This document shows positions 1 to 64,000 of a DNA stretch of 64,000 nt, piece after piece. Under the pieces are notes generated by a model. That model had not been told where the DNA came from. It made no database searches and saw only the letters and a list, made by a program, of their open reading frames with translations. Source of the stretch: a virus. The position numbers and the translations under genes are program-made. How positions within the stretch are numbered: position 1 is the first letter of the stretch; every line of letters begins with the position of its first letter. The stretch spans positions 32,001 to 96,000 of IMG/VR virus record IMGVR_UViG_3300020470_001313, one strand, 5' to 3'.

Positions 1-177
1 AGTGCCGTTACTGTAGGTGCATCACAAAACTTTAGTGATACATACAGTGTTGCTGGTGGAACTGTTGGCGATCTTGCTGGTTCTGTCACTAGTTCTCATG
101 GATTTAGTGGTGTAGAGGCTGGTGGAGCAAATACATCTGCGACTTCTCAGTTCGTAACTGAAGTCACAATCAGGTAA
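1..177 (+). CDS. C-terminal part of a Gly/Ser/Thr-rich hypothetical protein (5' truncated by window)
   Basis: Frame 1 is open from base 1 to TAA 175-177 (SAVTVGASQNFSDT...TSQFVTEVTIR*), 4 nt before the next ATG. Confidence 0.8.
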   Translation, partial: SAVTVGASQNFSDTYSVAGGTVGDLAGSVTSSHGFSGVEAGGANTSATSQFVTEVTIR

Positions 178-181
178 GACG

Positions 182-613
182 ATGAGACGAGTTATAGCAT
201 TACTATGGCTTAGTCTTTTGGGATCTGCTGCTAACGCAGTGCCAGTGGTCCCAAATTTTACCCAGGGCTCTATGACTAGTCATACAGAAACTACGTCTAA
301 GGTAACTGAGACGATTAATAGCATGGATTATGCTACAGGCTGGCAGTATTCAGTTACTGGTACAGGCATTCAACACGATGGTTCCTCAATTACACCAGGA
401 ACAACATCATCTACGAATACAATTGATGGGGTGACTTCAACATGGACAGGATTGGATTTAAACAACAAACCCAACTGGACACAAACAACACCAGGTGCAG
501 CATTTCAGATGACGGAAACGTATCTCGGACCTGGGCTTCAAAATCAGACAATAATTCAAAGAGTGACCGAGGTAACAAGCGTCACCGACACAACAAGTAT
601 CTTCTCGCAATAG
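182..613 (+). CDS. Secreted Thr-rich cyanophage hypothetical protein
   Basis: Sec signal peptide MRRVIALLWLSLLGSAANA; beta-rich mature region VPVVPNFTQGS...VTDTTSIFSQ. Confidence 0.85.
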   Translation: MRRVIALLWLSLLGSAANAVPVVPNFTQGSMTSHTETTSKVTETINSMDYATGWQYSVTGTGIQHDGSSITPGTTSSTNTIDGVTSTWTGLDLNNKPNWTQTTPGAAFQMTETYLGPGLQNQTIIQRVTEVTSVTDTTSIFSQ

Positions 614-1443
614 GGAGTTCCCTTGCTATAACAGGGTTCTTACCAGTTAATGTCTATGCTCAGACAGACGTTGGTGGTGTATCAGCAACCGCCAATCCTG
701 TCGCTAATTCTTCTGGCTCAGTCACCAACCAGGCAATACAAGTTTTACAAGGTCCATACATAACTAATACTTATGGTGGTGGTATTCAATGCCAAGGACC
801 TACCCTCAACATCACACCATACGTCACACGAACGATGTCATGGCAGGATCCGTTTGAGGCATACTATAATGATCCAGTCTACAACAACGTTGATGCTAAT
901 GACGATGGTGTTCCTGATAATCCTGGAGAAGTTTTATATTACGTACCTACTAGAACTGGACAAAAGGATACTCACAACTGGTCAGTAGGTGTATCAGCAA
1001 CTATATCTCACCCATTAGATAAAAAATTACAAAACCAATGTAAGGAAGCTGTAGCAGTTCAAATAGATTTACAACGACAATTAACTGCTAATAAAAGATT
1101 AGACTTTGAGATCGCAAGACTTAAAAATTGTGGTGAACTCAAGAAAGCTGGAATAATGTTTCATCCAAAATCACCTTATGCAGGGGTATGTGCCGATGTT
1201 ATGTTGGTAAATCCACCTGGTGTAGTAGCACAACATACACATACTATAGACAAAGGTTCTTTAACTCCTAAAGCAAATGGAACTGCTGAAAATCTAGGAA
1301 CATTCTCTATTGGCAATCCTATTTCTTCTTCTTCCGAGTCAACTTCAAAGGAGGAAGACCTTTCTTCAAACGATACTGGTCTGCCAACACTTCAGATCGG
1401 GACGGTTTCGGAGGAGTCTTCCCAAGAATCGTCTGAACCTTAG
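442..1443 (+). CDS. Putative exported/outer-membrane cyanophage protein (true start uncertain, probably near 590-610)
   Basis: Signal-like KYLLAIGSSLAITGFLPVNVYA, 4 Cys, beta hairpin followed by helical region. Confidence 0.8.
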   Translation: MDRIGFKQQTQLDTNNTRCSISDDGNVSRTWASKSDNNSKSDRGNKRHRHNKYLLAIGSSLAITGFLPVNVYAQTDVGGVSATANPVANSSGSVTNQAIQVLQGPYITNTYGGGIQCQGPTLNITPYVTRTMSWQDPFEAYYNDPVYNNVDANDDGVPDNPGEVLYYVPTRTGQKDTHNWSVGVSATISHPLDKKLQNQCKEAVAVQIDLQRQLTANKRLDFEIARLKNCGELKKAGIMFHPKSPYAGVCADVMLVNPPGVVAQHTHTIDKGSLTPKANGTAENLGTFSIGNPISSSSESTSKEEDLSSNDTGLPTLQIGTVSEESSQESSEP

Positions 1444-2170
1444 TTATCACCTTCTTCACAACAGGTTTCACAACCTTCAGGAGAAGATCAGCAAGAGGTT
1501 TTGCAAGAAGTGCTGAAGTTGTTGCAGCAACAGCAATTCCAGCCGTAGTTGTTACAACATTAGCACTCGGTAAATATTTTTCTACTACAGTTAATTCTTC
1601 ATAGAGAGTCACACAGATCTTTTCTGTAGGGTTATTAGGATCTACCTGTAACTCATAACCAGATACTGCTTCATTTCCACTCTGAGCCACGTCACCTATT
1701 CTAGGAGCATTAGGTGGTGGACAGGGTGGATCTTCTTTTGTATCTGTCTTAGGTATTGATGGTGCCTCTACTTCAGGTGCAGGAGGTACTTCCTGATTAG
1801 GTACTTTAGGAACTGGTGCTTCAGTAGTAATAGTCAACTGTTCAGGTTCATAGTCCATAGGACTGAATGAAGGAGTACCTGCATCGCAGTAAGTTCGTAC
1901 TCCTTTAGGATCATTATCTACTAGACTACCTGCCTTACCCTCATCTTCACTATGTGCTTCTACACATCCTGGCATATCAACTATAGGCTTTCCCAATACA
2001 GAAGTAACAGGTACTACTGGTGAGATTGCCTGTGGTGGATTCGTTAACCATATTCTAGGACCATCAATGTTGATGTCCCTTATCTGACTAACGCTAACAT
2101 TAATTTGTCTGATTCCTATTTGGGGTATTGACGCATCACGTACCCCAATCTGGGGTATCTCTGACATCAA
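1319..2170 (-). CDS. Pro-rich membrane-anchored hypothetical protein
   Basis: 283 aa ORF; Cys pairs, hydrophobic segment VVTTTAGIAVAATTSALLA, basic C-terminus. Confidence 0.8.
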   Translation of the reverse strand: MMSEIPQIGVRDASIPQIGIRQINVSVSQIRDINIDGPRIWLTNPPQAISPVVPVTSVLGKPIVDMPGCVEAHSEDEGKAGSLVDNDPKGVRTYCDAGTPSFSPMDYEPEQLTITTEAPVPKVPNQEVPPAPEVEAPSIPKTDTKEDPPCPPPNAPRIGDVAQSGNEAVSGYELQVDPNNPTEKICVTLYEELTVVEKYLPSANVVTTTAGIAVAATTSALLAKPLADLLLKVVKPVVKKVITKVQTILGKTPPKPSRSEVLADQYRLKKGLPPLKLTRKKKK

Positions 2171-2427
2171 AGGCTACCGATATTAGGATTAGGATCTGCC
2201 ATAGGAGCATCCATCATGACACCACCTGTAGCGGAGGGAACACTAGGAATTTCTGGGAGAGCAGTGTCCACCAATCCTGGCAATGCTCCAGTAACTGCTT
2301 CCATAACTTGAGATTTAACGCCATCAACGATGGATGCGCGATTAAGAAATAGAAATAGCCCACCGCCGACAACGGCAACAGATACAGCACCAGACGCAAG
2401 AGCAATGATGTTGACAATTTTCTGCAT
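2167..2427 (-). CDS. Small membrane protein
   Basis: N-terminal TM helix IVNIIALASGAVSVAVVGGGLFLFL; 4-nt overlap with downstream gene. Confidence 0.8.
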   Translation of the reverse strand: MQKIVNIIALASGAVSVAVVGGGLFLFLNRASIVDGVKSQVMEAVTGALPGLVDTALPEIPSVPSATGGVMMDAPMADPNPNIGSL

Positions 2428-2453
2428 GGTAATTTTTTAACTAATAATATATA

Positions 2454-2612
2454 TCATTTATTATCACGTGCTTCACGTAGCATATCATTGACAGTGCGAT
2501 TTGCCTTAGCCAATTTTTCAATCCAAATCATATCTTCTATCGGTAATTCCAGACCATTTCTAATGTAATAGCATAGAGTCTGTGCTCTTTTTCTATAGTC
2601 AGTACTTAACAT
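2454..2612 (-). CDS. Small hypothetical protein, 52 aa (not in ORF track)
   Basis: Manual translation MLSTDYRKRAQTLCYYIRNGLELPIEDMIWIEKLAKANRTVNDMLREARDNK; ATG overlaps purM end, GAGG upstream. Confidence 0.75.
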   Translation of the reverse strand: MLSTDYRKRAQTLCYYIRNGLELPIEDMIWIEKLAKANRTVNDMLREARDNK

Positions 2613-3604
2613 ACCTCACCTATAACCCACGACTTAACACCATTAGATTCCCAAATGATCTTACGAGCATCATACTCTACGTTTGGTGGAACAATAATAC
2701 AGAAACCTATACCCATGTTAAAGACTTTTCTCATCTCCTCATCAGGAAGTCTGTATGGTGTACCTGCTGGACCACTTCCAGCATTCTGTATCTTATCAAA
2801 TATAGGAGGTATATCCCATGAAGTATAATCTACATGAACATCAAGACCTTCTGGTAAACAACGTGGTAAATTACCTGGTATACCACCACCAGTTATATGT
2901 GCCATACCAACAATAGGAACTTCATCTAATAATTCATCTATCATACGATGATATATTCTTGTTGGTTCTATTAGTTCAGGAGTATCAGCAATTTTTATAT
3001 GTTGATGGAACAACATATTATTGATCATTGAATAACCATTACTATGGATGCCACTACTTGCTATACCAATAACCTTATCACCCTTTCTAATCAATTTCCC
3101 ATCAATAATCTCATTCTCTTCTACAATGCCTGTACAGAACCCTGCAAGGTCAAACTTACTATGACTATACATACGTGGCATTTCTGCTGTTTCTCCTCCT
3201 AGGAGGGCACAGGATGCCTCGTGACACCCATCACCTATACCAAATACAATCTGTTTGAGTACCTCCTCATCAATCTTACCAGTGGCAATATAATCTAAAA
3301 AATATAATGGTTTAGCACCTGATGTAATAACATCATTAACACACATTGCAACTAGATCTCTACCTACACAATAGTATGCTTCATCATTATTAAATGCAGC
3401 TGCTACATTTAATTTTGTACCTACTCCATCAGCACCTGATACTAGTACTGGTTTCTCATATCCTTCTGGGAGTCTCATCATCCCATTAAAACCACCAAAT
3501 CCACCCAATACTTCTGGAGTATGAGTGGACTTTACCTTTTCTGATATGAGATCTACAAATCGTTGACCTGCTTCTATGTCAACTCCGCATTCCTTGTAGT
3601 TCAT
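2606..3604 (-). CDS. purM: Phosphoribosylaminoimidazole (AIR) synthetase
   Basis: GADGVGTK, AMCVND, GGETAEMP, SSGIHSNGYS, HITGGG, FNMGIG motifs. Confidence 0.97.
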   Translation of the reverse strand: MNYKECGVDIEAGQRFVDLISEKVKSTHTPEVLGGFGGFNGMMRLPEGYEKPVLVSGADGVGTKLNVAAAFNNDEAYYCVGRDLVAMCVNDVITSGAKPLYFLDYIATGKIDEEVLKQIVFGIGDGCHEASCALLGGETAEMPRMYSHSKFDLAGFCTGIVEENEIIDGKLIRKGDKVIGIASSGIHSNGYSMINNMLFHQHIKIADTPELIEPTRIYHRMIDELLDEVPIVGMAHITGGGIPGNLPRCLPEGLDVHVDYTSWDIPPIFDKIQNAGSGPAGTPYRLPDEEMRKVFNMGIGFCIIVPPNVEYDARKIIWESNGVKSWVIGEVC

Positions 3605-4280
3605 TTATTAAAGGTTTGTCAAACAATACTGTATCTATATAGTTGCTTGCCCATTCCTTGTTAAATAATTTTTCTAATATACCACGAGTCTTATCATTCT
3701 TTTTTTGTTGGTTGCAGTAATGAATTTGATCATCAAGCCTCAACATAGTATTAACCCAGTTTGAATCTGGTTTAGATTCTAATACAAGATTACGATATAC
3801 ATGAAGATAATGTAGTACGAGACAATAGAAATTAACCATCTCTATGTTCTTATTGATACGCATAAACTTACAATAAGGTGAGAAGATCTCATCACCCCAT
3901 AATGGTATTGGTCTTCTTTCACTGAATTTATATTCGTTACTAAGTTCTCTAATGTCTTCCCAGTTATCAAAACCTCTTACAGGAGACACATCAACAATAG
4001 CAGCAGTTACTGTCTTACCTGTAGAAACTATATCACATCCAAAGATAGGTAGATTGTAATGAGGATTTGGAAAGAACACTGAATGTAGTATCTTCAAACC
4101 ATTTAGATTTGCTAACTCAAGATGCATCTTTCTAAGTGGAGGACACTTACTCATCTTATTTGTTATGAGTAGATCATCCTTCTTTACTTCAGGAATAGGA
4201 CTGTCTAATGGTTCTACATCAGGGAAATCTTCTATAACATCTGTAATTAAAGATGCCAAGTCATCTACTAAGTCACGCAT
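3579..4280 (-). CDS. pcyA: Phycocyanobilin:ferredoxin oxidoreductase
   Basis: RKMHLELA, ILHSVFFP, LPIFGCDIV, AAIVDVSP, PLWGDEIFS, YCNQQKKNDKTR; start at second Met (ATG 4280). Confidence 0.93.
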   Translation of the reverse strand: MRDLVDDLASLITDVIEDFPDVEPLDSPIPEVKKDDLLITNKMSKCPPLRKMHLELANLNGLKILHSVFFPNPHYNLPIFGCDIVSTGKTVTAAIVDVSPVRGFDNWEDIRELSNEYKFSERRPIPLWGDEIFSPYCKFMRINKNIEMVNFYCLVLHYLHVYRNLVLESKPDSNWVNTMLRLDDQIHYCNQQKKNDKTRGILEKLFNKEWASNYIDTVLFDKPLINELQGMRS

Positions 4281-4902
4281 AACTAAAAAAGAATTCCTCA
4301 ATTAGTTTCTTAGACTCTTCCTTACCGAAAGCACTTCCTAGATATCCTGAGATAGGATCTAACCTTATCATATAAGAATCAAAGTCTTTATAACAACTAG
4401 TATCTTCACCAGTTGGTTTTGATTCTTCTATCATGTCTTTATAAAGTGACAGATAATATTTAAATGTTGGTAAGTACGTATCAACCATGTCTGCTTCACA
4501 GTATCTTACAAAGATATTGTCAGAGAAATGATTACCCTTCTCAAAGAAACGATAAGTCTCTGTTGTCTTTGGTAATGGAGGTACTTCTAATAAAAAATTT
4601 TCTACAGGATGCTGGAAGTCAAATACAATTATAACTTTCTTCTGACTGAATCCCATAAGATCCATACCAAAACAAGGAACATTATCTCCTGTCTTAGGAT
4701 AGATTATATTGTTATGAATATTAAGATATTTCTCATCCCAGATGTCAACATGTCTGGACTTAAGAAAATACTTACCAGAATATAAGTCAGCAGTTAACTT
4801 CGTGCCCTTCTTATTCTCCCAGTTAGCATGTTGTTTTTCAAATTTTAGATCAGGAAAGGTGTCAAATACTGCCTTTCTATAGTTCTTCCAAAGATCTTTC
4901 AT
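4273..4902 (-). CDS. pebS: Phycoerythrobilin synthase
   Basis: YPKTG..PCFGMDLM.FS.KKVIIVFDFQHP, YRFFEKGNHFSDNIFVRYC, LDP motifs typical of cyanophage PebS; start ATG 4902. Confidence 0.93.
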   Translation of the reverse strand: MKDLWKNYRKAVFDTFPDLKFEKQHANWENKKGTKLTADLYSGKYFLKSRHVDIWDEKYLNIHNNIIYPKTGDNVPCFGMDLMGFSQKKVIIVFDFQHPVENFLLEVPPLPKTTETYRFFEKGNHFSDNIFVRYCEADMVDTYLPTFKYYLSLYKDMIEESKPTGEDTSCYKDFDSYMIRLDPISGYLGSAFGKEESKKLIEEFFFSYA

Positions 4903-5093
4903 GCATGTATTGTACACGTAGAGGTAGGATCCCAACAATCAGGACAATCCATCTCTTGTTCATAACTATGTAGTTTGTGTATTACTTTGTCGTACTCTTC
5001 GGCGACGCTAGGGTCTTGATTGCCGATAGCACTCTTGTAGTATTCGCATGCACGTAGTATGCGATCAACCTCTTTTTCATGAAACTGCATCAT
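4899..5093 (-). CDS. Hypothetical protein
   Basis: 64 aa, CPDC motif, ATGA-coupled to pebS. Confidence 0.7.
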   Translation of the reverse strand: MMQFHEKEVDRILRACEYYKSAIGNQDPSVAEEYDKVIHKLHSYEQEMDCPDCWDPTSTCTIHA

Positions 5094-5262
5094 CGCGCTC
5101 GGTCTCTTGATTACCGTTGGTCTTATATTTTAGCAGTTTTCTAAGCAATGTCACCTCCTTAAGAAGTGATTTGTTTTCAACCTCTAACTTTTGGATCTCT
5201 TGTTCGTAAACAATAATCATATCTTTTAGATTTAGATTCTCATTCTCTAGTTCCCAGTCCAT
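5077..5262 (-). CDS. Coiled-coil hypothetical protein
   Basis: MDWELENENLNLKDM... heptad pattern; start may be 5262 or 5301. Confidence 0.7.
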   Translation of the reverse strand: MDWELENENLNLKDMIIVYEQEIQKLEVENKSLLKEVTLLRKLLKYKTNGNQETERDDAVS

Positions 5263-5345
5263 GTGCGTACTTACTACCCTTGCACCTAAAGGTAGAGTCA
5301 TTAATATTTAGGTCTGGTAGAACTATTTACCCACTTAAGAATCTC

Positions 5346-5441
5346 TTAATCCTTTGCTGGATGGTTCAGAATGTATAACCACACTACACCTAGCACTATA
5401 ATAGCGAACATTCTTATAGAGCTAGGTGAGGTATCAATCAC
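5346..5441 (-). CDS. 31-aa single-TM microprotein (not in ORF track)
   Basis: GTG overlapping upstream TGA; MIDTSPSSIRMFAIIVLGVVWLYILNHPAKD. Confidence 0.55.
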   Translation of the reverse strand: MIDTSPSSIRMFAIIVLGVVWLYILNHPAKD

Positions 5442-5878
5442 AATGTGTAAGGTTTCTCATCCTTCTTGTTTGGATCAACAGCAATAATCTTTAATGGTGC
5501 TTGTTCTATCCTTAAAGTTTGAACAGGTCCACCATTACCACCACCATTAGGTCCACCATTACCATTACCTGCCATCTTCATAGTGCCATCACCTTTCTTA
5601 GAAGCAGTCTGAATTCCGAAGCTAGCTAAAACCCCAGTAAAAACTGAAGCTATGAAAGTCGGATCTATTTTTTGTTGAGGTACACCAGGAATCGCCACAT
5701 AATTAAGAGTCAATATTCCTCCTGACCACACCAAGACCCCAAGCCTAACCATGCTAGAAAGCAATGCTGCTTGCTCTTCTTGATCTGGAAGAATAGCATC
5801 CTTTATTTTACCAAAGGCACCCTTCTTTTTCTCTTCCTGTTCTTCCTCTTCTACAAGGACTTCTTCTTTATCTGCCAT
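5438..5878 (-). CDS. Two-TM membrane hypothetical protein
   Basis: Acidic N-terminus; TMs VRLGVLVWSGGILTLNYV and DPTFIASVFTGVLASFGI; GGAGG RBS. Confidence 0.85.
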   Translation of the reverse strand: MADKEEVLVEEEEQEEKKKGAFGKIKDAILPDQEEQAALLSSMVRLGVLVWSGGILTLNYVAIPGVPQQKIDPTFIASVFTGVLASFGIQTASKKGDGTMKMAGNGNGGPNGGGNGGPVQTLRIEQAPLKIIAVDPNKKDEKPYTL

Positions 5879-6307
5879 TTAAGCCTCCGTGGTTGTTTTC
5901 TTTTTTCCAATGTTGTATTTGGACTCAAGATCCCAATCACCTTTTTCCTTGTAGGATATAATTTTAATCTGACTCAGTGGAGCAGTATCTAATATAGAAT
6001 CTTTCTTAGGAACATCAACTAAACCCCAATCGGATAGTAGTTGTACAATCCTGTTTCTCCTCTGTACATCATTTTGAGATAGATTTGTCCGTTTGCCATC
6101 TAAGGCAAACAACTCTTTGAAATGAACTATGTAATACTGTCCCTTCTTATGTAAGATGTGACAAGATTGATATAGTTTCTTTTCTTTTCTAGAAGCTACT
6201 CCAATACGTGTGAGAGTTTCACGTACCTTTAGAAAATCATCAGGTTCCCTAAGTGTAACCTCTATCATATCGTTTTTAGACCACGATATATCCTGTTCCT
6301 CGCTCAT
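5879..6307 (-). CDS. regA: Translational repressor RegA
   Basis: DDFLKVRETLTRIGVASRKEKKLYQSCHILHKKGQYYIVHFKELF. Confidence 0.97.
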   Translation of the reverse strand: MSEEQDISWSKNDMIEVTLREPDDFLKVRETLTRIGVASRKEKKLYQSCHILHKKGQYYIVHFKELFALDGKRTNLSQNDVQRRNRIVQLLSDWGLVDVPKKDSILDTAPLSQIKIISYKEKGDWDLESKYNIGKKKTTTEA

Positions 6308-6684
6308 GTTAATCCTCCAGTATTCAGTTTTGATTTAATATAGTCAAGTTGTTGCGGGGACAATAGGGATATGGCTTGTCTTGCTTTTTCTATGGAGTAT
6401 CCATAGTATTTTTGAACAAGTTCAAGGTTCTCAACCGTGTCCTTTTTACCCCAAGGAGAGAAACGCTTCCTTGGTCTAACCGTATTTATATAAAAATCGT
6501 ACTGTAATTTAGATGGAAGATTTGTGCAACGATTCATCTCATTAGCATGCATCACAGTGTCTATGTGATGTGACATACACTTATTAATAATATAAGCAGG
6601 ATACCCCTTCTCATTGAGGGGATCCTGATCCATTAGGTTATCTTTAGTTGTATTAATACTATTAAGATAATCTTTAAGTTGCAT
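6304..6684 (-). CDS. gp62: Clamp loader small subunit
   Basis: LKDYLNSIN, ANEMN, LQYDFYIN, KYYGYS; synteny with regA. Confidence 0.93.
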   Translation of the reverse strand: MQLKDYLNSINTTKDNLMDQDPLNEKGYPAYIINKCMSHHIDTVMHANEMNRCTNLPSKLQYDFYINTVRPRKRFSPWGKKDTVENLELVQKYYGYSIEKARQAISLLSPQQLDYIKSKLNTGGLT

Positions 6685-6880
6685 TAGATTCCTGAATTGC
6701 CTCTTTAATAACAGTTTTAAGTTGTCTTAGTTTCTTTTTACCAAGACCTGCTCTTGTATCAATTTGTACCTTCAACCAGTATACAAATGCAAGAACAATA
6801 ATAAATTGAATGCCTTCACTCCAAGACATATTCCATGCTTCATTAAGATCTAATGAGGCAGCAGCTAATAGGTTAATCAT
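6674..6880 (-). CDS. Small membrane protein
   Basis: TM GIQFIIVLAFVYWL then basic tail. Confidence 0.7.
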   Translation of the reverse strand: MINLLAAASLDLNEAWNMSWSEGIQFIIVLAFVYWLKVQIDTRAGLGKKKLRQLKTVIKEAIQESNAT

Positions 6881-7019
6881 TTAATACAGCAGTGACACCA
6901 AGTATTCTGGCGTTAGGGTTTCTAGCAAGAGCGACTTCTCTTGCTTCATCGTAGTTGCGACAGATTACTTTCTCAGTAAAAACTGTTCCAGCAACATAGA
7001 GCTTGACTTCACATTTCAT
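6873..7019 (-). CDS. 48-aa hypothetical protein (not in ORF track)
   Basis: MKCEVKLYVAGTVFTEKVICRNYDEAREVALARNPNARILGVTAVLND; fills the gap between dam and the next gene. Confidence 0.75.
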   Translation of the reverse strand: MKCEVKLYVAGTVFTEKVICRNYDEAREVALARNPNARILGVTAVLND

Positions 7020-7842
7020 AGTTCATTAGTACCAACTCTTTACGTTCGTTCTGATCTTTCATGTAGTCACCCACAGAACGCATGGTATAAGTGTGACTAA
7101 ATTCAGCAGCGACCCAGTACTTGAAGCGATCCCTCACGCACTGACTACTATTATAACTGATCATTTGCTTGCAACAGTAATTGTCACAAGATGATGCAAA
7201 AGCATCATGATCAAAGTACTTATGCATGTCACCCTTCTTACCATAGAGTTTGTCTCCAATCTCATATGGTGGATCTAGATAAACAAATGCTTCAGGAGTG
7301 TCATCCAATAAAGCACCAAAATGATAATTGGTTATCTGCCAATTCTGAATCAGTTCACTATAACTAGGGAGTTTTTCAATCCCTCGCATTGAGAAGTTGG
7401 ATTCACTTGCTTGTTTGGAGAATGAGGATGACTCAGTAAGACCACTAAAAGAACACTTGTTAACGATGTAAAAAGCCACGGCTCTGTCTTTGTCACTTTC
7501 ATTTCTGTTATTGATTATATCTTTCTGAGATCTAAACAATTTACCAGCAGAAAGTGGTTCATTATTCTCTTGCTTGAAAGTCTTTAGTTGTTCATACAAA
7601 TAATTACCTTCATCTCTGAGAATAGACCAGAAATTATACAAGGGTTCATACAGATCATTAACCCATATTTTAAGTTTAGGGTAAGTCTTAGTAATGTGGA
7701 TTGCCATAGACCCACCACCTAAGAATGGTTCACGATAGATCGTATACTTAGATAGATCAGGAATCCATTGTGCTAGCTTAGGCACTGCACGAGACTTACC
7801 ACCAGGATAACGAAGTGGTGTTTTTAAACCTTTAAGACTCAT
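7009..7842 (-). CDS. dam: DNA adenine methyltransferase (D12/Dam class)
   Basis: LRYPGGKS, EPFLGGGS, YLDPPY. Confidence 0.95.
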   Translation of the reverse strand: MSLKGLKTPLRYPGGKSRAVPKLAQWIPDLSKYTIYREPFLGGGSMAIHITKTYPKLKIWVNDLYEPLYNFWSILRDEGNYLYEQLKTFKQENNEPLSAGKLFRSQKDIINNRNESDKDRAVAFYIVNKCSFSGLTESSSFSKQASESNFSMRGIEKLPSYSELIQNWQITNYHFGALLDDTPEAFVYLDPPYEIGDKLYGKKGDMHKYFDHDAFASSCDNYCCKQMISYNSSQCVRDRFKYWVAAEFSHTYTMRSVGDYMKDQNERKELVLMNYEM

Positions 7843-8029
7843 CTCGGTAAGCTTCCTCTGCTTTTTCTAAGAATGGTGCAACTGTTATTAGATTCTCTAT
7901 GTTAGATAACATATCAGCAATGTGCTTACTGATGTATGGTTTCTCAGTTCTTGCTGCAAATGCTAATGCATTTCTGAGATCTTCTTGTGCTGCTTGTAGA
8001 GAATCTTCTACTTGCTTTGATAAACTCAT
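7832..8029 (-). CDS. Hypothetical protein
   Basis: 65 aa helical ORF coupled to gp44 and dam. Confidence 0.8.
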   Translation of the reverse strand: MSLSKQVEDSLQAAQEDLRNALAFAARTEKPYISKHIADMLSNIENLITVAPFLEKAEEAYRDES

Positions 8030-8970
8030 TTAAATTCACACTCCATCATAATTTGTGTTAGACTTGCCAGAAGATTAATCTCCTGATCAGCAACGAATGC
8101 TGCCTTATACTGATAGTCTGCAATAATAAGAACCATTGCTGCTATAGACTGAGGGTTCAGTCTAGTATATAGGGTATCATATACCTTACGATATAGGGCG
8201 GTTATATCATTATCAATGTTCTGTACTACCCACTTCTTAACTGTTGTAAAATTCTTTGCTTTCAATCCCTCTACTAATTGCTCCATAGGAGCATCACCAA
8301 TGACTGATAGAATACCACTATCAATTTTTCCACTGGATCCATAACGCTGAAGTTCATTAAGAACTCTTCTCCAGTCAGGGAAGTACTTCTTGATCAACTC
8401 AGCAACAACCTTCATCTCAAATTCTATATTCTCATTAGCAAGTATATAATTAACACGTTTGAAGAACTGACCTGATATCTCCATCTTATCCTTACCAGTT
8501 ATTCCGAAGTCAACAACCGAACAACGTGAGTGTAAGGGTTCAATAATACGATTCTTATAATTGCACGTAAATATAAAACGACAGTTCTTCTGAAACTCTT
8601 CAATGCTTGCACGTAAGAGTAACTGGACATCATTGGTGGTATTATCCGCTTCATCAATAATAAGTACTTTATGCTTCGCTCCACCAACAAGAGAGACAGT
8701 ACTAGCAAAGGTCTTTGCCTGATTGCGTACAGTGTCCAAGAATCTACCTTCATCCGATCCATTAATGACATAGAAATCTGCTCCTAATTCATTGCACAGT
8801 GCTTTAGCAACTGTTGTCTTACCTATACCAGCAGTACCAGACAATAGTAAGTTTGGTATCTCACCTGCCTCTAAGAAACCTTTGAAGGTATCCTTTATAG
8901 GTTGTGTGAGAATACATTCATCAATTGTTTTAGGTCGGTACTTCTCAACCCAAAGGAAATCATTGTTCAT
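8026..8970 (-). CDS. gp44: Clamp loader large subunit
   Basis: WVEKYRP, Walker A GTAGIGKT, IIDEAD, SRC. Confidence 0.97.
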   Translation of the reverse strand: MNNDFLWVEKYRPKTIDECILTQPIKDTFKGFLEAGEIPNLLLSGTAGIGKTTVAKALCNELGADFYVINGSDEGRFLDTVRNQAKTFASTVSLVGGAKHKVLIIDEADNTTNDVQLLLRASIEEFQKNCRFIFTCNYKNRIIEPLHSRCSVVDFGITGKDKMEISGQFFKRVNYILANENIEFEMKVVAELIKKYFPDWRRVLNELQRYGSSGKIDSGILSVIGDAPMEQLVEGLKAKNFTTVKKWVVQNIDNDITALYRKVYDTLYTRLNPQSIAAMVLIIADYQYKAAFVADQEINLLASLTQIMMECEFK

Positions 8971-9524
8971 AATTTTAATCTGCTCTCCAGTTGAGGAGAA
9001 TTAATGTATCCAAAAGAAAGGTTACAACTGATGATGGTCTTTCGTTGATCACCAGTTATGATTGGAGATCTATGTGGCATTGCACCAGGAAAAATAAAAA
9101 TATCTCCTTCTTCAACATCTGGTTGGAACTTCACCATCGTATCATAATCTACGAGTTCTGTACACTCTTTGGGATCTGGAAGTTCAAGATAGTATACAAA
9201 TGCTACAGAGGTTTGACCATGAACATGCCATCCATGCTTATCTCCAGTAGTATATTGTTGATACCATCCATTAAGTAATTGAGAATCTCTCAAACAATAA
9301 TGATCATGGAGTGTAGCATAGAAATCATTCAGATTATTATGAAGCAGTGTTAGATACTGCTTCTCATCTAATGACTTTTCTGCATAGTAATCAGTTCTAG
9401 AAATAGAATCATCTGCACTATAAGGATCATGTTGAACTGTCTTACCTTCAGAGTATTCAATACTCTTTAGTAATGCTGGTTTCAACTCATTATGTAATGG
9501 AAACTTATAAGTCCAGGGTTTCAT
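8967..9524 (-). CDS. Putative 2OG-Fe(II) oxygenase
   Basis: WYQQY, HxH (WHVH), FVYYL, EGDIFIFPGAMPH, R.IIS. Confidence 0.8.
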   Translation of the reverse strand: MKPWTYKFPLHNELKPALLKSIEYSEGKTVQHDPYSADDSISRTDYYAEKSLDEKQYLTLLHNNLNDFYATLHDHYCLRDSQLLNGWYQQYTTGDKHGWHVHGQTSVAFVYYLELPDPKECTELVDYDTMVKFQPDVEEGDIFIFPGAMPHRSPIITGDQRKTIISCNLSFGYINSPQLESRLKL

Positions 9525-10177
9525 TATGGTTCTAGAGCGATCCAGTACTTAACATTATCACCTTGAAAGAGTGCTACATTAGCATCACTAATAGTAACCT
9601 GATACTCACAAGGTACTAACTTTAAATTCTCAATCTTAAAACAATAGCAGTAATCCTTATCAGTCTCACCAACTTCTACTGAGTACGTATTGGATGTATC
9701 ATTCTTCTTATCAGTCACACACAAACGCATCTTACCATCACGACCATATAAGCATAGATCAGGAACCTGATACACTGCTGCTGCACGTTGTAGTGAGTTT
9801 AGATTCTCAGGTGTAAGAGTAAAAGTTACATCCTCAGATGGTAGTGTGATATCCTGATCAGGTGGTTGCACGATCACATCAGGATCAGCATAGAAGAACT
9901 TAGTCTTAGACTTACCAGTGCTATCACTTACAGATAGATACTGACTGTTGCTAGTATCAAACTGAGGTTGATCAAATAGACTAAGACATCCTAGAAAAGA
10001 ACTTAGATCATAGATAGAAATCTGACTATCAATGTTTTCTTCCACCGAAGCTTCAGCAAGAATGTTCTTGTTAACACTCAAGGTCTTGATAGTACTTCCT
10101 GGTTTAATTACAATAGACTTGTTGATACTGCTGAAGTTCTTCAGGATATCAATGGTCTCTCTGGAAATTACTGTCAT
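9524..10177 (-). CDS. gp45: Sliding clamp
   Basis: ILKNFSSINKSI, IYDLSSFL, DKKNDTSNTYS, YWIALEP. Confidence 0.96.
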   Translation of the reverse strand: MTVISRETIDILKNFSSINKSIVIKPGSTIKTLSVNKNILAEASVEENIDSQISIYDLSSFLGCLSLFDQPQFDTSNSQYLSVSDSTGKSKTKFFYADPDVIVQPPDQDITLPSEDVTFTLTPENLNSLQRAAAVYQVPDLCLYGRDGKMRLCVTDKKNDTSNTYSVEVGETDKDYCYCFKIENLKLVPCEYQVTISDANVALFQGDNVKYWIALEP

Positions 10178-10491
10178 TTGTCGTAGTCTACTGCGAAGGC
10201 GGTTGAATTGTTAGCGTTAAGACGGTCTGCTGCTTCACGCTTATCATTGAAGTGTAGAAGAAGGATACCGTAGTGTATAATTTTTATGATATCTTTACGT
10301 GATGAACCTTTACGATCATAACGTGAAGCATACTTGAGAACATTACTTCTACAGAACGCTTCAGCATCACCTACAGAATCAATAAGGTCAAGAGTCTGAA
10401 CGTTACCGACAGAATAATGACCTTTGTATGTGCTTGAAATATAGTCCGAGATCTCCTTTAGTATCTCGGACTCACTGTACTTGTTACTCAT
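10174..10491 (-). CDS. DUF3310-like protein
   Basis: HY...QTLDLI...FCRSNVLKYASRYDRKG...DIIKIIHY. Confidence 0.75.
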   Translation of the reverse strand: MSNKYSESEILKEISDYISSTYKGHYSVGNVQTLDLIDSVGDAEAFCRSNVLKYASRYDRKGSSRKDIIKIIHYGILLLHFNDKREAADRLNANNSTAFAVDYDK

Positions 10492-11582
10492 TCTAAGGAC
10501 TTCAGAAGTTGTTCATCTGTTAGTTCCTCTTCATTATACACTGTTTCTTCTCCTGCGTCAACCTTAGTATAAAGATCAAGGAATGACTGCTTAGTATCCT
10601 CATCAAAACGATTGATACAATTGGTTAGTGCCTTCAACTTGTCACCAAAGATGCTATATGCTTGAGCAATATGCACCAAACGTCTGGTGGTTATGATCTC
10701 ATCCACTCCACCATCATAGAATGTTTTACGAATTGCTCCTGCCCACTTAACTAGGTTCTCAGCAAACTCTTTATCACATCCTACATTGAGTAGAATTTTA
10801 GTCTCGGTAACTGGAGTAGGATAGGACTGTTCAAATGTTACTGGGAATCTTTCAAGGAACGCTTCGTTGAGCACGTTAGTTCCAATAAATCTGCCGTCGT
10901 CTGAACCTTTACCTTTAGTATTTGCTGTGGCAACGACTGTGAAACCTTGTGCGGGTCTGACGTACTCTCCGATCTTTTTAAGGAAAATTCCTTTACCTTC
11001 AAGGACGGACTGGAGGCAGAGAATCTTGTTTGAGGCAAGGTCAATTTCGTCAAGGAGCAAGACAGCCCCTCGCTGGAGAGCTTCAACAACAGGTCCGTTG
11101 TGCCAGACGGTATCGCCGTTAACAAGACGGAAGCCCCCAATGAGATCATCTTCATCTGTTTCTATAGTAATGTTTACACGAATCAATTCACGATTGGTTG
11201 CGGCACATGTTTGCTCAACAGAAACAGTCTTACCGTTACCAGATAAACCAGTAATGAATACAGGATAGTATGCTTTGGATTGAATTATTTTTTTAAGATC
11301 ATTATAAGGACCAAATGGTACGAAAGTTTTATCCTTAGTAGGAACCAAACTTACATCCACTGCCTTAGCAGGTGCTTCAAATACTCTTTCAAGATCTGCT
11401 ACTGTGAGATCCCACTTACCTCGTCCAACCTTAAATTGTTTAAGTCTTTTGAAGACTGTCGGTTGACTAACTCCAAACTTATCAACAGCAGCACGGATAG
11501 CAGTAGAACCAAATTCATTACCAAATTTGCGTTTGATGAATTTTGTGATGTCATTGGTTGAAAGTTCAAGTTTTTGTGGCAT
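10488..11582 (-). CDS. cobS: CobS/MoxR-like AAA+ ATPase
   Basis: GLSGNGKT, LLLDEID, ATANTKGKG, NEAFLERF. Confidence 0.92.
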   Translation of the reverse strand: MPQKLELSTNDITKFIKRKFGNEFGSTAIRAAVDKFGVSQPTVFKRLKQFKVGRGKWDLTVADLERVFEAPAKAVDVSLVPTKDKTFVPFGPYNDLKKIIQSKAYYPVFITGLSGNGKTVSVEQTCAATNRELIRVNITIETDEDDLIGGFRLVNGDTVWHNGPVVEALQRGAVLLLDEIDLASNKILCLQSVLEGKGIFLKKIGEYVRPAQGFTVVATANTKGKGSDDGRFIGTNVLNEAFLERFPVTFEQSYPTPVTETKILLNVGCDKEFAENLVKWAGAIRKTFYDGGVDEIITTRRLVHIAQAYSIFGDKLKALTNCINRFDEDTKQSFLDLYTKVDAGEETVYNEEELTDEQLLKSLE

Positions 11583-11606
11583 GTTTTCTCTTTTGTTTAT
11601 ATAAAC

Positions 11607-11651
11607 ATTATAGCAGTTTTCATACTATAATGGTGGGGTGAGTGGACAGTT
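11607..11651 (-). promoter_or_regulatory. Early-type promoter: AACTGTCCAC-N29-TATAAT with extended -10
   Basis: Motif at 11642-11651, TGcTATAAT with -10 at 11607-11612, upstream of cobS. Confidence 0.75.
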
Positions 11652-11897
11652 TCACCACTGTTCCCCCTTGTATGTGGTGGACGCTGCTAGATCATTTAAA
11701 GAATCAGTAGCAATAGTTTCCTGACCCTCAGATCCACCTGATACTGGGTGAGGATGATCCTTCATAAAAGCATTAGGAAATGCCTTCTGGAAATTTAAAC
11801 ACGCTCTTGCTTGAGTAGGTGCATACAGATGACCAGAGTACAACTTCTCACGATCTTCTTTATAATAGTATTCAAACTCCCACTTAGGTAACGTCAT
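11652..11897 (-). CDS. Hypothetical protein
   Basis: 81 aa, ATGA-coupled to the vWA gene. Confidence 0.7.
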   Translation of the reverse strand: MTLPKWEFEYYYKEDREKLYSGHLYAPTQARACLNFQKAFPNAFMKDHPHPVSGGSEGQETIATDSLNDLAASTTYKGEQW

Positions 11898-14053
11898 GCG
11901 ATTTGCTCCACAAACTTATTAAGAATTAACTTGTTTGTCATCTTAGAACCCATGTGCTTTTTGAATGCTCTAGTAAGTTCTCCTGCGGTGGCAGTCTCAC
12001 CTTTAACCTTTACATCAAGATCATTAGTATCACCACCCACATTGGATGATCCTAGGATAAGTAATTCACTGTACCCATATTTATCAGTAGATACAAATTT
12101 CTGCTTAGACCATTGCTTATTGTAATCTTGCTGATCCGACCAAGAAATATCTGCCTGACGTAAGATTCTATTCATATCACCCTTGTCACCTATACGAATA
12201 CCAATCCAATTATAATCTGTAACCTGATTAACAAATCCTACAATCTCTCTTGTTGTTAAACTATATGTTGTATTAATTTTCTTGGATAAACCTGTTTCCT
12301 TATCACGTAAGATGAATACTTTACTATGACAATTTTGCATATAGGCACTACGAAATTCACGATTTTCCCAATCACACTTAGTTAAGTATGACATTGGATT
12401 TGAATCACCATCACTTAGAACAACCACATTAACTTTATCAACCTTCTCAATTGCTTTAAACTTATTAACTAAAGTACGAGTACAAATAACTGCATCTGCT
12501 AATGGTGTACCACCAAGATTATATTTCTGCATAGGTCTGCAACCCCAACTGTATCTCATTCCCCATGCTTGAGTCCAGATATATTTCATCATTAATTCAA
12601 GATCACGATTGTTCATCTTGTTACTGAAGAACTCAAACAACTGAAATTGTTCAGTAAGTGAAAGTGTATTCTCCTTCTCAACATATGTTTCAAGTTTCTC
12701 TCCACCCCATCCATTAGAAAAGGCATATACTCTAAATGGAATGTTTACTTTCTTACAGAACCAGATTAGATTAAATGTTTGCTTAAGAGTATCAGTAAGA
12801 AGTGTACCTGAAGGTGTAGTAGTGGTCATAGAACCTGACCAGTCAAGATGCATTATTAGACCATGATTCTTACCATCTGCTACAGTAGTAACTCTCTTAA
12901 AAATATCCTCACTGATCTTATACTTGTATAATGAATTGGTATTGATAACTCCAGTCTTAGAAGTTGCTGCACGTTGATAATTAGCAGCAGACTTTTTCAT
13001 CTCAAACTGCTTAACAAGATAGTTAACAGTCTTTACTGATGACTTCTTAAATTCAGTAAATTTTGAAAAATTATATCTGAGATTCTTATCATAATATTCT
13101 TGTGCATTCTGATCAACATGTGCTTGACCTAAGAAATGGTAGTGAAGATCTTCTAATATTTTTTTGTAAGGTACAACAATGTTATCAATTTTAACCTTTG
13201 GAAGATCTACGTAGACCCATTCCTTAGCAGAATCATCAACCAATTGCTGCTGTGCTTCTGCCATTGCTTTATCAGTATGAGATTCAGTCTCATCATAATC
13301 TTCACCAGCACCGTTAACTGGTGCTTCTATATCCTCACCACCTTCATCTGAAGCTTCTGGTGTCTGACCTTCACCTTTTTCTTCTGAGGTTGGATCAGGA
13401 GAACATGGTTCATACTCAGCATTTTCTTCAATCTCCTGCTTTATCTCATCAGGTAAAGAACCAGCACCCATAGGTGGTACATCAGGTAGTTGCTCTTTCT
13501 CTTTCTCCTTCTGTAATCCCTCACAATATTCATACAACTCATTAGCAAGTTTTACCACATCTTCAAATGTATTAGTCTTACCAGCACGATCAACCCAAAC
13601 CTGCTCTTCCTCAGTAAATTTTATTTCCTGATGTGAACCAATCTTATAGTGAAGATTGATACGATCAATGAAAGGAAGTCTTGCTGGATCTTCTTTACGT
13701 ACACCGAAGAAATCCTTATCATGTAACTCAGTATATCCTGTATAGAATGACTTGCGTAGACCAGGATATGTTACCTTCATCTTCTTCTCAATTCTTACAT
13801 CCTCTATTACATTCACAAAATCCTTTGGAGCATCCCCAAAACAATCAGCAGGGGTGTACAAGGCATGTCCTACCTCGTGCCCTACTAGAAGGTCATATAC
13901 ATCATTACTAACATCCTTCCATATAGGCAGAGCAAGTACACGCTTCTGAACATCAAAATATGCTGTAGCGATCTTACGATGCTCTACATGTAGGTTCTCT
14001 GTAGCAAGTAACTTTGCTAGTTGACCTTTGACATCAGTGTTTACTTCTTGCAT
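11894..14053 (-). CDS. Metallopeptidase-like plus vWA (CobT-like) protein
   Basis: HEVGH (HEXXH), acidic linker, MIDAS elements DWSGS, GGTPL, LSDGD; AGGAGG RBS. Confidence 0.9.
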   Translation of the reverse strand: MQEVNTDVKGQLAKLLATENLHVEHRKIATAYFDVQKRVLALPIWKDVSNDVYDLLVGHEVGHALYTPADCFGDAPKDFVNVIEDVRIEKKMKVTYPGLRKSFYTGYTELHDKDFFGVRKEDPARLPFIDRINLHYKIGSHQEIKFTEEEQVWVDRAGKTNTFEDVVKLANELYEYCEGLQKEKEKEQLPDVPPMGAGSLPDEIKQEIEENAEYEPCSPDPTSEEKGEGQTPEASDEGGEDIEAPVNGAGEDYDETESHTDKAMAEAQQQLVDDSAKEWVYVDLPKVKIDNIVVPYKKILEDLHYHFLGQAHVDQNAQEYYDKNLRYNFSKFTEFKKSSVKTVNYLVKQFEMKKSAANYQRAATSKTGVINTNSLYKYKISEDIFKRVTTVADGKNHGLIMHLDWSGSMTTTTPSGTLLTDTLKQTFNLIWFCKKVNIPFRVYAFSNGWGGEKLETYVEKENTLSLTEQFQLFEFFSNKMNNRDLELMMKYIWTQAWGMRYSWGCRPMQKYNLGGTPLADAVICTRTLVNKFKAIEKVDKVNVVVLSDGDSNPMSYLTKCDWENREFRSAYMQNCHSKVFILRDKETGLSKKINTTYSLTTREIVGFVNQVTDYNWIGIRIGDKGDMNRILRQADISWSDQQDYNKQWSKQKFVSTDKYGYSELLILGSSNVGGDTNDLDVKVKGETATAGELTRAFKKHMGSKMTNKLILNKFVEQIA

Positions 14054-14073
14054 TTTCCTCCTTGGTTACACCT

Positions 14074-14118
14074 ATTATAACAGGTATCAAAGTCGGAAGC
14101 AACGCAGGGTGGACAGTT
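14074..14118 (-). promoter_or_regulatory. Early-type promoter: AACTGTCCAC, TTGCTT-N17-TATAAT
   Basis: Motif at 14109-14118, 29 nt from the extended -10 TGtTATAAT (14074-14079). Confidence 0.8.
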
Positions 14119-14294
14119 CAATAACTGGGTGTCTCATCTAAAGGTGGTTCCCATACTGGGACGATCTCATGATCTTTAAATCTAACCACACCTTCTCTCA
14201 ATTTCTCTTCAAGTTCATCAACATCTAAACTGTGAGCAACCACCTTAGTTTCACTCTTATCATTTTCATATACGTGGAATGTTAAACTACTCAT
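14118..14294 (-). CDS. 58-aa hypothetical protein (not in ORF track)
   Basis: MSSLTFHVYENDKSETKVVAHSLDVDELEEKL...ETPSY; ATGA overlap with gp46. Confidence 0.75.
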   Translation of the reverse strand: MSSLTFHVYENDKSETKVVAHSLDVDELEEKLREGVVRFKDHEIVPVWEPPLDETPSY

Positions 14295-16012
14295 GACACA
14301 TCTTTCATTTTGGAGAAATCATTAATCTTCTCAAATCTTAAAGTGGTCATAAACTTATCTGCAAGTATATCACCCTTATGTGATATCACAAATACGTTTG
14401 TACTCTGTCCTAAATTTCTAAGAATTTTCATAAGTTCTTGAGTAGAAGAATCATCCAATGATGAATCAAATACTTCATCCAATATAAGAAGATTAGTTGA
14501 TGCAGAGTTTTTCATTCTAGCAACTTCTCGCCATGTGAATAGTAATGCTAAATCAATCTTCTGCTTCTCACCCTCAGAGAATGAGGAGTAAGAGAAGTCA
14601 TCACGAAATCTTGATTTAATTACTTCATTAAATTCATCATCTAAGGTGAAGTTAACGTAGAAGTCCATACTCTGAAGGTATTTATTGATCAGTGTATTGA
14701 AGACTGGTACGTATTTCTTTATAACTTGGGATTTAATACCTGAATCCTTAAGCAAATATGAAACTGCTGTGTACTCATCCAGAGTTTTGTTAATATTTGC
14801 ACAATCTTTCTCAGTTTTTGATAGATTTGCTTTGAGAGATTCTAATACTTCTATCTCACCTTTAACATTTGGTTGATCATCTGTTAGAGATTTAATCTGT
14901 TTCTCAATAGCAATGTTTCTCTTCTCTATTCTTATTAGATCTCTATCAAGATTATTAATATCATTATTTAAATTAAAAATACTTTTATTTAAAATTTCAA
15001 GTTCAGTAATATCTTTTAAACATGTTTCAATTTGACCTTCTAATTTTAAAAGTCCCTTATTATATGTTGATGATTCTTCATCTAATGTTGTACACTTGTG
15101 TGTCTTAAATTCTGTATCAATCTCCTGAGTGCAGGTAGGGCATACATTATTTGAGGAAAAGAACTTTAATTCTTTAAGTAAAGCAGACTGTTTGTGTTCT
15201 ATCTTTACACGTAATCCCTTTAACTTTTCTAAATCTTTCTTAACAGTTTTGTAATTATCTAATTTTGGTTCTTCACTTTTTAATTTAAATTCAAGCTTAC
15301 TGCGATCAGCATTTAAAACTTTAATAGAATCTTTATTATTTAAAAGTTCATCTTCCTTTTCACGAACTCTATCCTCATTGATAGCAGATAGTTTATCAAT
15401 ATGTGCTTGCTGAGTGTTAACTCTTTCTTCTGCTATTGCTAATAGGTGGTCACAGTCTTTACCTTGATCCTGAGACTCCTTGATACGATCCTTTAATAGT
15501 GTATTCATAACACTAAAGATCTGAATATCTAATAGATCTTCTACAACCTCACGTCTTACACTAGCATTCAATTGCATAAAGGGAACAAATGTACTACTCC
15601 CTAGTATAACAACCTGTGTGAATGACTTATAATTTAGTTTAAGTATTGACTGTTCAAGATACTTTTGATAATCTCTATTAGCAGCATCTTGATCTACCAG
15701 TTTATCGTTCTCAAATATTTCAAACTTATTAGGTTTAATCTGACGACGTACTAGATACTGTCTACCATTAACTTCAAATTCTGTTTCTACTACTGTTCCT
15801 TTCTCATTAATACTATTAACTAACTGACCCTTTGTTATCTTACGAAAGGGTTTGTTAAACAATACGAATGTAATAGCATCTAATATGGTTGACTTTCCAG
15901 CACCATTGGTTCCAATTATAAGAGTTGATGGAGATTCACTCAATGGGATCTCAATGAATTGATCTCCTGCACTCAGGAAATTTTTCCATCGGATCTTCTG
16001 GAAGGTTATCAT
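14291..16012 (-). CDS. gp46: Recombination endonuclease subunit (Rad50-like)
   Basis: GTNGAGKST, CPTC hook, FSEGEK, LILDEVFD, VISH. Confidence 0.97.
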   Translation of the reverse strand: MITFQKIRWKNFLSAGDQFIEIPLSESPSTLIIGTNGAGKSTILDAITFVLFNKPFRKITKGQLVNSINEKGTVVETEFEVNGRQYLVRRQIKPNKFEIFENDKLVDQDAANRDYQKYLEQSILKLNYKSFTQVVILGSSTFVPFMQLNASVRREVVEDLLDIQIFSVMNTLLKDRIKESQDQGKDCDHLLAIAEERVNTQQAHIDKLSAINEDRVREKEDELLNNKDSIKVLNADRSKLEFKLKSEEPKLDNYKTVKKDLEKLKGLRVKIEHKQSALLKELKFFSSNNVCPTCTQEIDTEFKTHKCTTLDEESSTYNKGLLKLEGQIETCLKDITELEILNKSIFNLNNDINNLDRDLIRIEKRNIAIEKQIKSLTDDQPNVKGEIEVLESLKANLSKTEKDCANINKTLDEYTAVSYLLKDSGIKSQVIKKYVPVFNTLINKYLQSMDFYVNFTLDDEFNEVIKSRFRDDFSYSSFSEGEKQKIDLALLFTWREVARMKNSASTNLLILDEVFDSSLDDSSTQELMKILRNLGQSTNVFVISHKGDILADKFMTTLRFEKINDFSKMKDVS

Positions 16013-16275
16013 TTGGGTGGTGGAACAACTAAAGTGTCAGATTCAATAATACTGTAGCGATAACCAAACTGTTTACAGTTGGACGCTACCATGTCTATAT
16101 CAATATGTGCGATTCTTAAGTTGGAATTCTTCTTATCAGGTGTGTCTTCTGCTTCAAGATGTACTAAGTAACGTTCAGCATCATCCTGCTTTTCAAAGAT
16201 CTGGACAATTTTAGATTTGTCCTTTGCCTTTACAGCATAGACTCCTTCAGTACCGTTGTCTACTAGTATGAACAT
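16009..16275 (-). CDS. Hypothetical protein
   Basis: 88 aa between gp47 and gp46. Confidence 0.8.
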   Translation of the reverse strand: MFILVDNGTEGVYAVKAKDKSKIVQIFEKQDDAERYLVHLEAEDTPDKKNSNLRIAHIDIDMVASNCKQFGYRYSIIESDTLVVPPPK

Positions 16276-17297
16276 GCTTCTACATACAATGACTTCATGA
16301 TGGATTTAATGTTGGTTTTGTTTTCTTGTAGTTCCATCTCATCTATGTAGTTCTCTAACAAAGTTAAAGTGTCTTCGGTCTCTACCACTTCTAGTTGTTT
16401 TTCTAGAACAGTACCGAGATCTTCAATGATCTTTAAGTCTGCTACCTCACACTCCTGTAATCTACGAACAAACTGATCAAATTTAATTTGGTCAGTCTTA
16501 TTCTCTACTATCAATTTGACATAAGTGCCTTTGATAGTCTTAGGATCAGGCAAAACGCAACCCTCATTATAGTACAGTTTGTGGAACATGTCAAATGGAT
16601 TTCTATAGAAGGTAGTCTTCATAGTGTCCGTATCAAACACGTGGAACCCACGTTTGCAACCATAGTCATTCCAGTATAACTGGGAAGGGTTACCTAGGTA
16701 TGTAATATTATCCTGCTTAGACTTCATATGATAGTGTCCAGTAAATACTTTTTCAAATTTACTGTACGGTGATCTATCCATACCATGAGTCATGAAAGCA
16801 CCTGGATGAGCTTCAAAGCCGTTAAGCTCAAGATGGCCCATACAGACAGGTGCAGTACTTTCTGAGATGCATCTGAAGGTAGCGTCTCTGTTCTCATCAC
16901 ATATCCAAGGAAGAAGTAGAATGTCAATACCACCGATGTTACAGGTAGTAGGGTCTTCAATGATAGTGATGTTGTCGTACTCTCCCAGTAATTCCTTTGG
17001 AGCATTAATTCTAAGAGTATTTTTGTAGTATATGTCATGGTTCCCTATGAGCATTGTCATATGACATCCCATCTCTCTAATAGGATCAAACCACATATCT
17101 CTTGCAGCATCAAGAGACTGGAAGTTTATGCTCTTTCTTTTGTCAAAAGTATCACCCAGATTGATAATAGTTTTAATTCCACTTGCTTTAATAAAAGGTA
17201 CAACTATCTCACCATAGAATTTCTTGTACGCAGTTATATAAGCTTGGTTATCATTACGAACACCAAAGTGCTGATCTGTTATTAGTAATATTTTCAC
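16263..17297 (-). CDS. gp47: Recombination endonuclease subunit (Mre11-like)
   Basis: TDQHFG, LGDTFD, GNHD, GHLE, GHYH. Confidence 0.97.
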   Translation of the reverse strand: MKILLITDQHFGVRNDNQAYITAYKKFYGEIVVPFIKASGIKTIINLGDTFDKRKSINFQSLDAARDMWFDPIREMGCHMTMLIGNHDIYYKNTLRINAPKELLGEYDNITIIEDPTTCNIGGIDILLLPWICDENRDATFRCISESTAPVCMGHLELNGFEAHPGAFMTHGMDRSPYSKFEKVFTGHYHMKSKQDNITYLGNPSQLYWNDYGCKRGFHVFDTDTMKTTFYRNPFDMFHKLYYNEGCVLPDPKTIKGTYVKLIVENKTDQIKFDQFVRRLQECEVADLKIIEDLGTVLEKQLEVVETEDTLTLLENYIDEMELQENKTNIKSIMKSLYVEACSY

Positions 17298-17782
17298 TAG
17301 TTATATCTCTGGCTGGTTTCTATACGTGCTTTAATAGCATTATATTCTGCTGATTGCTCACCATCCACATGCATAACTTCTTGGTAACCTGACTTCTCAA
17401 TTATCTTATCTCTAATCTCCATCTGACGTTTCTCTTTAGCAATACGTCTTAAGAATGCAAAGTAAACTATCTGTGTAAAATAAGCAAATGGATTTTTAGA
17501 TTTTGCTGGATCAAAATTATCTATGTACTGTATACAATTTTCTATTCCGTCACAAACCATATCATCCTTATACATGTAGTTGATAAAGTTTGGTCTATAC
17601 GATAAATGAGTAGCAATTTTTAAAAAGCAACTACCAATATAATCATTTACTCTAGGCTTTGGAAGTCCCTCTCTTTTATTACGAAGAATTTTGGCACGAT
17701 ACTTTTCAAGCTCTGATAAGAACTTTTTATTATCTAAGTAGTGTTCCTTTTTTCTTCTAGGGGCCATAGATTTAGTGTACAT
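17297..17782 (-). CDS. gp55: Late-transcription sigma factor
   Basis: HYLDNKKF, CFLKIATHLSYRPNF, NPFAYFTQI; the track start (17833) lies inside the -35 box, so the real start is 17782 or 17767. Confidence 0.95.
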   Translation of the reverse strand: MYTKSMAPRRKKEHYLDNKKFLSELEKYRAKILRNKREGLPKPRVNDYIGSCFLKIATHLSYRPNFINYMYKDDMVCDGIENCIQYIDNFDPAKSKNPFAYFTQIVYFAFLRRIAKEKRQMEIRDKIIEKSGYQEVMHVDGEQSAEYNAIKARIETSQRYN

Positions 17783-17804
17783 GTATAGCCAACTGACTGA
17801 CCCT

Positions 17805-17833
17805 ATTATAGTAAATCCTGACCATTGTGTCAA
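17805..17833 (-). promoter_or_regulatory. Consensus sigma70 promoter of gp55
   Basis: TTGACA-N17-TATAAT. Confidence 0.9.
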
Positions 17834-17839
17834 GGGGGC

Positions 17840-17868
17840 TTGACAAGATCAGGAATCCTCTATAGAAT
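17840..17868 (+). promoter_or_regulatory. Divergent sigma70 promoter (antisense to the uvsW operon)
   Basis: TTGACA-N17-TAGAAT, back-to-back with the gp55 promoter. Confidence 0.75.
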
Positions 17869-17895
17869 AACAATGTCAGTTGTGAAGGGTTACCT

Positions 17896-18348
17896 CTAGC
17901 TTTTCTTATATAGTTCTTCAAATCTCTTACGAGCATCGGAGATCTTACCGATTTTACCCTCTTTTTCCGTGACTTCTACTTGATGGTCTTTTCTAATTTT
18001 TGCTTTGTCAGCACTGCCGCGCTGCGAATGTAGGTAAGATTCATAAACAAATATCATTTCTCGTGAGAGAGAAGCAATAGAAACAACGTCCTTCTCGTTT
18101 ATAATATAAAAATCTTCTTCAGAAAAATTCTGCCATTGAGTGAAACCAATACCTTTAACAGCTTTATCTTCTGCAATCTCTTTCGTAAAACTTTGTACTA
18201 CCAATGGGTTTTCAACATACAATAAGTCCTGTGTAGGAAAGGTTGCTTTGTCCCTTGAGACAATACACTTCCCAATAATTTCGTCACCACTTGTTAATTT
18301 AATACAGCAGTGAAATTCTTCATCATGCTTAACGTAGTTTAAACTCAT
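17896..18348 (-). CDS. Conserved hypothetical protein
   Basis: IKLTSGDEII motif; typical position between uvsW and gp55. Confidence 0.85.
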   Translation of the reverse strand: MSLNYVKHDEEFHCCIKLTSGDEIIGKCIVSRDKATFPTQDLLYVENPLVVQSFTKEIAEDKAVKGIGFTQWQNFSEEDFYIINEKDVVSIASLSREMIFVYESYLHSQRGSADKAKIRKDHQVEVTEKEGKIGKISDARKRFEELYKKS

Positions 18349-18351
18349 TGA

Positions 18352-19806
18352 CTACCCTAACTTTACATCTATGATTTCATAATCAAATTTTTCATCTTTG
18401 TAAACTTTGACTCTTTCAAACAAATGGTTTAAAGTATAATTGTGAAATTGGTTTCGGGAGATGTTATCTGCAATATCATATAATACTGCTTGTGATTTGT
18501 TATCACCCTTTCTTAATACTCTACCAATTGATTGTAAGTTCCTCACTCTTGATTTACTAGGACTAGCAAAAATTACATTATGAAGGTTTTTTATATTGAT
18601 GCCTGTAGAAAAAGTTCCGTAGGATGCAACAATAATATTATCGTTGGTCTCCTCTGCTAGAGCTCTTATCTTCTCACGATCATCAACATCAACACCACCA
18701 TGAACTAAATGTACTGGTTGTGTTACATTACTATTTAGCAGATCATATAAAGGGAGTCCGTGACGCTCTACATAGTTAAAGAGAACTAACGTATTTCCGC
18801 GCAGATCTTTTGTTAATCTCATAATGAATTTGTTTCTCCGTTCATGAGAAACTAAGTATTCCATTTCTTCTTGATAAGTTTCAAATGGTATATAATCATG
18901 CTTCAATACTAGGATCTTGACCTTAAGACTAGCAACTTGACCTCTATCCATGAGAGTCTTAGTTCTAGTTACTTGAGAACATCTACCGAATAAACCTTCT
19001 AATACTAGTTGATTACATTCTGATCCATCAAGTGTGCCTGTAAAACCAATTCTATACTTGCACTTATGAAGCTTAGTCATTAACGTAGTAAGAGATTTGG
19101 CTTTGAAAAGGTGCGCTTCGTCACCTACGATAACATCAAATTGTTCAAACCATTTACGAGGTTGTTTATAAATTGACTGCCAAGTTGAAATAGTTACATA
19201 ATGATTAGTGTTCTTTGATTCACCTGCATAAATTTTGTAGCAGAATACATCTACTTTCCATCCATAATCAGCAAAGTCTTTATACATTTGCTCTACAAGG
19301 GATGTAGTAGGAACTACAATCAAAACTCTTCTATTAACATTAACATGAAAACGTACCAATGAATAAATCATCAAGGATTTCCCGCTGGCAGTTGGGGACA
19401 ATAGGAGTCGTCTGTTGTATCGTAGGGATTCGTATATTGCTCGGTATTGGTAATCGCGTACCTGTACAGGAAGACGTAAAGACTTTACAAACCCAGCCAC
19501 CGACTGAGGAGTTACAAACTGATTTTCCTCCAAAGGGAGGCCAAAGTGCTCGTTAGGTTCAAACTTATATTCATACCCTCTCTCCTGACACCAATCCTGT
19601 AGGTATTTTAATAACCCTACGTAAATATCTCCAGTGCCAGGAGAATACAATCTTATTTTACCATCCCATCTCCTATATCTTTTCGTCCTCTGTAAAAACT
19701 TTGCAGATGGTACTTCAAAAGTAAAGTAATCTGAGAGTTCATGGTGAACATGCTGCTCCGCATCTACTGTAAGATAGACTTCGTTCTTCTTTTTGATTGT
19801 GATCAC
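18352..19806 (-). CDS. uvsW: RNA-DNA/DNA-DNA helicase
   Basis: SPTASGKS, DEAH, TGT, QSIGRVLR; probable GTG start 19806. Confidence 0.96.
   Translation of the reverse strand: MITIKKKNEVYLTVDAEQHVHHELSDYFTFEVPSAKFLQRTKRYRRWDGKIRLYSPGTGDIYVGLLKYLQDWCQERGYEYKFEPNEHFGLPLEENQFVTPQSVAGFVKSLRLPVQVRDYQYRAIYESLRYNRRLLLSPTASGKSLMIYSLVRFHVNVNRRVLIVVPTTSLVEQMYKDFADYGWKVDVFCYKIYAGESKNTNHYVTISTWQSIYKQPRKWFEQFDVIVGDEAHLFKAKSLTTLMTKLHKCKYRIGFTGTLDGSECNQLVLEGLFGRCSQVTRTKTLMDRGQVASLKVKILVLKHDYIPFETYQEEMEYLVSHERRNKFIMRLTKDLRGNTLVLFNYVERHGLPLYDLLNSNVTQPVHLVHGGVDVDDREKIRALAEETNDNIIVASYGTFSTGINIKNLHNVIFASPSKSRVRNLQSIGRVLRKGDNKSQAVLYDIADNISRNQFHNYTLNHLFERVKVYKDEKFDYEIIDVKLG
19359..19556 (+). CDS. Candidate antisense single-TM protein inside uvsW
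   Basis: Basic N-terminus, TM-like segment, Pro/Gln/Thr tail; local uvsW codon anomaly. Confidence 0.45.
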   Translation: MNKSSRISRWQLGTIGVVCCIVGIRILLGIGNRVPVQEDVKTLQTQPPTEELQTDFPPKGGQSAR

Positions 19807-19808
19807 AG

Positions 19809-20237
19809 TTACATACCAGCTTGGAATTTTTCCCAATCAATAGCACTCTTGATGTGGAAGCCTCGGTTCTGAATCATACGGATAATTGAATCCAAATAAT
19901 TCATACATGTTTCTATGTATGCAAGTTTGGATCTGGTCTTAATAACCTCTGTGTCTGCGTTTATAAACGTTTCTACTTCATCTCTATTAGTTAATTTCAA
20001 ATCAAAAGGCACCTCACGGTATGCTACCGCAGGTGCTTTGCCTTTATAATATTTCCATTTATCACGAATTAAGGTATTTAATTTACCTTCTGTTTCAATC
20101 TTCATACCAGAGAATACATTAATATACTCATAGTATTTCGCATGAAGACTAGCGATCTTAACAGATTCTTCAGAGTATAAGTCAGGTTGAATCTGACTAT
20201 CTACTCTCCACTGTTCTTGGATAGTCTCCAGATTCAT
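19809..20237 (-). CDS. uvsY: Recombination mediator
   Basis: LHAKY, KWKYYKGKA, NRGFHIKSAIDWEKF. Confidence 0.93.
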   Translation of the reverse strand: MNLETIQEQWRVDSQIQPDLYSEESVKIASLHAKYYEYINVFSGMKIETEGKLNTLIRDKWKYYKGKAPAVAYREVPFDLKLTNRDEVETFINADTEVIKTRSKLAYIETCMNYLDSIIRMIQNRGFHIKSAIDWEKFQAGM

Positions 20238-20476
20238 TAGATACCTTGGTCTTTAGTTTTTTCTAAAAATTCTTTTAAACTTGATTGACAGTTTGGTGGT
20301 TCAGGATCTTTATAGCCTTTTATATCCTTCCACTTATTATATAATGCTCCCATCATCCATGACTGAGACAGACTTTTAGGTCCATTCTCTAGTAAATCTA
20401 ACTCATACTTACTAGAAGTATAAGCTTTATATTCTTCTCTCCAATTGGAGTTGTCAAAAGGTTCCTTAGTCATCAT
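20237..20476 (-). CDS. Conserved hypothetical protein
   Basis: WREEYKAY, GPKSLSQSW; GGAGG RBS. Confidence 0.85.
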   Translation of the reverse strand: MMTKEPFDNSNWREEYKAYTSSKYELDLLENGPKSLSQSWMMGALYNKWKDIKGYKDPEPPNCQSSLKEFLEKTKDQGI

Positions 20477-20494
20477 AGACCTCCCTAGGGTAAG

Positions 20495-20523
20495 AGTCTA
20501 TCACGAAGTAGGTCGGTTGTCAA
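20495..20523 (-). promoter_or_regulatory. sigma70 promoter for the uvsY/uvsW operon
   Basis: TTGACA-N17-TAGACT with TG extension; the -35 overlaps the gp3 stop codon. Confidence 0.8.
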
Positions 20524-21086
20524 GTAGTTCGTCTTGTACCAGAGTTCTTTCCTCTAACCTCATAGAGAGTATAGTTGAATGTTGCCTGTGCTTGGAAGAA
20601 CTGCGTGTCGGTTTGCGTTACGTCAAATGATAGGGTGGATAAGTTTGTTGGAAATAGATCTTCAAAAACTACTTCAAACGAAACGTTGTTTTGATTATTT
20701 AGTACCTGAAGTGTAGCGTCACTTACAAGTGATTTATAGTTTGCAGCATCAGGTGTAGTTCTCTTATCAACAATCCAAACACCTCTCTCATTTAAATCTT
20801 GTGGAGTACCTAATGCTCTCATCCAGTTATGAATCTGCATATAATTTTCTAAATTCTCATCCACCAAAAACGATACACTAAATTCTCCATAGCGTATGTT
20901 ACCATCAATAGGATATGATACTAAACCTCTAGTGGGTATAGCAATATCTCCGACAGTTATATCAGGAATACTTGCTTGCTGAACTAAGAACGCAACCTTT
21001 GGTGCTTTCTCTAATATGAACTTAAACCCTATAGGTGCAAGAAAGTTCTTGTTCTTTAATTCATTTTCGTACCACGTAGCAGCCAT
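20520..21086 (-). CDS. gp3: Tail tube terminator / head-proximal tip
   Basis: NFLAPIGFKF, FLVDENLENY.QIHNWM, SDATL, DLFPTNLSTL.F. Confidence 0.9.
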   Translation of the reverse strand: MAATWYENELKNKNFLAPIGFKFILEKAPKVAFLVQQASIPDITVGDIAIPTRGLVSYPIDGNIRYGEFSVSFLVDENLENYMQIHNWMRALGTPQDLNERGVWIVDKRTTPDAANYKSLVSDATLQVLNNQNNVSFEVVFEDLFPTNLSTLSFDVTQTDTQFFQAQATFNYTLYEVRGKNSGTRRTT

Positions 21087-21107
21087 ATCAACAACCTAGC
21101 ATCATTA

Positions 21108-22652
21108 TTATTTAGTATAGATGGTGTCTCCGACACACAATACATCTAGATCAGTATCATGTAATAACTGTAGTGCATCACTTATTCTACCAGCAATAGG
21201 TTTACCACCATTATTGAGAGAAGTATTAAGTACCATCGGTAATCCAGTCAGTTCTTCAAAGACCGATATAAGATCGTAATAATCCTCTTTATCCTCACCT
21301 ACTGTCTGTGGTCTACATGTACCATCCGCATGTGTAATAGATTTAAAAGTTTCTGGATCTCTTACATCCATACAATATAACATATAGTCTGACTTCCCTT
21401 CCCATACAAAGTAATCACTTACTTTATCTTCAATTATACTTGCACCAAATGGTCTAAACCACTCACGGTGTTTTACTCTTTTATTTAAAAACTCTTTTCC
21501 ATCTTCTAAATCAGGACGCATCAATATAGATCTGTTACCTAATGCTCTGGGACCTAGTTCACCATGTCCTTGATACCATCCAACAATTCTACCATCAGCA
21601 ATATACTCTGCAACCTCTGTAATAGTTTTAGCTGATGGTCTCTCAGCAGGTGCTTCATCATCTTGCCAGAATGGGAATCCACTTCTATCAAATTCAGGTT
21701 GCTTCCAATATCTTCTTAACCATTCAACTATACCAAGTGTTAGACCTTCATCAGCACAGTGTGGTATAATATTTAAGTTTGGTCTTACCTTTTTAATCTT
21801 AGAATTTACAATAGTATTAAGAGCAACCCCACCACTGTAGAGTATAGTATCATTAGGTCTACTACTCTTTACGAAATGATTTACAAGAATATCTTCTGTA
21901 ACACTATGGCAGAATTGAATTTGATCTAGTACTTTATGATCTTCTCCCTCACCTTGATATACTAAACGTTCAATATATTCTAGGTTCCATAGATCCCTTA
22001 TACCTTCAATACCAATATCATAGGTATGACATTCTAGTTTAGTTTTTTCTAAGCACTCAGGTGTCAATCTACCATAGGCTTTTAATGCCATGACTTTACC
22101 TGCCATGTCATGTGGACTACCTTGTAACTTTAATATATGACCACCAAGATCTCCTAACACTCCACCAAAACTAGGTGCATGATCAGTAGTATATCTTTGA
22201 AATCTTTCATCACCATGATATGCAGTGAAGGTTATCTTATCATCACCGAATCCATCATATACAAAATTAACATCTGATTTAATACCAAGTGGCCATGCAC
22301 TTAGCATATGAGCATAGTGATGATCTATTCTATAGATGGGACAGTCATACCCAATATCTCTGAAGACTGGTATTTCAATTTCTTCAACTAACTTCTTCTC
22401 ATCTGTCTGTATCCTTGGGTACATATGACAGTCTAATACTATACCAATAGCATCAACTTCTCTAGGATCAAAAGGTTCTCCAGTTCTACAATATGAATAA
22501 CGCTCTAAGGAATGTGCCCACGAGGTTAGATCCCGTGGTGCATAATGCTTTTGTTGAAAGTCTCTTTCGTGTTTATAATACCAGACACTAGAATCTCTTG
22601 TGTAGGTTATACTACTGTCATGGTCACACAATCTTAATCCTAAGAAGTTCAT
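21108..22652 (-). CDS. NodU/CmcH-family O-carbamoyltransferase
   Basis: DHHYAH, GKVMAL, SGGVALN, GELGPRALGNRSIL, KHREWFRPF, HADGTCRPQTV, LNTSLN. Confidence 0.93.
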   Translation of the reverse strand: MNFLGLRLCDHDSSITYTRDSSVWYYKHERDFQQKHYAPRDLTSWAHSLERYSYCRTGEPFDPREVDAIGIVLDCHMYPRIQTDEKKLVEEIEIPVFRDIGYDCPIYRIDHHYAHMLSAWPLGIKSDVNFVYDGFGDDKITFTAYHGDERFQRYTTDHAPSFGGVLGDLGGHILKLQGSPHDMAGKVMALKAYGRLTPECLEKTKLECHTYDIGIEGIRDLWNLEYIERLVYQGEGEDHKVLDQIQFCHSVTEDILVNHFVKSSRPNDTILYSGGVALNTIVNSKIKKVRPNLNIIPHCADEGLTLGIVEWLRRYWKQPEFDRSGFPFWQDDEAPAERPSAKTITEVAEYIADGRIVGWYQGHGELGPRALGNRSILMRPDLEDGKEFLNKRVKHREWFRPFGASIIEDKVSDYFVWEGKSDYMLYCMDVRDPETFKSITHADGTCRPQTVGEDKEDYYDLISVFEELTGLPMVLNTSLNNGGKPIAGRISDALQLLHDTDLDVLCVGDTIYTK

Positions 22653-22678
22653 AATAATCCTCGTGATTTATTTAGGCA

Positions 22679-22711
22679 CAAAAAAAAGACCCCCGAAGGA
22701 GTCTCTTTTTT
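22679..22711 (-). terminator. Rho-independent terminator after gp23
   Basis: AGACTCC-TTCG-GGGGTCT followed by a T run (C-UUCG-G tetraloop). Confidence 0.9.
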
Positions 22712-22727
22712 AAACTTATGTGATGGA

Positions 22728-24113
22728 TCACATGAGGTTTGTAACTTGTACACGTCTGTAGTACTTGTTGGTATTTGCAGTAAGTGCGCCAGATCCTTGT
22801 GTAAGACCTTGTGAGAATGGGTTTGAAACCATGCCGTAACGAGTCTTGAATCCAATTTTTGGTTGGAAGGTATCAGGATTGATCGCTCTGACTTGCTGTA
22901 GAGGAACGTAAGGACAATAGAATAGTCCAGCGTCATAAGGAGAAGTACCTTTGTATCCAGCAACGTAGAAGTGCTTGTCAGCAACGTTAGCAGAATATGG
23001 GTCAACGTAAACCTTAATGCGTCCGTTTAGAGTACCAACGAATGTTGAAGAAGTATCATCAACAGATGTTAGTTGGTTGTTACCATTAAGAGCAGGAGCA
23101 TAGTCAAGAACACCAGCCATTCCGAGGGCACTTGCTACATCAGCAGATGTAATCAAAATGTTGCCCTTCCCGCGACGAGTCTCTTGTCCGATAGCGTTTG
23201 CATCTCTTTCAATCTGGAATAGAAGTCCCTTGAATTTTTCAACTGACCATCTACCATTTGAGTCAACGTCTAGGTCAAAGATTCCGTCTGTAGCGGTATC
23301 ATTGATAGCACCTTTAACAGCGTTAACATAGATTGTACGAACAACTTCACGGTTGATCTCAGCAAGAATTTCAGTAGATAGAATGTTGCTTAATTCCTGC
23401 TCGGCATCCAATCCGTGAATAGCCTTGAGGTCTTGAGCAAGTTCTAAACTGTACTCTGCCTTTAAAGCACGAGACTTAGCAGTCACCGTTACTTTCTCAA
23501 TGGCGAAGCCCATTTCGCGGAACTCAGTTCCAGACTCACCTAGAGATTCAGCAGTTGCTGTTGCCATACCTTGAGCGTCACCTGTCAACTCGTAAGTTCC
23601 TGGTGAACCGTCGTTAAGAACGGCAGGGTTAGTACCCTCAGCGTCGTTGTTAGCAGAGCTTGAAGCGCCTGGGTCGTATGTACCTGAACCACCAGATTGA
23701 CCTGCGTTTGGCTCGTTGAAGAATGCTTCTCTGAATGCTGCATTCTGTGGGTCGCGTTGAGTACCGTAGTTAGTTCTCATTGCGAAGATTAGTCCAGTAG
23801 GACCTGTCATTGGCTGAACGCCAGCAATGTCATAAGCAATAAGCTTAGGCATTGAACGACGAATCAAGCTAATGAGTACAGGGTCAAAACCAGCAACTGG
23901 ACCAGTTGCGGTTGCATCAGCACCGAAACCGCCTGTTCCAGCAGCGTTCGTTGGTGCCTCCATCAACATCTGCGACTCTTCACGAGCAGCAAATTCTTGG
24001 TTCTCAAGAAGTTGTGCGACAACTCCACGCTTGTGAGAGTCTTCAATCTTTGGAAGACTTTCGTGCTCAAGTACGGGTGCCCACTTCTCTTGTAGTTGTT
24101 TTAGATCAGCCAT
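22728..24113 (-). CDS. gp23: Major capsid protein
   Basis: GVQPMTGPTGLIFAMR, KSRALKAEYS, FYCPYVPLQ, GFKTRYG. Confidence 0.99.
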   Translation of the reverse strand: MADLKQLQEKWAPVLEHESLPKIEDSHKRGVVAQLLENQEFAAREESQMLMEAPTNAAGTGGFGADATATGPVAGFDPVLISLIRRSMPKLIAYDIAGVQPMTGPTGLIFAMRTNYGTQRDPQNAAFREAFFNEPNAGQSGGSGTYDPGASSSANNDAEGTNPAVLNDGSPGTYELTGDAQGMATATAESLGESGTEFREMGFAIEKVTVTAKSRALKAEYSLELAQDLKAIHGLDAEQELSNILSTEILAEINREVVRTIYVNAVKGAINDTATDGIFDLDVDSNGRWSVEKFKGLLFQIERDANAIGQETRRGKGNILITSADVASALGMAGVLDYAPALNGNNQLTSVDDTSSTFVGTLNGRIKVYVDPYSANVADKHFYVAGYKGTSPYDAGLFYCPYVPLQQVRAINPDTFQPKIGFKTRYGMVSNPFSQGLTQGSGALTANTNKYYRRVQVTNLM

Positions 24114-24163
24114 TTTAATTCCTTAAAATTGTTTTTAGAAAAGTAGTGTTTACAAAATCATGC

Positions 24164-25246
24164 TTAATTAGTCCAACGGCTCAGGGCATCAACATAAGCT
24201 CCCATCACGCCTTCTGGTTTGGACTCTTCTACTAGGGGTGCTACATCTTCAACAGGATCAGCAGAAGATTTCACTGCCACTTCCTTGTTTGTGAAGTAAG
24301 ATTCCTTAATAGTTGTGATCTTCTTACGAAAATCATCCTCACTCTCAAACTCAACACCCTCAGAAAGTTCGCTTAGCTTCTCTTTCTGTGTCTCGGAGAG
24401 ACCTAGAGCACACTCGTTCACAATTTCCATTTTAGTAAATTGACCAACCTTCTTATTCAAAGAAATGTTAGCCTCAATTTGCTCGTTGAGTTTTCCTTCC
24501 ATTTCATCTAATTGCTCAACCATTCCGTCTAGGAGATTGAACTTCTCTTCGGGTACACCAACATGGTGTTCCACGAATAGATTCTTGAGACCTGTCATGA
24601 ATGACTCTGCTATCTCGTTTTTAACACCATGCTCAATAGCAAGGGCGTTTTCTTCTGCCCACTGCTTTGCAGCATACGAGATATAGTCGTCAACCTTCTC
24701 GGCCAATTCTGTTTTGATTGCTTCCACTTGTTCGGTAAGTGCAGCTTCAAATGCTTCTGTTAGAGATGCTTTCTCTTTAGTAACGCGAGAATTAACGGCA
24801 GCTTCAAAAATAGTAACTGCTTTGTCTCTAAACTCTTCGCTTAGTTCTTCACCAGCGACAAGAGCGTTAACATCTTCAGTAAAGTCGTACTCGGCTTCAG
24901 GGGTTTCTTCTTGGATCGTTTCGCCATCTTCCTCCTTAGAGTCAAAGATTTTTCCTGAGAGTCCAGCACTTACGTTACCAGATCCTGCATCAGATCCCTT
25001 CGTTTTAATTGAAGAGTCTTTCGTTGCACCTACAGGTGCGGCTGCCTTTGCTCCGAGGTTTTCTGTACCTTCGGGGTTAGACTTGTTATCTGATCCACCG
25101 ATGTCGGAATGTTTCGCACCAGAGGTATCAATTTTTTCACCAGAGGTTGCCCCCTTCTTTATAGCGGCAACACCAGTCGCTGCGTCTTCGTTGACAGCAG
25201 TGTCTGACATTGAAGCCTCAAATTCTGTGTCGCGGGTTTCGGACAT
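24164..25246 (-). CDS. gp22: Prohead scaffold protein
   Basis: ELSEEFRDKAVTIFEAAV, acidic coiled coil; AGGAG RBS before ATG 25246. Confidence 0.93.
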   Translation of the reverse strand: MSETRDTEFEASMSDTAVNEDAATGVAAIKKGATSGEKIDTSGAKHSDIGGSDNKSNPEGTENLGAKAAAPVGATKDSSIKTKGSDAGSGNVSAGLSGKIFDSKEEDGETIQEETPEAEYDFTEDVNALVAGEELSEEFRDKAVTIFEAAVNSRVTKEKASLTEAFEAALTEQVEAIKTELAEKVDDYISYAAKQWAEENALAIEHGVKNEIAESFMTGLKNLFVEHHVGVPEEKFNLLDGMVEQLDEMEGKLNEQIEANISLNKKVGQFTKMEIVNECALGLSETQKEKLSELSEGVEFESEDDFRKKITTIKESYFTNKEVAVKSSADPVEDVAPLVEESKPEGVMGAYVDALSRWTN

Positions 25247-25285
25247 TTGTGGTTCTCCTGAGTTCAGCATTTGCTTTTCTAAGAT

Positions 25286-25293
25286 TATTTATA
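25286..25293 (-). promoter_or_regulatory. T4-type late promoter
   Basis: TATAAATA upstream of gp22. Confidence 0.85.
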
Positions 25294-25295
25294 CT

Positions 25296-25943
25296 TTATA
25301 ATGTTTGTAAAAAGGATTTGAACGCGGAAATTTTGCGTTCTTGGATGTTTACGAGAGTAGCTTGATCAAGTTCTTTCTTAATTTCAGCTATCTTGGACTC
25401 TTTAATGACTCCGTTATCCCACACCCACTCTTTACCTTCCATGATTCCATCCACAAATGCGTCTGGAGCTGATGGATCTGCTACAATATCAGCAGCGGTT
25501 GCCAACATGAAGTCATCTTGTATGATGTTCATGTTATTTTCTCTACGGATGGATCCCATACCGCGAGATGATACACCTAGTTTCACTCCTTCATCAAGTA
25601 GATTTTTAGCGATAGATCCCATTGGTGTATCCATGATCTTCGCTCTACCAATGAAGTTGTCTCCTTCTTGCTTAAGAGAATTGATCTTGTGTGACACACG
25701 ATCTAAGTTGATGGAAGGACCATCAGGGTGACCGAGTTCTCCAAGAGCTCTTCCTTTAGTAATAAAAGACTCCTCATATTTAGCAACTTCCCTACCAAGG
25801 GTTTCAATAGGATAAAATCTCCCGTTGCGATTCTTGATGTTACCTTGCAAGAAGACACCCTCAATGTAGTGTGCTTTCTTACCGTTTTTTTCTTCGGTAA
25901 TAAATTCTACCTGATTGATTTCTTCAGCTATTAGCTTCATCAT
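25296..25943 (-). CDS. gp21: Prohead protease
   Basis: ALGELGHP, GVSSRGMGS, DIVADPSAPDA. Confidence 0.97.
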   Translation of the reverse strand: MMKLIAEEINQVEFITEEKNGKKAHYIEGVFLQGNIKNRNGRFYPIETLGREVAKYEESFITKGRALGELGHPDGPSINLDRVSHKINSLKQEGDNFIGRAKIMDTPMGSIAKNLLDEGVKLGVSSRGMGSIRRENNMNIIQDDFMLATAADIVADPSAPDAFVDGIMEGKEWVWDNGVIKESKIAEIKKELDQATLVNIQERKISAFKSFLQTL

Positions 25944-26289
25944 TCGTCTCCTCTTCTGGGGTAGTTTCTGTTTCAACAGATGCTTCTGGTTCTACACTTG
26001 AAGGTGTTCCAGGAGCTTCATCCTCTGGTGGTTCATGGGGTTGACGTTCGCCAGGATCATAATCCTTTGCTTGGTTAGTCCCATCTGGCAGAGTAGCACT
26101 AAGTTCATCAGCAGCAGCTTGTCCAGTTTGTGATTGGTCGTAACCCCACTTCTGTGCCCAGTCTGCTTTAGTTGCTTGAACTAAATCATAAGATGCTGCG
26201 GATAAACCTGTCTTAGTTTGATCTAAGGCAGCTACTTTATCATCAGCGAAAATCTTATTCACGATGTCAGTTGCTATTTCTGATGCCAT
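25924..26289 (-). CDS. Prohead core protein (gp67/68 position)
   Basis: Acidic ORF between gp20 and gp21, preceded by CTAAATA. Confidence 0.7.
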   Translation of the reverse strand: MASEIATDIVNKIFADDKVAALDQTKTGLSAASYDLVQATKADWAQKWGYDQSQTGQAAADELSATLPDGTNQAKDYDPGERQPHEPPEDEAPGTPSSVEPEASVETETTPEEETNDEANS

Positions 26290-26314
26290 AATATGTATCT
26301 ATGTATAGTACTAT

Positions 26315-27937
26315 TTAGAAAGTTCCGCGCTTCGCATCCTCAGCACTAAGATCTTTATCGTTAAATAACGGTTTTTGTTCTTGTGCAGGTGCTCCTCCAG
26401 CAGCGGGATCCATCCCTCCACCAGCAGCGGCCATCATTGCTTCTTCAGCAGGATCTACGATCTTACCTTCTGCCATTTCACTCTCAATCTGTTTATCTAT
26501 TTCTTTTATTTCTACGTCAGTCTGCTTAAGAACCTGACGACGTACGTAATCTATTGAGAAGTATTTGCCTACGAATGGATCAATTACATTAACTAGATTC
26601 ATTCTTTCATTGCGGATTTCAGTCTCCTTCAGTTCGTTGAAGTAACTGTCAGCAATGTAATCAATCTGGATGTTCTCCTTCATATCATCCCATTCTTCAA
26701 TGGAGATAATACCTTTAAGAATCAACTGAGTCTTCAGAAGATCAAGGAATAGTTCACCAAATCTCTTACGTAGACGTGCAATGAATTTTTGGAATTTAAC
26801 TTCGTCTCGTGTTATCTCTGCTGCGCGACCAATGTTAAATGTAGTTTCTGTCTCTAGTCTGGAGGTTGGGACGTTGAGTGCTTTGTAGAGTTTCTTTTGG
26901 AAGTACTTGACATCCTCAAGTTCGCCAAGATTTTGACCACCAGGGAGAGTAGTAATCTCCGTTCCTCTACCACCTTCACGGCGAGGTAACCAAAAATCTT
27001 CAAGCATTGACATAAACTTCTTATCGTCTCGTATCTCACCTGTAGCCGCGTCATACACCAGCTTATTGCGATATCTACCCATAACCTCACGGAGATATTG
27101 CTCTGCTTTTTGCTTAGGTAAGTTACCCACATCAATGTAGAAAATTCTACGCTCTGGGGCACGAGATAAACGATAGATGACAAGGGAATCCTCAATCATG
27201 CGGAGTTGGTTTACCGCTTTGATTGCCTTATGTAGGTGAGACAGTACCATGTTCTTATTAAGATCCATGATACCTGAGTGAACATAAGTAACAGAATCAG
27301 GAGAAATCTTCAGTCCTTGATTACCTGTTTGCTTAAGTCCTTTAGGATTGTATAGGAAATAGTCTACTTGTTTCTGAGTTAGAGCATCATTTAATTCTAC
27401 TGGTCCACCAGAACGTACTTTCTGACTACCATCTATCTCAGTAACCTTTCTAATCTTGCGAGGGTCAATATATCTAATGTCAACCAGACCCTTCTTTGGT
27501 TGCTTAGGATCAATTACCTTATGATAAAAAAGTCTTCCGTCCACATACCAGCGGCGAAAGATCTCGTAACTTCTATTGTCAAAATCTAAAAGTCTTAGAA
27601 TCGTATCAAACTCTTCTCTAATTAACTTCTTGATTTTTTCTGATTGCTTTAAATTTGATAGTTCAACTGCTACTGGTACTGCATCAAAGTTCCCACATAT
27701 TGTTTCATTAACCACATCATCTACAGCAGAGTCACACTCTGGTTGTAGAATCATATCACGATAACGTCCAATTAACTCATATTCATTACGAACAGTCCCA
27801 TCTATATCTACAGTATATCCAAAGTGAGACCCACCTACGACGGGATAAGATCCATCTAGGTTGTCTTTCTGCACGAAAGAAGGCCCCTTTGGAGCCTTCT
27901 TCGCTCTTTCTATGGAAAAACCGAATAGTTGTGACAT
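26315..27937 (-). CDS. gp20: Portal protein
   Basis: WYVDGR, YRLSRAPERRIFYIDVGNLP, EDFWLPRREGGRGTEI. Confidence 0.99.
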   Translation of the reverse strand: MSQLFGFSIERAKKAPKGPSFVQKDNLDGSYPVVGGSHFGYTVDIDGTVRNEYELIGRYRDMILQPECDSAVDDVVNETICGNFDAVPVAVELSNLKQSEKIKKLIREEFDTILRLLDFDNRSYEIFRRWYVDGRLFYHKVIDPKQPKKGLVDIRYIDPRKIRKVTEIDGSQKVRSGGPVELNDALTQKQVDYFLYNPKGLKQTGNQGLKISPDSVTYVHSGIMDLNKNMVLSHLHKAIKAVNQLRMIEDSLVIYRLSRAPERRIFYIDVGNLPKQKAEQYLREVMGRYRNKLVYDAATGEIRDDKKFMSMLEDFWLPRREGGRGTEITTLPGGQNLGELEDVKYFQKKLYKALNVPTSRLETETTFNIGRAAEITRDEVKFQKFIARLRKRFGELFLDLLKTQLILKGIISIEEWDDMKENIQIDYIADSYFNELKETEIRNERMNLVNVIDPFVGKYFSIDYVRRQVLKQTDVEIKEIDKQIESEMAEGKIVDPAEEAMMAAAGGGMDPAAGGAPAQEQKPLFNDKDLSAEDAKRGTF

Positions 27938-27986
27938 CACTTATGCTCTATTATGTAAGTATTTAGGTACTTACGCAGACCCTATT

Positions 27987-28577
27987 TTAGGCGACTACGC
28001 CATCAGGGATTGCTTGCCAGTACTGAACCTGAAGTTCCACAGTGAATTCTTCAACAGCATCGTTGCTTCCGAAATCCAAGTCAATCGCCGAAACGTTACT
28101 TGGGAATACATCTGTAAACTTATAGGATCTCAAAATGCTTGCCTTCTCTCCAGAAGATGCATCGCGAGATAGTTGGTGAACAAACATATCTGCAAAATAT
28201 CCTGTAGCATCAGACTCATCGCCAAGTCCAGAGACCTGTGTGATGTTTTCATTAGCGGCTTGAATCTTCTCTACCCATACCTCAAATGCATTGCGGAGTG
28301 CGAACTTACTGTCATTCATAACAGTAATTGTCCAAGGTTCAAAAGTTCTGTCTCCAGCAATCTTAAGAACACGTCCTCTAAAAGGAACCTCAACGATACC
28401 CATCTGCGAGGAAGGTAAGTTCGCTGCGCGAACAGTGTACTTACCTAACTGCTGTAAACCAGTACCGTTTGCAATCACCTGAGAAGGGAAGGCAAGATCA
28501 ATCTGAAACAGATTGGGTCTCGCAAAATCCGAAACTACGCTTGACTTAAACGAGTCAATAGTGCCTCTTACTGCCAT
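27987..28577 (-). CDS. gp19: Tail tube protein
   Basis: ARPNLF, FRGRVLKIAGDRTFEPWT, EEFTVELQVQYW. Confidence 0.97.
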   Translation of the reverse strand: MAVRGTIDSFKSSVVSDFARPNLFQIDLAFPSQVIANGTGLQQLGKYTVRAANLPSSQMGIVEVPFRGRVLKIAGDRTFEPWTITVMNDSKFALRNAFEVWVEKIQAANENITQVSGLGDESDATGYFADMFVHQLSRDASSGEKASILRSYKFTDVFPSNVSAIDLDFGSNDAVEEFTVELQVQYWQAIPDGVVA

Positions 28578-28610
28578 TTTCTCTTTCTCCTGATGTTATT
28601 ATTATTTAGA

Positions 28611-31013
28611 CTAAGAAGCAATTTCAGAGAAGGCTACGCCTGTTCTGGTTGCTGTGAAGGTCAATGTAATGTAGTTGATAGTACGTGTTGGCTTAACGTA
28701 TATCTCAGCGTAGAACTCGCCACGATCAACAGAATCAGGAGGGTTATTCTCTTCATCACACTTAACCAAGAAATCGGTGACCCCACGACGGCCTTGGACA
28801 TCGCGTAGATAAGGTTCAACGATATTACGGAAGAGCGACCTTGAAGTCTCATCGTTCTGCTCAAAGAGTTGTTGCTTTGCAGCACTACTTATAACTCTTT
28901 CCATTGTAAGGAAGAGACGGCGAACGTTAATTCTGTCAAAGGCAGACTGATAACCAAGTGCAGTCTTATCACCGAATAGGATAATACCTTGTCCAGGGAA
29001 GGAGACTATTGGGTTAACTCTTTCTGCGTACAACTTATCGCGTTGATCTTTGTTAGGAGAGTAAGCAAGTTTAATTGCATTACGTAGAACACCACGAGAG
29101 AAACCAGCAGGTGAATACCAAGGATCTTGGTTAATACCTGTTTCTAGGCAGAGTCCAGCAGTGTCTCCATTGCAAGGAATGTAACGATAAACATCATTAT
29201 ACTTGTCATAGACGTACTTGTAACCTGCGTCTAGAACAGCATAAGATGTAGAACCAATCTTATTAAAGTATGTTAAAATACGCTCTGTGATTATATCAGC
29301 ATTAGATTGACCTACGATGTCAGTTCTCTGTGGAGAGAAGAATGCTAGGCAATCCTTACGTGTGTTAACGATGTTAAGAATGGCATTAGCTTTGGCAACA
29401 GCAGCGTCAGTAGTATCACCTTGAGGACCACTAAGGATATAATCAACTTGTAGTGATTCCGCATCGGATACTAGATTGTATGCTGTACTAAAGTTTGCTG
29501 AAGTATTAGAATAATCATCTACACCACCAGCGAATTGATACTGAAGTGAAGAACCTTCAAATCCACCTACATGCTCACGTCCACTTGGTTCTGAAATAAC
29601 AGGACCAGCAGATTGAATTAGGTTGAATGAACGGTTTGCAGCAGCATTACCCCAATCACCTGTTGAAGCAGCAGCACCTACTGTAAATGTATCAGAAGGA
29701 TGACTACCCCAATAGATGTAAGCAGAAGTCTGCTTAAGAACATTACCGTAGTAGTTGTTCTCTCCAACTGTACTCTTAGCATCAGTTGCTTTAGATACTG
29801 AGATGAACTTCTCTAGAAGTGTATTAGGTGTTCCACTTAGAGCACCATCACCATCAAGAACGATGACATGAAGCTCGTCACGATATCCACCTTTGTCTTG
29901 AACATAGAGTGAAGTGCCTGGACGTGGTGCAATAGATACCCACTTTTTACCAGGAAGATACTCACGCTCAGGATACTCATCTCTTACTGCACTGATAGTA
30001 GCAGTAGCAGAGTTGTCATCTGTAATTGTATTCGTTGCAGCGAATGATGCAGAATCTTTATCTAGTACAACCTGCAACTCACGAGTAACAGTATCAATAG
30101 AACCTGTAACAGTACCCTGTGTCAATACCATTGTGTTATCAATGATACCAGTAATACCAGCACCAGGAATTGCAATCTCAGCAATACGATCTGTTGGATT
30201 CCATGCAAGAATACTAACTGTCTGAGGTGAACCACCAATTTCAATAGTGGAAGCAGTTACTGTACCTTCAAATGCCCAAACAACAGCACCGTCAGTAACA
30301 TTACCAGACGTATGGGTAGGAGCAGTAGCACCAGCAGTGCCAGCATTTTGAGCAACGTATGACTTACCACCGTTACTAACTCTAGCGTACTGACTATAGT
30401 ATGAACCTTGTGACCATGCATCATGAACAGCAGGAGTGAAATCACCGTTTACATCAGTTTCAATCTGAAGTTTGATTGTATAGCGGAAAACCTTACCAGA
30501 TTTACCACCATTTGAAATACCAGCACCTTTAACGAATTCGTATTCGTTACCTGAGCTTGGAGCTGTAATAGTTGCGATCTGGTCTGCACCAGCATCTGTT
30601 AAAAATACTCTTAATGAGTTTCCGTATTCACCTGGAGTTTGTGTTCCTAACCTCCAGTTGTTTGTTTGACCAGTCTCATATGTGGTCTCGTAGTCTTGTA
30701 AATTCTTGATCTTAACAGAAGCAGCATTGCTTACCGCATTTTTCAAGTTTGTTGCATCTGCACGGATGGTCTTTAGTGTACCTCCGTAGCTTAAGAATTG
30801 AGCGGCTGTGAACCAGAACTCATAATTACTGTCGTTTGGTTTGCCGTAGGTGGAGATCAGAGTCCTTTCGTTGTTTACATCAACGATTTGCTCTACTGGA
30901 CCTCGCTCAAATGGGGCAGCAATCGCACCAATATTAGCCAGTGATACTGTGCTAACGGTAGTGAAGTCGCGCTCCCTAATAACAACACCTGGCGATAATT
31001 GTGACGCTGCCAT
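28611..31013 (-). CDS. gp18: Tail sheath protein (800 aa, with insertions)
   Basis: LSPGVVIRE, PWYSPAG, FDRINVRRLF, KPTRTINYI. Confidence 0.98.
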   Translation of the reverse strand: MAASQLSPGVVIRERDFTTVSTVSLANIGAIAAPFERGPVEQIVDVNNERTLISTYGKPNDSNYEFWFTAAQFLSYGGTLKTIRADATNLKNAVSNAASVKIKNLQDYETTYETGQTNNWRLGTQTPGEYGNSLRVFLTDAGADQIATITAPSSGNEYEFVKGAGISNGGKSGKVFRYTIKLQIETDVNGDFTPAVHDAWSQGSYYSQYARVSNGGKSYVAQNAGTAGATAPTHTSGNVTDGAVVWAFEGTVTASTIEIGGSPQTVSILAWNPTDRIAEIAIPGAGITGIIDNTMVLTQGTVTGSIDTVTRELQVVLDKDSASFAATNTITDDNSATATISAVRDEYPEREYLPGKKWVSIAPRPGTSLYVQDKGGYRDELHVIVLDGDGALSGTPNTLLEKFISVSKATDAKSTVGENNYYGNVLKQTSAYIYWGSHPSDTFTVGAAASTGDWGNAAANRSFNLIQSAGPVISEPSGREHVGGFEGSSLQYQFAGGVDDYSNTSANFSTAYNLVSDAESLQVDYILSGPQGDTTDAAVAKANAILNIVNTRKDCLAFFSPQRTDIVGQSNADIITERILTYFNKIGSTSYAVLDAGYKYVYDKYNDVYRYIPCNGDTAGLCLETGINQDPWYSPAGFSRGVLRNAIKLAYSPNKDQRDKLYAERVNPIVSFPGQGIILFGDKTALGYQSAFDRINVRRLFLTMERVISSAAKQQLFEQNDETSRSLFRNIVEPYLRDVQGRRGVTDFLVKCDEENNPPDSVDRGEFYAEIYVKPTRTINYITLTFTATRTGVAFSEIAS

Positions 31014-31056
31014 GTGATAACTCCTTATAAAGAATACTATATCAGTTTTCTGAAAT

Positions 31057-31064
31057 TATTTATA
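31057..31064 (-). promoter_or_regulatory. T4-type late promoter
   Basis: TATAAATA upstream of gp18. Confidence 0.85.
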
Positions 31065-31082
31065 ATTTTCAAGTGCTGAGAT

Positions 31083-32738
31083 TCAGCGATACTCCCACAT
31101 ATACGCACGATCTCCGTACTCATCGGTGTGCCAAACGTCTCCATCCGCATCAACGAATGTATCTTCCGCAAGATGATCATCAATAAATCCGAAGGGTGCC
31201 ATATCCTGTTCTATATTTTCTTTCTGATCATCATATATTCTTTGACGGACATCATTGTCATTCATTTCTCTGAAGTATGGTTGTAATGCCAACCATGCAA
31301 ATATAACCAGAGTCATCGCTAGATCATCATTACATCCATCCTCTGCCTCAAAAGATTTACCCTTTTGAATGAACGTAGTAAGTTCTGATATTATGTCGTA
31401 GTCTGAGATTAAGAGTTTATCTTCTTCTATTAATGCTTTTAAATTAGAGCATCCAATCTGTTTAACAGTGGTACTCATCTTAACACCCATCTGGGTTTTT
31501 GTTCCTGAAAATCCTTGTCCTACTACCTGACCTGCTCTACCTCTCATAGATGCCATAAGAAGATTATCATACTCCAAATCAAAATGTATAATGTCAGCAA
31601 CCTGTCCACCAACATCATTTACTTCACATAGAACAAAAGCATGATTATAATTTGAAGCAGTCTGAACTATAATATTAGGAAATAATAAAGGTTTTATAGT
31701 ATTGCTTCTATACTTAGCAACAAGTTTATATGGGAACGTGGTTGTATCTATAACTGTGAATGCAGAATAGTCAGCAGACACACCTCTAGCCACATCACAT
31801 GCTATAACATATTGATGATCTTTAATTGCTTCTTCATATATATCCAGACCAGCATTTGATTTAACAGCATCATCATATGCTAAAACTTTTAACTTACTTG
31901 GTGAGATGAGAGTGTCAACAGATCCTAAGAACTCACACTCAAACTCAACTTTGAACTGTTGTTCAGATGTATTAGCAATAGTCTGGGCTTTCCATTTATC
32001 ATCTCTGCCTGGAACTTCAGACCAATGCACTTCTGTATTTACATACTCATTTTTTCCACGTTCTGAATCATGCCACAATTTGTAGAACATGTTCATACCA
32101 TGTGGTGTGGATATAATTATAACCTTGGTTTTCTTACCAGAAGATATAGTAGGATATACAGAGGAGAAGAACTCATCTGCAATATGTGTAGGAACGAACG
32201 CGAACTCATCTAAGAATATAACGTTGAATGACATACCACGAACAGCACTACTAGATGTAGATGCTGCCATGATCTTTGAACCATTCTCTAATTCTAGACT
32301 ACCTCGGTTCCAATTTACCACCCCTTGCTGTAACCACTTCGGTAAGTGTTCGTATGATTTTTGTAACCTCCCCAACATCTCCCGCGACGTTGCCGCTTTG
32401 TTGGCGAGGATCGCGACGTTAACCTCTTCATTAAATAATACGTACCATAGAAGGTAACTCGTAACAATAGTGGACTTCCCAGATTGCCTGGGTAGTTTTG
32501 CAATGTTGAATCTGTGCTCATGAAATTTATTCACCATTTCCTCTTGGAAAGGATACATGTTAAAAGGAACAAGACCCTCATCAAGAGAAACAATTTGAAC
32601 ATACTCACGAATGAAGTATGCAGGATCGCCAGCACATTTTAAAAATTCAGCAACCTGTTCTTTGGTAAAATTCTGAGCGACATTAGATCGCTTCAGATTG
32701 GGATTACCTAAGTAAATATCATTTGGGGCGGTTGCCAT
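31083..32738 (-). CDS. gp17: Terminase large subunit
   Basis: YLGNPNLK, PRQSGKST, IFLDEFAF, STPHG, DVARG, DDLAM. Confidence 0.99.
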   Translation of the reverse strand: MATAPNDIYLGNPNLKRSNVAQNFTKEQVAEFLKCAGDPAYFIREYVQIVSLDEGLVPFNMYPFQEEMVNKFHEHRFNIAKLPRQSGKSTIVTSYLLWYVLFNEEVNVAILANKAATSREMLGRLQKSYEHLPKWLQQGVVNWNRGSLELENGSKIMAASTSSSAVRGMSFNVIFLDEFAFVPTHIADEFFSSVYPTISSGKKTKVIIISTPHGMNMFYKLWHDSERGKNEYVNTEVHWSEVPGRDDKWKAQTIANTSEQQFKVEFECEFLGSVDTLISPSKLKVLAYDDAVKSNAGLDIYEEAIKDHQYVIACDVARGVSADYSAFTVIDTTTFPYKLVAKYRSNTIKPLLFPNIIVQTASNYNHAFVLCEVNDVGGQVADIIHFDLEYDNLLMASMRGRAGQVVGQGFSGTKTQMGVKMSTTVKQIGCSNLKALIEEDKLLISDYDIISELTTFIQKGKSFEAEDGCNDDLAMTLVIFAWLALQPYFREMNDNDVRQRIYDDQKENIEQDMAPFGFIDDHLAEDTFVDADGDVWHTDEYGDRAYMWEYR

Positions 32739-33337
32739 TAGCTTAAAGGAAAAGGTCTTTCGTTTGGTAATTCTTGTTCTGCATGGGCAAGCATATCTTC
32801 TTCTTGTCCAGGAGTAAACTGAAATACTGCACTGAATCTTGCTACACCACCGTGCTGACGGTTAGGAGCTTTACCTCCATGTGGTATTGATCCAGGAAAA
32901 ATTACTACTCTACCAGGTTTGGGTACTATACAATCAGTTACTTCACCGTCTCTAACGAATACAGTTTCTCCACCCCATGATTCACACCAGTCAACGACTG
33001 GATATACCATAAAACTTAATGAGTCTTCAGACTCACCATCATGGTGCAAATTAGGAGAATCTCCGAATCGGAAACAATTATATACTACTCTATGAAAAGG
33101 TGGTACAGGAATGCCTGATCTATCTTGAAATGCTTGGGCACAAAATACATCAAACTCTCCAAAGTTAGGTTGGTCTATAACCTTACCTAAAGAATATGTA
33201 TTTAAACTTTGTGATGGATCGTCAAAGATTAGTTGCCATCCATCAAAGTGGACGAAGTATTCCTCCATCTGTTCCACTTCGCGTTTGGTGAAGAGGTCAT
33301 CTATAACCATGACCTGTTCACGTTTCATAATTTTCAT
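32738..33337 (-). CDS. 2OG-Fe(II) oxygenase (prolyl-hydroxylase-like)
   Basis: HHD (HxD), WGGET, PKPGRVVIFPGSIPH, RFS. Confidence 0.88.
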   Translation of the reverse strand: MKIMKREQVMVIDDLFTKREVEQMEEYFVHFDGWQLIFDDPSQSLNTYSLGKVIDQPNFGEFDVFCAQAFQDRSGIPVPPFHRVVYNCFRFGDSPNLHHDGESEDSLSFMVYPVVDWCESWGGETVFVRDGEVTDCIVPKPGRVVIFPGSIPHGGKAPNRQHGGVARFSAVFQFTPGQEEDMLAHAEQELPNERPFPLS

Positions 33338-33342
33338 TGGAA

Positions 33343-33534
33343 TTACTTCTTAAGTTTTTTACAACCAAACTTAAGTATAGCACCTGCTGCTACTACACCC
33401 ACTACTATTCCTATTCCAAGTCCCCAACCAATACCTTGTGGTTCTGGTTCAATAAGTTCCTGTAAAGCAGGTACTTCTTCTAGAACCTGTTGTGCTTCCT
33501 TTGGTAGTGGAAGTCCTGTTGGTAGTTTATCCAT
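33343..33534 (-). CDS. Small C-anchored membrane protein
   Basis: TM GIGWGLGIGIVVGVVAAGAIL followed by Lys tail. Confidence 0.75.
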   Translation of the reverse strand: MDKLPTGLPLPKEAQQVLEEVPALQELIEPEPQGIGWGLGIGIVVGVVAAGAILKFGCKKLKK

Positions 33535-33536
33535 TG

Positions 33537-34001
33537 TTAACCTTCAAGTAGTGTACCGTGAGCACGACGTATCTCACGTAATGATTCAAAGTCTTTCTGC
33601 TTGGTTCCACCATCGTAGGCCCATGCATAACCTTCGTCAATCATTTTTTCGTTAAGGGACAATTGTTCATCCCCAATATATAGCCACCCAAGAAGCCTAC
33701 CATACTTCCCAACGCCGCCGTGAAGCTCAGTACGAACAATGAGCTCATCATCGCCAGCCAGAACATCTTCCAGTTTTTCTTTGAGCCAGTTTGTTGCATC
33801 TATTCCCAGTGCCTTTTCTTCCAAGTCTCTTGTTCTCTTCTCTGGCGTATCAACTCCTGCAACTCTAACTCTTTCTTTCTTGAATAAGTCAAAGCCAAGA
33901 TCAATGGTGACATCAATAGTATCGCCGTCAAGAACACGGTTAACCTCCGTCACTCGGAAGTTGTAGCAGCTCTTCCTGCTCGGTGGAACCATTGCTCCCA
34001 T
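33537..34001 (-). CDS. Thermonuclease (SNase-like) family nuclease
   Basis: VLDGDTID, RVAGVDTPE, GKYGRLLG, LN..MI.EGYA. Confidence 0.9.
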   Translation of the reverse strand: MGAMVPPSRKSCYNFRVTEVNRVLDGDTIDVTIDLGFDLFKKERVRVAGVDTPEKRTRDLEEKALGIDATNWLKEKLEDVLAGDDELIVRTELHGGVGKYGRLLGWLYIGDEQLSLNEKMIDEGYAWAYDGGTKQKDFESLREIRRAHGTLLEG

Positions 34002-34176
34002 TTTCAAACTCCGTAAGTGATCTATTTATCATATCTTCAACTGGCTCCCGTTCTTTCCGATTCTGCCATTGTTGAATCTTATTAACTAGAGATTCTAGCT
34101 TATAAAATTCTCTGGCAGACTCAGACGGTATGGGAGTCGTTGCTATCAGAGATGTCATTAGGAGTGTGGGTATCAT
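33940..34176 (-). CDS. Hypothetical protein
   Basis: 78 aa, signal-like N-terminus. Confidence 0.6.
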   Translation of the reverse strand: MIPTLLMTSLIATTPIPSESAREFYKLESLVNKIQQWQNRKEREPVEDMINRSLTEFENGSNGSTEQEELLQLPSDGG

Positions 34177-34260
34177 ATGTGAAGATCCAATAAATTAGAT
34201 ACCCTACTCCACTCAGTAAAGTACCTAGCATAATATTTATAGACCACAACATATCATTCA

Positions 34261-34261
<1 letters not shown>
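34121..34261 (-). CDS. Small TM protein
   Basis: Start at TAATG overlap with petF: MNDMLWSINIMLGTLLSGVGYLIYWIFTYD. Confidence 0.65.
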
Positions 34262-34575
<314 letters not shown>

Positions 34576-34578
34576 TTA

Positions 34579-34794
34579 TTAGTCAGTTATACCATACTTT
34601 GTCAGATCATACTTAGCAACCTTTAAAGGTTCGTGTTTCACCACAATTGGTTTACCTATTATATCCTCAAGTTCAGATACTATCTTCTTCTTAGAGATAT
34701 GATATGGTGTTGGGGCATTTTGTAAACACACCCTTAAACATTGTAGTTGTTCATCATTAACTGTAAAGGTATGACTATCTGACATGTATGACAC
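34579..34794 (-). CDS. Hypothetical protein
   Basis: ORF between petE and petF. Confidence 0.65.
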   Translation of the reverse strand: MSYMSDSHTFTVNDEQLQCLRVCLQNAPTPYHISKKKIVSELEDIIGKPIVVKHEPLKVAKYDLTKYGITD

Positions 34795-35143
34795 CCTTCA
34801 TACCAGCACCAGCATGGGGTTCACATTGAAACTCATATTCACCTGCTTCATCAAATGTTACAGGGAATTGCTCACCACTCATAAATGCTAGATCAGGATG
34901 TGATAGTTCTTCATGTTCCAAGAAGACTACATTGTGAGGTGGCAAATCACCATTCACAAATGTAACTGTATCACCTACGCTAACTGTAAGTTCATTAGGT
35001 TCAAAAACTAAATTTCCTCCTGAACCCATTTGTATATCAGCAGCATATGCTTTTGCTGCTAATGTAAAAGATAAGAAAAGAGAAGTTAACATTATAGTTA
35101 ACCTTGACATCCACCACATAATTTCATGTTTGTAGTTATTCAT
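34775..35143 (-). CDS. petE: Plastocyanin
   Basis: Signal peptide ending AYA; LVFEP, PHNVVF, CEPHAGAGM copper ligands. Confidence 0.96.
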   Translation of the reverse strand: MNNYKHEIMWWMSRLTIMLTSLFLSFTLAAKAYAADIQMGSGGNLVFEPNELTVSVGDTVTFVNGDLPPHNVVFLEHEELSHPDLAFMSGEQFPVTFDEAGEYEFQCEPHAGAGMKGVIHVR

Positions 35144-35315
35144 ATTTAGAGTCCATCTTCATGGCATAGTCAATAAAATGAGGATGCTCCCGTAGATATG
35201 GGACATCCTCTTTGCTGTGCTGTATTGCTTCGTATGCGTCATGGGCATACTCACAAATTTCTAAATGATGGTGTTCCGTATCGTGGTAACCTACGGTGTA
35301 CTTGGTCTGGGGCAT
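35136..35315 (-). CDS. His-rich 59-aa protein (not in ORF track)
   Basis: MPQTKYTVGYHDTEHHHLEICEYAHDAYEAIQHSKEDVPYLREHPHFIDYAMKMDSKYE; ATAAATA upstream. Confidence 0.8.
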   Translation of the reverse strand: MPQTKYTVGYHDTEHHHLEICEYAHDAYEAIQHSKEDVPYLREHPHFIDYAMKMDSKYE

Positions 35316-35385
35316 GATAGTTTCAATCCCAAATTAGGTAACTATTTATCTTTCAATGAGTAGAAATTACTAGTAATGTTCTGAG

Positions 35386-35712
35386 TCAAAGACCTGGGAC
35401 AAATCTCTTATATTTCTCTACTTGAGGTAGCATATCTCTCTCAACTCTATCAACTATATCATCTATTATATCAACGTCAATATCCATGAATGGTGGAATG
35501 ATACCAAGGATTCTCAACAAACCATCTACAAATAATGCTAGAACTGTAAACCCAAGTAGCATACTAATGATAGTAGCATCACGATTATGCTTAGCCATTG
35601 AGATGCGATCAATTTCTTGTGCTTCTTCAACAGCAGCACGTATCATAGCATCAACTTCTTTCTTGGTATAGAAATCCCCTAGTATGGGTATGTCGTGTCG
35701 GTCTGGTGTCAT
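35386..35712 (-). CDS. Membrane hypothetical protein
   Basis: KHNRDATIISMLLGFTVLALFVDGLLRILGIIPPFM. Confidence 0.8.
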   Translation of the reverse strand: MTPDRHDIPILGDFYTKKEVDAMIRAAVEEAQEIDRISMAKHNRDATIISMLLGFTVLALFVDGLLRILGIIPPFMDIDVDIIDDIVDRVERDMLPQVEKYKRFVPGL

Positions 35713-35731
35713 GTTATATCTAGCCGTTCAC

Positions 35732-35760
35732 AGTATACCATAAGGTACAAATATTGTCAA
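35732..35760 (-). promoter_or_regulatory. sigma70 promoter inside the gp16-gp17 island
   Basis: TTGACA-N17-TATACT with TG extension. Confidence 0.8.
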
Positions 35761-36026
35761 TTCATTTCATGAAGGTGTTTTCCTGATGATGCACGTTTTC
35801 CATCGTGCTGGTCTTTTTCTCTTTCCAGATCCTGAATCTTTTGAAGGAACTGTTGTTTCTTTTCAATATCCTCCAGTTTCTTTTGTAGCTGTTTAACTTC
35901 GTCGTTAATAGACATGGGTTCGTTTTTGGTAGAGATCCCCCAACTGAGACCAGCAATCCCTGCCACGATTATAATCAACCGTGCAAAGCCAGTGATTGCT
36001 AACACCAACATCAATTTTCTGTTCAT
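35757..36026 (-). CDS. TM plus coiled-coil hypothetical protein
   Basis: N-terminal hydrophobic helix, then EVKQLQKKLEDIEKKQQFL. Confidence 0.7.
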   Translation of the reverse strand: MNRKLMLVLAITGFARLIIIVAGIAGLSWGISTKNEPMSINDEVKQLQKKLEDIEKKQQFLQKIQDLEREKDQHDGKRASSGKHLHEMN

Positions 36027-36042
36027 TATATAGGTGAGTTAT

Positions 36043-36786
36043 CTACTTGTTGTAATGATAACTTGGTTTGTTGGTCTTCTTCGGTAACTTACCACTACGC
36101 ACCTTCGTTCCAGATGTTTCTCCAGAAGATGATGGGTGTTTTCCTGCTTTGGACTTTCCTAATGTGACTGACTTACCAGGCTTTTTAGATTCTGTATCGT
36201 GCAGTTTTGCTGGTTTGTCTTTGTCTTTTGTAATAACTGATTCTTGGCCATGTTTCCGTCCTAGTCGTCGCATGATTTTACCAAAGCGACGTTTGGACAT
36301 CTTATCGGGTTTGGAGGTTTGGTATGATACTTCACGACCTTTTTTACCATCGCCGTACTTGTATTCACCTACACCTTTCTTGTGACCAATGCCTTTCTTT
36401 TTGAGATCTTTCTCTAGAGCGCGGCGTTTCTCACGGTTCTTTTTTTCAGAGTCCCCTCTATCAGCAGAAATATTTCCTGTTACTGAGGTCTTTGATTTAT
36501 GAAGCATACGAGAGGTTGGGTTACCCTCCATGAATTGAGAGAAGGTTATACCTTCTTTGTTTAGCTTACGTTTTTCAATTTTCTTTTTCTGCCAAGAGTC
36601 AAGTGCGTCTACTGGACGACCTCCCTTAGCGAGAACTGATGCTTTATGCTTCTTAAATGCATCAGCAGATTTGGCAGCCTTTGCTTTCTTAGCATCGGAT
36701 GCTGCCTTTTGTTTTGCAACGTTTGCCTTTGATTGACGATCAATACGTTCAGCAGGAGTTTCCTCCTTAAGATGATCAGTACTCAT
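36043..36786 (-). CDS. Highly basic protein, possible internal head protein
   Basis: Very Lys/Arg-rich 247 aa; LKEE and TFSQFMEG motifs. Confidence 0.8.
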   Translation of the reverse strand: MSTDHLKEETPAERIDRQSKANVAKQKAASDAKKAKAAKSADAFKKHKASVLAKGGRPVDALDSWQKKKIEKRKLNKEGITFSQFMEGNPTSRMLHKSKTSVTGNISADRGDSEKKNREKRRALEKDLKKKGIGHKKGVGEYKYGDGKKGREVSYQTSKPDKMSKRRFGKIMRRLGRKHGQESVITKDKDKPAKLHDTESKKPGKSVTLGKSKAGKHPSSSGETSGTKVRSGKLPKKTNKPSYHYNK

Positions 36787-36787
36787 T

Positions 36788-37327
36788 TTAACCTCCTACT
36801 ACTTGTATTTCTTCTACAACAATCGCATTACCTGTTACTGCAATCTTAGTGCAACGTTTTACGATTGCTTGTTTACCAGATGCATAGGTATATGCAGAAC
36901 CTTGACCAGAAGCATCAATGTCTGATGTAATAGTTGCACCAGTAGTTGCGGTAATTTTCTTACCAGCTGTACCAGCACTCAAGAAAGCAGCATTGATAGC
37001 AGGAGCAGTTCCATCATCTATCACAGCGATGAAATCATCAACTGAGAATGGATGTGTATCTCGTGACATGTTTTCTTGCAGGCTATTACCTAAACTGTAA
37101 ACTGATCCATTGACATTAGTTGCTTTAACAACTTTTGCTGTACCAGGCTTACCGCCTTTCACAAGGATAGATTCATTATCAATTAAAGTTATTGCAGGAC
37201 CACCGTTGAATGCTACAGTAGCATCACCAGCATTTGCAATCACTCGGTAGAAACCAGTTTGCACAACTTGATACTCAGTAGCACCTGCGGCCACTGCGTT
37301 TGTGCTTAGAACATTTAGGACTGTCAT
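36788..37327 (-). CDS. Probable virion structural protein
   Basis: Ala/Gly/Thr-rich beta protein; ATAAATA upstream. Confidence 0.75.
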   Translation of the reverse strand: MTVLNVLSTNAVAAGATEYQVVQTGFYRVIANAGDATVAFNGGPAITLIDNESILVKGGKPGTAKVVKATNVNGSVYSLGNSLQENMSRDTHPFSVDDFIAVIDDGTAPAINAAFLSAGTAGKKITATTGATITSDIDASGQGSAYTYASGKQAIVKRCTKIAVTGNAIVVEEIQVVGG

Positions 37328-37340
37328 CGTCTTGTCGTGT

Positions 37341-37760
37341 TTAATCCTTATTATTTATGTTGTTTTGTTGCTTCAATAATTTTTGAAGCTCGGAAGTACT
37401 TCCTACAAACATAGCATTTGTTACGTTAGTTGGACCTTTCTTATCTTCTTTATCCAACTCTTTCATCTTACCTTGTAGGTCAATTAATTTATCTGCTACA
37501 TCCCCGACTGATTTAATGAGTTGACCTGCAACCTCATAAGCACGTGGATGATCGCTTGCTCGTGCCACATCAAGTATACCATCTACTGCCTCCTGCCCTT
37601 TCATAACCAAGTTATGTAGTTGAGCACGAGAAACCTCATAATCCTGTTGTATTTCAGGATTATCTGTGAGTTTGGTTATCTCCTTCTTTTTCTCAACGTG
37701 CTTTTGTAATTCAGATGGTTCATTACCAAAAACTTCATTCAACCCATCAAAGGTACTCAT
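37341..37760 (-). CDS. gp16: Terminase small subunit
   Basis: DYEVSR, HPRAYEVAGQLIK, NAMFVGSTSELQK. Confidence 0.95.
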   Translation of the reverse strand: MSTFDGLNEVFGNEPSELQKHVEKKKEITKLTDNPEIQQDYEVSRAQLHNLVMKGQEAVDGILDVARASDHPRAYEVAGQLIKSVGDVADKLIDLQGKMKELDKEDKKGPTNVTNAMFVGSTSELQKLLKQQNNINNKD

Positions 37761-37762
37761 AA

Positions 37763-38548
37763 TTAAATTGCCTCATCTTGACCGCTAGTAGGATTACGCT
37801 TCTTACCGTCACCAAAATCTTCCCATGTTTCACCGAATCCAAAATCATCATCTGCATCAGCAGTGATAGGATCTGGTTGTACAGTATAGCGAACTTCTCT
37901 TGGTGCAGTACCAACATTGGTACTTGTATAAGAATCGGTAATAACCTTCTTGATTGTAGAGGATTCTTGTACAGGACCGTAGATGTATGTCTTAGCAGTA
38001 AAACTTAAAGTGTAAATGATTGCGCGACGAGTGGCAAAATTACCCTCATACTCATCATCATAGTCAATATTATTAATAACGACAGGAACATCCTTTGTTT
38101 CATTGAGTCCTGGGACCAACTTGAGGGGTAAGTTATAACTTGGCTGGAAATAAGGTAAAATCTGTTCCAGAATTTCAAGGCCGTCATCTTGATTTTTAGA
38201 TATAATTGCTAACTCAAATCCTACACTATATGGAACTGGCATATATGCCACCTTACTCTTATCTGAAGTACTTGTTACTGTTATCTTCTGAGTAGGACTA
38301 ACCTTTCTTGTAGGATCATAATCAATACTAGTTATCTCAAATGAGATTCTAGGAAGAGTAATACCTACTCTTTTGTTTGTTGGATCAGGAGTCTGTTCCA
38401 AACGTGCTAAAAACTTTTGCTTAGGACCATAAGCTAGAGGCACTTTCATGACCTCACTGCCTTGTTTGATCTCTATATTATTAAACAGAGTACCAAATCC
38501 AACAACGGTCTTTCTAAAGACTTCGTGATAAAAATATTTTCCTAGCAT
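37763..38548 (-). CDS. gp15: Tail sheath stabilizer
   Basis: FGTLFNNI, KVPLAYGPKQKFL, LPRISFE, EQILPYFQP. Confidence 0.96.
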   Translation of the reverse strand: MLGKYFYHEVFRKTVVGFGTLFNNIEIKQGSEVMKVPLAYGPKQKFLARLEQTPDPTNKRVGITLPRISFEITSIDYDPTRKVSPTQKITVTSTSDKSKVAYMPVPYSVGFELAIISKNQDDGLEILEQILPYFQPSYNLPLKLVPGLNETKDVPVVINNIDYDDEYEGNFATRRAIIYTLSFTAKTYIYGPVQESSTIKKVITDSYTSTNVGTAPREVRYTVQPDPITADADDDFGFGETWEDFGDGKKRNPTSGQDEAI

Positions 38549-39708
38549 TAGATTGTTAAGTCAGTAGTAGAACCAATGGATCCAAATGGATTACCTTCGG
38601 AGAAATCAATAATGTCATCATCAGCTGTCTCAAATGTGTAGTTCTGGTCAACTTCACTATTAGTATTATCTATAGTATTATAAGATTCAGGACTCCAGAG
38701 AGCACCAGATGATTGACCTTTAATATTCTCTCCAGTATTAAATGTACCTGTACGATTTATAACTTGAAGTGTTCTAGTGCCAGCATCCCAAGATTTGACC
38801 TCTGCTTGTGTATCCTTCGGTGAATTACCAAAGGTTACAGTTGGTGCTGAAGTATATCCAGTACCAGCAGTATTTATAGTAACTCCAGTTACCAATCCTC
38901 CAGCAGATATTACAGCAGTTCCAGCAGCACCAGATCCACCTCCACCACTGAATGTTACAGTAGGAGCAGAAGTATAAAACTCACCACCATCAGTAATGGT
39001 AACACTGTCAACACCATCACCAGATATAGTAGCAGATCCAACGGCAGTATTAAGATCCCCAATGACAATCTCACCAACTGTAAAAGCACCAGACCCACCA
39101 GTACCCATGACAAACGCCGTGGAGTTACTAAAGGCGTATTCAATAGCATCAATGTCAGCAATACCAGTATCAAGATCTTCATTAGAGTACTCAAATATTT
39201 CGCATTGCATTTCCCAGACGTATCCTTTACCTAACTGGTAAAATGGTCTTTCTGCTTCTACGAATTTAATTTCAAATAAATGTTTTGTTGTCGGGAACCA
39301 AACTAAATCTCCTTCATTAGGTCTACCTTCAACATTTAATGTAACGTTATTATCAACCTTCTCAGTAAACTTTTCACGGGAAACAATAAAGGTTGTCTTG
39401 TCTTCTATTCTAACACCAAATTTAGTTAGGAGTTCTCCTTGTCCTTCCCAACCTTCAACGTTGTTAACATATGCTCTGATAGGATATGCATTATTAAATG
39501 TACTAGTATCTATCTCATCTAGAACATTATCTCTTCCAACATAGGTTCTAGGTAGATAATAAACATCTTGTCCATACAACTCAATAGACTCCACAACAAG
39601 ATTCTCCATGAACTTACGTTCTTGATCAGAACCATTAATGTTCAATCTACAGGCAGAACTGTAATCTGACTGTACACAATCTTTTGCTGGAGTGTTTGAG
39701 TATGCCAT
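38548..39708 (-). CDS. gp14: Neck protein with inserted beta domains
   Basis: ESIELYGQDVYYLPR, RPNEGDL, FYQLGK, DFSEGNPFG. Confidence 0.95.
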   Translation of the reverse strand: MAYSNTPAKDCVQSDYSSACRLNINGSDQERKFMENLVVESIELYGQDVYYLPRTYVGRDNVLDEIDTSTFNNAYPIRAYVNNVEGWEGQGELLTKFGVRIEDKTTFIVSREKFTEKVDNNVTLNVEGRPNEGDLVWFPTTKHLFEIKFVEAERPFYQLGKGYVWEMQCEIFEYSNEDLDTGIADIDAIEYAFSNSTAFVMGTGGSGAFTVGEIVIGDLNTAVGSATISGDGVDSVTITDGGEFYTSAPTVTFSGGGGSGAAGTAVISAGGLVTGVTINTAGTGYTSAPTVTFGNSPKDTQAEVKSWDAGTRTLQVINRTGTFNTGENIKGQSSGALWSPESYNTIDNTNSEVDQNYTFETADDDIIDFSEGNPFGSIGSTTDLTI

Positions 39709-39709
39709 A

Positions 39710-40516
39710 TTAACCTACAAGATCTAGTGGTGGTATTTCATAACGATCTCTAATTTCTTCTTCCAATTGAACTTTACGAGTAGATGCATCCTCTAAGATC
39801 TGACGACCATTTAGAGTAACACCACCCAACATTTGTATACCATCATACTTACTTAGGTTACGACCCCATTGTTGCATGAAGATCGCTTCACAATAGTCTT
39901 TCAACCAGTTGTCATTATAAGCAGAAGTAAAGACTTCAGTATCAGTTCTCATAGTACAATCAACTAAAATATAGTTTCCTACTGTGAGTTCATCCCAACT
40001 GAAATCAAGATATAGTTTATTCTCAACCCTATTATATCTAATTCTACGATTAGCACGAGAGTTAGTTACCCAATCAAGTGTCTCAAGATATTGAGAAACC
40101 ATGTAGTAATGTAGGATTTGAGAGTTCGTGAATGCGTAAATATCATTCAAGAAAATCTGATACTTAATGTTGAACATGTTACCAGGTACAACACTACTGC
40201 TACTTAAATTAGCATATACCTGATTAATTCCTACCACGCCAGGAGGTAGATCAACACTAAGATTATTCTTTGTCCAGTCAGTTGAACCTACTTGAGTAGC
40301 ACCTTTTGCAAAAGTTTTAATATCTTCAGTAACTTCAATTTTAATCAACTGTTTTTGAGAACCATCGTAATGATACTCTTGCCAATAATCAATCGCTTCC
40401 TCCACCAGATCATCCAATTGTTCATCACATACGTTGATGTCAATGGCAGGATAACCTAGTCTTCTTAGAGCATAATTTTTTAGCTCGGTTTTACTTGCGG
40501 GTCTTGTAGCAGACAT
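39710..40516 (-). CDS. gp13: Neck protein
   Basis: LRRLGYPAIDINV, QWGRNLSKY, GGVTLNG. Confidence 0.96.
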   Translation of the reverse strand: MSATRPASKTELKNYALRRLGYPAIDINVCDEQLDDLVEEAIDYWQEYHYDGSQKQLIKIEVTEDIKTFAKGATQVGSTDWTKNNLSVDLPPGVVGINQVYANLSSSSVVPGNMFNIKYQIFLNDIYAFTNSQILHYYMVSQYLETLDWVTNSRANRRIRYNRVENKLYLDFSWDELTVGNYILVDCTMRTDTEVFTSAYNDNWLKDYCEAIFMQQWGRNLSKYDGIQMLGGVTLNGRQILEDASTRKVQLEEEIRDRYEIPPLDLVG

Positions 40517-40522
40517 TTTTTA

Positions 40523-43500
40523 TTAAGCGAATGAGGATATAGTCAAAGTAGTTACATCATTAGCAGCGACAGCTTCTCCAACCTTGAAGAATCCATCAAC
40601 ATTATCAACAGTAATTAAACTCGTACCCATAGCAGTGATAACTCCAGTAGTACCAGAGGTTGCTCCAGTTACTGTTGCACCAACTTCCATCGTTGTGATA
40701 TCAGCAAGTGCGAAGGTTGCATGAGTGAATACTGTAGCAGTATTAATCGTTGCGTTAGCAAAGATTGTAGCAATATCAATAGTTGAACTATTACCATGAA
40801 TAGCAGATACAGGTATCGTTGCACTGTTACCATGAATTGCAGAAACAGGAATGGTAGCACCATTACCATGAATAGCACCAACAGACAGGGTAGCAGTGCT
40901 ACCGTGGATAGCACCAACCGTAGTTGTTGCATTACCATGAATAGCAGCAACACCAGTAACTGCGTTACCATCTCCAGATCCATCAATTGTGATAGTGTCA
41001 GAAGCAGCATATCCAGTACCATCATTATTAATTACAGCACTTACTACGTGTCCAGATGAATTGGTAGTAATATCAAGAGTCAATCCAGTACCAGAGTTAT
41101 TAGTAGTTGTAGAAACACCAGTTATAGTTTGACTAGCAGGGTATCCAGTACCAGCTACCATTATTGAATTAAGAGTCTCAACACCAGTTGCATTAGCATT
41201 AGTTAATGTGATTGTATCTGATGCAGCATAACCAGAACCATCGTTAACGATAGTCATTCCAGTTACAGAACCAGATCCATTAACAGCAACAGTAACTGTT
41301 AATCCAGAACCAGATCCACCTGTTGTAGTTGCAACTGTGCCAGCAGAATAACCTGAAGCAGCAGCAGTAATAGAACCAAGTGTAGCAACACCAGATGCGT
41401 TAGCATTGGTGATTGTAATTGAATCACTATTAGCATAATTCAAACCATCATTATTAACTGTTACTCCAGTTACTCCACCAGATCCATTAACTGTAATGTC
41501 AACAGTTAAACCAGTACCAGATCCACCTGATGTGGTGGCAATTGCAGATCCCGCAGAATAACCACTACCAGCAGCAGTGATAGTTCCAAGTGTATTAACA
41601 CCAGATGCATTAGCGTTAGCAATCGTAATTACTTCAGAAGCAGCATATCCTGATCCATCATTGTTAATTGAAACACCATCAACAACACCGTTAGTAACAG
41701 TAACGTCAACAGTCAATCCAGTACCTGAACCAGATGATGTTGTTGCAAGAGCAGTACCTGTACCATATCCAGTACCGCCAGATGCAATTGAACCAAGTGT
41801 CTTAACACCAGATGCATTGGCATTGGTAATTGTAATTGTCTCAGCATTAGCATAACCAGATCCATCATCATTAATAGTTACTCCAGTTACGGCACCATTT
41901 CCATCAACTGTAATGTCAGCAGTTAATCCAGTACCAGATCCAGATGCAGTTGTTGCTATTCCAGATCCAGCAGCATAACCTGTTCCAGCAGTTGCAATAG
42001 AACCAAGAGTTCTAACACCTGTTGCATTTGCGTTAACAATAGTGATTGTGTCATCTACAGCATATCCTGTACCAGCAGCATTAATTGCTGCGTTAGTTAC
42101 AACACCATTAGATGTTGTAAGATTAAGTGTTAAACCTGATCCACTTCCTCCAGTAGTTGCAATAGCAGTTCCATTCGCATATCCTGTACCACCAACGAGA
42201 GTATCAACAGTGGAAGCACCACCAGCATTAGCATTAACAACTGTAATTGTTTCTCCGTTAGCGTATCCTGTACCTGGTGCGTTAACTGCAATGTTTGTAA
42301 TATTACCATTTCCATCAACAGTAGTGTCAAAGGTTAATCCAGATCCACTTCCACCTGTTGTAGCAACTCCTGTAGCAGAACTAAATCCACCAACACCACC
42401 TGATAATGTACCCAAGTTCAAGGTAGAAACACCACCAAGGTTAGGGTTAGTGATTTGTAGATTATCTCCAATTAAATATCCTGAACCAGCACCATTTACA
42501 GCAAGAGCAGTTATAGCACCAGCAGCATTGACTGTAGTATCAACTGTCAATCCAGTACCAGTACCACCAGATGTGGCAACAGCAGTTCCAGCACTGAATC
42601 CACCAAGACCACTAGCAGTGATTGATCCAAGACTTACAACAGTTCCTGGTGTAGGATCTCCAGATAGATTAAGTGTTAATGTTGTAGAAGTAGCAAGGTT
42701 GTTTAACATAGCACTAAGTTGTGCGTATGCATTATCAAGTTTTGCTTGAACTCTTGCTTCTGTATAGTAAAGGTTAGTTCCCTCAGCAAGATCAGCAGTA
42801 TCATGGTTGTTAAGGTTTGCTGCCTGAGTAGCAGTTGCAGGAGTAATATCTCCAGTACCATCAAAGGCAGTACCACCAATATTTCTTGCGGTTGCTAAAG
42901 CAGTTGCAGTTGCAGCATTTCCAGAGGTATCCTGATTACCCGCTGTATTAACGCCAGGAAGGTTTATAGCAGCAGTACCATCAAATGATACTCCACCAAT
43001 GTTTCTTGCCGTTTCAAGGGCAGTAGCAGTGTCTGCGTTACCTGTAACATCACCAGTCAAATTACCAGTCACATTACCTGTTATTGTACCACCTGCTTCA
43101 ATATCATCCGTCCAGATCTTACTCCATCTATGAGTAGTCGTTCCTAAAGTATAAGAACTATCTGTGTCAGGTTTAATATTCTTAGAATCTGTAGTTGCAG
43201 CAAGAAGGTTACCAGTTACATTACCAGTAACAGATCCAGTTAGTGATGCTGTAATAACACCAGCAGCAAAGTTACCCGATGCGTCACGAATGACTAGGTT
43301 GTTTGCAGAATTAGCAGAGTTAGATGTAATTGTAATACTTGGATCACCAGCAACACCACCACCATTTGTAATACCAATACCACCACCAGATACCTGAATG
43401 GTACGTTGAGCATAAGTGTTGGCAGCTGTACGGGCAACCAGACCTGTTCCACTCATTCCTGCCAAAGCAGTTATATCTGCATCATCATAGGTAGTAGTAA

Positions 43501-46500
43501 CCGTAAAGTCTGCACTACCATTAACTGAAACCGAACCATTTACTACACCATCAATGGTGAGAGTTCTAGCAGTTTTCCAAACATCAGCAGAAGTTGCGTT
43601 ACCTTGAATACCTGCACCAGCTCCAGCAGCACTTTCAACAGTGATGATATGAGCAGAGAAGTCTCCAGAAGAGTCACGAGCAACAACTGTAGAGTTTGTA
43701 GCAGCAGTTGCAGTTGTCATTCCATCTAACAAGTCTGCGTTAAGGTTAGTAATCTTAACTGTGTTAGGAATAACTAAAGCAGGACCAGAGGAAACTTGTG
43801 AAATTAATTGTCCGTCAACAGTAATAGTACCATCAACGTTTACGTTGTTATCTACATCAAGAGCAGTACCAGCACCAGTAATATTAACTGCACCAACCTG
43901 TAAAGTACCATCAGTTCCACTAAATGTCTCAGCACTATTGGTTGCGTCAGTTAAAAGTCTAAATGTATTGAGGTTGTTATCCCATCCAAGGAATCCAATT
44001 CTTGCAGCAGTATCGTAGTATCTAAACTCAATACCACGATCTAAACCATCATTAGAAGTAGGAGCAGTAGCACCACCAAGAGTCATTACGGGATCTTCTA
44101 CCGTAGTGACCGTACTTTCAACAGTAGTTGTAGATCCTAGTACGGTGAGGTTTCCACCCACTTGGAAATTATTTCTTACTTCAGCATTACCTGAAGATGT
44201 ATCTACAAAGAAACTATTCTGAGTTCCAACAGTATCATATACAATGAAATCTCCACCAGTGTAAAGGTTCTTATCTACTCTTGCACCACCAGCAGTTGTT
44301 AATGATACCTGAGCATCAGCAAAGGATGTAATATCCTTAGTATCTGTGATAGTAATCTTACCAGCAAATGCTGCATCATCAGTCTGAGTTAAAGTTCCTG
44401 TAGTTTCTAAGTTACCATAAACTCTTGCACTACCACCAATAGCAGTGTCTCTAGCAATACCAACACCACCAGTTACTTGTAATGAACCATCAGCAGCATA
44501 AGATCCTGTTAAGGTTTGCTGTGTGTTGTTAGTAATAGATGTAATACCAGTAACACCTAGAGTGTTGTTAATACCAGCAGCAAGAGATACGTCTAGTGTA
44601 CCTGAGATATTTGTATTACCATTATCAGTATCTACTGTAAACTTATCTACAGCACCAGCAGTCTGAATCTTGAACATCTTATTATCAGACTTGACAATAA
44701 GATCATCTTGAATAGTTGTAGCACCATCAACATTTAATGTGCTATCAAAATCAACTGCATCCTGACCATTCAGTGTACCTTTAATAATTGTATTACCAGT
44801 TGAAGATGCAACTGTAAATTTATCAGTAGTTCCAGATCTAACTGCAAAGTCATTATCTACATCTACAGTTCCATTGAACTCTGAATTATTTGTAACTTCT
44901 AATGTTCCACCAATAGTTGTATTACTATCAACGTTAAGAGTTGAATTTAACTCAGTGTGTCCATCAGCAGTTAGAGTACCCTCAATATTAGTATTACCAG
45001 TTACGTTGTCAACAAAGAACTTATCAGTTGTACCATTTCTAACTGCAAAGTCTGCATCTACGTCAACAGTACTATTAAATTCTGTGGCACCAGTTACAGT
45101 TACGTCACCATCTATTTGTACATCTCTACCAAGAGTAGTATCACCATGAACTGTGAATGTACCTACAGTTGCTGAACCAGTTGAAGATATACCAACAACT
45201 GTATTACCAGTAGGACCATCAACACTAAACTTAACTGTATCTCCAGAGTTTTTCTTACCTACAAATAAACCTTCTCCAGTACCAGTACCACCAATGTGTA
45301 ATGAAGTATTAATACCAGCACCACCATATACTCTTAAGTTAGAAGTGTTATGGTTTGAGTAACTTGGAGTGTATGCAGAAACAGAACCAGTACGTAATTT
45401 ATAACGTATTGATAGGTAGTTCCTTAAACCGTAGTTCTCAGTTGCGTCTTCTTGCTGGTTAAAGTCACCGTTAAGATATAAATCACCATTGAATAATACA
45501 TTCTTATCAAAGTATGCACCACCATCTACTCTTAATGCACCATAATCATTATTCTGAATTGAGTGAGGAGCACCAGATAGAATATCAGGATTATCTGTAG
45601 ACTCAAAATGAACAAGACCAGCTACATTTAACTGTGCAGCAGCATCAATATTACCAGTTTGATTTAATACACCACCAATGTCAACATTACCTGTAGTGGT
45701 ATGAAGTGTAGTCTTAGTAGTTCCTGAACCATTCTTAAGTTCTAAAGTCTTAGAAGCACCTTGGAATACAATATTATCATCAAATCTACTTGTACCATGA
45801 GTACGGAAGTTAGTATCTACATCTAACGTACCACCAATATTTACATCTTGTGTAATACCAACACCACCTGCAACTACCAAATCTCCAGTAGTATTAGATG
45901 TTGAGTTAGTATTTGTTGTTAGTTTTAAGTTACCAGCGATGACCCCTGCATCTGTTCCAGAGAATACCTCTGAGGTATTTGTGGCATCGTAGAGGAATGT
46001 GAATGCTCCTGTATGGCCTCCAAGATCAGCGGCCGAATCGTCGTAACCAAAGAATCCAATTTTTGCGCTTGCGTCGTAATATCTGAATTCAACTCCTCTA
46101 TCCTTATTGTCGTCTGACGCAGGAGCAGTATCCCCGCCAAGAGTAACGATAGGATCATCAACAGCAAGAGTGGTTGAATTAACCGTTGTAGTTGTTCCAT
46201 CTACTTGTAAATCTCCACTTACTACTACGGTTCCAGTGATCGCACGATCATCACCTGGATCCAAATACATTGTTGCATTACTAGTAGCAATATAATTGGT
46301 TTGTATTTTTACATCTTCTATATGAACTTTACCAGTTGCTTCAGTAGCATCAATAGTTACAGTATCTTCTGCTTGAATAACAACATTACTTGTTCCAGCA
46401 CCAGTATTAGCAGCAACAAGTGTTAGGTTTCTAGCATTAGCACTGTTCTGAGATATTCCAAGGGTGAAGTTTCCATCACCTGTCTTGCTTATTGTCTGAT

Positions 46501-47881
46501 TAGTTGCTCCATCAAATGTTACATCGGGGTCACTGAAGTAAGATCTGACGTTAATATCAATCTCTCCACTGCCACTGTCGCCAGTATTATTAGCACCGAA
46601 TAGAAGATTCCCTGAAGTATCGTTAATTTTAACATAGTTTAAATAATCAAATCCATGATGTGAACCAGCTACAGTTAATTCCTGATCTAGTTCAAAGTGT
46701 TGTTGCGTGTTGTTATCAGAGAAGGATATTCTATTGTTTTGAAGTTGAGTATTATCAACACCCAAAGCACTGATGCTGACATGACCGTTATCATCAACAT
46801 CAAAATCTTCCTGTGCAAAGGAAGCGAGACCTTTCTGTTCCGTCTTCGCCGCAGCAAGATATCTCCATCCTCCAGTATCAGAAGCATCCGTATGAGTAGG
46901 TGCGCCACCTCCAGACGCAATGCCTGTAATAGCCTGATAAACCTTCGTAGCGTTCTCAATAATATCGTAACGTACATATGTTGTACCTGCATTATAAGCA
47001 GCATACTTACTACCTTCTATTGCAGTAGCAATAGGAATAGTTTCTGCTGAAGTAAATCTACCCCACTGATCAACTGTGAATTGTGTTGTGTTTACAGTTA
47101 TATCAGAGTTAGTTGGAAGATCATCACCACCAACTGAAATAAGAGCTGGAGCATTATATGCACCAACATTAGCAATGAACTCTGCTTCTGATGCAATAGT
47201 TGTATCAATAAGGTCAATAGTTGGGTTACCAGCTACACCACTACCATTAACAATAGAAATCTTACCAGAAGAACCCTGAAGAGTTCTAGGAATCATATTA
47301 CCTGCTGATGCCCTAGTAATCAAACCTGTTGCAGTCATTCCTGCAATAGATGTTAAGTCAGTATCTAATGGTTGTACGTCTGTTAAACCGAGATCAACAT
47401 AAGAAGAAGGTGAAGCACCTGTAGTAATCCTACCTTTCGCGTCTACTGTTACCTTTGTATATTGCCCTGAAGAAGTTGTTGTACCATCATAATGTGGTAA
47501 TGTAGTTAAGATCTGTAATTGTGCCGATATTGATAAGTTAGAAGATCCATCAAATGTGCCCGAACCTGCTAAGTCACTTGATAACTGTATCTGACGTGGG
47601 TTTGCTAGTCTGGATGCTGTAGCAGCATTACCGATAACAGTTGCGGTGATAGATCCTGCACTAAAATTACCGTCTGCGTCCCTTGCGACAAGAGTGTTTG
47701 CTGTGTTAGCAACTGACTCTATCGGTCTAGCATATGGCAGCGTGTTCCAACCCCTAACACCATCACCAATTTTGAATCGGTTTGTATCAAGTTCAATTCC
47801 AAGTTCACCTTGGGCTAACGTTGGGTTTTCGTTTGCCCACTCTTGAGCACCCCCTCGTCTTAGTTGAATTCTATTAGCCAT
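40523..47881 (-). CDS. Giant fibre/adhesin-like virion protein (2452 aa)
   Basis: N-terminal RIQLRRG...NPTLAQGELGIELDT.RFKIGDG fibre motif; several G/T/A-rich repeat families. Confidence 0.9.
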   Translation of the reverse strand: MANRIQLRRGGAQEWANENPTLAQGELGIELDTNRFKIGDGVRGWNTLPYARPIESVANTANTLVARDADGNFSAGSITATVIGNAATASRLANPRQIQLSSDLAGSGTFDGSSNLSISAQLQILTTLPHYDGTTTSSGQYTKVTVDAKGRITTGASPSSYVDLGLTDVQPLDTDLTSIAGMTATGLITRASAGNMIPRTLQGSSGKISIVNGSGVAGNPTIDLIDTTIASEAEFIANVGAYNAPALISVGGDDLPTNSDITVNTTQFTVDQWGRFTSAETIPIATAIEGSKYAAYNAGTTYVRYDIIENATKVYQAITGIASGGGAPTHTDASDTGGWRYLAAAKTEQKGLASFAQEDFDVDDNGHVSISALGVDNTQLQNNRISFSDNNTQQHFELDQELTVAGSHHGFDYLNYVKINDTSGNLLFGANNTGDSGSGEIDINVRSYFSDPDVTFDGATNQTISKTGDGNFTLGISQNSANARNLTLVAANTGAGTSNVVIQAEDTVTIDATEATGKVHIEDVKIQTNYIATSNATMYLDPGDDRAITGTVVVSGDLQVDGTTTTVNSTTLAVDDPIVTLGGDTAPASDDNKDRGVEFRYYDASAKIGFFGYDDSAADLGGHTGAFTFLYDATNTSEVFSGTDAGVIAGNLKLTTNTNSTSNTTGDLVVAGGVGITQDVNIGGTLDVDTNFRTHGTSRFDDNIVFQGASKTLELKNGSGTTKTTLHTTTGNVDIGGVLNQTGNIDAAAQLNVAGLVHFESTDNPDILSGAPHSIQNNDYGALRVDGGAYFDKNVLFNGDLYLNGDFNQQEDATENYGLRNYLSIRYKLRTGSVSAYTPSYSNHNTSNLRVYGGAGINTSLHIGGTGTGEGLFVGKKNSGDTVKFSVDGPTGNTVVGISSTGSATVGTFTVHGDTTLGRDVQIDGDVTVTGATEFNSTVDVDADFAVRNGTTDKFFVDNVTGNTNIEGTLTADGHTELNSTLNVDSNTTIGGTLEVTNNSEFNGTVDVDNDFAVRSGTTDKFTVASSTGNTIIKGTLNGQDAVDFDSTLNVDGATTIQDDLIVKSDNKMFKIQTAGAVDKFTVDTDNGNTNISGTLDVSLAAGINNTLGVTGITSITNNTQQTLTGSYAADGSLQVTGGVGIARDTAIGGSARVYGNLETTGTLTQTDDAAFAGKITITDTKDITSFADAQVSLTTAGGARVDKNLYTGGDFIVYDTVGTQNSFFVDTSSGNAEVRNNFQVGGNLTVLGSTTTVESTVTTVEDPVMTLGGATAPTSNDGLDRGIEFRYYDTAARIGFLGWDNNLNTFRLLTDATNSAETFSGTDGTLQVGAVNITGAGTALDVDNNVNVDGTITVDGQLISQVSSGPALVIPNTVKITNLNADLLDGMTTATAATNSTVVARDSSGDFSAHIITVESAAGAGAGIQGNATSADVWKTARTLTIDGVVNGSVSVNGSADFTVTTTYDDADITALAGMSGTGLVARTAANTYAQRTIQVSGGGIGITNGGGVAGDPSITITSNSANSANNLVIRDASGNFAAGVITASLTGSVTGNVTGNLLAATTDSKNIKPDTDSSYTLGTTTHRWSKIWTDDIEAGGTITGNVTGNLTGDVTGNADTATALETARNIGGVSFDGTAAINLPGVNTAGNQDTSGNAATATALATARNIGGTAFDGTGDITPATATQAANLNNHDTADLAEGTNLYYTEARVQAKLDNAYAQLSAMLNNLATSTTLTLNLSGDPTPGTVVSLGSITASGLGGFSAGTAVATSGGTGTGLTVDTTVNAAGAITALAVNGAGSGYLIGDNLQITNPNLGGVSTLNLGTLSGGVGGFSSATGVATTGGSGSGLTFDTTVDGNGNITNIAVNAPGTGYANGETITVVNANAGGASTVDTLVGGTGYANGTAIATTGGSGSGLTLNLTTSNGVVTNAAINAAGTGYAVDDTITIVNANATGVRTLGSIATAGTGYAAGSGIATTASGSGTGLTADITVDGNGAVTGVTINDDGSGYANAETITITNANASGVKTLGSIASGGTGYGTGTALATTSSGSGTGLTVDVTVTNGVVDGVSINNDGSGYAASEVITIANANASGVNTLGTITAAGSGYSAGSAIATTSGGSGTGLTVDITVNGSGGVTGVTVNNDGLNYANSDSITITNANASGVATLGSITAAASGYSAGTVATTTGGSGSGLTVTVAVNGSGSVTGMTIVNDGSGYAASDTITLTNANATGVETLNSIMVAGTGYPASQTITGVSTTTNNSGTGLTLDITTNSSGHVVSAVINNDGTGYAASDTITIDGSGDGNAVTGVAAIHGNATTTVGAIHGSTATLSVGAIHGNGATIPVSAIHGNSATIPVSAIHGNSSTIDIATIFANATINTATVFTHATFALADITTMEVGATVTGATSGTTGVITAMGTSLITVDNVDGFFKVGEAVAANDVTTLTISSFA
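40690..42650 (-). repeat. 8 long (~70 aa) plus 8 short (11-12 aa) intragenic repeats
   Basis: Long: G.GLT.D.TV...V..N.G.GY....ITI.NANA.G; short: ATIPVSAIHGN-type. Confidence 0.9.
45925..46200 (-). CDS. Candidate nested +1-frame gene: TM plus coiled coil
   Basis: 91 aa; GGAG 12 nt upstream; host-frame GC3 elevated over the same interval. Confidence 0.45.
   Translation of the reverse strand: MEQLQRLIQPLLLLMILSLLLAGILLLRQTTIRIEELNSDITTQAQKLDSLVTTIRPLILEAIQEHSHSSTMPQIPQRYSLEQMQGSSLVT
46519..46635 (-). CDS. Candidate nested +1-frame 38-aa TM peptide
   Basis: MLKLTILQGIFYSVLIILATVAVERLILTSDLTSVTPM (manual translation). Confidence 0.3.
   Translation of the reverse strand: MLKLTILQGIFYSVLIILATVAVERLILTSDLTSVTPM
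46687..47004 (-). CDS. Candidate nested +1-frame membrane protein
   Basis: RRRRNRK...RK cluster directly before a TM segment; ACG/GCG codons enriched in the host frame. Confidence 0.45.
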   Translation of the reverse strand: MLLIMQVQHMYVTILLRTLRRFIRLLQALRLEVAHLLIRMLLILEDGDILLRRRRNRKVSLPLHRKILMLMITVMSASVLWVLIILNFKTIEYPSLITTRNNTLN

Positions 47882-47919
47882 TTGTTATATATTCGTGATG
47901 GGCACAGATCTATCCTAGA

Positions 47920-47927
47920 TATTTATA
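47920..47927 (-). promoter_or_regulatory. T4-type late promoter
   Basis: TATAAATA upstream of the fibre gene. Confidence 0.85.
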
Positions 47928-47929
47928 AC

Positions 47930-47956
47930 AAAAAAAGAAGGGGTCATGTGACCCCT
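47930..47956 (-). terminator. Rho-independent terminator
   Basis: AGGGGTC-ACAT-GACCCCT followed by TC and a T run. Confidence 0.85.
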
Positions 47957-47961
47957 GACCT

Positions 47962-48186
47962 TTATTCTTCAGTTGTAACTTCATCTACTGCTGGAGGACC
48001 GTCCTCAAGATACTGCAAAGTCTCTAGCGCACCTTGCAATTTGAGAGCAGTAGTCTCATTTTCTTTAATTTTTGCTGCCAATTGATTGTTTTCATTAACC
48101 AATTTGGTTAGTCTCTCAGTGAATTGAGCTTTCAATTCTTCAGGAGATACCTTTTCAACTGGGTTCTCAGTTGGAGTTGCTGTCAT
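47962..48186 (-). CDS. Small coiled-coil protein
   Basis: LVNENNQLAAKIKENETTALKLQGALETL. Confidence 0.8.
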   Translation of the reverse strand: MTATPTENPVEKVSPEELKAQFTERLTKLVNENNQLAAKIKENETTALKLQGALETLQYLEDGPPAVDEVTTEE

Positions 48187-48436
48187 TTTCTTTATTAAGT
48201 AAGAGTTTCAGTAGGTCTTTGACATCGCCTATATCAGATTTTAACCCATCTACGTCATTTTGTAAAGTGGTAAAATCTTTTTTCTTAGCTTGTCTTGCTT
48301 CATATTGTGCCATGTACTCATCGTACTTGGCAACGTTGCAGTTAACAACTGCATTTGAATAAGGATCACGATACCACCCATCCTGTCCTTCAACAGGAAT
48401 GAGATCTTCGGTAAAGTTAATTTCGTTATCAATCAT
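48167..48436 (-). CDS. Conserved hypothetical protein
   Basis: IPVEG..GWYRDP.SNAVVN, C-terminal coiled coil. Confidence 0.85.
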   Translation of the reverse strand: MIDNEINFTEDLIPVEGQDGWYRDPYSNAVVNCNVAKYDEYMAQYEARQAKKKDFTTLQNDVDGLKSDIGDVKDLLKLLLNKENDSNSN

Positions 48437-51400
48437 TTAGCAAGTGCTATAGCACGGAAGTCAGAGATTAAAGGAACACGAGCTTGGTTTGTAGAACGCA
48501 TTACAATTTTAACTTGCATTGCGTTAAAGTTCAAACCTTTAACTTCATATTCATAGTCTTTCCAAAGTTCCTCTTCAGTAGCAGTTGAGTTATAGTTAGT
48601 CTGATAACCCATGTTGACCCACTGTTGCTCATCTATATTTCCAGTTGATCCAACAGGAACAACCTTATAATAGATTGAAATAGTAGTGTCAGGATGTCTA
48701 CTAGCAGCGAAAGAAACCGTCAAAGCAGTTGCCTTGGTTGCGAGTTTAGTAAGACGTGTAATGTATATAGCTTCGTTTGGATCGCCCTTCGCTACGGTTG
48801 ACCAGTCACTATTTGTACTGAATCCACTGTCACCACTTTGCATGAAATAACCTGATCCACTCGTACTAGAACTACTAATATTATTAATTCTATTAGAAGT
48901 AGTTATCAAAGAAGAACGGTCAAGGTCAATGACAGGTGATACGTTATCAGCTTCACTAGTTAATATACATTCCATAGTGAATGATTTATTACCACTTAAT
49001 TCATTGTCTTCATTGAGTTTAGAGCAAATCATACGAGGAGTTGGGAATACATTCTGTTCGTTTAGAATAACATCCTCAAATACACCATCGTTTATAAATG
49101 ATTGCTGAGTCATATTTGCTGCCTTACCATCATTCATGGAAGTACCAGTGACAGTATTACATCTAGCACGAATTGAGGTCTTAGGTAGAACCATAGTCTT
49201 CATGTTAGGTGTCAATACTTCAAACGGTAAGTTCTGAGTTGCAACACCGAATAAACCACCTGAACGTATGCCAGCAGTAGCAACAGAATCCAAGTGAAGC
49301 ATATAAGTGTCCATAGTAGGACAAGATATTGAGGTGTGAACCTTATTAATTTCTGTTAGAGGAACACCATCAATGTTGTAACAGAATACTGGTTCTGCAT
49401 TAGCATGAGCAGCAGCCGTAGTACCACCAGCACCTCTACCAGCAGCATTAGGTACTGTGACGGTCTTTCCATCAGAAGAAATTGCACTATACTGTATAAT
49501 TTCATCTTCAATTCTTAAGTAACCAGGATTACTTACAGAAATTGCAACACCATTAACTATCTGATGGAATACGCCAGCAGACTCAACACTAATTGAAAGT
49601 GCATCAGCAGCGAGAGCAGATGTTAATACGGTTGGAGCAATCTCAGATGTAATACCTGAAATTTCAACGTTGTTTGCACGATCATGCATACCGTGGTTCT
49701 GATGATAAATCCAGCACTCACGTTCTGCATTATTATATGTTGGTTGTGCAACTGGGTATGCGTTAACACTATCACCAACAGCAGTAACACCACCACTAGC
49801 ATGTCCAGTAGCAAATGCACCAGCAGCAGTACTATTTTCTTGGTCTATCTGATCGTTAGAAGGATCAAATACACCACTTACATAACGAACTGTTAGTTCT
49901 GAAGGAACACCTGATGAACCTTCAGTAAATCCTGTTATCTGTGCTCTAGTACCACTAGAAGATCCAACAACCCATCCACCTTCAACATTATTACCTGAAT
50001 CAGGAACAGTGAATGTACCTGTAACAGGGTGTGTTAGATATAAAGTAGCAGTAGCAGCAGAAGATACAATACCTTGAACTGTATTACCAGAGTTGTCTAT
50101 AGATCCTGATAACCAAGATCCTTTAATATCTGTAATCGTAATTGTGTCAGGATCAGTTGTACTGTTGAATGCTGTAACAGTTGCTTCAGCATTAGTAGTT
50201 TCCTGATACAGACGAGCACCAACTGATATAGTATAGTTAGTACCAGTAGCAAGTGTTAGAACCTGTTGTGGTTTCAATGTCTGAACTGGGTTCTCAACCA
50301 AAGTATGTGAACCAGCATTTGCTAATCCAAGTTCTGCATTTTCAAACTTAGCAAGACCACCAGCACTAGTATCAAACTTAGCACGGTAAATTGTAAACTT
50401 CAAATCTTCGTACTGGTCAGCAGTCCACGTAGATGCGTTCTGTGACTTGAATAGTACACCAGCATAAGGCTGTTCTGATATAGTTCTATCTCCACCAATT
50501 TCTAGGTCTCCCATTCGGGATATCCAAATAGTATATTCGTTAGAGTCTGATAGTAGAACGAAACAATATTCAGTTGACTGCTTAATATAAACAGGTGCTT
50601 GGAATGTAAACGTTGTAGATACAGCAGCATTATCAGAAATATCAACGTCCTCTGGGTTTAAACTAACGTCAGAGAAAGGTAGAATAACTTTAGAAGGATA
50701 ACCATTTTCCATAGCACGAATCTGCATGGAGATTGGAATGTTCTTATCCTTACTTCCAAAGTATACGTCAACCTTAGTTAGGAATACTCCACCCTCAGTG
50801 TCAACAATGAAGGATTGTGCAACAGGGTCATACCAACCAATCTGTCTAACCTCAGTTCTAGTAGATCTAACAGTACGACTATCTGTAACAGTATCCATAA
50901 CGACTTGAGCGTTACGTATTGAGTGGATAGTCTCTTGTACAGTAGTTAAAGTACCTCTTGCTGTAAAGTTTGCTTCAGCAGATGAATCAACTGTACCTGG
51001 AACTAGAGAGTTCTTTTCACTAGATGTAAATCTAATTTGTCTAATACCAGTTGCCCAACGTGGGTTTACGTTCTTAACTGGAGGTGGTATAAAGAAACAA
51101 CCTCTAGCATATCCACGCTTATCGGTAATAAGACGACGATCTTTAACAACTGCTTTTGCACCAGAAGTTAAACCAACTAATACTTCACCAACTGCAATGT
51201 TACCTCTTGCTTTATTGTTGGTAATCTTTGCCATCTGTGCAGCATTGTGGTTTAACAATGGTGTCTGAGATGAATAGGATGTTGGTAATGCCTCATCATC
51301 AGTTGAATATGGGTTAGTATCATATACACTGTTAGGTTTAAGAACTTTCAAACGACAGTCTGAAGTCATACCTTTAACAATCTCACCCACAACAAATGGA

Positions 51401-54400
51401 GTTTCATTTGTTCTAGCATCCTCAGTTGAGTTCTTAACTAACTCAATCAACTTAGGAGTAATATAATTACTAATCTTCTTCTTATCAAAGAAGGCATAAA
51501 GTCTTGTCTTAGGCTTAGCACGAGTAATAGTATAACGAATATTTCTGGATCTCATCCAAGGAATATTGGTTTGTGATAGAATTGTATCACCCTGTGACTG
51601 CCTTGTAATTCTAGGTACAACACGAGTTCTGATACCTAAACGAGTTTGGTTATTAGTAACTGTAAATTCACGACGTTGGTGTAAGAAGAATAGACCTTGC
51701 TGACGACCTGCGTGACCCAATCTACCTAATCTACGACCACCACCTAGGTTTGTTCTAGAACGGAAGTTACGACTAGATCTTAGTCTTTCACCAGTCCAGT
51801 TAGTTGTCCATCCAGTCCACTGAGTAGGAGCAAATCCATTCTTATCAACGTTAAGATCTCTTGCTACTTGTGAGAAGTCACCTTCAACGTTCTCAACACG
51901 AGCAGGTAGACGCTTAATGTCAACCCAGTCATCAGATGATGGAAGAAGGTCAACACGTCCAATGAATGTGAAAACGTTAAATGGGTTTACGTTCTCAAGT
52001 CTTGAAGCATATGGTTGTTCAATAATTGATTCACTCTCATAAGGAAGAGTAACAACTAATGCCTCTTCAATATCTTCAATATCAAATGGAGTCAATACTA
52101 CACCAGTTGAAGTAAGATGATTAAATTCTAATGGGCAGTTATTAGTATAATGAGAAGGTCTTAGATAACCATTCTCAATATCAATAGATGCTTTGTAATC
52201 TTCATTTAGAATATCACCAACAGTATGGTCAGTGAAATCATCTACAACATAACCATTCTTAAATCTGTTTAAACCATCCTCATCGTAAGTAGTAGCATTC
52301 TGTGTCTCAGTTTCTAAAAGAGATAGTGAAGTATAGTACTCAACGTTATCCAAGCGAGTTTCAATGTTACCAATGTCACGCATTGTGTAACGTCTGTTAT
52401 TTTCAGGCTCTACTAGAACATCTCTTTCTGGATCATAACAATATGGTTTATGTTCAAGAACTGCCAATAGCATTGCTGCATCCATATGGTCAGGTTCTTG
52501 AGGTTCTTCAGCAGACTTACCTTGAACAATAGTAAATTCTCCATCATGTGTGAGGAATAGTTTATCAATTCTTGGTAGGTAATAATCAAAGTCACAACGG
52601 AATGATGTACCAGTATCCATTATGTCAAAGACTGTTGAAGTAGCATCAAAGACACGAGATTCAAAGTCAAAACATGTACAAGTTACAAAGTATGGGTTAC
52701 CAACTGTACCAGAACCATTTGCAAGTTCTTTAACACCTGGTCTGAAATCAATGGTATCACGTAAGAACATAATACCGCCTTCTGGTTTCCAGTTAGGAAT
52801 TTCAGAATAATCTATACCAACGTATGACTGAGCATTAAAGTAATCTCCTGAAGACTCATGCTTGAAGTAGTCAAATACAATTGCTAATTGATGTCTTGGT
52901 TCTGAATATGATCTTCCACGAACAAGTCTTGATACATCATAGAAGTAAGAATCTTGTCCTGGTTGTAAATTAAACTGTACCGTAATATCAGTTGATCCAT
53001 TCTCAATAGCACCATCAGCATCAGAAACAAATGCTTGAATTGTTTCTGAATTACTATTAACACCTTGTATTAATTCACCAGGTATAAATGTTCCATCAAG
53101 AACTACATGATATAATTTTAGTGTTGATGATACAAAATCTACAACTGTAGCACGAGCACCTGATGTTTGACCTTCAATTATAGTACCAGTAGCAAAGAAT
53201 GCTGTTTCAACTAAAGTTACATAAGGAACCTTAGCAGCTTCACCATCTAGTGATTCATATACTGCATGGATCTTATAAACGTCATTTAAACCAAATGTAA
53301 TTTCCTCATCTTCAATACGAGTTCCATACTTGTTACTGTAACCCAATCCAAATAACTGTTGATCTTGCTTAGTTCTAGTCTTATTAACTGCTAGAACTTG
53401 CATTTTAGATGCAGTTTTAATTTTACGTTGGACTACAGACTTAGATAATGCAACTGTAGCTTTAATAGAAGTGATATTCTTAAGTCCAGTATTAGCACCA
53501 CCTGGAGATGTTAGCGTAGCAGTCTGTCTATCGGCACCAAATGTAATTGCAATAGTACCTGCATTAACAGCAGCTTCCATGTCAATTTTAGTACCTGGTC
53601 CAGCATAGTCGTTGTTACTACCACCACCTGTGTCAATGGTTACTACAAAGTTATCATTAGAGAATGTTTCAAACTGCTCATTCTCACCAAGAGTAATTGT
53701 TGTACCACCATTGTTAATACTGGTAGCATTGTAAGTTCTATAAACTGTGAAGGACTCGTCAGAAATTGACTTAATGGAGTGCTTCGGCATGTCAATGGTA
53801 AGGTTACCATTCTGATAGTTCTTAAGAAATACTCTAGGTCTCATACGACCTACTTGACTATAATCTCCATCTACAACAGTACCTATCTTATCTGCACCGT
53901 CGCATAATACAGTCTGAGCACCTGGTGTACCAAATATAACATTGGTTCCACTATTCTTATTAGAAGCATTGACGTTAATATCAGCCTGATTAACTTTTTC
54001 TACTCTAAATGTATTGTTACCTGTTTCATCAGATAGACCTACAGTTAGAACTTCACCTGGTCTTATATCAGCAGCATAGTTAGATGCAAATCCAGTCAAT
54101 TTTGTATTAGGTAATGAACCAGTTAATACAACATTATGAGTTGAACCTTCAATCTGTTCAACAGTATTCAATAGAAGATCAGCAGTAAATACTACTTGTG
54201 AGTTTAATGCTAAATCTGCACGTCCTACAACAGAACGAGTATCGGTAAATTCATATTGCCAAAGAGCACTAATAGAAGTTAATCCAACACCATCTAATTC
54301 AATAGTTTCTCCTTGTCTGAATGTACCCTTAACATCTGTTAATTGAATAGTAGTTGTACTAATGGCACGAATAGAACCAATAGCACCTGAAGAAGCACCC

Positions 54401-55887
54401 TTAACTATCATTCCAGTTTCATTAAGAGTTGCTGATACATCAGCAGCAGTATTCAATACTGTATACATTTGCACGTCAAAGACGTGTAACTCATGACCTT
54501 CAGTAGCACCAGCAATACCACCATTAGTGATATTGTTACTTAACTGAGCACATCTTGCAAAACCTATAATATTACCTTGAGGTGTACCTTCACCAGCAGC
54601 ATCCCAGTCATCACGTAATTCAAGAACCTGATAGTTATAAGTTACGTTTGGACCTGTAAGTAATGGCCAACCATATACGTTAGTAACAAGAACTGACTGT
54701 GCAAGTTCAAAAGGAATAATTGTGTTTTGAACTGCCTTAGTATCTCTTGCTTTTGGAATATCAACATAATTTGGTGCAAGAGTATGAAGTCTATAACCTC
54801 TTACATACGCTTTACCTGGAGCAATCTCAGCAGCAAGATATTCATCTGATGCTGCTAGTCCAGCATCAGAACTTTCATCCTGTTGATACACACCATTATT
54901 AAATCCATCATCCTTATGCTCACGCATAGTGATTTCAAAACTATCAAGAGCATAATCTCCAGACTCTTCGTAAGTACGAATCGCCATTGATCTTTCAAGT
55001 TCTGAGTATGCAGTCTTTTCAACAAACTCTTGTACCTTAGAGTTCTTAAGACGCAACAATTCTATAAAGTTCTTATCAGAGTCATCGTCTATAGCTTTCT
55101 TAACCAGAGAAGTTCTAATTCTAAATCTATGACCACCTGGAGCAGAATAGTTTGACGTACCTGCTGCGTTATCATTTAGAGATGGATCATCCTCAGAGGT
55201 AATAATAGATTCTGATACCTCAAGTCCTACTCTGTATGATGGAGTATTTGTGTACTGATCTAGAATAATATAACCAGTAGGAACATCTACAAAATATCCA
55301 CGAATGAAATATACACCTTCGTTAATATATGCTGCTGAAGCAACTGCTGTAGCATTATCTGGTAACATCTGAGCGAAAGGTGAACCCATCTCAATCAATG
55401 TAGTACCAAAAGTGATGTCAGCATCTGCCATCAATTGCTCATTATTTTTAAATTCCTTAACATCTGTATCAGAAGTAGAGTCAGCACTATCAATATACTT
55501 AACGTATAGTGTAATGTATCCTTTATCTGATGTACTTGATGATATAGAATATAATACCTTTGCCTTAATACCTGTCGTAACACCAGTAATTAACTTACCT
55601 GTCAACTGTTCTCTATACAACTCAACGTCAGCCCCTAAGAAGTTTTGTTGTAAAAGAATAGCAGAAACATTTAAGTCATAACCAATTTGACCAGGTATAA
55701 CCATCGCACCTTCTTTAAAGAAGTGCGTTCCCATGTTCTCAATCTGATTCTGCATGATTGATTGCATGGTCGTGAGTTCACGAGCCTGGATTGGAAACCC
55801 TGGTCGGAACAGCACCTTGTAAAAATTTTTATCCTTGTCAAAGTCGTCGTAATACGGCGTGACATTCAGGTTAGTATTCTGTGGCAT
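48433..55887 (-). CDS. DUF4815/VrlC-like large virion structural protein
   Basis: NLNVTPYYDDFD..KNFYKVLFRPG..IQARELT.MQS; DPVAQSF; GVLFKSQNASTW. Confidence 0.92.
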   Translation of the reverse strand: MPQNTNLNVTPYYDDFDKDKNFYKVLFRPGFPIQARELTTMQSIMQNQIENMGTHFFKEGAMVIPGQIGYDLNVSAILLQQNFLGADVELYREQLTGKLITGVTTGIKAKVLYSISSSTSDKGYITLYVKYIDSADSTSDTDVKEFKNNEQLMADADITFGTTLIEMGSPFAQMLPDNATAVASAAYINEGVYFIRGYFVDVPTGYIILDQYTNTPSYRVGLEVSESIITSEDDPSLNDNAAGTSNYSAPGGHRFRIRTSLVKKAIDDDSDKNFIELLRLKNSKVQEFVEKTAYSELERSMAIRTYEESGDYALDSFEITMREHKDDGFNNGVYQQDESSDAGLAASDEYLAAEIAPGKAYVRGYRLHTLAPNYVDIPKARDTKAVQNTIIPFELAQSVLVTNVYGWPLLTGPNVTYNYQVLELRDDWDAAGEGTPQGNIIGFARCAQLSNNITNGGIAGATEGHELHVFDVQMYTVLNTAADVSATLNETGMIVKGASSGAIGSIRAISTTTIQLTDVKGTFRQGETIELDGVGLTSISALWQYEFTDTRSVVGRADLALNSQVVFTADLLLNTVEQIEGSTHNVVLTGSLPNTKLTGFASNYAADIRPGEVLTVGLSDETGNNTFRVEKVNQADINVNASNKNSGTNVIFGTPGAQTVLCDGADKIGTVVDGDYSQVGRMRPRVFLKNYQNGNLTIDMPKHSIKSISDESFTVYRTYNATSINNGGTTITLGENEQFETFSNDNFVVTIDTGGGSNNDYAGPGTKIDMEAAVNAGTIAITFGADRQTATLTSPGGANTGLKNITSIKATVALSKSVVQRKIKTASKMQVLAVNKTRTKQDQQLFGLGYSNKYGTRIEDEEITFGLNDVYKIHAVYESLDGEAAKVPYVTLVETAFFATGTIIEGQTSGARATVVDFVSSTLKLYHVVLDGTFIPGELIQGVNSNSETIQAFVSDADGAIENGSTDITVQFNLQPGQDSYFYDVSRLVRGRSYSEPRHQLAIVFDYFKHESSGDYFNAQSYVGIDYSEIPNWKPEGGIMFLRDTIDFRPGVKELANGSGTVGNPYFVTCTCFDFESRVFDATSTVFDIMDTGTSFRCDFDYYLPRIDKLFLTHDGEFTIVQGKSAEEPQEPDHMDAAMLLAVLEHKPYCYDPERDVLVEPENNRRYTMRDIGNIETRLDNVEYYTSLSLLETETQNATTYDEDGLNRFKNGYVVDDFTDHTVGDILNEDYKASIDIENGYLRPSHYTNNCPLEFNHLTSTGVVLTPFDIEDIEEALVVTLPYESESIIEQPYASRLENVNPFNVFTFIGRVDLLPSSDDWVDIKRLPARVENVEGDFSQVARDLNVDKNGFAPTQWTGWTTNWTGERLRSSRNFRSRTNLGGGRRLGRLGHAGRQQGLFFLHQRREFTVTNNQTRLGIRTRVVPRITRQSQGDTILSQTNIPWMRSRNIRYTITRAKPKTRLYAFFDKKKISNYITPKLIELVKNSTEDARTNETPFVVGEIVKGMTSDCRLKVLKPNSVYDTNPYSTDDEALPTSYSSQTPLLNHNAAQMAKITNNKARGNIAVGEVLVGLTSGAKAVVKDRRLITDKRGYARGCFFIPPPVKNVNPRWATGIRQIRFTSSEKNSLVPGTVDSSAEANFTARGTLTTVQETIHSIRNAQVVMDTVTDSRTVRSTRTEVRQIGWYDPVAQSFIVDTEGGVFLTKVDVYFGSKDKNIPISMQIRAMENGYPSKVILPFSDVSLNPEDVDISDNAAVSTTFTFQAPVYIKQSTEYCFVLLSDSNEYTIWISRMGDLEIGGDRTISEQPYAGVLFKSQNASTWTADQYEDLKFTIYRAKFDTSAGGLAKFENAELGLANAGSHTLVENPVQTLKPQQVLTLATGTNYTISVGARLYQETTNAEATVTAFNSTTDPDTITITDIKGSWLSGSIDNSGNTVQGIVSSAATATLYLTHPVTGTFTVPDSGNNVEGGWVVGSSSGTRAQITGFTEGSSGVPSELTVRYVSGVFDPSNDQIDQENSTAAGAFATGHASGGVTAVGDSVNAYPVAQPTYNNAERECWIYHQNHGMHDRANNVEISGITSEIAPTVLTSALAADALSISVESAGVFHQIVNGVAISVSNPGYLRIEDEIIQYSAISSDGKTVTVPNAAGRGAGGTTAAAHANAEPVFCYNIDGVPLTEINKVHTSISCPTMDTYMLHLDSVATAGIRSGGLFGVATQNLPFEVLTPNMKTMVLPKTSIRARCNTVTGTSMNDGKAANMTQQSFINDGVFEDVILNEQNVFPTPRMICSKLNEDNELSGNKSFTMECILTSEADNVSPVIDLDRSSLITTSNRINNISSSSTSGSGYFMQSGDSGFSTNSDWSTVAKGDPNEAIYITRLTKLATKATALTVSFAASRHPDTTISIYYKVVPVGSTGNIDEQQWVNMGYQTNYNSTATEEELWKDYEYEVKGLNFNAMQVKIVMRSTNQARVPLISDFRAIALAK

Positions 55888-55901
55888 CTTAGGGACTTAT
55901 A

Positions 55902-57434
55902 TTAGAATTCAATAACAACTTTAATGTCTTCAATCTGGTCGTTAGCACGAGAAATCGTACGTCTATTATCTATGTAGATAAGGTTACCAGAGTTAGACTC
56001 TATCTCAGGTTTTGCATAACCAGAGGTAAATCTCATACCTAGGTCATATTCGGTATTGTTAATAACACGAGAAGAAGTGTTAGGAACAGCAGGGAAGTTC
56101 ACATCTGGGTCGCCAGAAGCACCAGAAGAAGAACCTTGAATGGCATTAGAACCATCAAACTCGTTCAGAGAACCAGTAACAGCAGGGAAAATACCATCAA
56201 CTCTATTTTGATAATACTTAAGAACCTTAGTTGTTGAGTTCCATGAAATAACCTTACCAGTTGCAGTAACAGACTGACCACCTACAATACGAGTTTGAGT
56301 AATTGTTTCGTCAGGAATAAAGTTACCTTGGAAGGTTGTTGGGAAGATAACTGCTCTTGCAGCAGATAATGTTAGGTCAGAAAGAAGTTCGGTAGTACCA
56401 TACTTCTTAGGATTAGTGCAAAGACCAATACGACGATAATCGTTATCAATCGGGAAGTCTCCAGCACCTTCATCATATGATAGCTTTGCGTTTACCATAA
56501 CACGGTAAGCACCCACTTCCACTACAGGGTCTTTACCATGACCACCAGGAGGTGGAATGATAACATCAATTTGTCCACCTGTTCCAGTACCAATACCAGA
56601 AACAGCGTTAACAGTTACTTTACCAAAGGAATATCCAGTACCACCAGATGTCACAGTAGCAGAAATAACACGTCCACCATCAACTACGATAGAAACACGA
56701 CCACCAGTTCCGTCTCCAGCAATTGCTACGTTATCGTATGTACCATTGTTATAACCTGAACCAGATGAAGTAATGACAACAGTGTCAATTTCACCAGCAA
56801 CAGCATTAGAACTTACTGAAGCATCACTGAATACAGGCATGTAATCAGCAGAGAAGAACTTCAGAACCTGTGCGACAGGAATAGTATACATATACTTCCA
56901 ACGATACCCGTCAGAAGTAGTGATGATGGATGTAGAAGTACCAGTAGGTTCAATGGTAGAAGGCTTACCATTAGGGTCAGCAGGACTAGTACCGTTATAG
57001 ATGCACTTATAAACTTGGTAATTGGAGTTAACGACATAGAAGTCAGAGTCATACAACTTGGTAGCACCAGATGATGCTGTGTTAGTTGGTGAATAGTCAT
57101 GACGATACATGTCATAAGTATAACCCAAACCACCAGTAGTTTGCTCTGGGGGAATCCAGTCAATACGACGTACAACTTGAATCGTGTCGGCAGCAAGAAC
57201 ACGCTTCAATGACATCATATCATCGTAAGCATCAGAGAACTCATCAAATGAGTCAACCGCCTGGGGTGGGGAATTTTCGTTGTCCCATTCTTGGGGACGA
57301 CCAATAAAGATGTAAAGACGATCCCTATCGTCACCAGCAACTGTGTCACTTGCCAGAGGATCTGGTCCTTCCAGTGACTTAATAAATTTTTGTGCTGTAA
57401 ATATTCTGAATTGATCAGTAAGTAGTGCTGCCAT
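55902..57434 (-). CDS. gp8: Baseplate wedge subunit
   Basis: VYKCIYNG, DGYRWKYMYTI, YIDNR..ISRA.DQIEDIKVVIEF. Confidence 0.94.
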   Translation of the reverse strand: MAALLTDQFRIFTAQKFIKSLEGPDPLASDTVAGDDRDRLYIFIGRPQEWDNENSPPQAVDSFDEFSDAYDDMMSLKRVLAADTIQVVRRIDWIPPEQTTGGLGYTYDMYRHDYSPTNTASSGATKLYDSDFYVVNSNYQVYKCIYNGTSPADPNGKPSTIEPTGTSTSIITTSDGYRWKYMYTIPVAQVLKFFSADYMPVFSDASVSSNAVAGEIDTVVITSSGSGYNNGTYDNVAIAGDGTGGRVSIVVDGGRVISATVTSGGTGYSFGKVTVNAVSGIGTGTGGQIDVIIPPPGGHGKDPVVEVGAYRVMVNAKLSYDEGAGDFPIDNDYRRIGLCTNPKKYGTTELLSDLTLSAARAVIFPTTFQGNFIPDETITQTRIVGGQSVTATGKVISWNSTTKVLKYYQNRVDGIFPAVTGSLNEFDGSNAIQGSSSGASGDPDVNFPAVPNTSSRVINNTEYDLGMRFTSGYAKPEIESNSGNLIYIDNRRTISRANDQIEDIKVVIEF

Positions 57435-57457
57435 GGCCTATGGGGTTTCCTCCGTTT

Positions 57458-57465
57458 TATTTATA
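57458..57465 (-). promoter_or_regulatory. T4-type late promoter
   Basis: TATAAATA upstream of gp8. Confidence 0.85.
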
Positions 57466-57466
57466 C

Positions 57467-60400
57467 TCAGTCGTTGCGGATACTTGTATCATAGCTTATA
57501 CTCTTTATTCTCCAAGAAGCACCACCCGCACCAACGAGCTTCTCACCACCGAGGATAACCTCAGCAACTGCACCGCTTCCTGTAGTATCAATACCTGCAT
57601 TTGTAAAGGTCACAGTAGGGTGCAAAGTACCTGCTGTAACTACTTTCTTATATCCGTAACCACCATTAGTCACAGTTAAAGAACCAACCTGGTCACCGTC
57701 AGATGTCATATTAACAACTGCTTGTGCTTGTATCTCACCAGAATTTTCAATTACAACTGTTGGAGTTGCAGTATAATCAAGTCCTGGTTCCAGTACCCTA
57801 ACCTCTGTCACAGTAGAATCATCAGAGAACTCATAGAAATAACCATTAGTTCCGAGGTTTAGATTATTAGTAAAGTATGGAAGTGGGTTGATAAGAACGA
57901 GAGTTCTAGTTGCTTGTTCCCATGATTCCACGGTTGCTTGAATATTAGAACTTTGTCCTGTTACAGTCTCACCTACAACAAATGCTACACTATTAGTATC
58001 TGTTGATGCTAATTTTACTCTTATTCTAGCAGTATGCTCAACACCATCTCTTAATGCTCCAGCAGATTCAACCGTGGAATATTTAAATGGTATAGAAGCA
58101 TCTTTTACTTGGTCACCTATGGCAAAGATAGTAGTGTTTTGTCCACCAACGGTTTCTTCAATACCATATAATGAACTATGTATTCCACCATCAAGGTTAA
58201 TTTGGTCAGCATAATCTGTACCAGTATTAACAACATCAGGAATACCGTCACCAGCACCTGATGCCTCATCATCATCTTCAAACTTTTTATCAGTTAAAAT
58301 TAACTGATAAACTACAATTTGATCACCAATAGAATCAACTATAACATGTGGTAGTTGTGTGTTAGATGATGCATTAGGAGTACCACCATCAAAAGCAACT
58401 GTTCTATCTGATGTTGATGGGATACCAGCATCAATGAATGCCAACTCATCAACTTCAAATACAATTAACAGTTCTCTACTTACTGGGTTCCAGTCATAAA
58501 CTTTAGCAATCTTATTACTTGCACTCTCAACCCTACGAACTAATCTATCTCCAACATTAAATTCGTATGTTGATACACCATCAACGTTCTGAATACCATC
58601 AACTATAACTCTCTGGTCATATCTGAAGTTAGTACCTCTAGTACATCCTAAAAATTTCTTTTCATTTTTACTAGTATATTCAATAATCTCCTTACCGATC
58701 ATGAATTTACCAGAGCCAGGATAGGCATCAGTATTATGTACGACTACTTCATCATCGTTAGTATCAAGAGATTTTTGAAGACCAGTAATAAAGAAACTAG
58801 CAGCATTAAAAGACTGACGATTTCTAACCTTTCTTTTTACATTAACTAGTTTAGTGAATATAATATTAGGTGCTGAAGTATATCCTCTACCTGGATCAGT
58901 AACATCAATACCTACAACTTCACCTTGTTCAATTCTTGCAGTTGCTCTAGCACCGACTCCACCACCACCTTGAATATAAACATATGGTGGTTCTTGATAG
59001 AACCTACCTGGATTAGTAACAGCAATATTAGTAATAATACCACTATAATCAATGTTAGCAACACCCTCAGCATCTTGTCCACCACCACCTTGGAAGAAGA
59101 GAGTCGGAGGAGTTATATAACCAGAACCAGGATTATCTAATGATAGACCACTTATAGACTGTGTTACGGGAGTAGCAGCTGCACCAGTACCTTCACCACC
59201 AAGTATATCTGCTCTTGCTTCACCAAAATATCCATCACCACCAGCAATCATCCTAACATATTCTACCTGACCTGCATTAGTTTCACTAAGAACAACTTCT
59301 GCTCTAGCACCGCTAGGTACTTCAGCAGCTTGTACAGGAGGATCTTCACCCTTTCTAACCACTCCACCATAATAAGTGTTACCAATAGCATAAGGATACT
59401 CAGGAGTACTATCAGATGCTGTTGTCATAAAGTATGCATAAGTTCCATTTGGATACTCAGGAGTTACACAATACCTACCATTATGTTCATCAAGATCACC
59501 TTCAGTAGCATCCCAAATATAGTCTTGAATAAATGTACCAGCAGGATAATTTAGAATATTAGTCTTATTACCCATGTTAGGATGCATGTAACAGAAGTAA
59601 TGTAAATTAGCAGGTGCAAACCAAGGAACTGTAATTACAAGTTTTCTTGTTGTAGCAGAATTATAATTACTAACATACTGGGCATATGTTACTGCATTAC
59701 CATTAATATAATACGTAACACCACGTTCGTAAAGAACATCTTGATCATATAAAGTCTGACTATCTGCATGCCAACCTTGCTTACCTTCTTCACCAGCAAA
59801 ATCTGTTAGTAGTAATGTATGATCATCATTACTTGAATCATCTAAATTAAATGTAACTGTATCACCACGATTGATAAGTTCAATAGGTGCTTCAACTCCA
59901 TTAAGGAGGAACTTACCATTAGCAGCAGTTACAGTATAAGTTGTATTAGTAGGTGTATTGATCCCTACTCTATTACCATCAATCTCAACACCTGTTTTTA
60001 ATCTATAACCTGTATCAATTCTCTTAATAGCAGACTGATCATCTAATGGTGTAGTATAACCAAATGGTCCATATATTGGATAACCATCATAGGATATACC
60101 TAAAATCTTACTGTGACCATTAGCATGACGTGACTTATCTCCACCAAAATTAGATTCACTATAATAAGTCTTAATTGTAAATAAACTATTACTAGCAGAG
60201 AATGAATCAACTACTTTAGCATCTTGAAACAAATATAAGTGACTACTATTAGGATAACCATGATAAGCATCATGATCTCTATAATTTATCTTAATCTGAT
60301 CAAAATTAAATCCAACAGGAGGAGTACCATCTGATCCTGCATCTGGAGATATTAATGGTGAACCATTGGCAAGTAATCCAACCTGTTCTGGAAGACGATT

Positions 60401-60904
60401 TGGATTATCTTCAATAGGAACATCTTTACCACCACGATATACTATCGTATGTGAATAATCTTGAGCAAATATATTATTGTTATTAAATGTACTAGGAAAT
60501 ACTCCTGTTCTAGCAGGGTCTGGAAGATTGTTTGATACAAGTGTTAACCTGTCTCCAGCAAATGCTCCAGTAGTAATAGATGCTGTGGTACTACTTAAAA
60601 TACTTCTAATATCAAAAGAATCATTAGTTAAGTTATCATCCTGCTTGGCTGATATAACAACACGAAGAGGGTCATAACCTTTACCACCATCTAATACTCT
60701 TACATGAACAATTTTACCTGCTTCTATTATTGGATATAATATTGCTTCAACCTCTGGTGTGCCACAATTAGTCACATCCAACTTAGGAGGATCGGTAGCA
60801 ACATAGTCTTTACCACCGTCTTTAACGACAACAGCATCTACACCAAAGTCTTTATTAAAGATTGGTGTAATAACTGCTCCAGATCCAGGTATTGTTCTCG
60901 TCAT
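57467..60904 (-). CDS. Virion protein with degenerate YHYH domain, inserted cupredoxin-like domain and G.GY..P repeats
   Basis: HSKILGISYDGYPIYGP, LDEHNGRY, HYFCYMHPNMG. Confidence 0.85.
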   Translation of the reverse strand: MTRTIPGSGAVITPIFNKDFGVDAVVVKDGGKDYVATDPPKLDVTNCGTPEVEAILYPIIEAGKIVHVRVLDGGKGYDPLRVVISAKQDDNLTNDSFDIRSILSSTTASITTGAFAGDRLTLVSNNLPDPARTGVFPSTFNNNNIFAQDYSHTIVYRGGKDVPIEDNPNRLPEQVGLLANGSPLISPDAGSDGTPPVGFNFDQIKINYRDHDAYHGYPNSSHLYLFQDAKVVDSFSASNSLFTIKTYYSESNFGGDKSRHANGHSKILGISYDGYPIYGPFGYTTPLDDQSAIKRIDTGYRLKTGVEIDGNRVGINTPTNTTYTVTAANGKFLLNGVEAPIELINRGDTVTFNLDDSSNDDHTLLLTDFAGEEGKQGWHADSQTLYDQDVLYERGVTYYINGNAVTYAQYVSNYNSATTRKLVITVPWFAPANLHYFCYMHPNMGNKTNILNYPAGTFIQDYIWDATEGDLDEHNGRYCVTPEYPNGTYAYFMTTASDSTPEYPYAIGNTYYGGVVRKGEDPPVQAAEVPSGARAEVVLSETNAGQVEYVRMIAGGDGYFGEARADILGGEGTGAAATPVTQSISGLSLDNPGSGYITPPTLFFQGGGGQDAEGVANIDYSGIITNIAVTNPGRFYQEPPYVYIQGGGGVGARATARIEQGEVVGIDVTDPGRGYTSAPNIIFTKLVNVKRKVRNRQSFNAASFFITGLQKSLDTNDDEVVVHNTDAYPGSGKFMIGKEIIEYTSKNEKKFLGCTRGTNFRYDQRVIVDGIQNVDGVSTYEFNVGDRLVRRVESASNKIAKVYDWNPVSRELLIVFEVDELAFIDAGIPSTSDRTVAFDGGTPNASSNTQLPHVIVDSIGDQIVVYQLILTDKKFEDDDEASGAGDGIPDVVNTGTDYADQINLDGGIHSSLYGIEETVGGQNTTIFAIGDQVKDASIPFKYSTVESAGALRDGVEHTARIRVKLASTDTNSVAFVVGETVTGQSSNIQATVESWEQATRTLVLINPLPYFTNNLNLGTNGYFYEFSDDSTVTEVRVLEPGLDYTATPTVVIENSGEIQAQAVVNMTSDGDQVGSLTVTNGGYGYKKVVTAGTLHPTVTFTNAGIDTTGSGAVAEVILGGEKLVGAGGASWRIKSISYDTSIRND

Positions 60905-60907
60905 TTA

Positions 60908-62092
60908 TTAAGTTACGATTACGATTTGGTTGCCCATATTGGGATGCATGGTACACTGATAATATAATGTTGCTGGTGCATCCATAGGTACTACGAATGT
61001 AGTTGTACCAGAACCATCATTAGTCACTCCAGCAGTATAAGCATTACCACCATTTGATTGTCTTATTTCAAATGGATGAACAACATACTGAGAATCATTC
61101 TTAAATCTGTAAACTTGTCCTCTCGTCAAATAAAGAATAGGATCATTAGTAGCACTTACAAATCCTGAACCAGTAAATGTATAGTGAGAGTTAGTTCCAT
61201 CTTCACCTAAAGTCCATGTTATTGTTGGACCTGAAACTGGAATCCAGTCAAATCCATCATACATCAACATGTCTCCTTCAGATACACCTGTACCTGAATA
61301 TGAGAATCCACCAGAACCAGTATAGTTAATGGTTAAGGTGTCACCAGTAATACTGGTTGTTATAGATGTACCACCAGTAACAGTTAATGTATCAGTTGCT
61401 CCAAGAGCAGTTGTTGTACCAGTGTCAGCATTGATTGTAGCAAATATATTTCCACCACCAGCCCCGCCACCAGTTCCAGGTCTAAACTCACCGTTTGCTG
61501 CATTCCAGGTAGGAACTTCCCCGTCTGCATAGGTTGTACTTTGAACATTACCAATACTCTGTAATGTTGAAGTTGTGGTATCTAATATCTCACGCCATCC
61601 AGCAGATGCAGAATAATATGCTTTTGCTACGTCATTAACGTATGCAAACATTCCAGTATATGTTCCATGAGGAGGAAGATTAGCAGAAGCAACATAAGGA
61701 GCATTCCACTTTAAAAATCCATCAGCACCATCAATAATAGTATCGGTAGCATTAGTACCATTTCTTAAAGCAATATCTCCAGTACCATCAGACTGTATTA
61801 GAATATTACCATTATTAGATGATACAATGTTATATCCATTAACGTTTAAATTCTGTTCTAAAATTGCCTTATTAGTACCTTGCCCTGGAGCAAAAGCAGT
61901 ACCATTCCAAGTCAAAGAATCTCCTAAGTTAGGAGATGCAGTACTTACTAGAAGGTTGGTTGCACCAGAAGATCCACCTAATGAATCGTAGAGTTCAGTG
62001 AAATTATCATTGACTTTCGTACCACCAGCACGTAGTGAATCACCAGTGCCATCATTAGCGGTAGTACCAAGTGCTAGTAGTTGTTTTGCCAT
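60908..62092 (-). CDS. gp9/gp10-like baseplate connector with C-terminal cupredoxin-like domain
   Basis: MAKQ...GTTANDGTGDSLR.GG.KVNDNF.ELY; HPF...LYYQCTMHPNMG. Confidence 0.85.
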   Translation of the reverse strand: MAKQLLALGTTANDGTGDSLRAGGTKVNDNFTELYDSLGGSSGATNLLVSTASPNLGDSLTWNGTAFAPGQGTNKAILEQNLNVNGYNIVSSNNGNILIQSDGTGDIALRNGTNATDTIIDGADGFLKWNAPYVASANLPPHGTYTGMFAYVNDVAKAYYSASAGWREILDTTTSTLQSIGNVQSTTYADGEVPTWNAANGEFRPGTGGGAGGGNIFATINADTGTTTALGATDTLTVTGGTSITTSITGDTLTINYTGSGGFSYSGTGVSEGDMLMYDGFDWIPVSGPTITWTLGEDGTNSHYTFTGSGFVSATNDPILYLTRGQVYRFKNDSQYVVHPFEIRQSNGGNAYTAGVTNDGSGTTTFVVPMDAPATLYYQCTMHPNMGNQIVIVT

Positions 62093-62112
62093 TAGACTAA
62101 GTTTTTAAGTAT

Positions 62113-62967
62113 TTATGAAGGTCTCTGTTCTTTAGTACTAGGACCAAAGATATATGGGTATACTGGCTTGTTATCCTCATCTAATGTGAGATAATAAGCA
62201 AATGTACCACTAGGAAATTCAGGAGTAACTGCGTATCTACCATTATAAACGTCCAAGTCTCCTAAACCGTTAACGTATTCATAATCTTGAATAAAAGTTC
62301 CAGCATTATATTGACTGTAACTATATGTTCTATTCGCAGGTGGAGTAGTCAATACTCTATATGAACTAGTGAGTCTTTTAGTTCCTTGTGAATTATCAGT
62401 TGAAACTTTATACCCAAATGGTCCATATATGGGATACCCATCAAAACATATACCAACGATCTTTGAATGACCATCAGGATGTCTAAAGAAGTTACCTTCA
62501 TAGTTAGAGTTTGAGAAGTATCCATTAGATTGAATTACTCCATTTGCCCAACAGTTAGTGAGAAAACTTCCTGAATGATAATGGTATGATCCATTCTGCT
62601 CTGGGTGCCCCCCACAAGGGTCTACACCGTACGCTGCTTCATTATATACTGCATTCCATTGAAAATTATCAGGTAGAGGATTAGTATCCCCAGGTAGAGG
62701 ACCACCAGCCGCAGAGGGGTTGGTAATCAAAACACCATTAAGTGCAATACCTATACCACCAAGACCAGTTGCTTGAGGGTTAGAAGTATTAGTTCCACCT
62801 CTATATGTAATATCAAAACTATAAGTCTGAGCAGAGATATTATTAGGATTATTGGGGAAATTCCCAGAACCTAAAGGATCTCCAGCTAGAGCAGGATCGG
62901 GAAGACCATTACTTGTTACAGTAAGAGTATTCCCATCAATAGTAGCAGTAGTATTTGAAGCTGGCAT
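62113..62967 (-). CDS. YHYH-domain protein
   Basis: GIALNGV, DPCGGHP...SYHYH, DGYPIYGP, LDVYNGRY; ATAAATA upstream. Confidence 0.88.
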   Translation of the reverse strand: MPASNTTATIDGNTLTVTSNGLPDPALAGDPLGSGNFPNNPNNISAQTYSFDITYRGGTNTSNPQATGLGGIGIALNGVLITNPSAAGGPLPGDTNPLPDNFQWNAVYNEAAYGVDPCGGHPEQNGSYHYHSGSFLTNCWANGVIQSNGYFSNSNYEGNFFRHPDGHSKIVGICFDGYPIYGPFGYKVSTDNSQGTKRLTSSYRVLTTPPANRTYSYSQYNAGTFIQDYEYVNGLGDLDVYNGRYAVTPEFPSGTFAYYLTLDEDNKPVYPYIFGPSTKEQRPS

Positions 62968-62987
62968 TGTTCAGAACTTTTTAATAT

Positions 62988-64000
62988 TTATGGTGTACTT
63001 GACCATATGCTTGTTACAGCGAAGACTCCAAGTGTAGTACCTGTACCCGCTGGAGATGATCCTTGTCCAGGAATGTCTCCACTGTCCACATTAGCAAGAT
63101 TTTCAGGTGTTACATTAATAACATCACTATCAACAATCTCTTCTTTATAAAGAGCTTCTTCACCGTATGCACTTAAATCTGGAGCAGTCCAATCATCAGC
63201 AACCACTTGCGTGATAGTAACACCAGGATAATTGTAACCAGAACCAGGGGCGGTTGTATCTACACGAGAAACACCAACCAGTGCCTTAACTGCGCCATCA
63301 AAACCAGATGCACTGTCAACACGGATAACTGGACGTGCGCTAAATCCAGATCCAGGATTGGTTACCTGAACAGAATCAATTCTATTTTTAACGATAGTAG
63401 CATTACCTTGAGCATCACGACCAAATACAGATCCGATATACTCAAATGTTACTAGTGTGTTAGAAGATTCAATAACAGCAACTTCTCTATCCTCAGTTTC
63501 ACCTTGGATGTCTAGAAGGTCACCTGCCTCAATTGGAGGAACAACCTCAGACTGCGTAACGTCAGCGTCAGAACCAATATACGCGAAACCAACAAATGTA
63601 GATCCTACACGAGGAGTTTCTTTGAAGACGACACGAGAACCAACAAGTTCAAAACCGATTCCAGGTTGCTGAATAACACCGTTAAGTGATATAATGATGT
63701 TGTTGTCTGCGATAATAGACTCAGTTGCCTGTACACCTTCAGTAAGTGCGATAGAGTAGAATGTACCATCACGCTTGAGGTTGAAGGATGATCTCAATGA
63801 GTCAAACTCAAATGATATATCATCCAACTGTCTCATCTTACCTACGTAGAAACCAGTGAAGGAAGATCCAATAGTAGGTGCTTCGTTAAACTGTATGATA
63901 TCAGAGAATGCTGTGTATGAACCAGCTGCGCCTGGAGGTTGTAGAATACCATTCACAAAGATCATCATATGACCTTCAGGATCTGGGAAGTATGGAGTAC
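62988..64000 (-). CDS. gp7: C-terminus of large baseplate wedge initiator (5' truncated)
   Basis: IFVNGILQPP, LDDISFEFD, ISLNGVIQ.P, IEAGD.L.IQGE; synteny upstream of gp8. Confidence 0.75.
   Translation of the reverse strand, partial: TPYFPDPEGHMMIFVNGILQPPGAAGSYTAFSDIIQFNEAPTIGSSFTGFYVGKMRQLDDISFEFDSLRSSFNLKRDGTFYSIALTEGVQATESIIADNNIIISLNGVIQQPGIGFELVGSRVVFKETPRVGSTFVGFAYIGSDADVTQSEVVPPIEAGDLLDIQGETEDREVAVIESSNTLVTFEYIGSVFGRDAQGNATIVKNRIDSVQVTNPGSGFSARPVIRVDSASGFDGAVKALVGVSRVDTTAPGSGYNYPGVTITQVVADDWTAPDLSAYGEEALYKEEIVDSDVINVTPENLANVDSGDIPGQGSSPAGTGTTLGVFAVTSIWSSTP

Follow-up and report, generated by a model that had tools for sequence, protein, structure and literature searches.

The analysed window, a 64,000-nt stretch of DNA, comes from a T4-like cyanomyovirus, and the records related to it belong to phages of Synechococcus and Prochlorococcus, with a nucleotide identity of approximately 70%. 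The locus described here is occupied by a minus-strand gene that related phage records label UvsW or DNA helicase, with uvsY on one side and an Sm-like gene, followed by gp55, on the other. A plus-strand open reading frame (ORF) is wholly nested in this gene (Table 1), opposite the end of the UvsW linker, the Q motif and the Walker A motif (SPTASGKS). Its coordinates, strand and translation match exactly those quoted in the first-pass annotation, which had proposed it as an overprinted antisense gene for a membrane protein. No gene besides uvsW is annotated at the locus in P-SSM4, P-RSM1, Syn9, P-SSM7, P-SSM3, P-RSM3, metaG-MbCM1, S-RIM2 or S-RIM8.

Table 1. Features of the uvsW locus and of the nested antisense ORF, in window coordinates.
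Feature	Position	Strand	Description
Sigma70-like promoter	17840..17868	+	TTGACA-17-TAGAAT, 11/12; back to back with the gp55 promoter
uvsW (host gene)	18352..19836	-	494 aa, SF2 helicase; Pfam UvsW_N, ResIII, Helicase_C
Recombinant tract	19117..19536		83-100% identical to clade-A contig L001; remaining uvsW 57-75%
Weak proximal promoter-like site	19292..19320	+	TCTACA-17-TACAAT, 9/12; ends 38 nt before the ATG
Near-invariant wobble block	19357..19452		Sense codons 129-160, common to the window and clade A; contains the T3-free run
Conserved-open block	19357..19512		Sense codons 109-160; 52-codon run with stops in no more than 4% of superclade sequences
Conserved ATG start	19359..19361	+	Complement of sense xCA followed by T: Ser/Ala159 (TCA/GCA) and Leu160 (TTG/TTA)
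Antisense ORF	19359..19556	+	ATG, 65 codons and TAG; wholly within uvsW
Predicted single helix	19368..19451	+	Residues 4-31; hydrophobic core about residues 12-30

The two reading frames are arranged such that the second position of each antisense codon is the complement of the third position, or wobble base, of a uvsW codon. A third-position T (T3) in the sense gene gives an antisense NAN codon and with it a polar residue, as the first reading of the locus had reasoned, or a stop. For an antisense stop to form, the last two bases of a sense codon must be TT, CT or TC and the following codon must begin with A. The reported run of 20 consecutive uvsW codons without T3 was found at sense codons 129-148 (19393-19452), with the codons as quoted. 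T3 is indeed common elsewhere (37% of uvsW codons), and the second-longest T3-free run in the gene measures 10 codons.

The probability of these features arising by chance within this one genome was estimated from synonymous-codon shuffles of uvsW. A T3-free run of at least 20 codons was obtained with P = 0.0066, an ATG-initiated ORF of at least 65 codons in this frame with P = 0.019, the same ORF length in any antisense frame with P of about 0.2, and an open stretch of at least 70 with P = 0.17. These single-genome values are unremarkable given the 64-kb scan and prove nothing alone. The in-window observations that had been offered for an overprinted gene were correct as observations, but as evidence they are weak alone, and it is the comparison with relatives that decides.

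For this comparison, 160 loci were gathered from IMG/VR and metagenomes, and 141 complete uvsW genes were codon-aligned. The uvsW tree was built without codons 60-170, and clades were taken from this region-free tree and not from the presence of the ORF. The window sits in a monophyletic superclade of 54 sequences plus contig L002, with UvsW proteins at least 68% identical to its own. We found the antisense frame, whose breakage in relatives had been raised as the possible counter-evidence, to be intact in 54 of the 55 superclade uvsW genes, where it starts from an ATG at one shared site and runs open for 51-108 codons. The sole exception is L002, in which the ORF was lost. All 87 more distant homologues lack it, either because the ATG is absent or because early stops are present. 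The top UvsW identity was 76% in IMG/VR and 74% in the metagenomes, with no closer relatives found in either, and the conservation figures given here concern homologous ORFs of 51-108 codons.

Several cultured isolates carry the ORF, including P-RSM1 (92 codons), P-SSM4 (51), Syn9 (53), S-RIM2 (53) and S-RIM8 (51). The Syn9 copy lies at about complement(122066..122227) of DQ149023.2. It is missing from P-SSM2, P-HM2 and S-SSM4, with the last of these having lost it, and Bellamy holds merely a 41-codon frame of different sequence. Judging from the losses in L002 and S-SSM4, the ORF is dispensable.

The aligned genes were examined for codon pairs that would form a stop in the antisense frame. 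Across sense codons 110-160, only 2 of 531 at-risk pairs in the superclade (0.4%) were stop-forming, compared to 1799 of 4099 (44%) in this frame over the rest of these genes and to 250 of 881 (28%) over the same codons of the distant homologues. Expressed per superclade sequence, about 4.3 stops were expected in this region and about 0.04 were observed. In the superclade, the codons GTT, CCT, GCT and CTT were encountered only where the following codon does not begin with A. Pro148 is written CCA, CCG or CCC and never CCT, though CCT makes up 55% of Pro codons gene-wide, and Leu155 is written with TTG, TTA, CTG or CTA, while CTT and CTC do not occur there. Similarly, Val117 and Val126 take GTT only if CGN follows and GTA or GTG if the next base is A, while Ala150 is GCT only when TCT comes next. 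On the region-free tree, parsimony counted at least 170 changes at the at-risk columns, none of them stop-forming. This codon pattern fits stop avoidance and not a frozen sequence, and on the strength of these comparisons it is close to certain that selection is holding the frame open.

The start codon follows the same trend. The sense context xCA TTR is kept in all 54 sequences through at least 14 changes among four contexts (parsimony), and Leu160 is never CTN, although CTN accounts for 57% of Leu codons gene-wide. Every alternative frame was also scanned for codons with stops in no more than 4% of superclade sequences. The conserved-open block terminates exactly at the ATG and is the single outlier among 20 gene-frames; the second-best open run reaches 28 codons in the five alternative frames of uvsW, and the maximum is 33 in the Sm-like gene, uvsY and gp55. 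In the subclade with versions of 92-94 codons, the extended tail contains 65 further at-risk pairs with no stops, and the stop position is common to the subclade. As read from the aligned codons, these data demonstrate purifying selection on the ATG and selection that maintains a stop-free stretch of at least 51 codons.

The first-pass annotation had described the product as having a basic N-terminus, a transmembrane-like hydrophobic segment and a Pro/Gln-rich tail, and both the composition and the modelled helix agree with that description. AlphaFold2, run with a 44-sequence alignment, predicted the single helix followed by a disordered tail (pLDDT 75-80 over residues 11-30, mean 60). The N-terminus carries a net charge of +1 to +3 and is without acidic residues in clade A, the subclade defined below, and the tail is variable, acidic and rich in Pro and Gln. 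The only Arg or His within the hydrophobic stretch is encoded opposite Tyr135; as Tyr has just two codons, CGT and CAT are the sole options at that point, and therefore the sense gene forces a basic residue there through the genetic code.

The Kyte-Doolittle maximum over 19 residues is 2.35 in the window, 1.85-2.35 in clade A and 1.36-2.57 elsewhere. Against a null distribution conditional on an ATG and 40 open codons, hydrophobicity lay above the null mean in all 24 representatives and reached P <= 0.05 in 14, which include every one of the ten clade-A representatives tested, the window among them; in the other 10 the excess was individually non-significant. Outside clade A the peptide is poorly conserved, and in some subclades Lys, Glu or Pro occurs within the hydrophobic segment. 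The expected conservation of hydrophobicity was borne out as an excess over the null in every representative, while a clean hydrophobic segment is limited to part of the superclade. Taken across the representatives, this excess demonstrates selection favouring a hydrophobic centre in the predicted peptide.

Neither Pfam nor PHROGs returned a family match to the ORF product, and no holin, spanin or lysis model was matched. In searches by tblastn against phages, of 5.8 billion proteins and of the Atlas, the only hits were copies of this ORF lying within uvsW and four calls made on short ENA contigs, and no stand-alone homologue was found. The product shares with lysis proteins one predicted helix and a charged disordered tail, and the ORF is located between uvsY and the Sm-like gene and not in a lysis cassette.

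Clade A is a monophyletic subclade in the region-free tree, with UvsW proteins 68-75% identical. Over 15-codon windows, synonymous-codon identity in this clade peaks at 0.85 against 0.57 expected, which is the highest peak of the gene. This wobble constraint over the overlap is strong at codons 129-160 of clade A and absent from the other superclade subclades. It was noted that all of the 14 sequences write a Leu-Leu-Leu triplet as ctc cta ttg. Codon 132 encodes A, Q, S, K or R, and yet its third base is always A. The same holds for codons 137, 139 and 143, where the sense residue varies and the third base is fixed, leaving the antisense residue unchanged or still hydrophobic. From this alignment, the T3-free run of the window is the local sign of the near-invariant wobble block of clade A.

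The region-free tree places the window itself outside clade A. Most of its copy of the overlap lies in a tract that closely matches contig L001 (Table 1), and this recombinant tract stops approximately 20 nt short of the stop codon of the window's ORF. The ORF has 65 codons in the window and 92 in L001 because the tract ends before the window's stop.

The plus-strand promoter-like site reported at 17840, upstream of the ORF, was present and ends 1490 nt before the ATG. The same sigma70-like site recurs 1.4-1.5 kb upstream in all superclade loci that have sufficient flanking sequence and in 80 of 83 distant loci, and no terminator-like site was seen on the plus strand between the window's promoter and the ORF. 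As had been stated, no Shine-Dalgarno core precedes the ATG; such a core was found in just 16 of the 49 long ORFs of the window. The weak proximal site reads TCGACA-17-TATAAT (11/12) in the subclade of L012, L022, L023, L024, L030 and L095 and TCGACA-17-TACAAT in several other relatives. It is too poorly conserved overall to be put forward as the ORF's own promoter, being strong in some subclades only. An upstream mini-ORF of five codons, with its TGA overlapping the ATG, is present in the window and not conserved in relatives. Nothing relevant was found in the literature on cyanophage antisense transcripts or uvsW.

The proposal of a real overprinted antisense gene gains support from the conserved ATG and open frame, the stop avoidance, the hydrophobicity above the null and the wobble block of clade A. 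We consider it probable that the ORF is a protein-coding gene overprinted antisense on uvsW and that it encodes a functional small membrane protein. The gene would be common to a single large clade of T4-like cyanophages that covers several genera, among them those of Syn9, P-SSM4, P-RSM1, S-RIM2 and S-RIM8. Its product is predicted to be a small single-pass membrane protein, with the basic N-terminus in the cytoplasm and the acidic Pro/Gln-rich tail outside. Translation would proceed from a plus-strand transcript that may start at the 17840-17868 promoter, in which case it would be early, or at the weaker site just upstream of the ORF. A de novo origin of the ORF on a pre-existing antisense transcript is suggested by the distribution of the promoter, which extends far beyond that of the ORF. 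Candidate roles, offered as guesses, are host-membrane takeover, superinfection exclusion or control of lysis timing. The mRNA of the ORF would also be fully complementary to that of uvsW, such that mutual regulation may occur.

A fuller scenario would have the gene born de novo on an ancient, universal and early antisense transcript, its membrane protein recombined between phages as a cassette, and the two mRNAs silencing each other as an early/late switch; as a whole, we regard this scenario as doubtful.

A rival explanation is that the act of translating the frame matters and not its product, with ribosomes stabilising the antisense RNA or setting its reach into uvsW, so that the conserved early antisense transcript could hold uvsW down until late. 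In T4, UvsW is a late product whose early synthesis would undo origin R-loops, and this background suits a holding-down role. The antisense promoter is conserved well beyond the clade that carries the ORF, so the transcript probably has a role of its own, and the signs of selection seen outside clade A concern chiefly the start codon and the lack of stops, and the residues far less. However, if ribosome passage alone counted there would be no need for the hydrophobicity excess over the no-stop null in 24 of 24 representatives, nor for clade A to freeze 32 wobble positions and thereby conserve the peptide. The longer versions of the ORF have stop-free tails as well. Only a low probability is assigned to this explanation on balance.

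It seems very improbable that the wobble block is a non-coding element, for example an RNA structure, a site bound by a protein or a small-RNA target, with the open frame as a by-product helped by shared ancestry. The strongest nucleotide conservation does span only about 95 nt and occurs in clade A only, and a small plus-strand hairpin at approximately 19398-19418 stays paired in L094 and L083 despite three one-sided changes. RNAalifold predicted only weak folds over 129 nt (-10.5 kcal/mol on the plus strand, -5.3 kcal/mol on the minus strand) with 0 compensatory pairs, and Rfam had no match in the ORF region, on which grounds RNA structure was ruled out as the cause of the frozen wobble bases. 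Furthermore, stop avoidance persists where the wobble bases vary freely, through the many inferred changes and in covarying pairs, a pattern that a fixed element cannot yield, and the conserved-open block is bounded by the conserved ATG. Covariation, parsimony and the columns of the distant homologues have largely refuted a non-coding element already. The sole Rfam match nearby is a weak one outside the ORF, at 19877-19940, to DsrA (E 0.62, 22 bits versus a gathering score of 60).

Lastly, it is scarcely credible that codon-pair or dinucleotide bias in a conserved helicase motif, combined with non-independent sequences, mimics selection: the ORF and the T3-free run are merely mildly unusual in the window alone, the sequences are related and raw counts overstate their independence, and codons 129-160 of the distant homologues also fall below the gene average (stop-forming fraction of 17% versus 44%), but at exactly the columns in question these homologues do use stop-forming pairs, at rates of 9% to 90%, the 44% control comes from the same sequences and frame and hence has the same junction biases, the at least 170 changes are separate by parsimony, and no other gene-frame has a comparable open run.

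Claims of fully nested antisense protein genes in bacteria are disputed, and to our knowledge hardly any such genes are known from tailed phages; annotation pipelines forbid them. Overprinted phage genes on the same strand, for which PMC8227390 and PMC7017920 are reviews, include lambda Rz1 inside Rz and phiX174 E inside D. Similar to these, the cyanophage ORF is predicted to yield a small membrane-active protein by overprinting in a phage gene; however, Rz1 and E occupy a shifted frame of the same strand and use the transcript of the host gene, whereas the cyanophage ORF is on the opposite strand and requires a transcript of its own. The type I toxin-antitoxin peptides Hok, TisB and Ibs are likewise small, with a single hydrophobic helix (here a predicted one) and an mRNA fully complementary to a transcript of the same locus. 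In the cyanophages, the complementary RNA is the mRNA of a large conserved helicase and not a dedicated small RNA, and the ORF product has no family model match.

A parallel in arrangement and in the means of recognition may be drawn with HIV-1 asp, an antisense gene overprinted on env (PMC8781085, PMC10846101). Both are antisense ORFs nested in an essential gene and confined to one clade, both have a hydrophobic product without homologues (membrane-associated for asp, predicted to be a membrane protein for the cyanophage ORF), and both were recognised via stop depletion and a conserved start relative to sister lineages. They differ in that the cyanophage ORF belongs to a dsDNA tailed phage and not a retrovirus, has 51-108 codons compared to about 189, and lies in a different register. 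Immune responses to ASP have been reported (PMC12568219), while the cyanophage ORF is known from sequence alone. Antisense overlapping genes with ribosome profiling have been described in E. coli O157:H7 (PMC9927249) and in Pseudomonas aeruginosa as olg1 and olg2 (PMC8850804), and are reviewed in PMC7457138. These share with the cyanophage ORF their location inside annotated genes, an evolutionarily young age and having been overlooked by annotation. The bacterial cases are mainly supported by Ribo-seq, usually with narrow or weak phylogenetic support, whereas the evidence for the cyanophage ORF is strong comparative evidence across several genera.

The evolutionary evidence is unusually clean, comprising covarying codons that avoid stops, a conserved start and loss in outgroups. 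If the gene is real, the conserved gene set of abundant marine viruses would contain an additional membrane protein, an antisense transcript would be able to seed a new gene, and codon choice in part of uvsW would be shaped by a second gene. The ORF occurs in cultured model phages (Syn9, P-SSM4, P-RSM1, S-RIM2 and S-RIM8), and mutations that are silent in uvsW and stop the ORF make the gene directly testable. The predicted tryptic tail peptide of the window's ORF product is TLQTQPPTEELQTDFPPK.

The putative sigma70-like promoter on the plus strand was found in a divergent arrangement with the adjoining gp55 promoter and is oriented antisense, into the operon of the Sm-like gene and uvsW. Its TTGACA-17-TAnAnT arrangement was kept at essentially all of the T4-like marine phage loci examined (L001-L160), and it was present in 80 of 83 loci without the antisense ORF. 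From this pattern of sequence conservation, the promoter probably directs synthesis of an antisense RNA that has a separate role. In the subclade whose ORFs are longest (L012, L022, L023, L024, L030 and L095), a proximal promoter-like site was encountered 38 nt upstream of the ORF ATG, where a Val-to-Ile change in UvsW creates a perfect TATAAT as the -10 box and TCGACA lies 17 nt further upstream.

Plus-strand features at the uvsW locus
Feature	Position in window	Strand	Description
Sigma70-like promoter	17840-17868	+	TTGACA-17-TAnAnT; same site in L001-L160
Small hairpin	about 19398-19418	+	ACAATAGG ... TCTGTTGT; inside ORF

It was noted that the uvsW gene of the window is a recombination mosaic, with 83-100% identity to L001, a clade-A contig, across the tract 19117-19536 and 57-75% identity outside it. 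Because L002, the nearest relative by the remaining uvsW sequence, lacks the ORF, recombination may have restored the ORF in the window. A second peak of synonymous-codon identity (0.75 vs 0.57 expected) was observed at sense codons 186-250 of uvsW, at about 19087-19281 in the window, and was limited to subclades other than clade A (sister subclades L003-L025); this peak could represent a tract acquired by recombination or a further element under constraint that lies upstream of the ORF.

The pairing of the hairpin was retained through all three of the one-sided changes recorded (L094 and L083); as a cause of the conserved block, this structure was rejected as too weak. Across the whole window, 49 ORFs reach 120 codons or more; the minus strand holds 45 of them, and a Shine-Dalgarno core was located within 20 nt of the start in just 16 of these 49.

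What the first reader, a model, noticed from the sequence alone, without database searches (positions are those of the whole stretch)
40690..42650. 'Russian doll' nested repeats: 8 incomplete domains out, 8 completing strands back
Seen: eight ~70-aa repeats, a turn (GSGDGN), then exactly eight 11-12-aa strands, then a terminal VGATVTGATSG...FKVGE domain. The five innermost long repeats carry D-G before the second G-x-x-Y (NDDG, NNDG, NNDG, VNDG, NNDG), and the first five return strands end in IHG. The three outer repeats (NGAG, NAPG, NAAG) match three strands lacking IHG. Inference: each domain is inserted into a loop of the previous one, so the chain makes a hairpin rod. Asp/His pairs would set register or bind metal, and length changes need paired duplications.
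Basis: partly seen in the sequence, partly recalled or inferred. Interest (0 to 1): 0.72.

Follow-up and report, generated by a model that had tools for sequence, protein, structure and literature searches.

The report
Self-nested barrel hairpin in cyanophage fibre
The last 700 residues of a giant marine cyanophage fibre protein most likely build a rod of eight small beta-barrels nested inside one another, each closed by one strand that the chain supplies on its way back. The fibre's far tip would therefore be a hairpin turn rather than the protein's end.

Summary
Gene 40523-47881 (-) encodes a 2452-aa fibre of a T4-like cyanomyovirus. It ends in eight ~70-aa repeats, a GSGDGN turn, eight 10-12-aa strands and a conserved 55-aa domain.

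- **Repeat counts.** In 121 distinct homologous tails, long and short counts are equal (3 to 8) in 120. The one exception looks like a chimera.
- **Asp/His register.** The Asp state of a long repeat matches the His state of a short strand in 96% of pairs in antiparallel register. A one-step shift gives about 75% and parallel order 13%.
- **Structure.** AlphaFold2 of the three innermost levels gives pLDDT 93 and pTM 0.78. Structural alignments place single barrels on residues 1..240, 66..229 and 133..219, which is repeat n plus return strand 9-n.

Each level resembles T4 sheath gp18 domain I only weakly (Z 5.5). No Pfam family, PDB sequence or Foldseek PDB match was found.

Still untested are whether Asp and His touch, whether they bind metal, and whether the three chains pack together. 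AlphaFold2 of the whole 718-aa region failed.

Nested domains (gp18, cyanobacterial RNA polymerase Si3) and hairpin fibres (T4 gp37) are known, so this is a new variant. The scan noted similar nesting in another cyanophage genome (e1-5326105).

The parts
40523..47881 (-). Whole gene: 2452-aa giant fibre or structural protein of a T4-like cyanomyovirus
   Evidence: ORF and translation. phrog_697 'structural protein' E=0. Mtd_N at residues 5-42, E 9e-13. Nearest isolates are P-RSM1, P-RSM4 and P-SSM4 'fiber / YadA domain-containing structural protein'. The gene lies between baseplate-wedge or giant structural genes and gp13/gp14/gp15/gp16 homologues.
42632..42769 (-). Conserved base, N side: helix-like segment YYTEARVQAKLDNAYAQLSAMLNNLA plus the LNLSGDPTPG cap (residues 1705-1750)
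   Evidence: LSGDPTPG is invariant in alignment A1. Mean pairwise identity is 0.81, the highest of all parts.
42008..42631 (-). Outer long repeats R1-R3 (residues 1751-1958), with Ala or Pro before the second G-x-G-Y
   Evidence: HMM hits i-E 1e-25 to 1e-27. Column-47 states are A, P, A.
40982..42007 (-). Inner long repeats R4-R8 (residues 1959-2300), Asp type (D2006, D2075, D2145, D2214, D2287)
   Evidence: HMM hits. Column 47 is D in all five. In the AlphaFold2 model R6-R8 each form about five strands.
40964..40981 (-). Hairpin turn GSGDGN (residues 2301-2306), the inferred distal tip of the fibre
   Evidence: Sequence. The innermost level is the least conserved part, with mean identity 0.48 and 5th percentile 0.21. 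It occurs as two distinct sequence types.
40790..40963 (-). Return strands S1-S5 (residues 2307-2364), His type (H2315, H2326, H2338, H2350, H2362); partners of R8, R7, R6, R5, R4
   Evidence: Segmentation. S1-S3 are beta strands in the AlphaFold2 model. VIA ranges end at these strands. D/H register statistics.
40691..40789 (-). Return strands S6-S8 (residues 2365-2397), Phe/Phe/Thr type; partners of R3, R2, R1
   Evidence: Segmentation. A-F and A/G-T pairing is seen across homologues.
40526..40690 (-). Conserved 55-aa terminal domain (residues 2398-2452), inferred to sit back at the base beside the N-side cap
   Evidence: Many invariant columns. Mean pairwise identity 0.80. No Pfam match. Its position at the base is inferred from the hairpin topology and was not modelled.

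Best explanation
The C-terminal 700 residues form a self-nested ('Russian-doll') hairpin rod.

**Path of the chain.** After a conserved helix and LSGDPTPG cap, the chain lays down about five of the six strands of a small beta-barrel. It then moves on to the next barrel, and so on for eight levels. It turns at GSGDGN and runs back, giving one 10-12-residue strand to each unfinished barrel in reverse order (R8+S1, R7+S2 ... R1+S8). It ends in a conserved 55-aa domain back at the base.

**Consequences (inferred).**
- The distal tip of the fibre is the innermost barrel and turn, not the C-terminus.
- Only the innermost barrel is contiguous in sequence, so folding probably starts there and zips outward.
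- Fibre reach can change only in whole levels, which needs matched changes at two distant places in the gene.

**The position-specific pair.** At the base-facing ends of strand 3 and the return strand sits a pair of residues that depends on the level. It is Asp+His in inner levels, and Ala+Phe or Gly+Ala/Thr in outer levels. It most likely acts as a register-specific lock, by contact inside or between barrels. Metal binding is possible but not shown.

**Shown:** repeat anatomy, count equality, register-specific covariation, a confident nested AlphaFold2 model for three levels, and the conservation gradient.

**Inferred:** nesting of the outer five levels, placement of the terminal domain, folding order, tip function, oligomeric packing, and the role of Asp/His.
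For: - **Anatomy:**
- **Counts in proteins:** n_long = n_short in 73 of 74 distinct proteins from the protein search (P0019's apparent 6/5 is a segmentation miss, 6/6 by eye).
- **Counts in loci:** all 79 IMG/VR loci with a readable tail are equal.
- **Counts pooled:** 120 of 121 distinct tails, n = 3 to 8.
- **Level-specific indels:** the 3-level P0071 differs from the 4-level P0053 by one Asp-type long repeat and one His-type strand at mirrored positions.
- **Independent changes:** n changes at least 22 times on a tree of the flanks.
- **Asp/His contingency in antiparallel order:** D-H 144, D-F 12, A-H 4, D-T/A 0.
- **Register agreement:** 96.2% at register 0, 73-76% at plus or minus 1, 13% in parallel order.
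- **A null case:** proteins with no Asp-type repeat have no His strand (P0086, P0105).
- **Coupling analysis:** the top long-short coupling in mean-field DCA is D47-H9.
- **AlphaFold2 of R6-R8+S1-S3:** register-clean alignment of 55 sequences; pLDDT 93.1, pTM 0.78, five models 87.7-93.1, S1-S3 as strands.
- **VIA alignments:** single barrels map to model ranges 1..240, 66..229 and 133..219 with 66-76 aligned residues.
- **BFVD:** the model of a P-SSM3 homologue matches with TM 0.74.
- **Conservation gradient:** N cap 0.81, terminal domain 0.80, outermost return strand 0.80, innermost long repeat 0.48.
Against: - AlphaFold2 of the full 718-aa region did not give the nested fold: pLDDT 62, pTM 0.26, short strands without secondary structure. 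The alignment mixed different repeat numbers, which may explain it, but that remains a negative result.
- The tool returns no coordinates. Strand-to-barrel assignment therefore rests on the first and last aligned residues of structural alignments, and Asp-His proximity could not be measured.
- Only monomers could be modelled, whereas fibres of this kind are normally trimers.
- One sequence (P0050) has 4 long and 3 short repeats.
- Asp/His matching fails in three lineages: D with F in the P0028 group, and A with H in P0051/52 and P0068/87.
- The similarity matrices of long and short repeats in the window do not mirror each other significantly (Mantel r 0.32, p 0.13).
- DCA was underpowered (Meff 72) and did not clearly separate registers.
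Confidence: 0.82

Rival explanations
1. gp37-like trimeric needle. The same out-and-back topology holds, but the three return strands run together along the threefold axis as the core of a trimer. In this reading the five Asp/His levels are octahedral metal sites (3 His + 3 Asp). The Phe levels are hydrophobic plugs, as in the iron-studded needle of T4 gp37.
For: - The upstream part of the protein has typical trimeric-fibre elements: Mtd_N, T4-type fibre repeats and a helix just before the array.
- T4 gp37 has seven His-coordinated irons along its needle and Phe in the trimer core (PMC6957217).
- His is followed by an invariant Gly and is replaced by Phe in outer levels.
- A conserved Ile sits on the other face of the return strand.
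- The monomer model of the whole region failed.
Against: - A single chain already gives closed barrels at pLDDT 93 and pTM 0.78 with no partner chains.
- His lies in phase with the strand's core-facing hydrophobic residues, which suggests it is buried within its own barrel.
- There is no HxH motif.
- No sequence relation to gp37 was found in the PDB search.
Confidence: 0.2
2. Independent modules. The long repeats are a plain tandem string of domains, and the short repeats form a separate beta-solenoid or sheet such as a short triple beta-helix. The equal counts would then be coincidental or have some non-structural cause.
For: The full-length AlphaFold2 model left the short repeats undocked. 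Short periodic strands do form independent triple beta-helices in other fibres, for example T4 gp5 (PMC3004832).
Against: - Equal counts in 120 of 121 tails across n = 3-8 and about 22 changes.
- Register-specific Asp/His covariation.
- The nested three-level model and its domain ranges.
- The conservation gradient is symmetric about the turn.
Confidence: 0.04
3. Modelling artefact. AlphaFold2 docks the strands because of repeat-sequence similarity, while the true fold pairs strands between chains (a domain-swapped trimer) rather than within one chain.
For: Co-evolution signals cannot tell intra-chain from inter-chain contacts in homo-oligomers, and only monomers were modelled.
Against: A swap between chains would keep the same level-by-level pairing, and hence the same count rule and register, so it changes the detail and not the architecture. 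All five models agree.
Confidence: 0.1

Closest known systems
T4 tail sheath gp18 (domains I-IV nested; PDB 3FO8/3FOA)
   Same: - Domain I is inserted in domain II, II in III and III in IV, a Russian-doll chain topology (PMC3004832).
[quoted passage not shown]
- It is the best structural match to one level of the fibre: Z 5.5, rmsd 3.0 A, 74 residues, 19% identity. The KP1 sheath (9ev2) gives Z 5.6 and 26% identity.
   Different: - gp18 nests four different folds once each. Here one fold is nested in itself eight deep, and each return segment is a single strand.
- Sequence relation is not established. Pfam Gp18_dom_I scores 15.5 bits against a cut-off of 27, and 0 of 48 innermost levels hit it.
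Si3 insertion of cyanobacterial RNA polymerase beta' (SBHM array)
   Same: It is an elongated array of repeated small beta domains that is not a simple tandem. SBHM-2 to -5 contain elements from distant parts of the chain as the polypeptide folds back over itself (PMC10895346).
   Different: - The fold is different (SBHM), and only four of the eight domains are split.
- It is a cellular enzyme, not a virion fibre.
- No count rule between long and short repeats, and no polar/hydrophobic register pair, is described there.
T4 long tail fibre tip gp37 needle
   Same: - In gp37 the chain runs out to the tip and back, so the receptor-binding tip is a turn and the C-terminus returns towards the collar (my knowledge of Bartual et al. 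2010, not re-read here).
- Periodic His residues line the rod; gp37 has seven irons (PMC6957217).
   Different: - Both limbs of gp37 are extended strands woven into a trimeric six-stranded needle (same source, not re-read here), with HxH motifs.
- Here the outward limb builds a barrel at every level, His is single and paired with Asp, and a monomer model is self-consistent.
- No sequence similarity was found.
Split domains of RTX adhesins (AhLap, MpIBP)
   Same: A beta domain of a fibrillar surface protein is interrupted by an inserted domain that it projects outward (PMC12077191).
   Different: There it is one level of nesting, with a different domain inserted, in bacterial adhesins.

Membership tests
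T4-like cyanophage giant fibre / structural protein (phrog_697) | Full-length match to the family profile | tested here: met
   phrog_697 E=0, 2887 bits, six stretches. Homologues are annotated fiber or structural protein in P-RSM1, P-RSM3, P-SSM4 and others.
T4-like cyanophage giant fibre / structural protein (phrog_697) | Mtd_N-type N-terminal domain and position in the tail/neck gene block | tested here: met
   PF18454 at residues 5-42, 48 bits against a cut-off of 26. Neighbours are baseplate wedge subunits upstream and gp13/14/15/16 homologues downstream.
Nested (domain-in-domain) architecture as in gp18 or Si3 | A domain is built from two segments distant in sequence, with the inner domains encoded between them | tested here: met
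   VIA alignments of single barrels span model residues 1..240, 66..229 and 133..219 with about 70 aligned residues each. The model has pLDDT 93 and pTM 0.78. Counts and register support it.
Gp18 domain I family (PF22639) | Sequence match above Pfam's gathering score | tested here: not met
   15.5 bits against a cut-off of 27 for the three-level segment. None of 48 innermost levels match at E<=1.
Gp18 domain I family (PF22639) | Six-stranded beta-barrel fold | tested here: inconclusive
   Best Z is 5.5-5.6 (3fo8_D, 9ev2_S1), barely above unrelated EF-Tu-type barrels at Z 4-5. The tool's own guidance is that Z under 8 may reflect only a common arrangement.
T4 gp37-type needle | Out-and-back chain with the tip at the turn | tested here: met
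   Antiparallel pairing of long repeats and return strands. The conservation minimum is at the turn.
T4 gp37-type needle | HxH motifs giving His6 iron sites on the threefold axis | tested here: not met
   The return strands carry a single His (AIHGN) and no HxH. Metal binding itself is not testable with these tools.
T4 gp37-type needle | Trimeric interwoven six-stranded needle | not testable with these tools
   Only monomer prediction is available. The monomer model shows barrels rather than bare strands.
Independent beta-solenoid / triple beta-helix | Short repeats fold on their own, with a number independent of neighbouring domains | tested here: not met
   Counts are tied 1:1 to the long repeats in 120 of 121 tails. 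Strands are assigned to barrels in the model.

The most novel reading that the evidence does not exclude
The Asp/His levels are real metal sites, so the fibre carries a ladder of metal ions. There would be five in this phage and 0-5 in relatives, with the number set by how many inner levels are Asp/His rather than Ala/Phe. The ions could sit inside each barrel or on a trimer axis. This would be a new metal-site type for phage fibres (single His + Asp, not HxH), in abundant marine cyanophages, with a site number that evolves level by level.
Probability: 0.25. Interest if true: 0.8.

Novelty: new variant of a known kind. Interest (0 to 1): 0.62.

Why it matters
- **Where the tip is.** The working tip of an abundant class of marine cyanophage fibres would sit at a hairpin turn about 150 residues before the C-terminus. 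That changes where to look for host-recognition determinants. It fits the data: the innermost level is the most variable part and the C-terminal domain is among the most conserved.
- **A natural folding system.** One domain is nested in itself up to eight deep and closed by single strands. This allows study of folding order (inside-out zipping), strand-register specificity, and the Asp/His versus Ala/Phe code.
- **An evolutionary puzzle.** Each length change needs two matched indels roughly 0.1 to 1.5 kb apart in the gene, yet it has happened many times.
- **A possible wider pattern.** More distant proteins with the same barrel unit seem to show trailing strand arrays too, so this may be a general building principle of cyanophage virion proteins.

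Tried and rejected
- **AlphaFold2 of the whole 718-aa region** with a mixed-repeat-number alignment: poor (pLDDT 62, pTM 0.26), with the short strands unstructured. Foldseek of that model found nothing.
- **Foldseek of the good three-level model against the PDB:** no match at E<=0.001.
- **PDB sequence search with the three-level profile:** nothing below E 0.1.
- **Pfam on the whole protein, the three-level segment, the terminal domain and 48 innermost levels:** only Mtd_N is significant. The sub-threshold Gp18_dom_I hit was not reproduced, so I do not claim homology to gp18.
- **Test for paired duplications within the window** (does the long-repeat similarity matrix mirror the short-repeat one?): not significant (Mantel r 0.32, p 0.13).
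- **Mean-field DCA on 401 pooled level pairs:** underpowered (Meff 72). The D-H pair ranks first, but shifted registers give couplings of similar size.
- **Literature searches** for a solved structure of a T4-like marine cyanophage fibre found none in the held library. This is an absence in that library only.
- **Independent solenoid and parallel pairing:** both considered and rejected.

Full report
**What is there**

The finding lies in one gene, window 40523-47881 on the minus strand, which encodes a 2452-aa protein.
- It matches PHROG 697 ('structural protein') over its whole length.
- It starts with an Mtd_N domain.
- Its nearest isolate relatives are the 'fiber / YadA domain-containing structural protein' genes of T4-like cyanomyoviruses such as P-RSM1, P-RSM4 and P-SSM4.
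- It sits between baseplate-wedge or giant structural genes and homologues of T4 gp13, gp14, gp15 and gp16. That is roughly where T4 has gp12 and wac.

**Check of the observation**

Internal alignment and a repeat HMM give eight long repeats at residues 1751-2300, each with i-E 1e-25 to 1e-31. Then come a GSGDGN turn, eight short units of 10-12 residues (2307-2397) and a 55-aa terminal domain.

The residue before the second G-x-G-Y reads A, P, A, D, D, D, D, D in R1 to R8.

**Do the counts covary?**

I counted long repeats with the HMM. I counted short strands by stepping back from the terminal domain.
- Among 74 distinct tails from the protein search, all are equal except P0050. P0019's apparent 6/5 was a miss of my pattern and is 6/6 by eye.
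- All 79 IMG/VR loci with a readable tail are equal.
- Pooled, 120 of 121 distinct tails have equal counts, with n = 3, 4, 5, 6, 7 or 8.
- On a quick ML tree built only from the flanks, n changes at least 22 times. Tree error or recombination may inflate this figure, and six states need at least five changes in any case.

The exception P0050 has the long repeats of a 4-level relative (P0053) and the exact tail of a 3-level one (P0071). They are joined within an innermost repeat that both share. An assembly chimera or a recent recombinant is the simplest reading.

**Register**

I paired long repeat i with short strand n+1-i.
- Asp goes with His in 144 cases, with Phe in 12, and never with Thr or Ala. 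Ala goes mostly with Phe or Thr, and Gly with Ala or Thr.
- Asp/His agreement is 96.2% in this register, 73-76% when shifted by one level, and 13% in parallel order.
- Proteins without any Asp-type repeat have no His strand.
- Three lineages break the rule at one level.
- Asp/His levels also differ from the others at neighbouring positions. They have D/N at column 46, Ser at 23, Ser/Asn at 54 and Gly after His, which makes a polar cluster.

**Structure**

AlphaFold2 of the whole 718-aa region was poor. The alignment mixed repeat numbers.

In a nested array the innermost levels are contiguous in sequence. I therefore cut R6-R8 plus S1-S3 from the window, and the equivalent stretch from 54 loci, all in register from the turn. 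That model has pLDDT 93.1 and pTM 0.78. All five models score 87.7 or more, and S1-S3 come out as strands.

The tool returns no coordinates, so I read the topology from structural alignments.
- T4 gp18 domain I and a Klebsiella phage sheath domain align to model range 1..240 with 72-75 residues.
- EF-Tu-type barrels align to 66..229.
- Other barrels align to 133..216/219.

A compact domain of about 90 residues can only superpose on residues that are close in space. So R6+S3, R7+S2 and R8+S1 each form one barrel, and this is the nested model.

Foldseek finds no PDB analogue of the whole arrangement. BFVD returns predicted structures of homologous cyanophage fibres with the same shape.

**Supporting gradient**

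The N-side cap (mean identity 0.81), the outermost return strand (0.80) and the terminal domain (0.80) are the most conserved parts. The innermost long repeat is the least conserved (0.48, 5th percentile 0.21). It also comes in two unrelated-looking versions with different turns.

This fits a conserved base and a variable distal tip at the turn. It is the opposite of what a plain linear fibre with a C-terminal receptor-binding domain would show.

**How it most likely works**

The chain builds five strands of each barrel on the way out and closes each barrel with one strand on the way back.
- Only the innermost barrel is contiguous, so folding should begin there and proceed outward (inference).
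- The Asp/His or Ala/Phe pair lies at the same end of strand 3 and of the return strand. It is probably a contact that marks register.
- Metal binding is possible, and by analogy with gp37 it could lie on a trimer axis. Nothing here tests that.
- Each level should add about one barrel diameter to the fibre. Relatives range from three to eight levels.

**Comparison with known systems**

- Nested domains are known in T4 gp18, cyanobacterial RNA polymerase Si3 and RTX adhesin split domains.
- An out-and-back fibre tip with periodic His is known in T4 gp37.
- This case differs in three ways. One small barrel is nested in itself up to eight deep. Each barrel is closed by a single strand. And a strict count rule and a residue code tie the two arrays together.
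- Sequence membership in Gp18_dom_I was tested and not met. Fold similarity is weak (Z 5.5).
- I found no paper describing this architecture in the held library.
- The scan has noted comparable self-nesting in another cyanophage genome (e1-5326105) and in this genome's gp7 (e1-5790649). I did not test those notes.

**Verdict**

The role of Asp/His and the oligomeric packing remain open. This is a new variant of a known kind and of good interest to phage structural biology and protein-fold evolution.

Noticed in passing
protein P0050 (homologue): This is the only tail with unequal counts (4 long, 3 short). Its long repeats match the 4-level P0053, and its tail is identical to the 3-level P0071. 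The join lies within a shared innermost repeat, so it is either an assembly chimera or a natural recombinant that should misfold.
   Followed up: partly
window 38548-39708 (-), residues ~220-300; window 55902-57434 (-), residues ~200-300: The same G-x-G-Y barrel unit occurs in the gp14-like neck protein (HMM i-E 9e-6) and weakly in a baseplate wedge protein. There it appears as ~35-40-aa tandem half-units (GxxVTGVTINxxGTGYTSAPTVTF). The fibre's barrel therefore belongs to a unit reused across this phage's virion proteins.
   Followed up: partly
alignment A3; loci L010-L029, L040, L052, L074, L078 and others: The innermost level comes in two sequence types of about 30% identity. One has the usual G-T-G-Y start and a short G-S-G-D-G-N-type turn. 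The other lacks the first G-x-G-Y (…PGTYTIGTSDY…) and has a longer ADAQLGGGGGAxLTFD turn. They look like exchangeable tip modules.
   Followed up: partly
proteins P0130, P0196, P0167: More distant proteins with 3-5 copies of the barrel unit are followed by runs of short beta-like segments of about the same number, with different sequences (for example AVIKIEEVSET AKIEVSEVGRP AVLWTNVG…). The nesting rule may therefore extend well beyond this fibre family, which has 1825 representative clusters at E<=1e-3.
   Followed up: no
window ~42770-43400 (-), residues ~1490-1700: Upstream of the array are T4-type fibre repeats (…ATALETARNIGGVSFDGTAAI… twice) and runs of GNVTGNLTG. These are typical trimeric fibre shaft elements. 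A helix-like segment lies directly before the nested array.
   Followed up: no

Follow-up and report, generated by a model that had tools for sequence, protein, structure and literature searches.

Comparison of related phages suggests that only one of three small open reading frames (ORFs A, B and C) nested in the +1 frame of a large fibre gene is likely to be real: ORF C would be an overprinted gene that originated within a single allele class (class I) of a fibre domain and moves with that module, and A and B would be chance openings. The window, a stretch of 64,000 nucleotides, comes from a T4-like cyanomyovirus. A sequence-only reading of it had described A, B and C as sharing the +1 frame of the fibre gene, which together with the quoted sequences proved correct, and had proposed that they form a hidden lysis cassette with holin/antiholin-like A and B and an i-spanin-like C. 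Kyanoviridae homologues of the 2452-aa host gene carry fibre or YadA-domain structural protein annotations. Among the three ORFs, evidence of selection was obtained for C only. The features are the following:

40523–47881, minus strand: host gene, fibre/structural protein of 2452 aa (phrog_697 match, E=0; Pfam Mtd_N at the N-terminus)
46687–47004, minus strand: ORF A, 105 aa, +1 frame of the fibre gene; apparent frame shadow, not conserved
46519–46635, minus strand: ORF B, 38 aa, +1 frame of the fibre gene; apparent frame shadow, not conserved
45925–46200, minus strand: ORF C, 91 codons plus stop, +1 frame of the fibre gene; evidence of selection
46198–46200, minus strand: start codon of ORF C, formed by host D561 (GAT) and the G of G562
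46201–46203, minus strand: +1-frame TAG immediately 5′ of the ORF C ATG, upstream edge of the open frame (V560 codon usage)
46213–46216, minus strand: SD-like GGAG, 12 nt 5′ of the ORF C ATG; purine motif in 44/45 class-I sequences
46120–46182, minus strand: predicted membrane-spanning segment of ORF C, about residues 7–27 (Kyte-Doolittle hydropathy)
45926–46216, minus strand: class I allele of the fibre DRGxEFRYYD domain, host codons 556–652, which carries C (alignments, trees)

Taken as a single sequence, the fibre gene does not clearly set any of the three ORFs beyond chance. Shuffling synonymous codons gene-wide gave P=0.004 for three +1 ORFs of at least 91 aa, and with local codon pools the probability of an open frame was 0.04 (A), 0.34 (B) and 0.07 (C). 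The longest +1 ORF of the fibre gene is a fourth one of 118 aa (41025–40669), absent from the list of the sequence-only reading, and +1 ORFs of 92 and 105 aa are also present in other genes of the window. The T-rich third codon positions make the +1 frame rich in Leu, Ile and Val and therefore TM-like: 31% of the stop-free +1-frame 19-mers of the fibre gene have a mean Kyte-Doolittle value of at least 1.6, versus 0% in frames 0 and +2. TM-likeness in this frame is uninformative, which bears out the earlier caveat that +1 shadows are naturally Leu-rich. The long +1 ORFs in other genes and this generic TM-likeness favour the view that all three ORFs are non-functional frame shadows, with C open through the recent spread of a chance-open fibre module, an explanation that we judge unlikely in the light of the substitution patterns presented below. 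Hand counts of GC content at host third codon positions (GC3) had been approximately right (A 29%, B 33%, C 34% vs 12–14% between and after them); the value for the whole gene is 17.5%, and other GC3 peaks contain no ORF (codons 41–80, 37.5%). The second DRGxEFRYYD copy of the same gene has six stops in the +1 frame.

An overprinted gene is expected to keep its alternative frame stop-free beyond neutral expectation in diverged relatives, and neither A nor B does so. Two internal stops interrupt A in the four closest relatives, which share 90% identity in the host gene, and its ATG is missing from most others. The ATG of B is retained in only about one third of relatives, most having ATA, ATC or ACG at that position, and some have stops in the frame. 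Across 41 independent sequence pairs, differences at stop-prone sites were neutral-like, with 27 RY to 24 YY in A and 16 RY to 15 YY in B. The broken A, the lost starts of B and the neutral substitutions rule out conserved genes, and as far as the relatives can tell A and B are chance open stretches; their assignment as holin/antiholin-like is lost with them. A clade of 13 P-SSM7-like sequences does carry few +1 stops over codons 326–464 (1 RY:9 YY), but this weak depletion of stop-forming changes is offset by stops in A-like or B-like frames in five of the 13, including P-SSM7 itself.

The behaviour of ORF C is different. We assembled 62 unique class-I sequences, reduced to 45 by collapse at 97% identity, whose members include P-SSM7, P-SSM4 and P-RSM1; most class-I isolates infect Prochlorococcus. 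In 62/62 unique class-I sequences C has its ATG and stays open for 85 codons or more, earlier +1 stops are found in 77/89 non-class-I sequences, and nine out of nine further class-I metagenome contigs are likewise open over C. At 10 of the 11 stop-prone sites inside C, none of the 45 sequences has a stop-forming codon; these are the V/I/L sites 567–620 and 648, where xTA codons do not occur. Site 647 is stop-forming in 11/42 sequences, all from the P-RSM1 subclade, where C is shortened to 86 aa. Directly before the ATG, V560 is encoded by GTA followed by G, which is stop-forming, in 33/45 sequences, and the own stop of C at site 652 is present in 44/45. At the stop-prone sites flanking C, stop-forming codons are polymorphic (15–95% of sequences); the limits of the stop-free stretch coincide exactly with the ATG and stop of C.

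We observed the same contrast among substitutions. Over 22 pairs that are independent on the phylogeny, we counted 23 YY (T/C) and 0 RY changes at the stop-prone sites of C, compared with 55 YY:80 RY at flanking stop-prone sites (Fisher p=1.3e-8 vs C), 1 YY:4 RY at V/L sites inside C that are not stop-prone (p=2e-4 vs prone sites) and 37 YY:27 RY in the same columns of the other classes. The stop-prone sites of C thus diverge freely but only from T to C, whereas purines account for 40–59% of changes in the flanks and in other classes. Judged from these alignments, selection holds the C frame open from start to stop codon, both of which are fixed. Conservation of starts and stops, which fails for A and B, is borne out for C, and this comparative evidence upholds the suggestion that C is a real overprinted gene.

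The genealogy of the module bears both on the origin of C and on the rival view that C is a chance-open frame spread by recombination. In a tree of 128 non-redundant domain sequences, the open +1 frame falls into a single clade. Other domain classes have one to six stops in that frame, apart from a small number of scattered exceptions, and the ATG of C is missing from the sister S-RIM8 group. The nucleotide identity of P-SSM7 (87.6%) begins exactly at 46216 and extends only downward from there, the upstream end of the class I region being, on the alignments, a recombination boundary. Trees of the upstream, middle and downstream fibre segments conflict, and the phylogenies thus depict the fibre gene as a mosaic. 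This mosaic structure favours the rival view, as does the low synonymous divergence of the class-I core, which runs about 80 codons past the stop of C; likewise, the deep class-I lineages show no synonymous constraint over C (divergence of 0.40–0.50, vs 0.44–0.55 upstream). We simulated neutral evolution from an open ancestor on a tree scaled from 4-fold sites, with a length of 5.7 substitutions per site, and at least 34/45 tips were still open in 0.25% of runs (P=0.0025); retention is not rejected when the tree is cut to a quarter (P about 0.6). The site map, the independent pairs, the control sites and the full-length simulation all speak against the idea that C is open owing to the recent common descent of a recombining module. 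We therefore favour an origin of C within the class I allele of the DRGxEFRYYD domain, after which C would have moved with the class I module as it recombines among marine cyanomyoviruses. ORF C occurs in this one allele class only, and most cyanomyoviruses with this fibre lack it. Such a restriction is odd for an essential lysis function.

The start of C is invariant, and the purine motif upstream of it is left unexplained by the frame-shadow model. The D561 codon, in which C starts, is GAT in 45/45 class-I sequences, while other Asp codons nearby are GAC in 7–82% of sequences; the one exception is D575, the source of the invariant internal Met15 of C. The GGAG reported upstream of C was located at 46216–46213, 12 nt before the ATG, and GGAG, GAGG, AGGA or GGGG ends 12–14 nt before the ATG in 44/45 class-I sequences. 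Host Gly556 is encoded by GGA or GGG in 40/45 (89%), whereas flanking Gly codons are GGR in 25–29% and GGT in 71–73% of cases. This codon choice argues that selection maintains the purine-rich motif upstream of C. A spacing of 12–14 nt is long for an SD. Translation of C would initiate at its own ATG on the late mRNA of the fibre gene, presumably at a low level. We also considered that ribosomes shift into the +1 frame over C, which would yield a shortened fibre protein ending in a hydrophobic tail. Programmed +1 shifts are known from other phages, where they give structural proteins an altered C-terminus, and a product of this kind would account for the open frame as well as for the poor spacing of the SD-like motif. 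This reading is nevertheless highly improbable, given that the +1 TAG directly before the ATG in 33/45 sequences would allow a shift only at or after that codon, that the ATG of C is invariant, and that no slippery motif was noticed in an unsystematic look.

Host codon usage over C, with its A-rich third positions, is likewise left unaccounted for by a mere frame shadow. Under the ectodomain of C, the 4-fold third base is A in 54% and T in 24% of cases, compared with T 66% and A 19% in the same columns of other classes and T 56–63% in the class-I flanks. These A-rich third positions lower the LIVMF content of the C-terminal part of C to about 30%, compared with 55% in the +1 frame generally. 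Extra C at host third positions over the ORF, in TTC, TAC, GAC, CTC, GCC and ACC codons, yields Ser, Thr and Pro in its tail. Host third-codon positions therefore appear to be biased in a way that makes the C-terminal two thirds of C polar. Recombination from a higher-GC donor had been put forward as a possible origin of the GC3 patches; over C, where the 4-fold sites are A-rich and not GC-rich, we reject it as the cause and such a donor is unneeded. An OLGenie-like dNN/dNS ratio was 0.30 in C, 0.59–0.80 in the flanks and 0.68 in the same columns of other classes, and the contrast is modest with equally close pairs of other classes (0.30 vs 0.49). Several residues of C change radically, for example P/R/Q and A/D/G. 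Fewer 4-fold transversions in C than in its flanks (p about 1e-5) were discarded as a signal, since other classes have an equal share of transversions (57%) in these columns; the shift belongs to the domain and is not specific to C.

The product of C is inferred to be a single-pass inner-membrane protein of 86–92 aa with its N-terminus inside and an acidic, largely helical periplasmic part. Its best 19-mer has a Kyte-Doolittle hydropathy of 2.57 here and 1.8–3.5 across 45 family members, in which the net charge ranges from 0 to +4 in the N-terminal flank and from −1 to −8 in the C-terminal part. An AF2 model consists of a single helix over residues 2–70 (mean pLDDT 77), and the predicted architecture of an N-terminal TM followed by a helical ectodomain is conserved in the family. 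Such an N-terminal TM with N-in/C-out topology, here a prediction, is a hallmark of i-spanins. Holins have a short, highly charged and usually basic cytoplasmic C-terminus, and the C-terminal part of C, about 60 aa, is acidic and predicted to be extramembrane. Two in-frame ATGs, for Met1 and Met15, are invariant and lie shortly ahead of the TM; conceivably, they could serve as a holin-style dual start.

Homology searches gave little to identify C. The spanin profile phrog_739 was weakly matched by 19/31 family members (best E=4e-4), over profile positions 6–55 of 122 only, corresponding to the TM and first helix, and the same profile is promiscuous, with matches in 14/14 control genomes at E<=1. 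Given the marginal E-values, the half-covered profile and this promiscuity, we do not accept the PHROG spanin matches as evidence of membership. Pfam matches were scattered over unrelated TM-plus-coiled-coil families, none near the cut-offs, and neither a PDB profile search nor an ESM Atlas search (at >=0.9) returned a match. No stand-alone homologue of C outside fibre genes emerged from a word-indexed profile search, with five candidates, or from an exhaustive HMMER search over 1.84 billion representatives, with nine; the candidates were coiled-coil repeat proteins (P0008, P0011), fragments of fibre genes called in the +1 frame, or chimeric calls, as was confirmed for P0003, which lies in a fragmented MAG fibre region. 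Without homologues outside fibre genes, the function of C is not transferable from any known protein.

Partners for a lysis function were sought in the fibre gene and in the whole 150-kb record, which is about 85% complete. In agreement with the sequence-only reading, a search of all forward frames of the fibre gene found no ORF with an o-spanin lipobox; the +2 frame contains 315 stops and no ORF longer than 22 aa. The reported lack of a recognisable holin or spanin elsewhere likewise held when extended to the record, in which no recognisable holin, endolysin or spanin was found and the T4-type holin (PF11031) and lysozyme (PF00959) families are absent. ORF C lies inside a fibre gene and not in the usual setting of a holin and an endolysin. 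A hidden holin/antiholin/i-spanin cassette made of A, B and C would benefit from the common frame on one late mRNA, the weak Rz-like spanin matches of C, the lack of recognisable lysis genes in the record and the scarcity of +1 stops in the P-SSM7-like clade. With A broken in the closest relatives, the start of B not retained, neutral-looking substitutions in both, stops in A-like or B-like frames in 5/13 of that clade, and no o-spanin in the fibre gene, we regard this cassette as barely credible. As to C being i-spanin-like, the TM-plus-helix architecture is conserved, and the spanin label itself is tentative: its matches are weak, and no lipoprotein partner was found.

Our best guess for C is an i-spanin-like or antiholin-like accessory of late envelope or lysis functions, the main alternative being exclusion of superinfecting phage. 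Small envelope or membrane genes nested in the +1 frame are known from lambda Rz/Rz1, phiX174 E in D and T7 18.7 in 18.5, with which C would share a common late mRNA for both genes and selection that shows as an absence of stops over a stretch of the alternative frame. Unlike these cases, the host of C is a 2452-aa tail-fibre gene and not a lysis gene, and C occurs in one allele class only, has no sequence homologue and involves no lipoprotein. The predicted type II topology and helical acidic periplasmic part resemble those of i-spanins (lambda Rz, T4 PseT.3; PHROG 739, 214, 89). Lambda Rz has about 150 aa and T4 PseT.3 about 117 aa; C is shorter, at 86–92 aa, and unlike i-spanins has no o-spanin partner gene, Cys, neighbouring holin or neighbouring endolysin. 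The T4 antiholin RI and spackle (Sp) are proteins of about 97 aa whose helical periplasmic domain, preceded by a signal-anchor at the N-terminus, acts on the envelope or lysis. C is similarly small, with a predicted N-terminal membrane anchor and helical periplasmic part, but no sequence similarity to RI or Sp was found, both are ordinary stand-alone genes, and the record lacks PF11031, the T holin family to which their partner belongs. T5 Llp and phi80/N15 Cor, which block receptors or exclude other phages, are small envelope proteins co-inherited with a tail-fibre or receptor-binding module. Unlike C, these are adjacent stand-alone genes and often lipoproteins; the linkage of C to the fibre module is a mere consequence of overprinting, and receptor binding is not known for the fibre domain that carries it.

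Overprinted genes escape standard annotation, and indeed C is not annotated in the GenBank records of P-SSM7, P-SSM4, P-RSM1 and S-RIM8, nor did we find a description of it in the literature searched. If translated, C would be a clear example of a gene born de novo within a structural gene, in a phage group that dominates ecologically, with a datable origin in one allele class and with host codon usage visibly reshaped toward a polar product. It would also mean that a recombining fibre module can carry a second, hidden gene, and would provide a candidate for late envelope functions in marine cyanomyoviruses, a group in which little is known of the lysis genes. More speculatively, C could be a de novo, fibre-born inner-membrane component of an envelope-disruption or lysis-timing system in Prochlorococcus myoviruses, which is quite unlikely in this specific form; if true, it would offer a first clue as to how these abundant ocean phages, devoid of recognisable holins and spanins, open their hosts. 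The test of stop-prone sites with independent pairs is applicable genome-wide for finding further overprinted genes.

The window lies on an IMG/VR viral contig of 150.6 kb, estimated to be ~85% complete, which shares 66-76% nucleotide identity with T4-like cyanomyoviruses of the Kyanoviridae (P-RSM1, P-SSM4, S-SSM4 and others). The product of its fibre gene matches phrog_697 (a structural-protein family, E=0) and carries Pfam Mtd_N at the N-terminus; in GenBank, homologues are labelled fibre or YadA-domain structural protein. A, B and C were all confirmed in the +1 frame of this host gene, with the sequences quoted in the sequence-only reading, as was a GGAG motif 12 nt before the ATG of C.

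40523..47881, minus strand: fibre ORF, 2452 aa
47004-46687, minus strand: A, 105 aa
46635-46519, minus strand: B, 38 aa
46200-45925, minus strand: C, 91 aa

Considered by itself, the single sequence leaves A, B and C compatible with chance. Third codon positions of the fibre gene are 55% T, so that +1 codons mostly have T in the middle and 55% of +1-frame residues are L/I/V/M/F. The TM threshold is passed by 31% of stop-free 19-residue windows in the +1 frame and by none in the other two frames; because the +1 frame is TM-like by composition, the TM segments of A, B and C carry no evidential weight. The reported rise in GC3 is real (B 33%, C 34%, adjacent stretches 12-14%), but A reaches 29% rather than 32-34%. 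A gene-wide synonymous shuffle gave P=0.004 for three +1 ORFs of at least 91 aa, and shuffles with local codon pools left the frames open in 4% (A), 34% (B) and 7% (C) of cases. Two further genes, out of 15 long ones in the window, carry +1 ORFs that look equally "significant", and the longest +1 ORF of the fibre gene was absent from the earlier list; the loci fetched for comparison end short of it.

26315-27937, minus strand: gene with a 92-aa +1 ORF, shuffle P=0.003
10488-11582, minus strand: gene with a 105-aa +1 ORF, shuffle P=0.037
40669-41025, minus strand: longest +1 ORF of the fibre gene, 118 aa, from gene nt 6856, C-terminal region

In codon alignments of 79 homologous IMG/VR loci, two stops interrupt A in each of the four closest relatives, at 90% amino-acid identity, and in most others A lacks its ATG, contains stops, or both; the start of B is ATA, ATC or ACG in most relatives and its frame has stops in some. 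Stop-prone sites were defined as Val/Ile/Leu host codons at which a third-place A (or G) with the next base gives +1 TAA, TAG or TGA, and their differences were scored in 41 phylogenetically independent pairs from 83 non-redundant sequences. The ratio of pyrimidine/purine (RY) to T/C (YY) differences matches neutrality in both ORFs (A 27:24, B 16:15). A P-SSM7-like clade of 13 sequences (L083, which is P-SSM7, L019, L027, L031 and nine others) has few +1 stops over host codons 326-464 (1 RY:9 YY in six pairs), with fixed stops upstream of C at codons 402 and 464 only and few stops that are polymorphic; five of the 13, including P-SSM7, have extra stops in the A-like or B-like frames. Judged on these alignments, A and B are frame shadows, and the proposed three-gene lysis cassette is unsupported.

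About 26 of 42 relatives share both the ATG and the stop of C and have no stop between them; in the others, two to five stops interrupt the frame. Synonymous divergence in the open-C group is low from codon 556 to ~735, far beyond the stop of C, and P-SSM7 matches the window (87.6% nucleotide identity) solely from 46216 downward. Codons 653-735 are nearly identical at synonymous sites among the window phage, P-SSM4 and P-RSM1 (0.14-0.19 vs 0.4-0.5 elsewhere); synonymous differences of deep lineages within C (0.40-0.50) equal those upstream (0.44-0.55). The upstream, middle and downstream segments give discordant trees, and by these comparisons the fibre gene is a recombination mosaic (45677-46216, codons 556-735; homologous loci L083, L085 and L086). 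These patterns suggested that C was open by chance and had spread recently on a recombinant module, a reading abandoned in the light of a map of stop-prone sites, independent pairs and simulation.

Three more IMG/VR scans, seeded with P-SSM4, P-RSM1 and S-RIM8, enlarged the sample to 151 unique sequences of the fibre DRGxEFRYYD domain (128 non-redundant at 97%). The open +1 frame is restricted to one clade of the domain tree, class I (45 non-redundant sequences), made up of a core group (the window phage and P-SSM7), a P-SSM4 group, a P-RSM1 group, in which one stop shortens C to 86 aa, and others. The other classes have one to six stops each, bar a few scattered open sequences, and the paralogous second copy in the same gene, already set apart in the sequence-only reading, has six. 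The ATG, followed by 85 or more open codons, is present in all 62 unique class I sequences, and 77 of 89 sequences outside the class have earlier stops; among fresh sequences from a metagenome collection, class I was open with the ATG in 9/9 and other classes had stops in 6/7.

Stop-forming codons are absent from class I at sites 567, 571, 574, 578, 579, 581, 597, 608, 620 and 648 (0 of 27-45 sequences each) and occur at site 647 in 11/42, all from the P-RSM1 subclade. They occur in 33/45 sequences at site 560, one codon upstream of the ATG, and in 44/45 at site 652, the stop of C itself, and the stop-prone sites upstream and downstream of C are polymorphic (15-95% stop-forming), so that the map shows an ORF-shaped hole over C. 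This absence is not mere lack of change, since stop-prone sites inside C differ 23 times in 22 independent pairs, every time T/C, against 55 T/C and 80 pyrimidine/purine differences at flank sites of the same sequences (Fisher p=1.3e-8 against C). The few non-prone Val/Leu sites inside C give 1:4 YY:RY (p=2e-4), and the stop-prone columns, in other classes, 37:27. Nor is the local mutation spectrum the cause, because, within C, four-fold sites belonging to other amino acids show many transversions (64 of 117 differences). In a neutral simulation started from an open ancestor, with the Val/Ile/Leu codon usage of the flanks, branch lengths from 33 four-fold columns of the region (total 5.7 substitutions per site) and kappa 2.3, at least 34 of 45 tips were open in 0.25% of runs, and the observed 2.4% of stop-forming cells was reached in 0/400. 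This result weakens solely if stop-prone sites evolve four times slower than four-fold sites, and the 23 T/C changes argue against that. Taken together, these comparisons firmly indicate that selection keeps the 91-codon +1 frame and its start open in one allele class of the fibre domain, which recombination carries from one cyanomyovirus to another; they support the earlier proposal of C as an overprinted membrane-protein gene.

The ATG of C is formed by host Asp561 (GAT) followed by Gly. Of 13 Asp codons in the region, only Asp561 and Asp575 are invariantly GAT (45/45), the others being GAC in 7-82% of sequences. The second of these gives an internal ATG directly before the hydrophobic segment, and the pair of invariant in-frame ATGs is reminiscent of holin dual-start motifs.

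46156-46158, minus strand: Met15 of C, host Asp575

Host Gly556 is GGA or GGG in 40/45 sequences (flanking Gly codons are 71-73% GGT), which places GGAG, GAGG, AGGA or GGGG 12-14 nt upstream of the ATG in 44/45; because this spacing is long, the purine motif would be at best a weak ribosome-binding site. Under the C-terminal two thirds of C, four-fold third positions in class I are 54% A and 24% T, against 66% T and 19% A in the same columns of other classes and 56-63% T in the class I flanks. As these host bases are the middle bases of C codons, the C-terminal part is polar (~30% L/I/V/M/F vs 55% for the whole +1 frame). An OLGenie-like ratio, of host-nonsynonymous changes that also alter C to those silent in C, is 0.30 in C; four flanking regions give 0.59-0.80 and the same columns of other classes 0.68. 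Its support for coding is modest, because equally close pairs of other classes give 0.49. A transversion deficit in C was withdrawn as coding evidence, since other classes show the same deficit.

Family members (45 sequences) measure 86-92 aa, apart from one of 107 aa, and contain no Cys; each combines a short N-terminus (net charge 0 to +4) with a hydrophobic segment of mean hydropathy 1.8-3.5 and a C-terminal part of net charge -1 to -8. The positive-inside rule predicts a single-pass protein with a cytoplasmic N-terminus and ~60 periplasmic residues. AlphaFold2, given a 31-sequence alignment, returned one long helix (residues 2-70, pLDDT ~78-95 as far as residue 60) followed by a disordered tail; such a confidently predicted helix, taken singly, is weak evidence. 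The suggestion that C is i-spanin-like holds for architecture and not for sequence, because matches to phrog_739 ("Rz-like spanin") are weak (19 of 31 members, best E=4e-4), partial (TM and first helix only) and promiscuous (E<=1 in 14/14 control genomes), and Pfam matches scatter over unrelated TM-plus-coiled-coil families (Lectin_N, DivIC, COX2_TM and others).

A word-indexed search of 5.8 billion clustered proteins and an exhaustive HMMER search of 1.84 billion representatives found no homologue of C outside fibre genes; their five and nine matches, respectively, were +1-frame calls on fibre fragments, chimeric calls and two coiled-coil repeat proteins, P0008 and P0011. Database proteins P0002-P0005, which switch between the fibre frame and that of C, were set aside because they look like frameshifted assemblies; the chimera was confirmed for P0003, whose source (L263, MAG record LC629465.1, GCA_018448305.1) has its fibre region called as several short genes. 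Since homologues are confined to fibre genes in these searches, the best reading of C is a gene that arose by overprinting in the class I ancestor.

Ribosomes on the late fibre mRNA would start at the ATG of C itself and make a small bitopic protein of the inner membrane. Its presumed late expression and predicted architecture would suit an accessory of lysis or of the envelope, comparable to an i-spanin or an antiholin. Its short length, the patchy distribution among related phages and the lack of a partner argue against an essential spanin. No lipobox ORF fit for an o-spanin was found in the fibre gene, and neither a T holin family nor a phage-lysozyme family member in the 150.6-kb record. 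Alternatively, the product may exclude superinfecting phage.

In the S-RIM8 sister group (L084, which is S-RIM8, L210 and L217; protein P0006), the ATG of C is missing, GAC replacing GAT; the +1 frame stays open for ~40 further codons upstream to another ATG, giving 131-141 aa, and some members have stops. An antisense ORF faces the Gly/Thr/Ala-rich repeat region of the fibre gene and is probably a by-product of the codon periodicity there.

42042-42749, plus strand: antisense ORF, 235 aa, Pro/Val/Ala-rich
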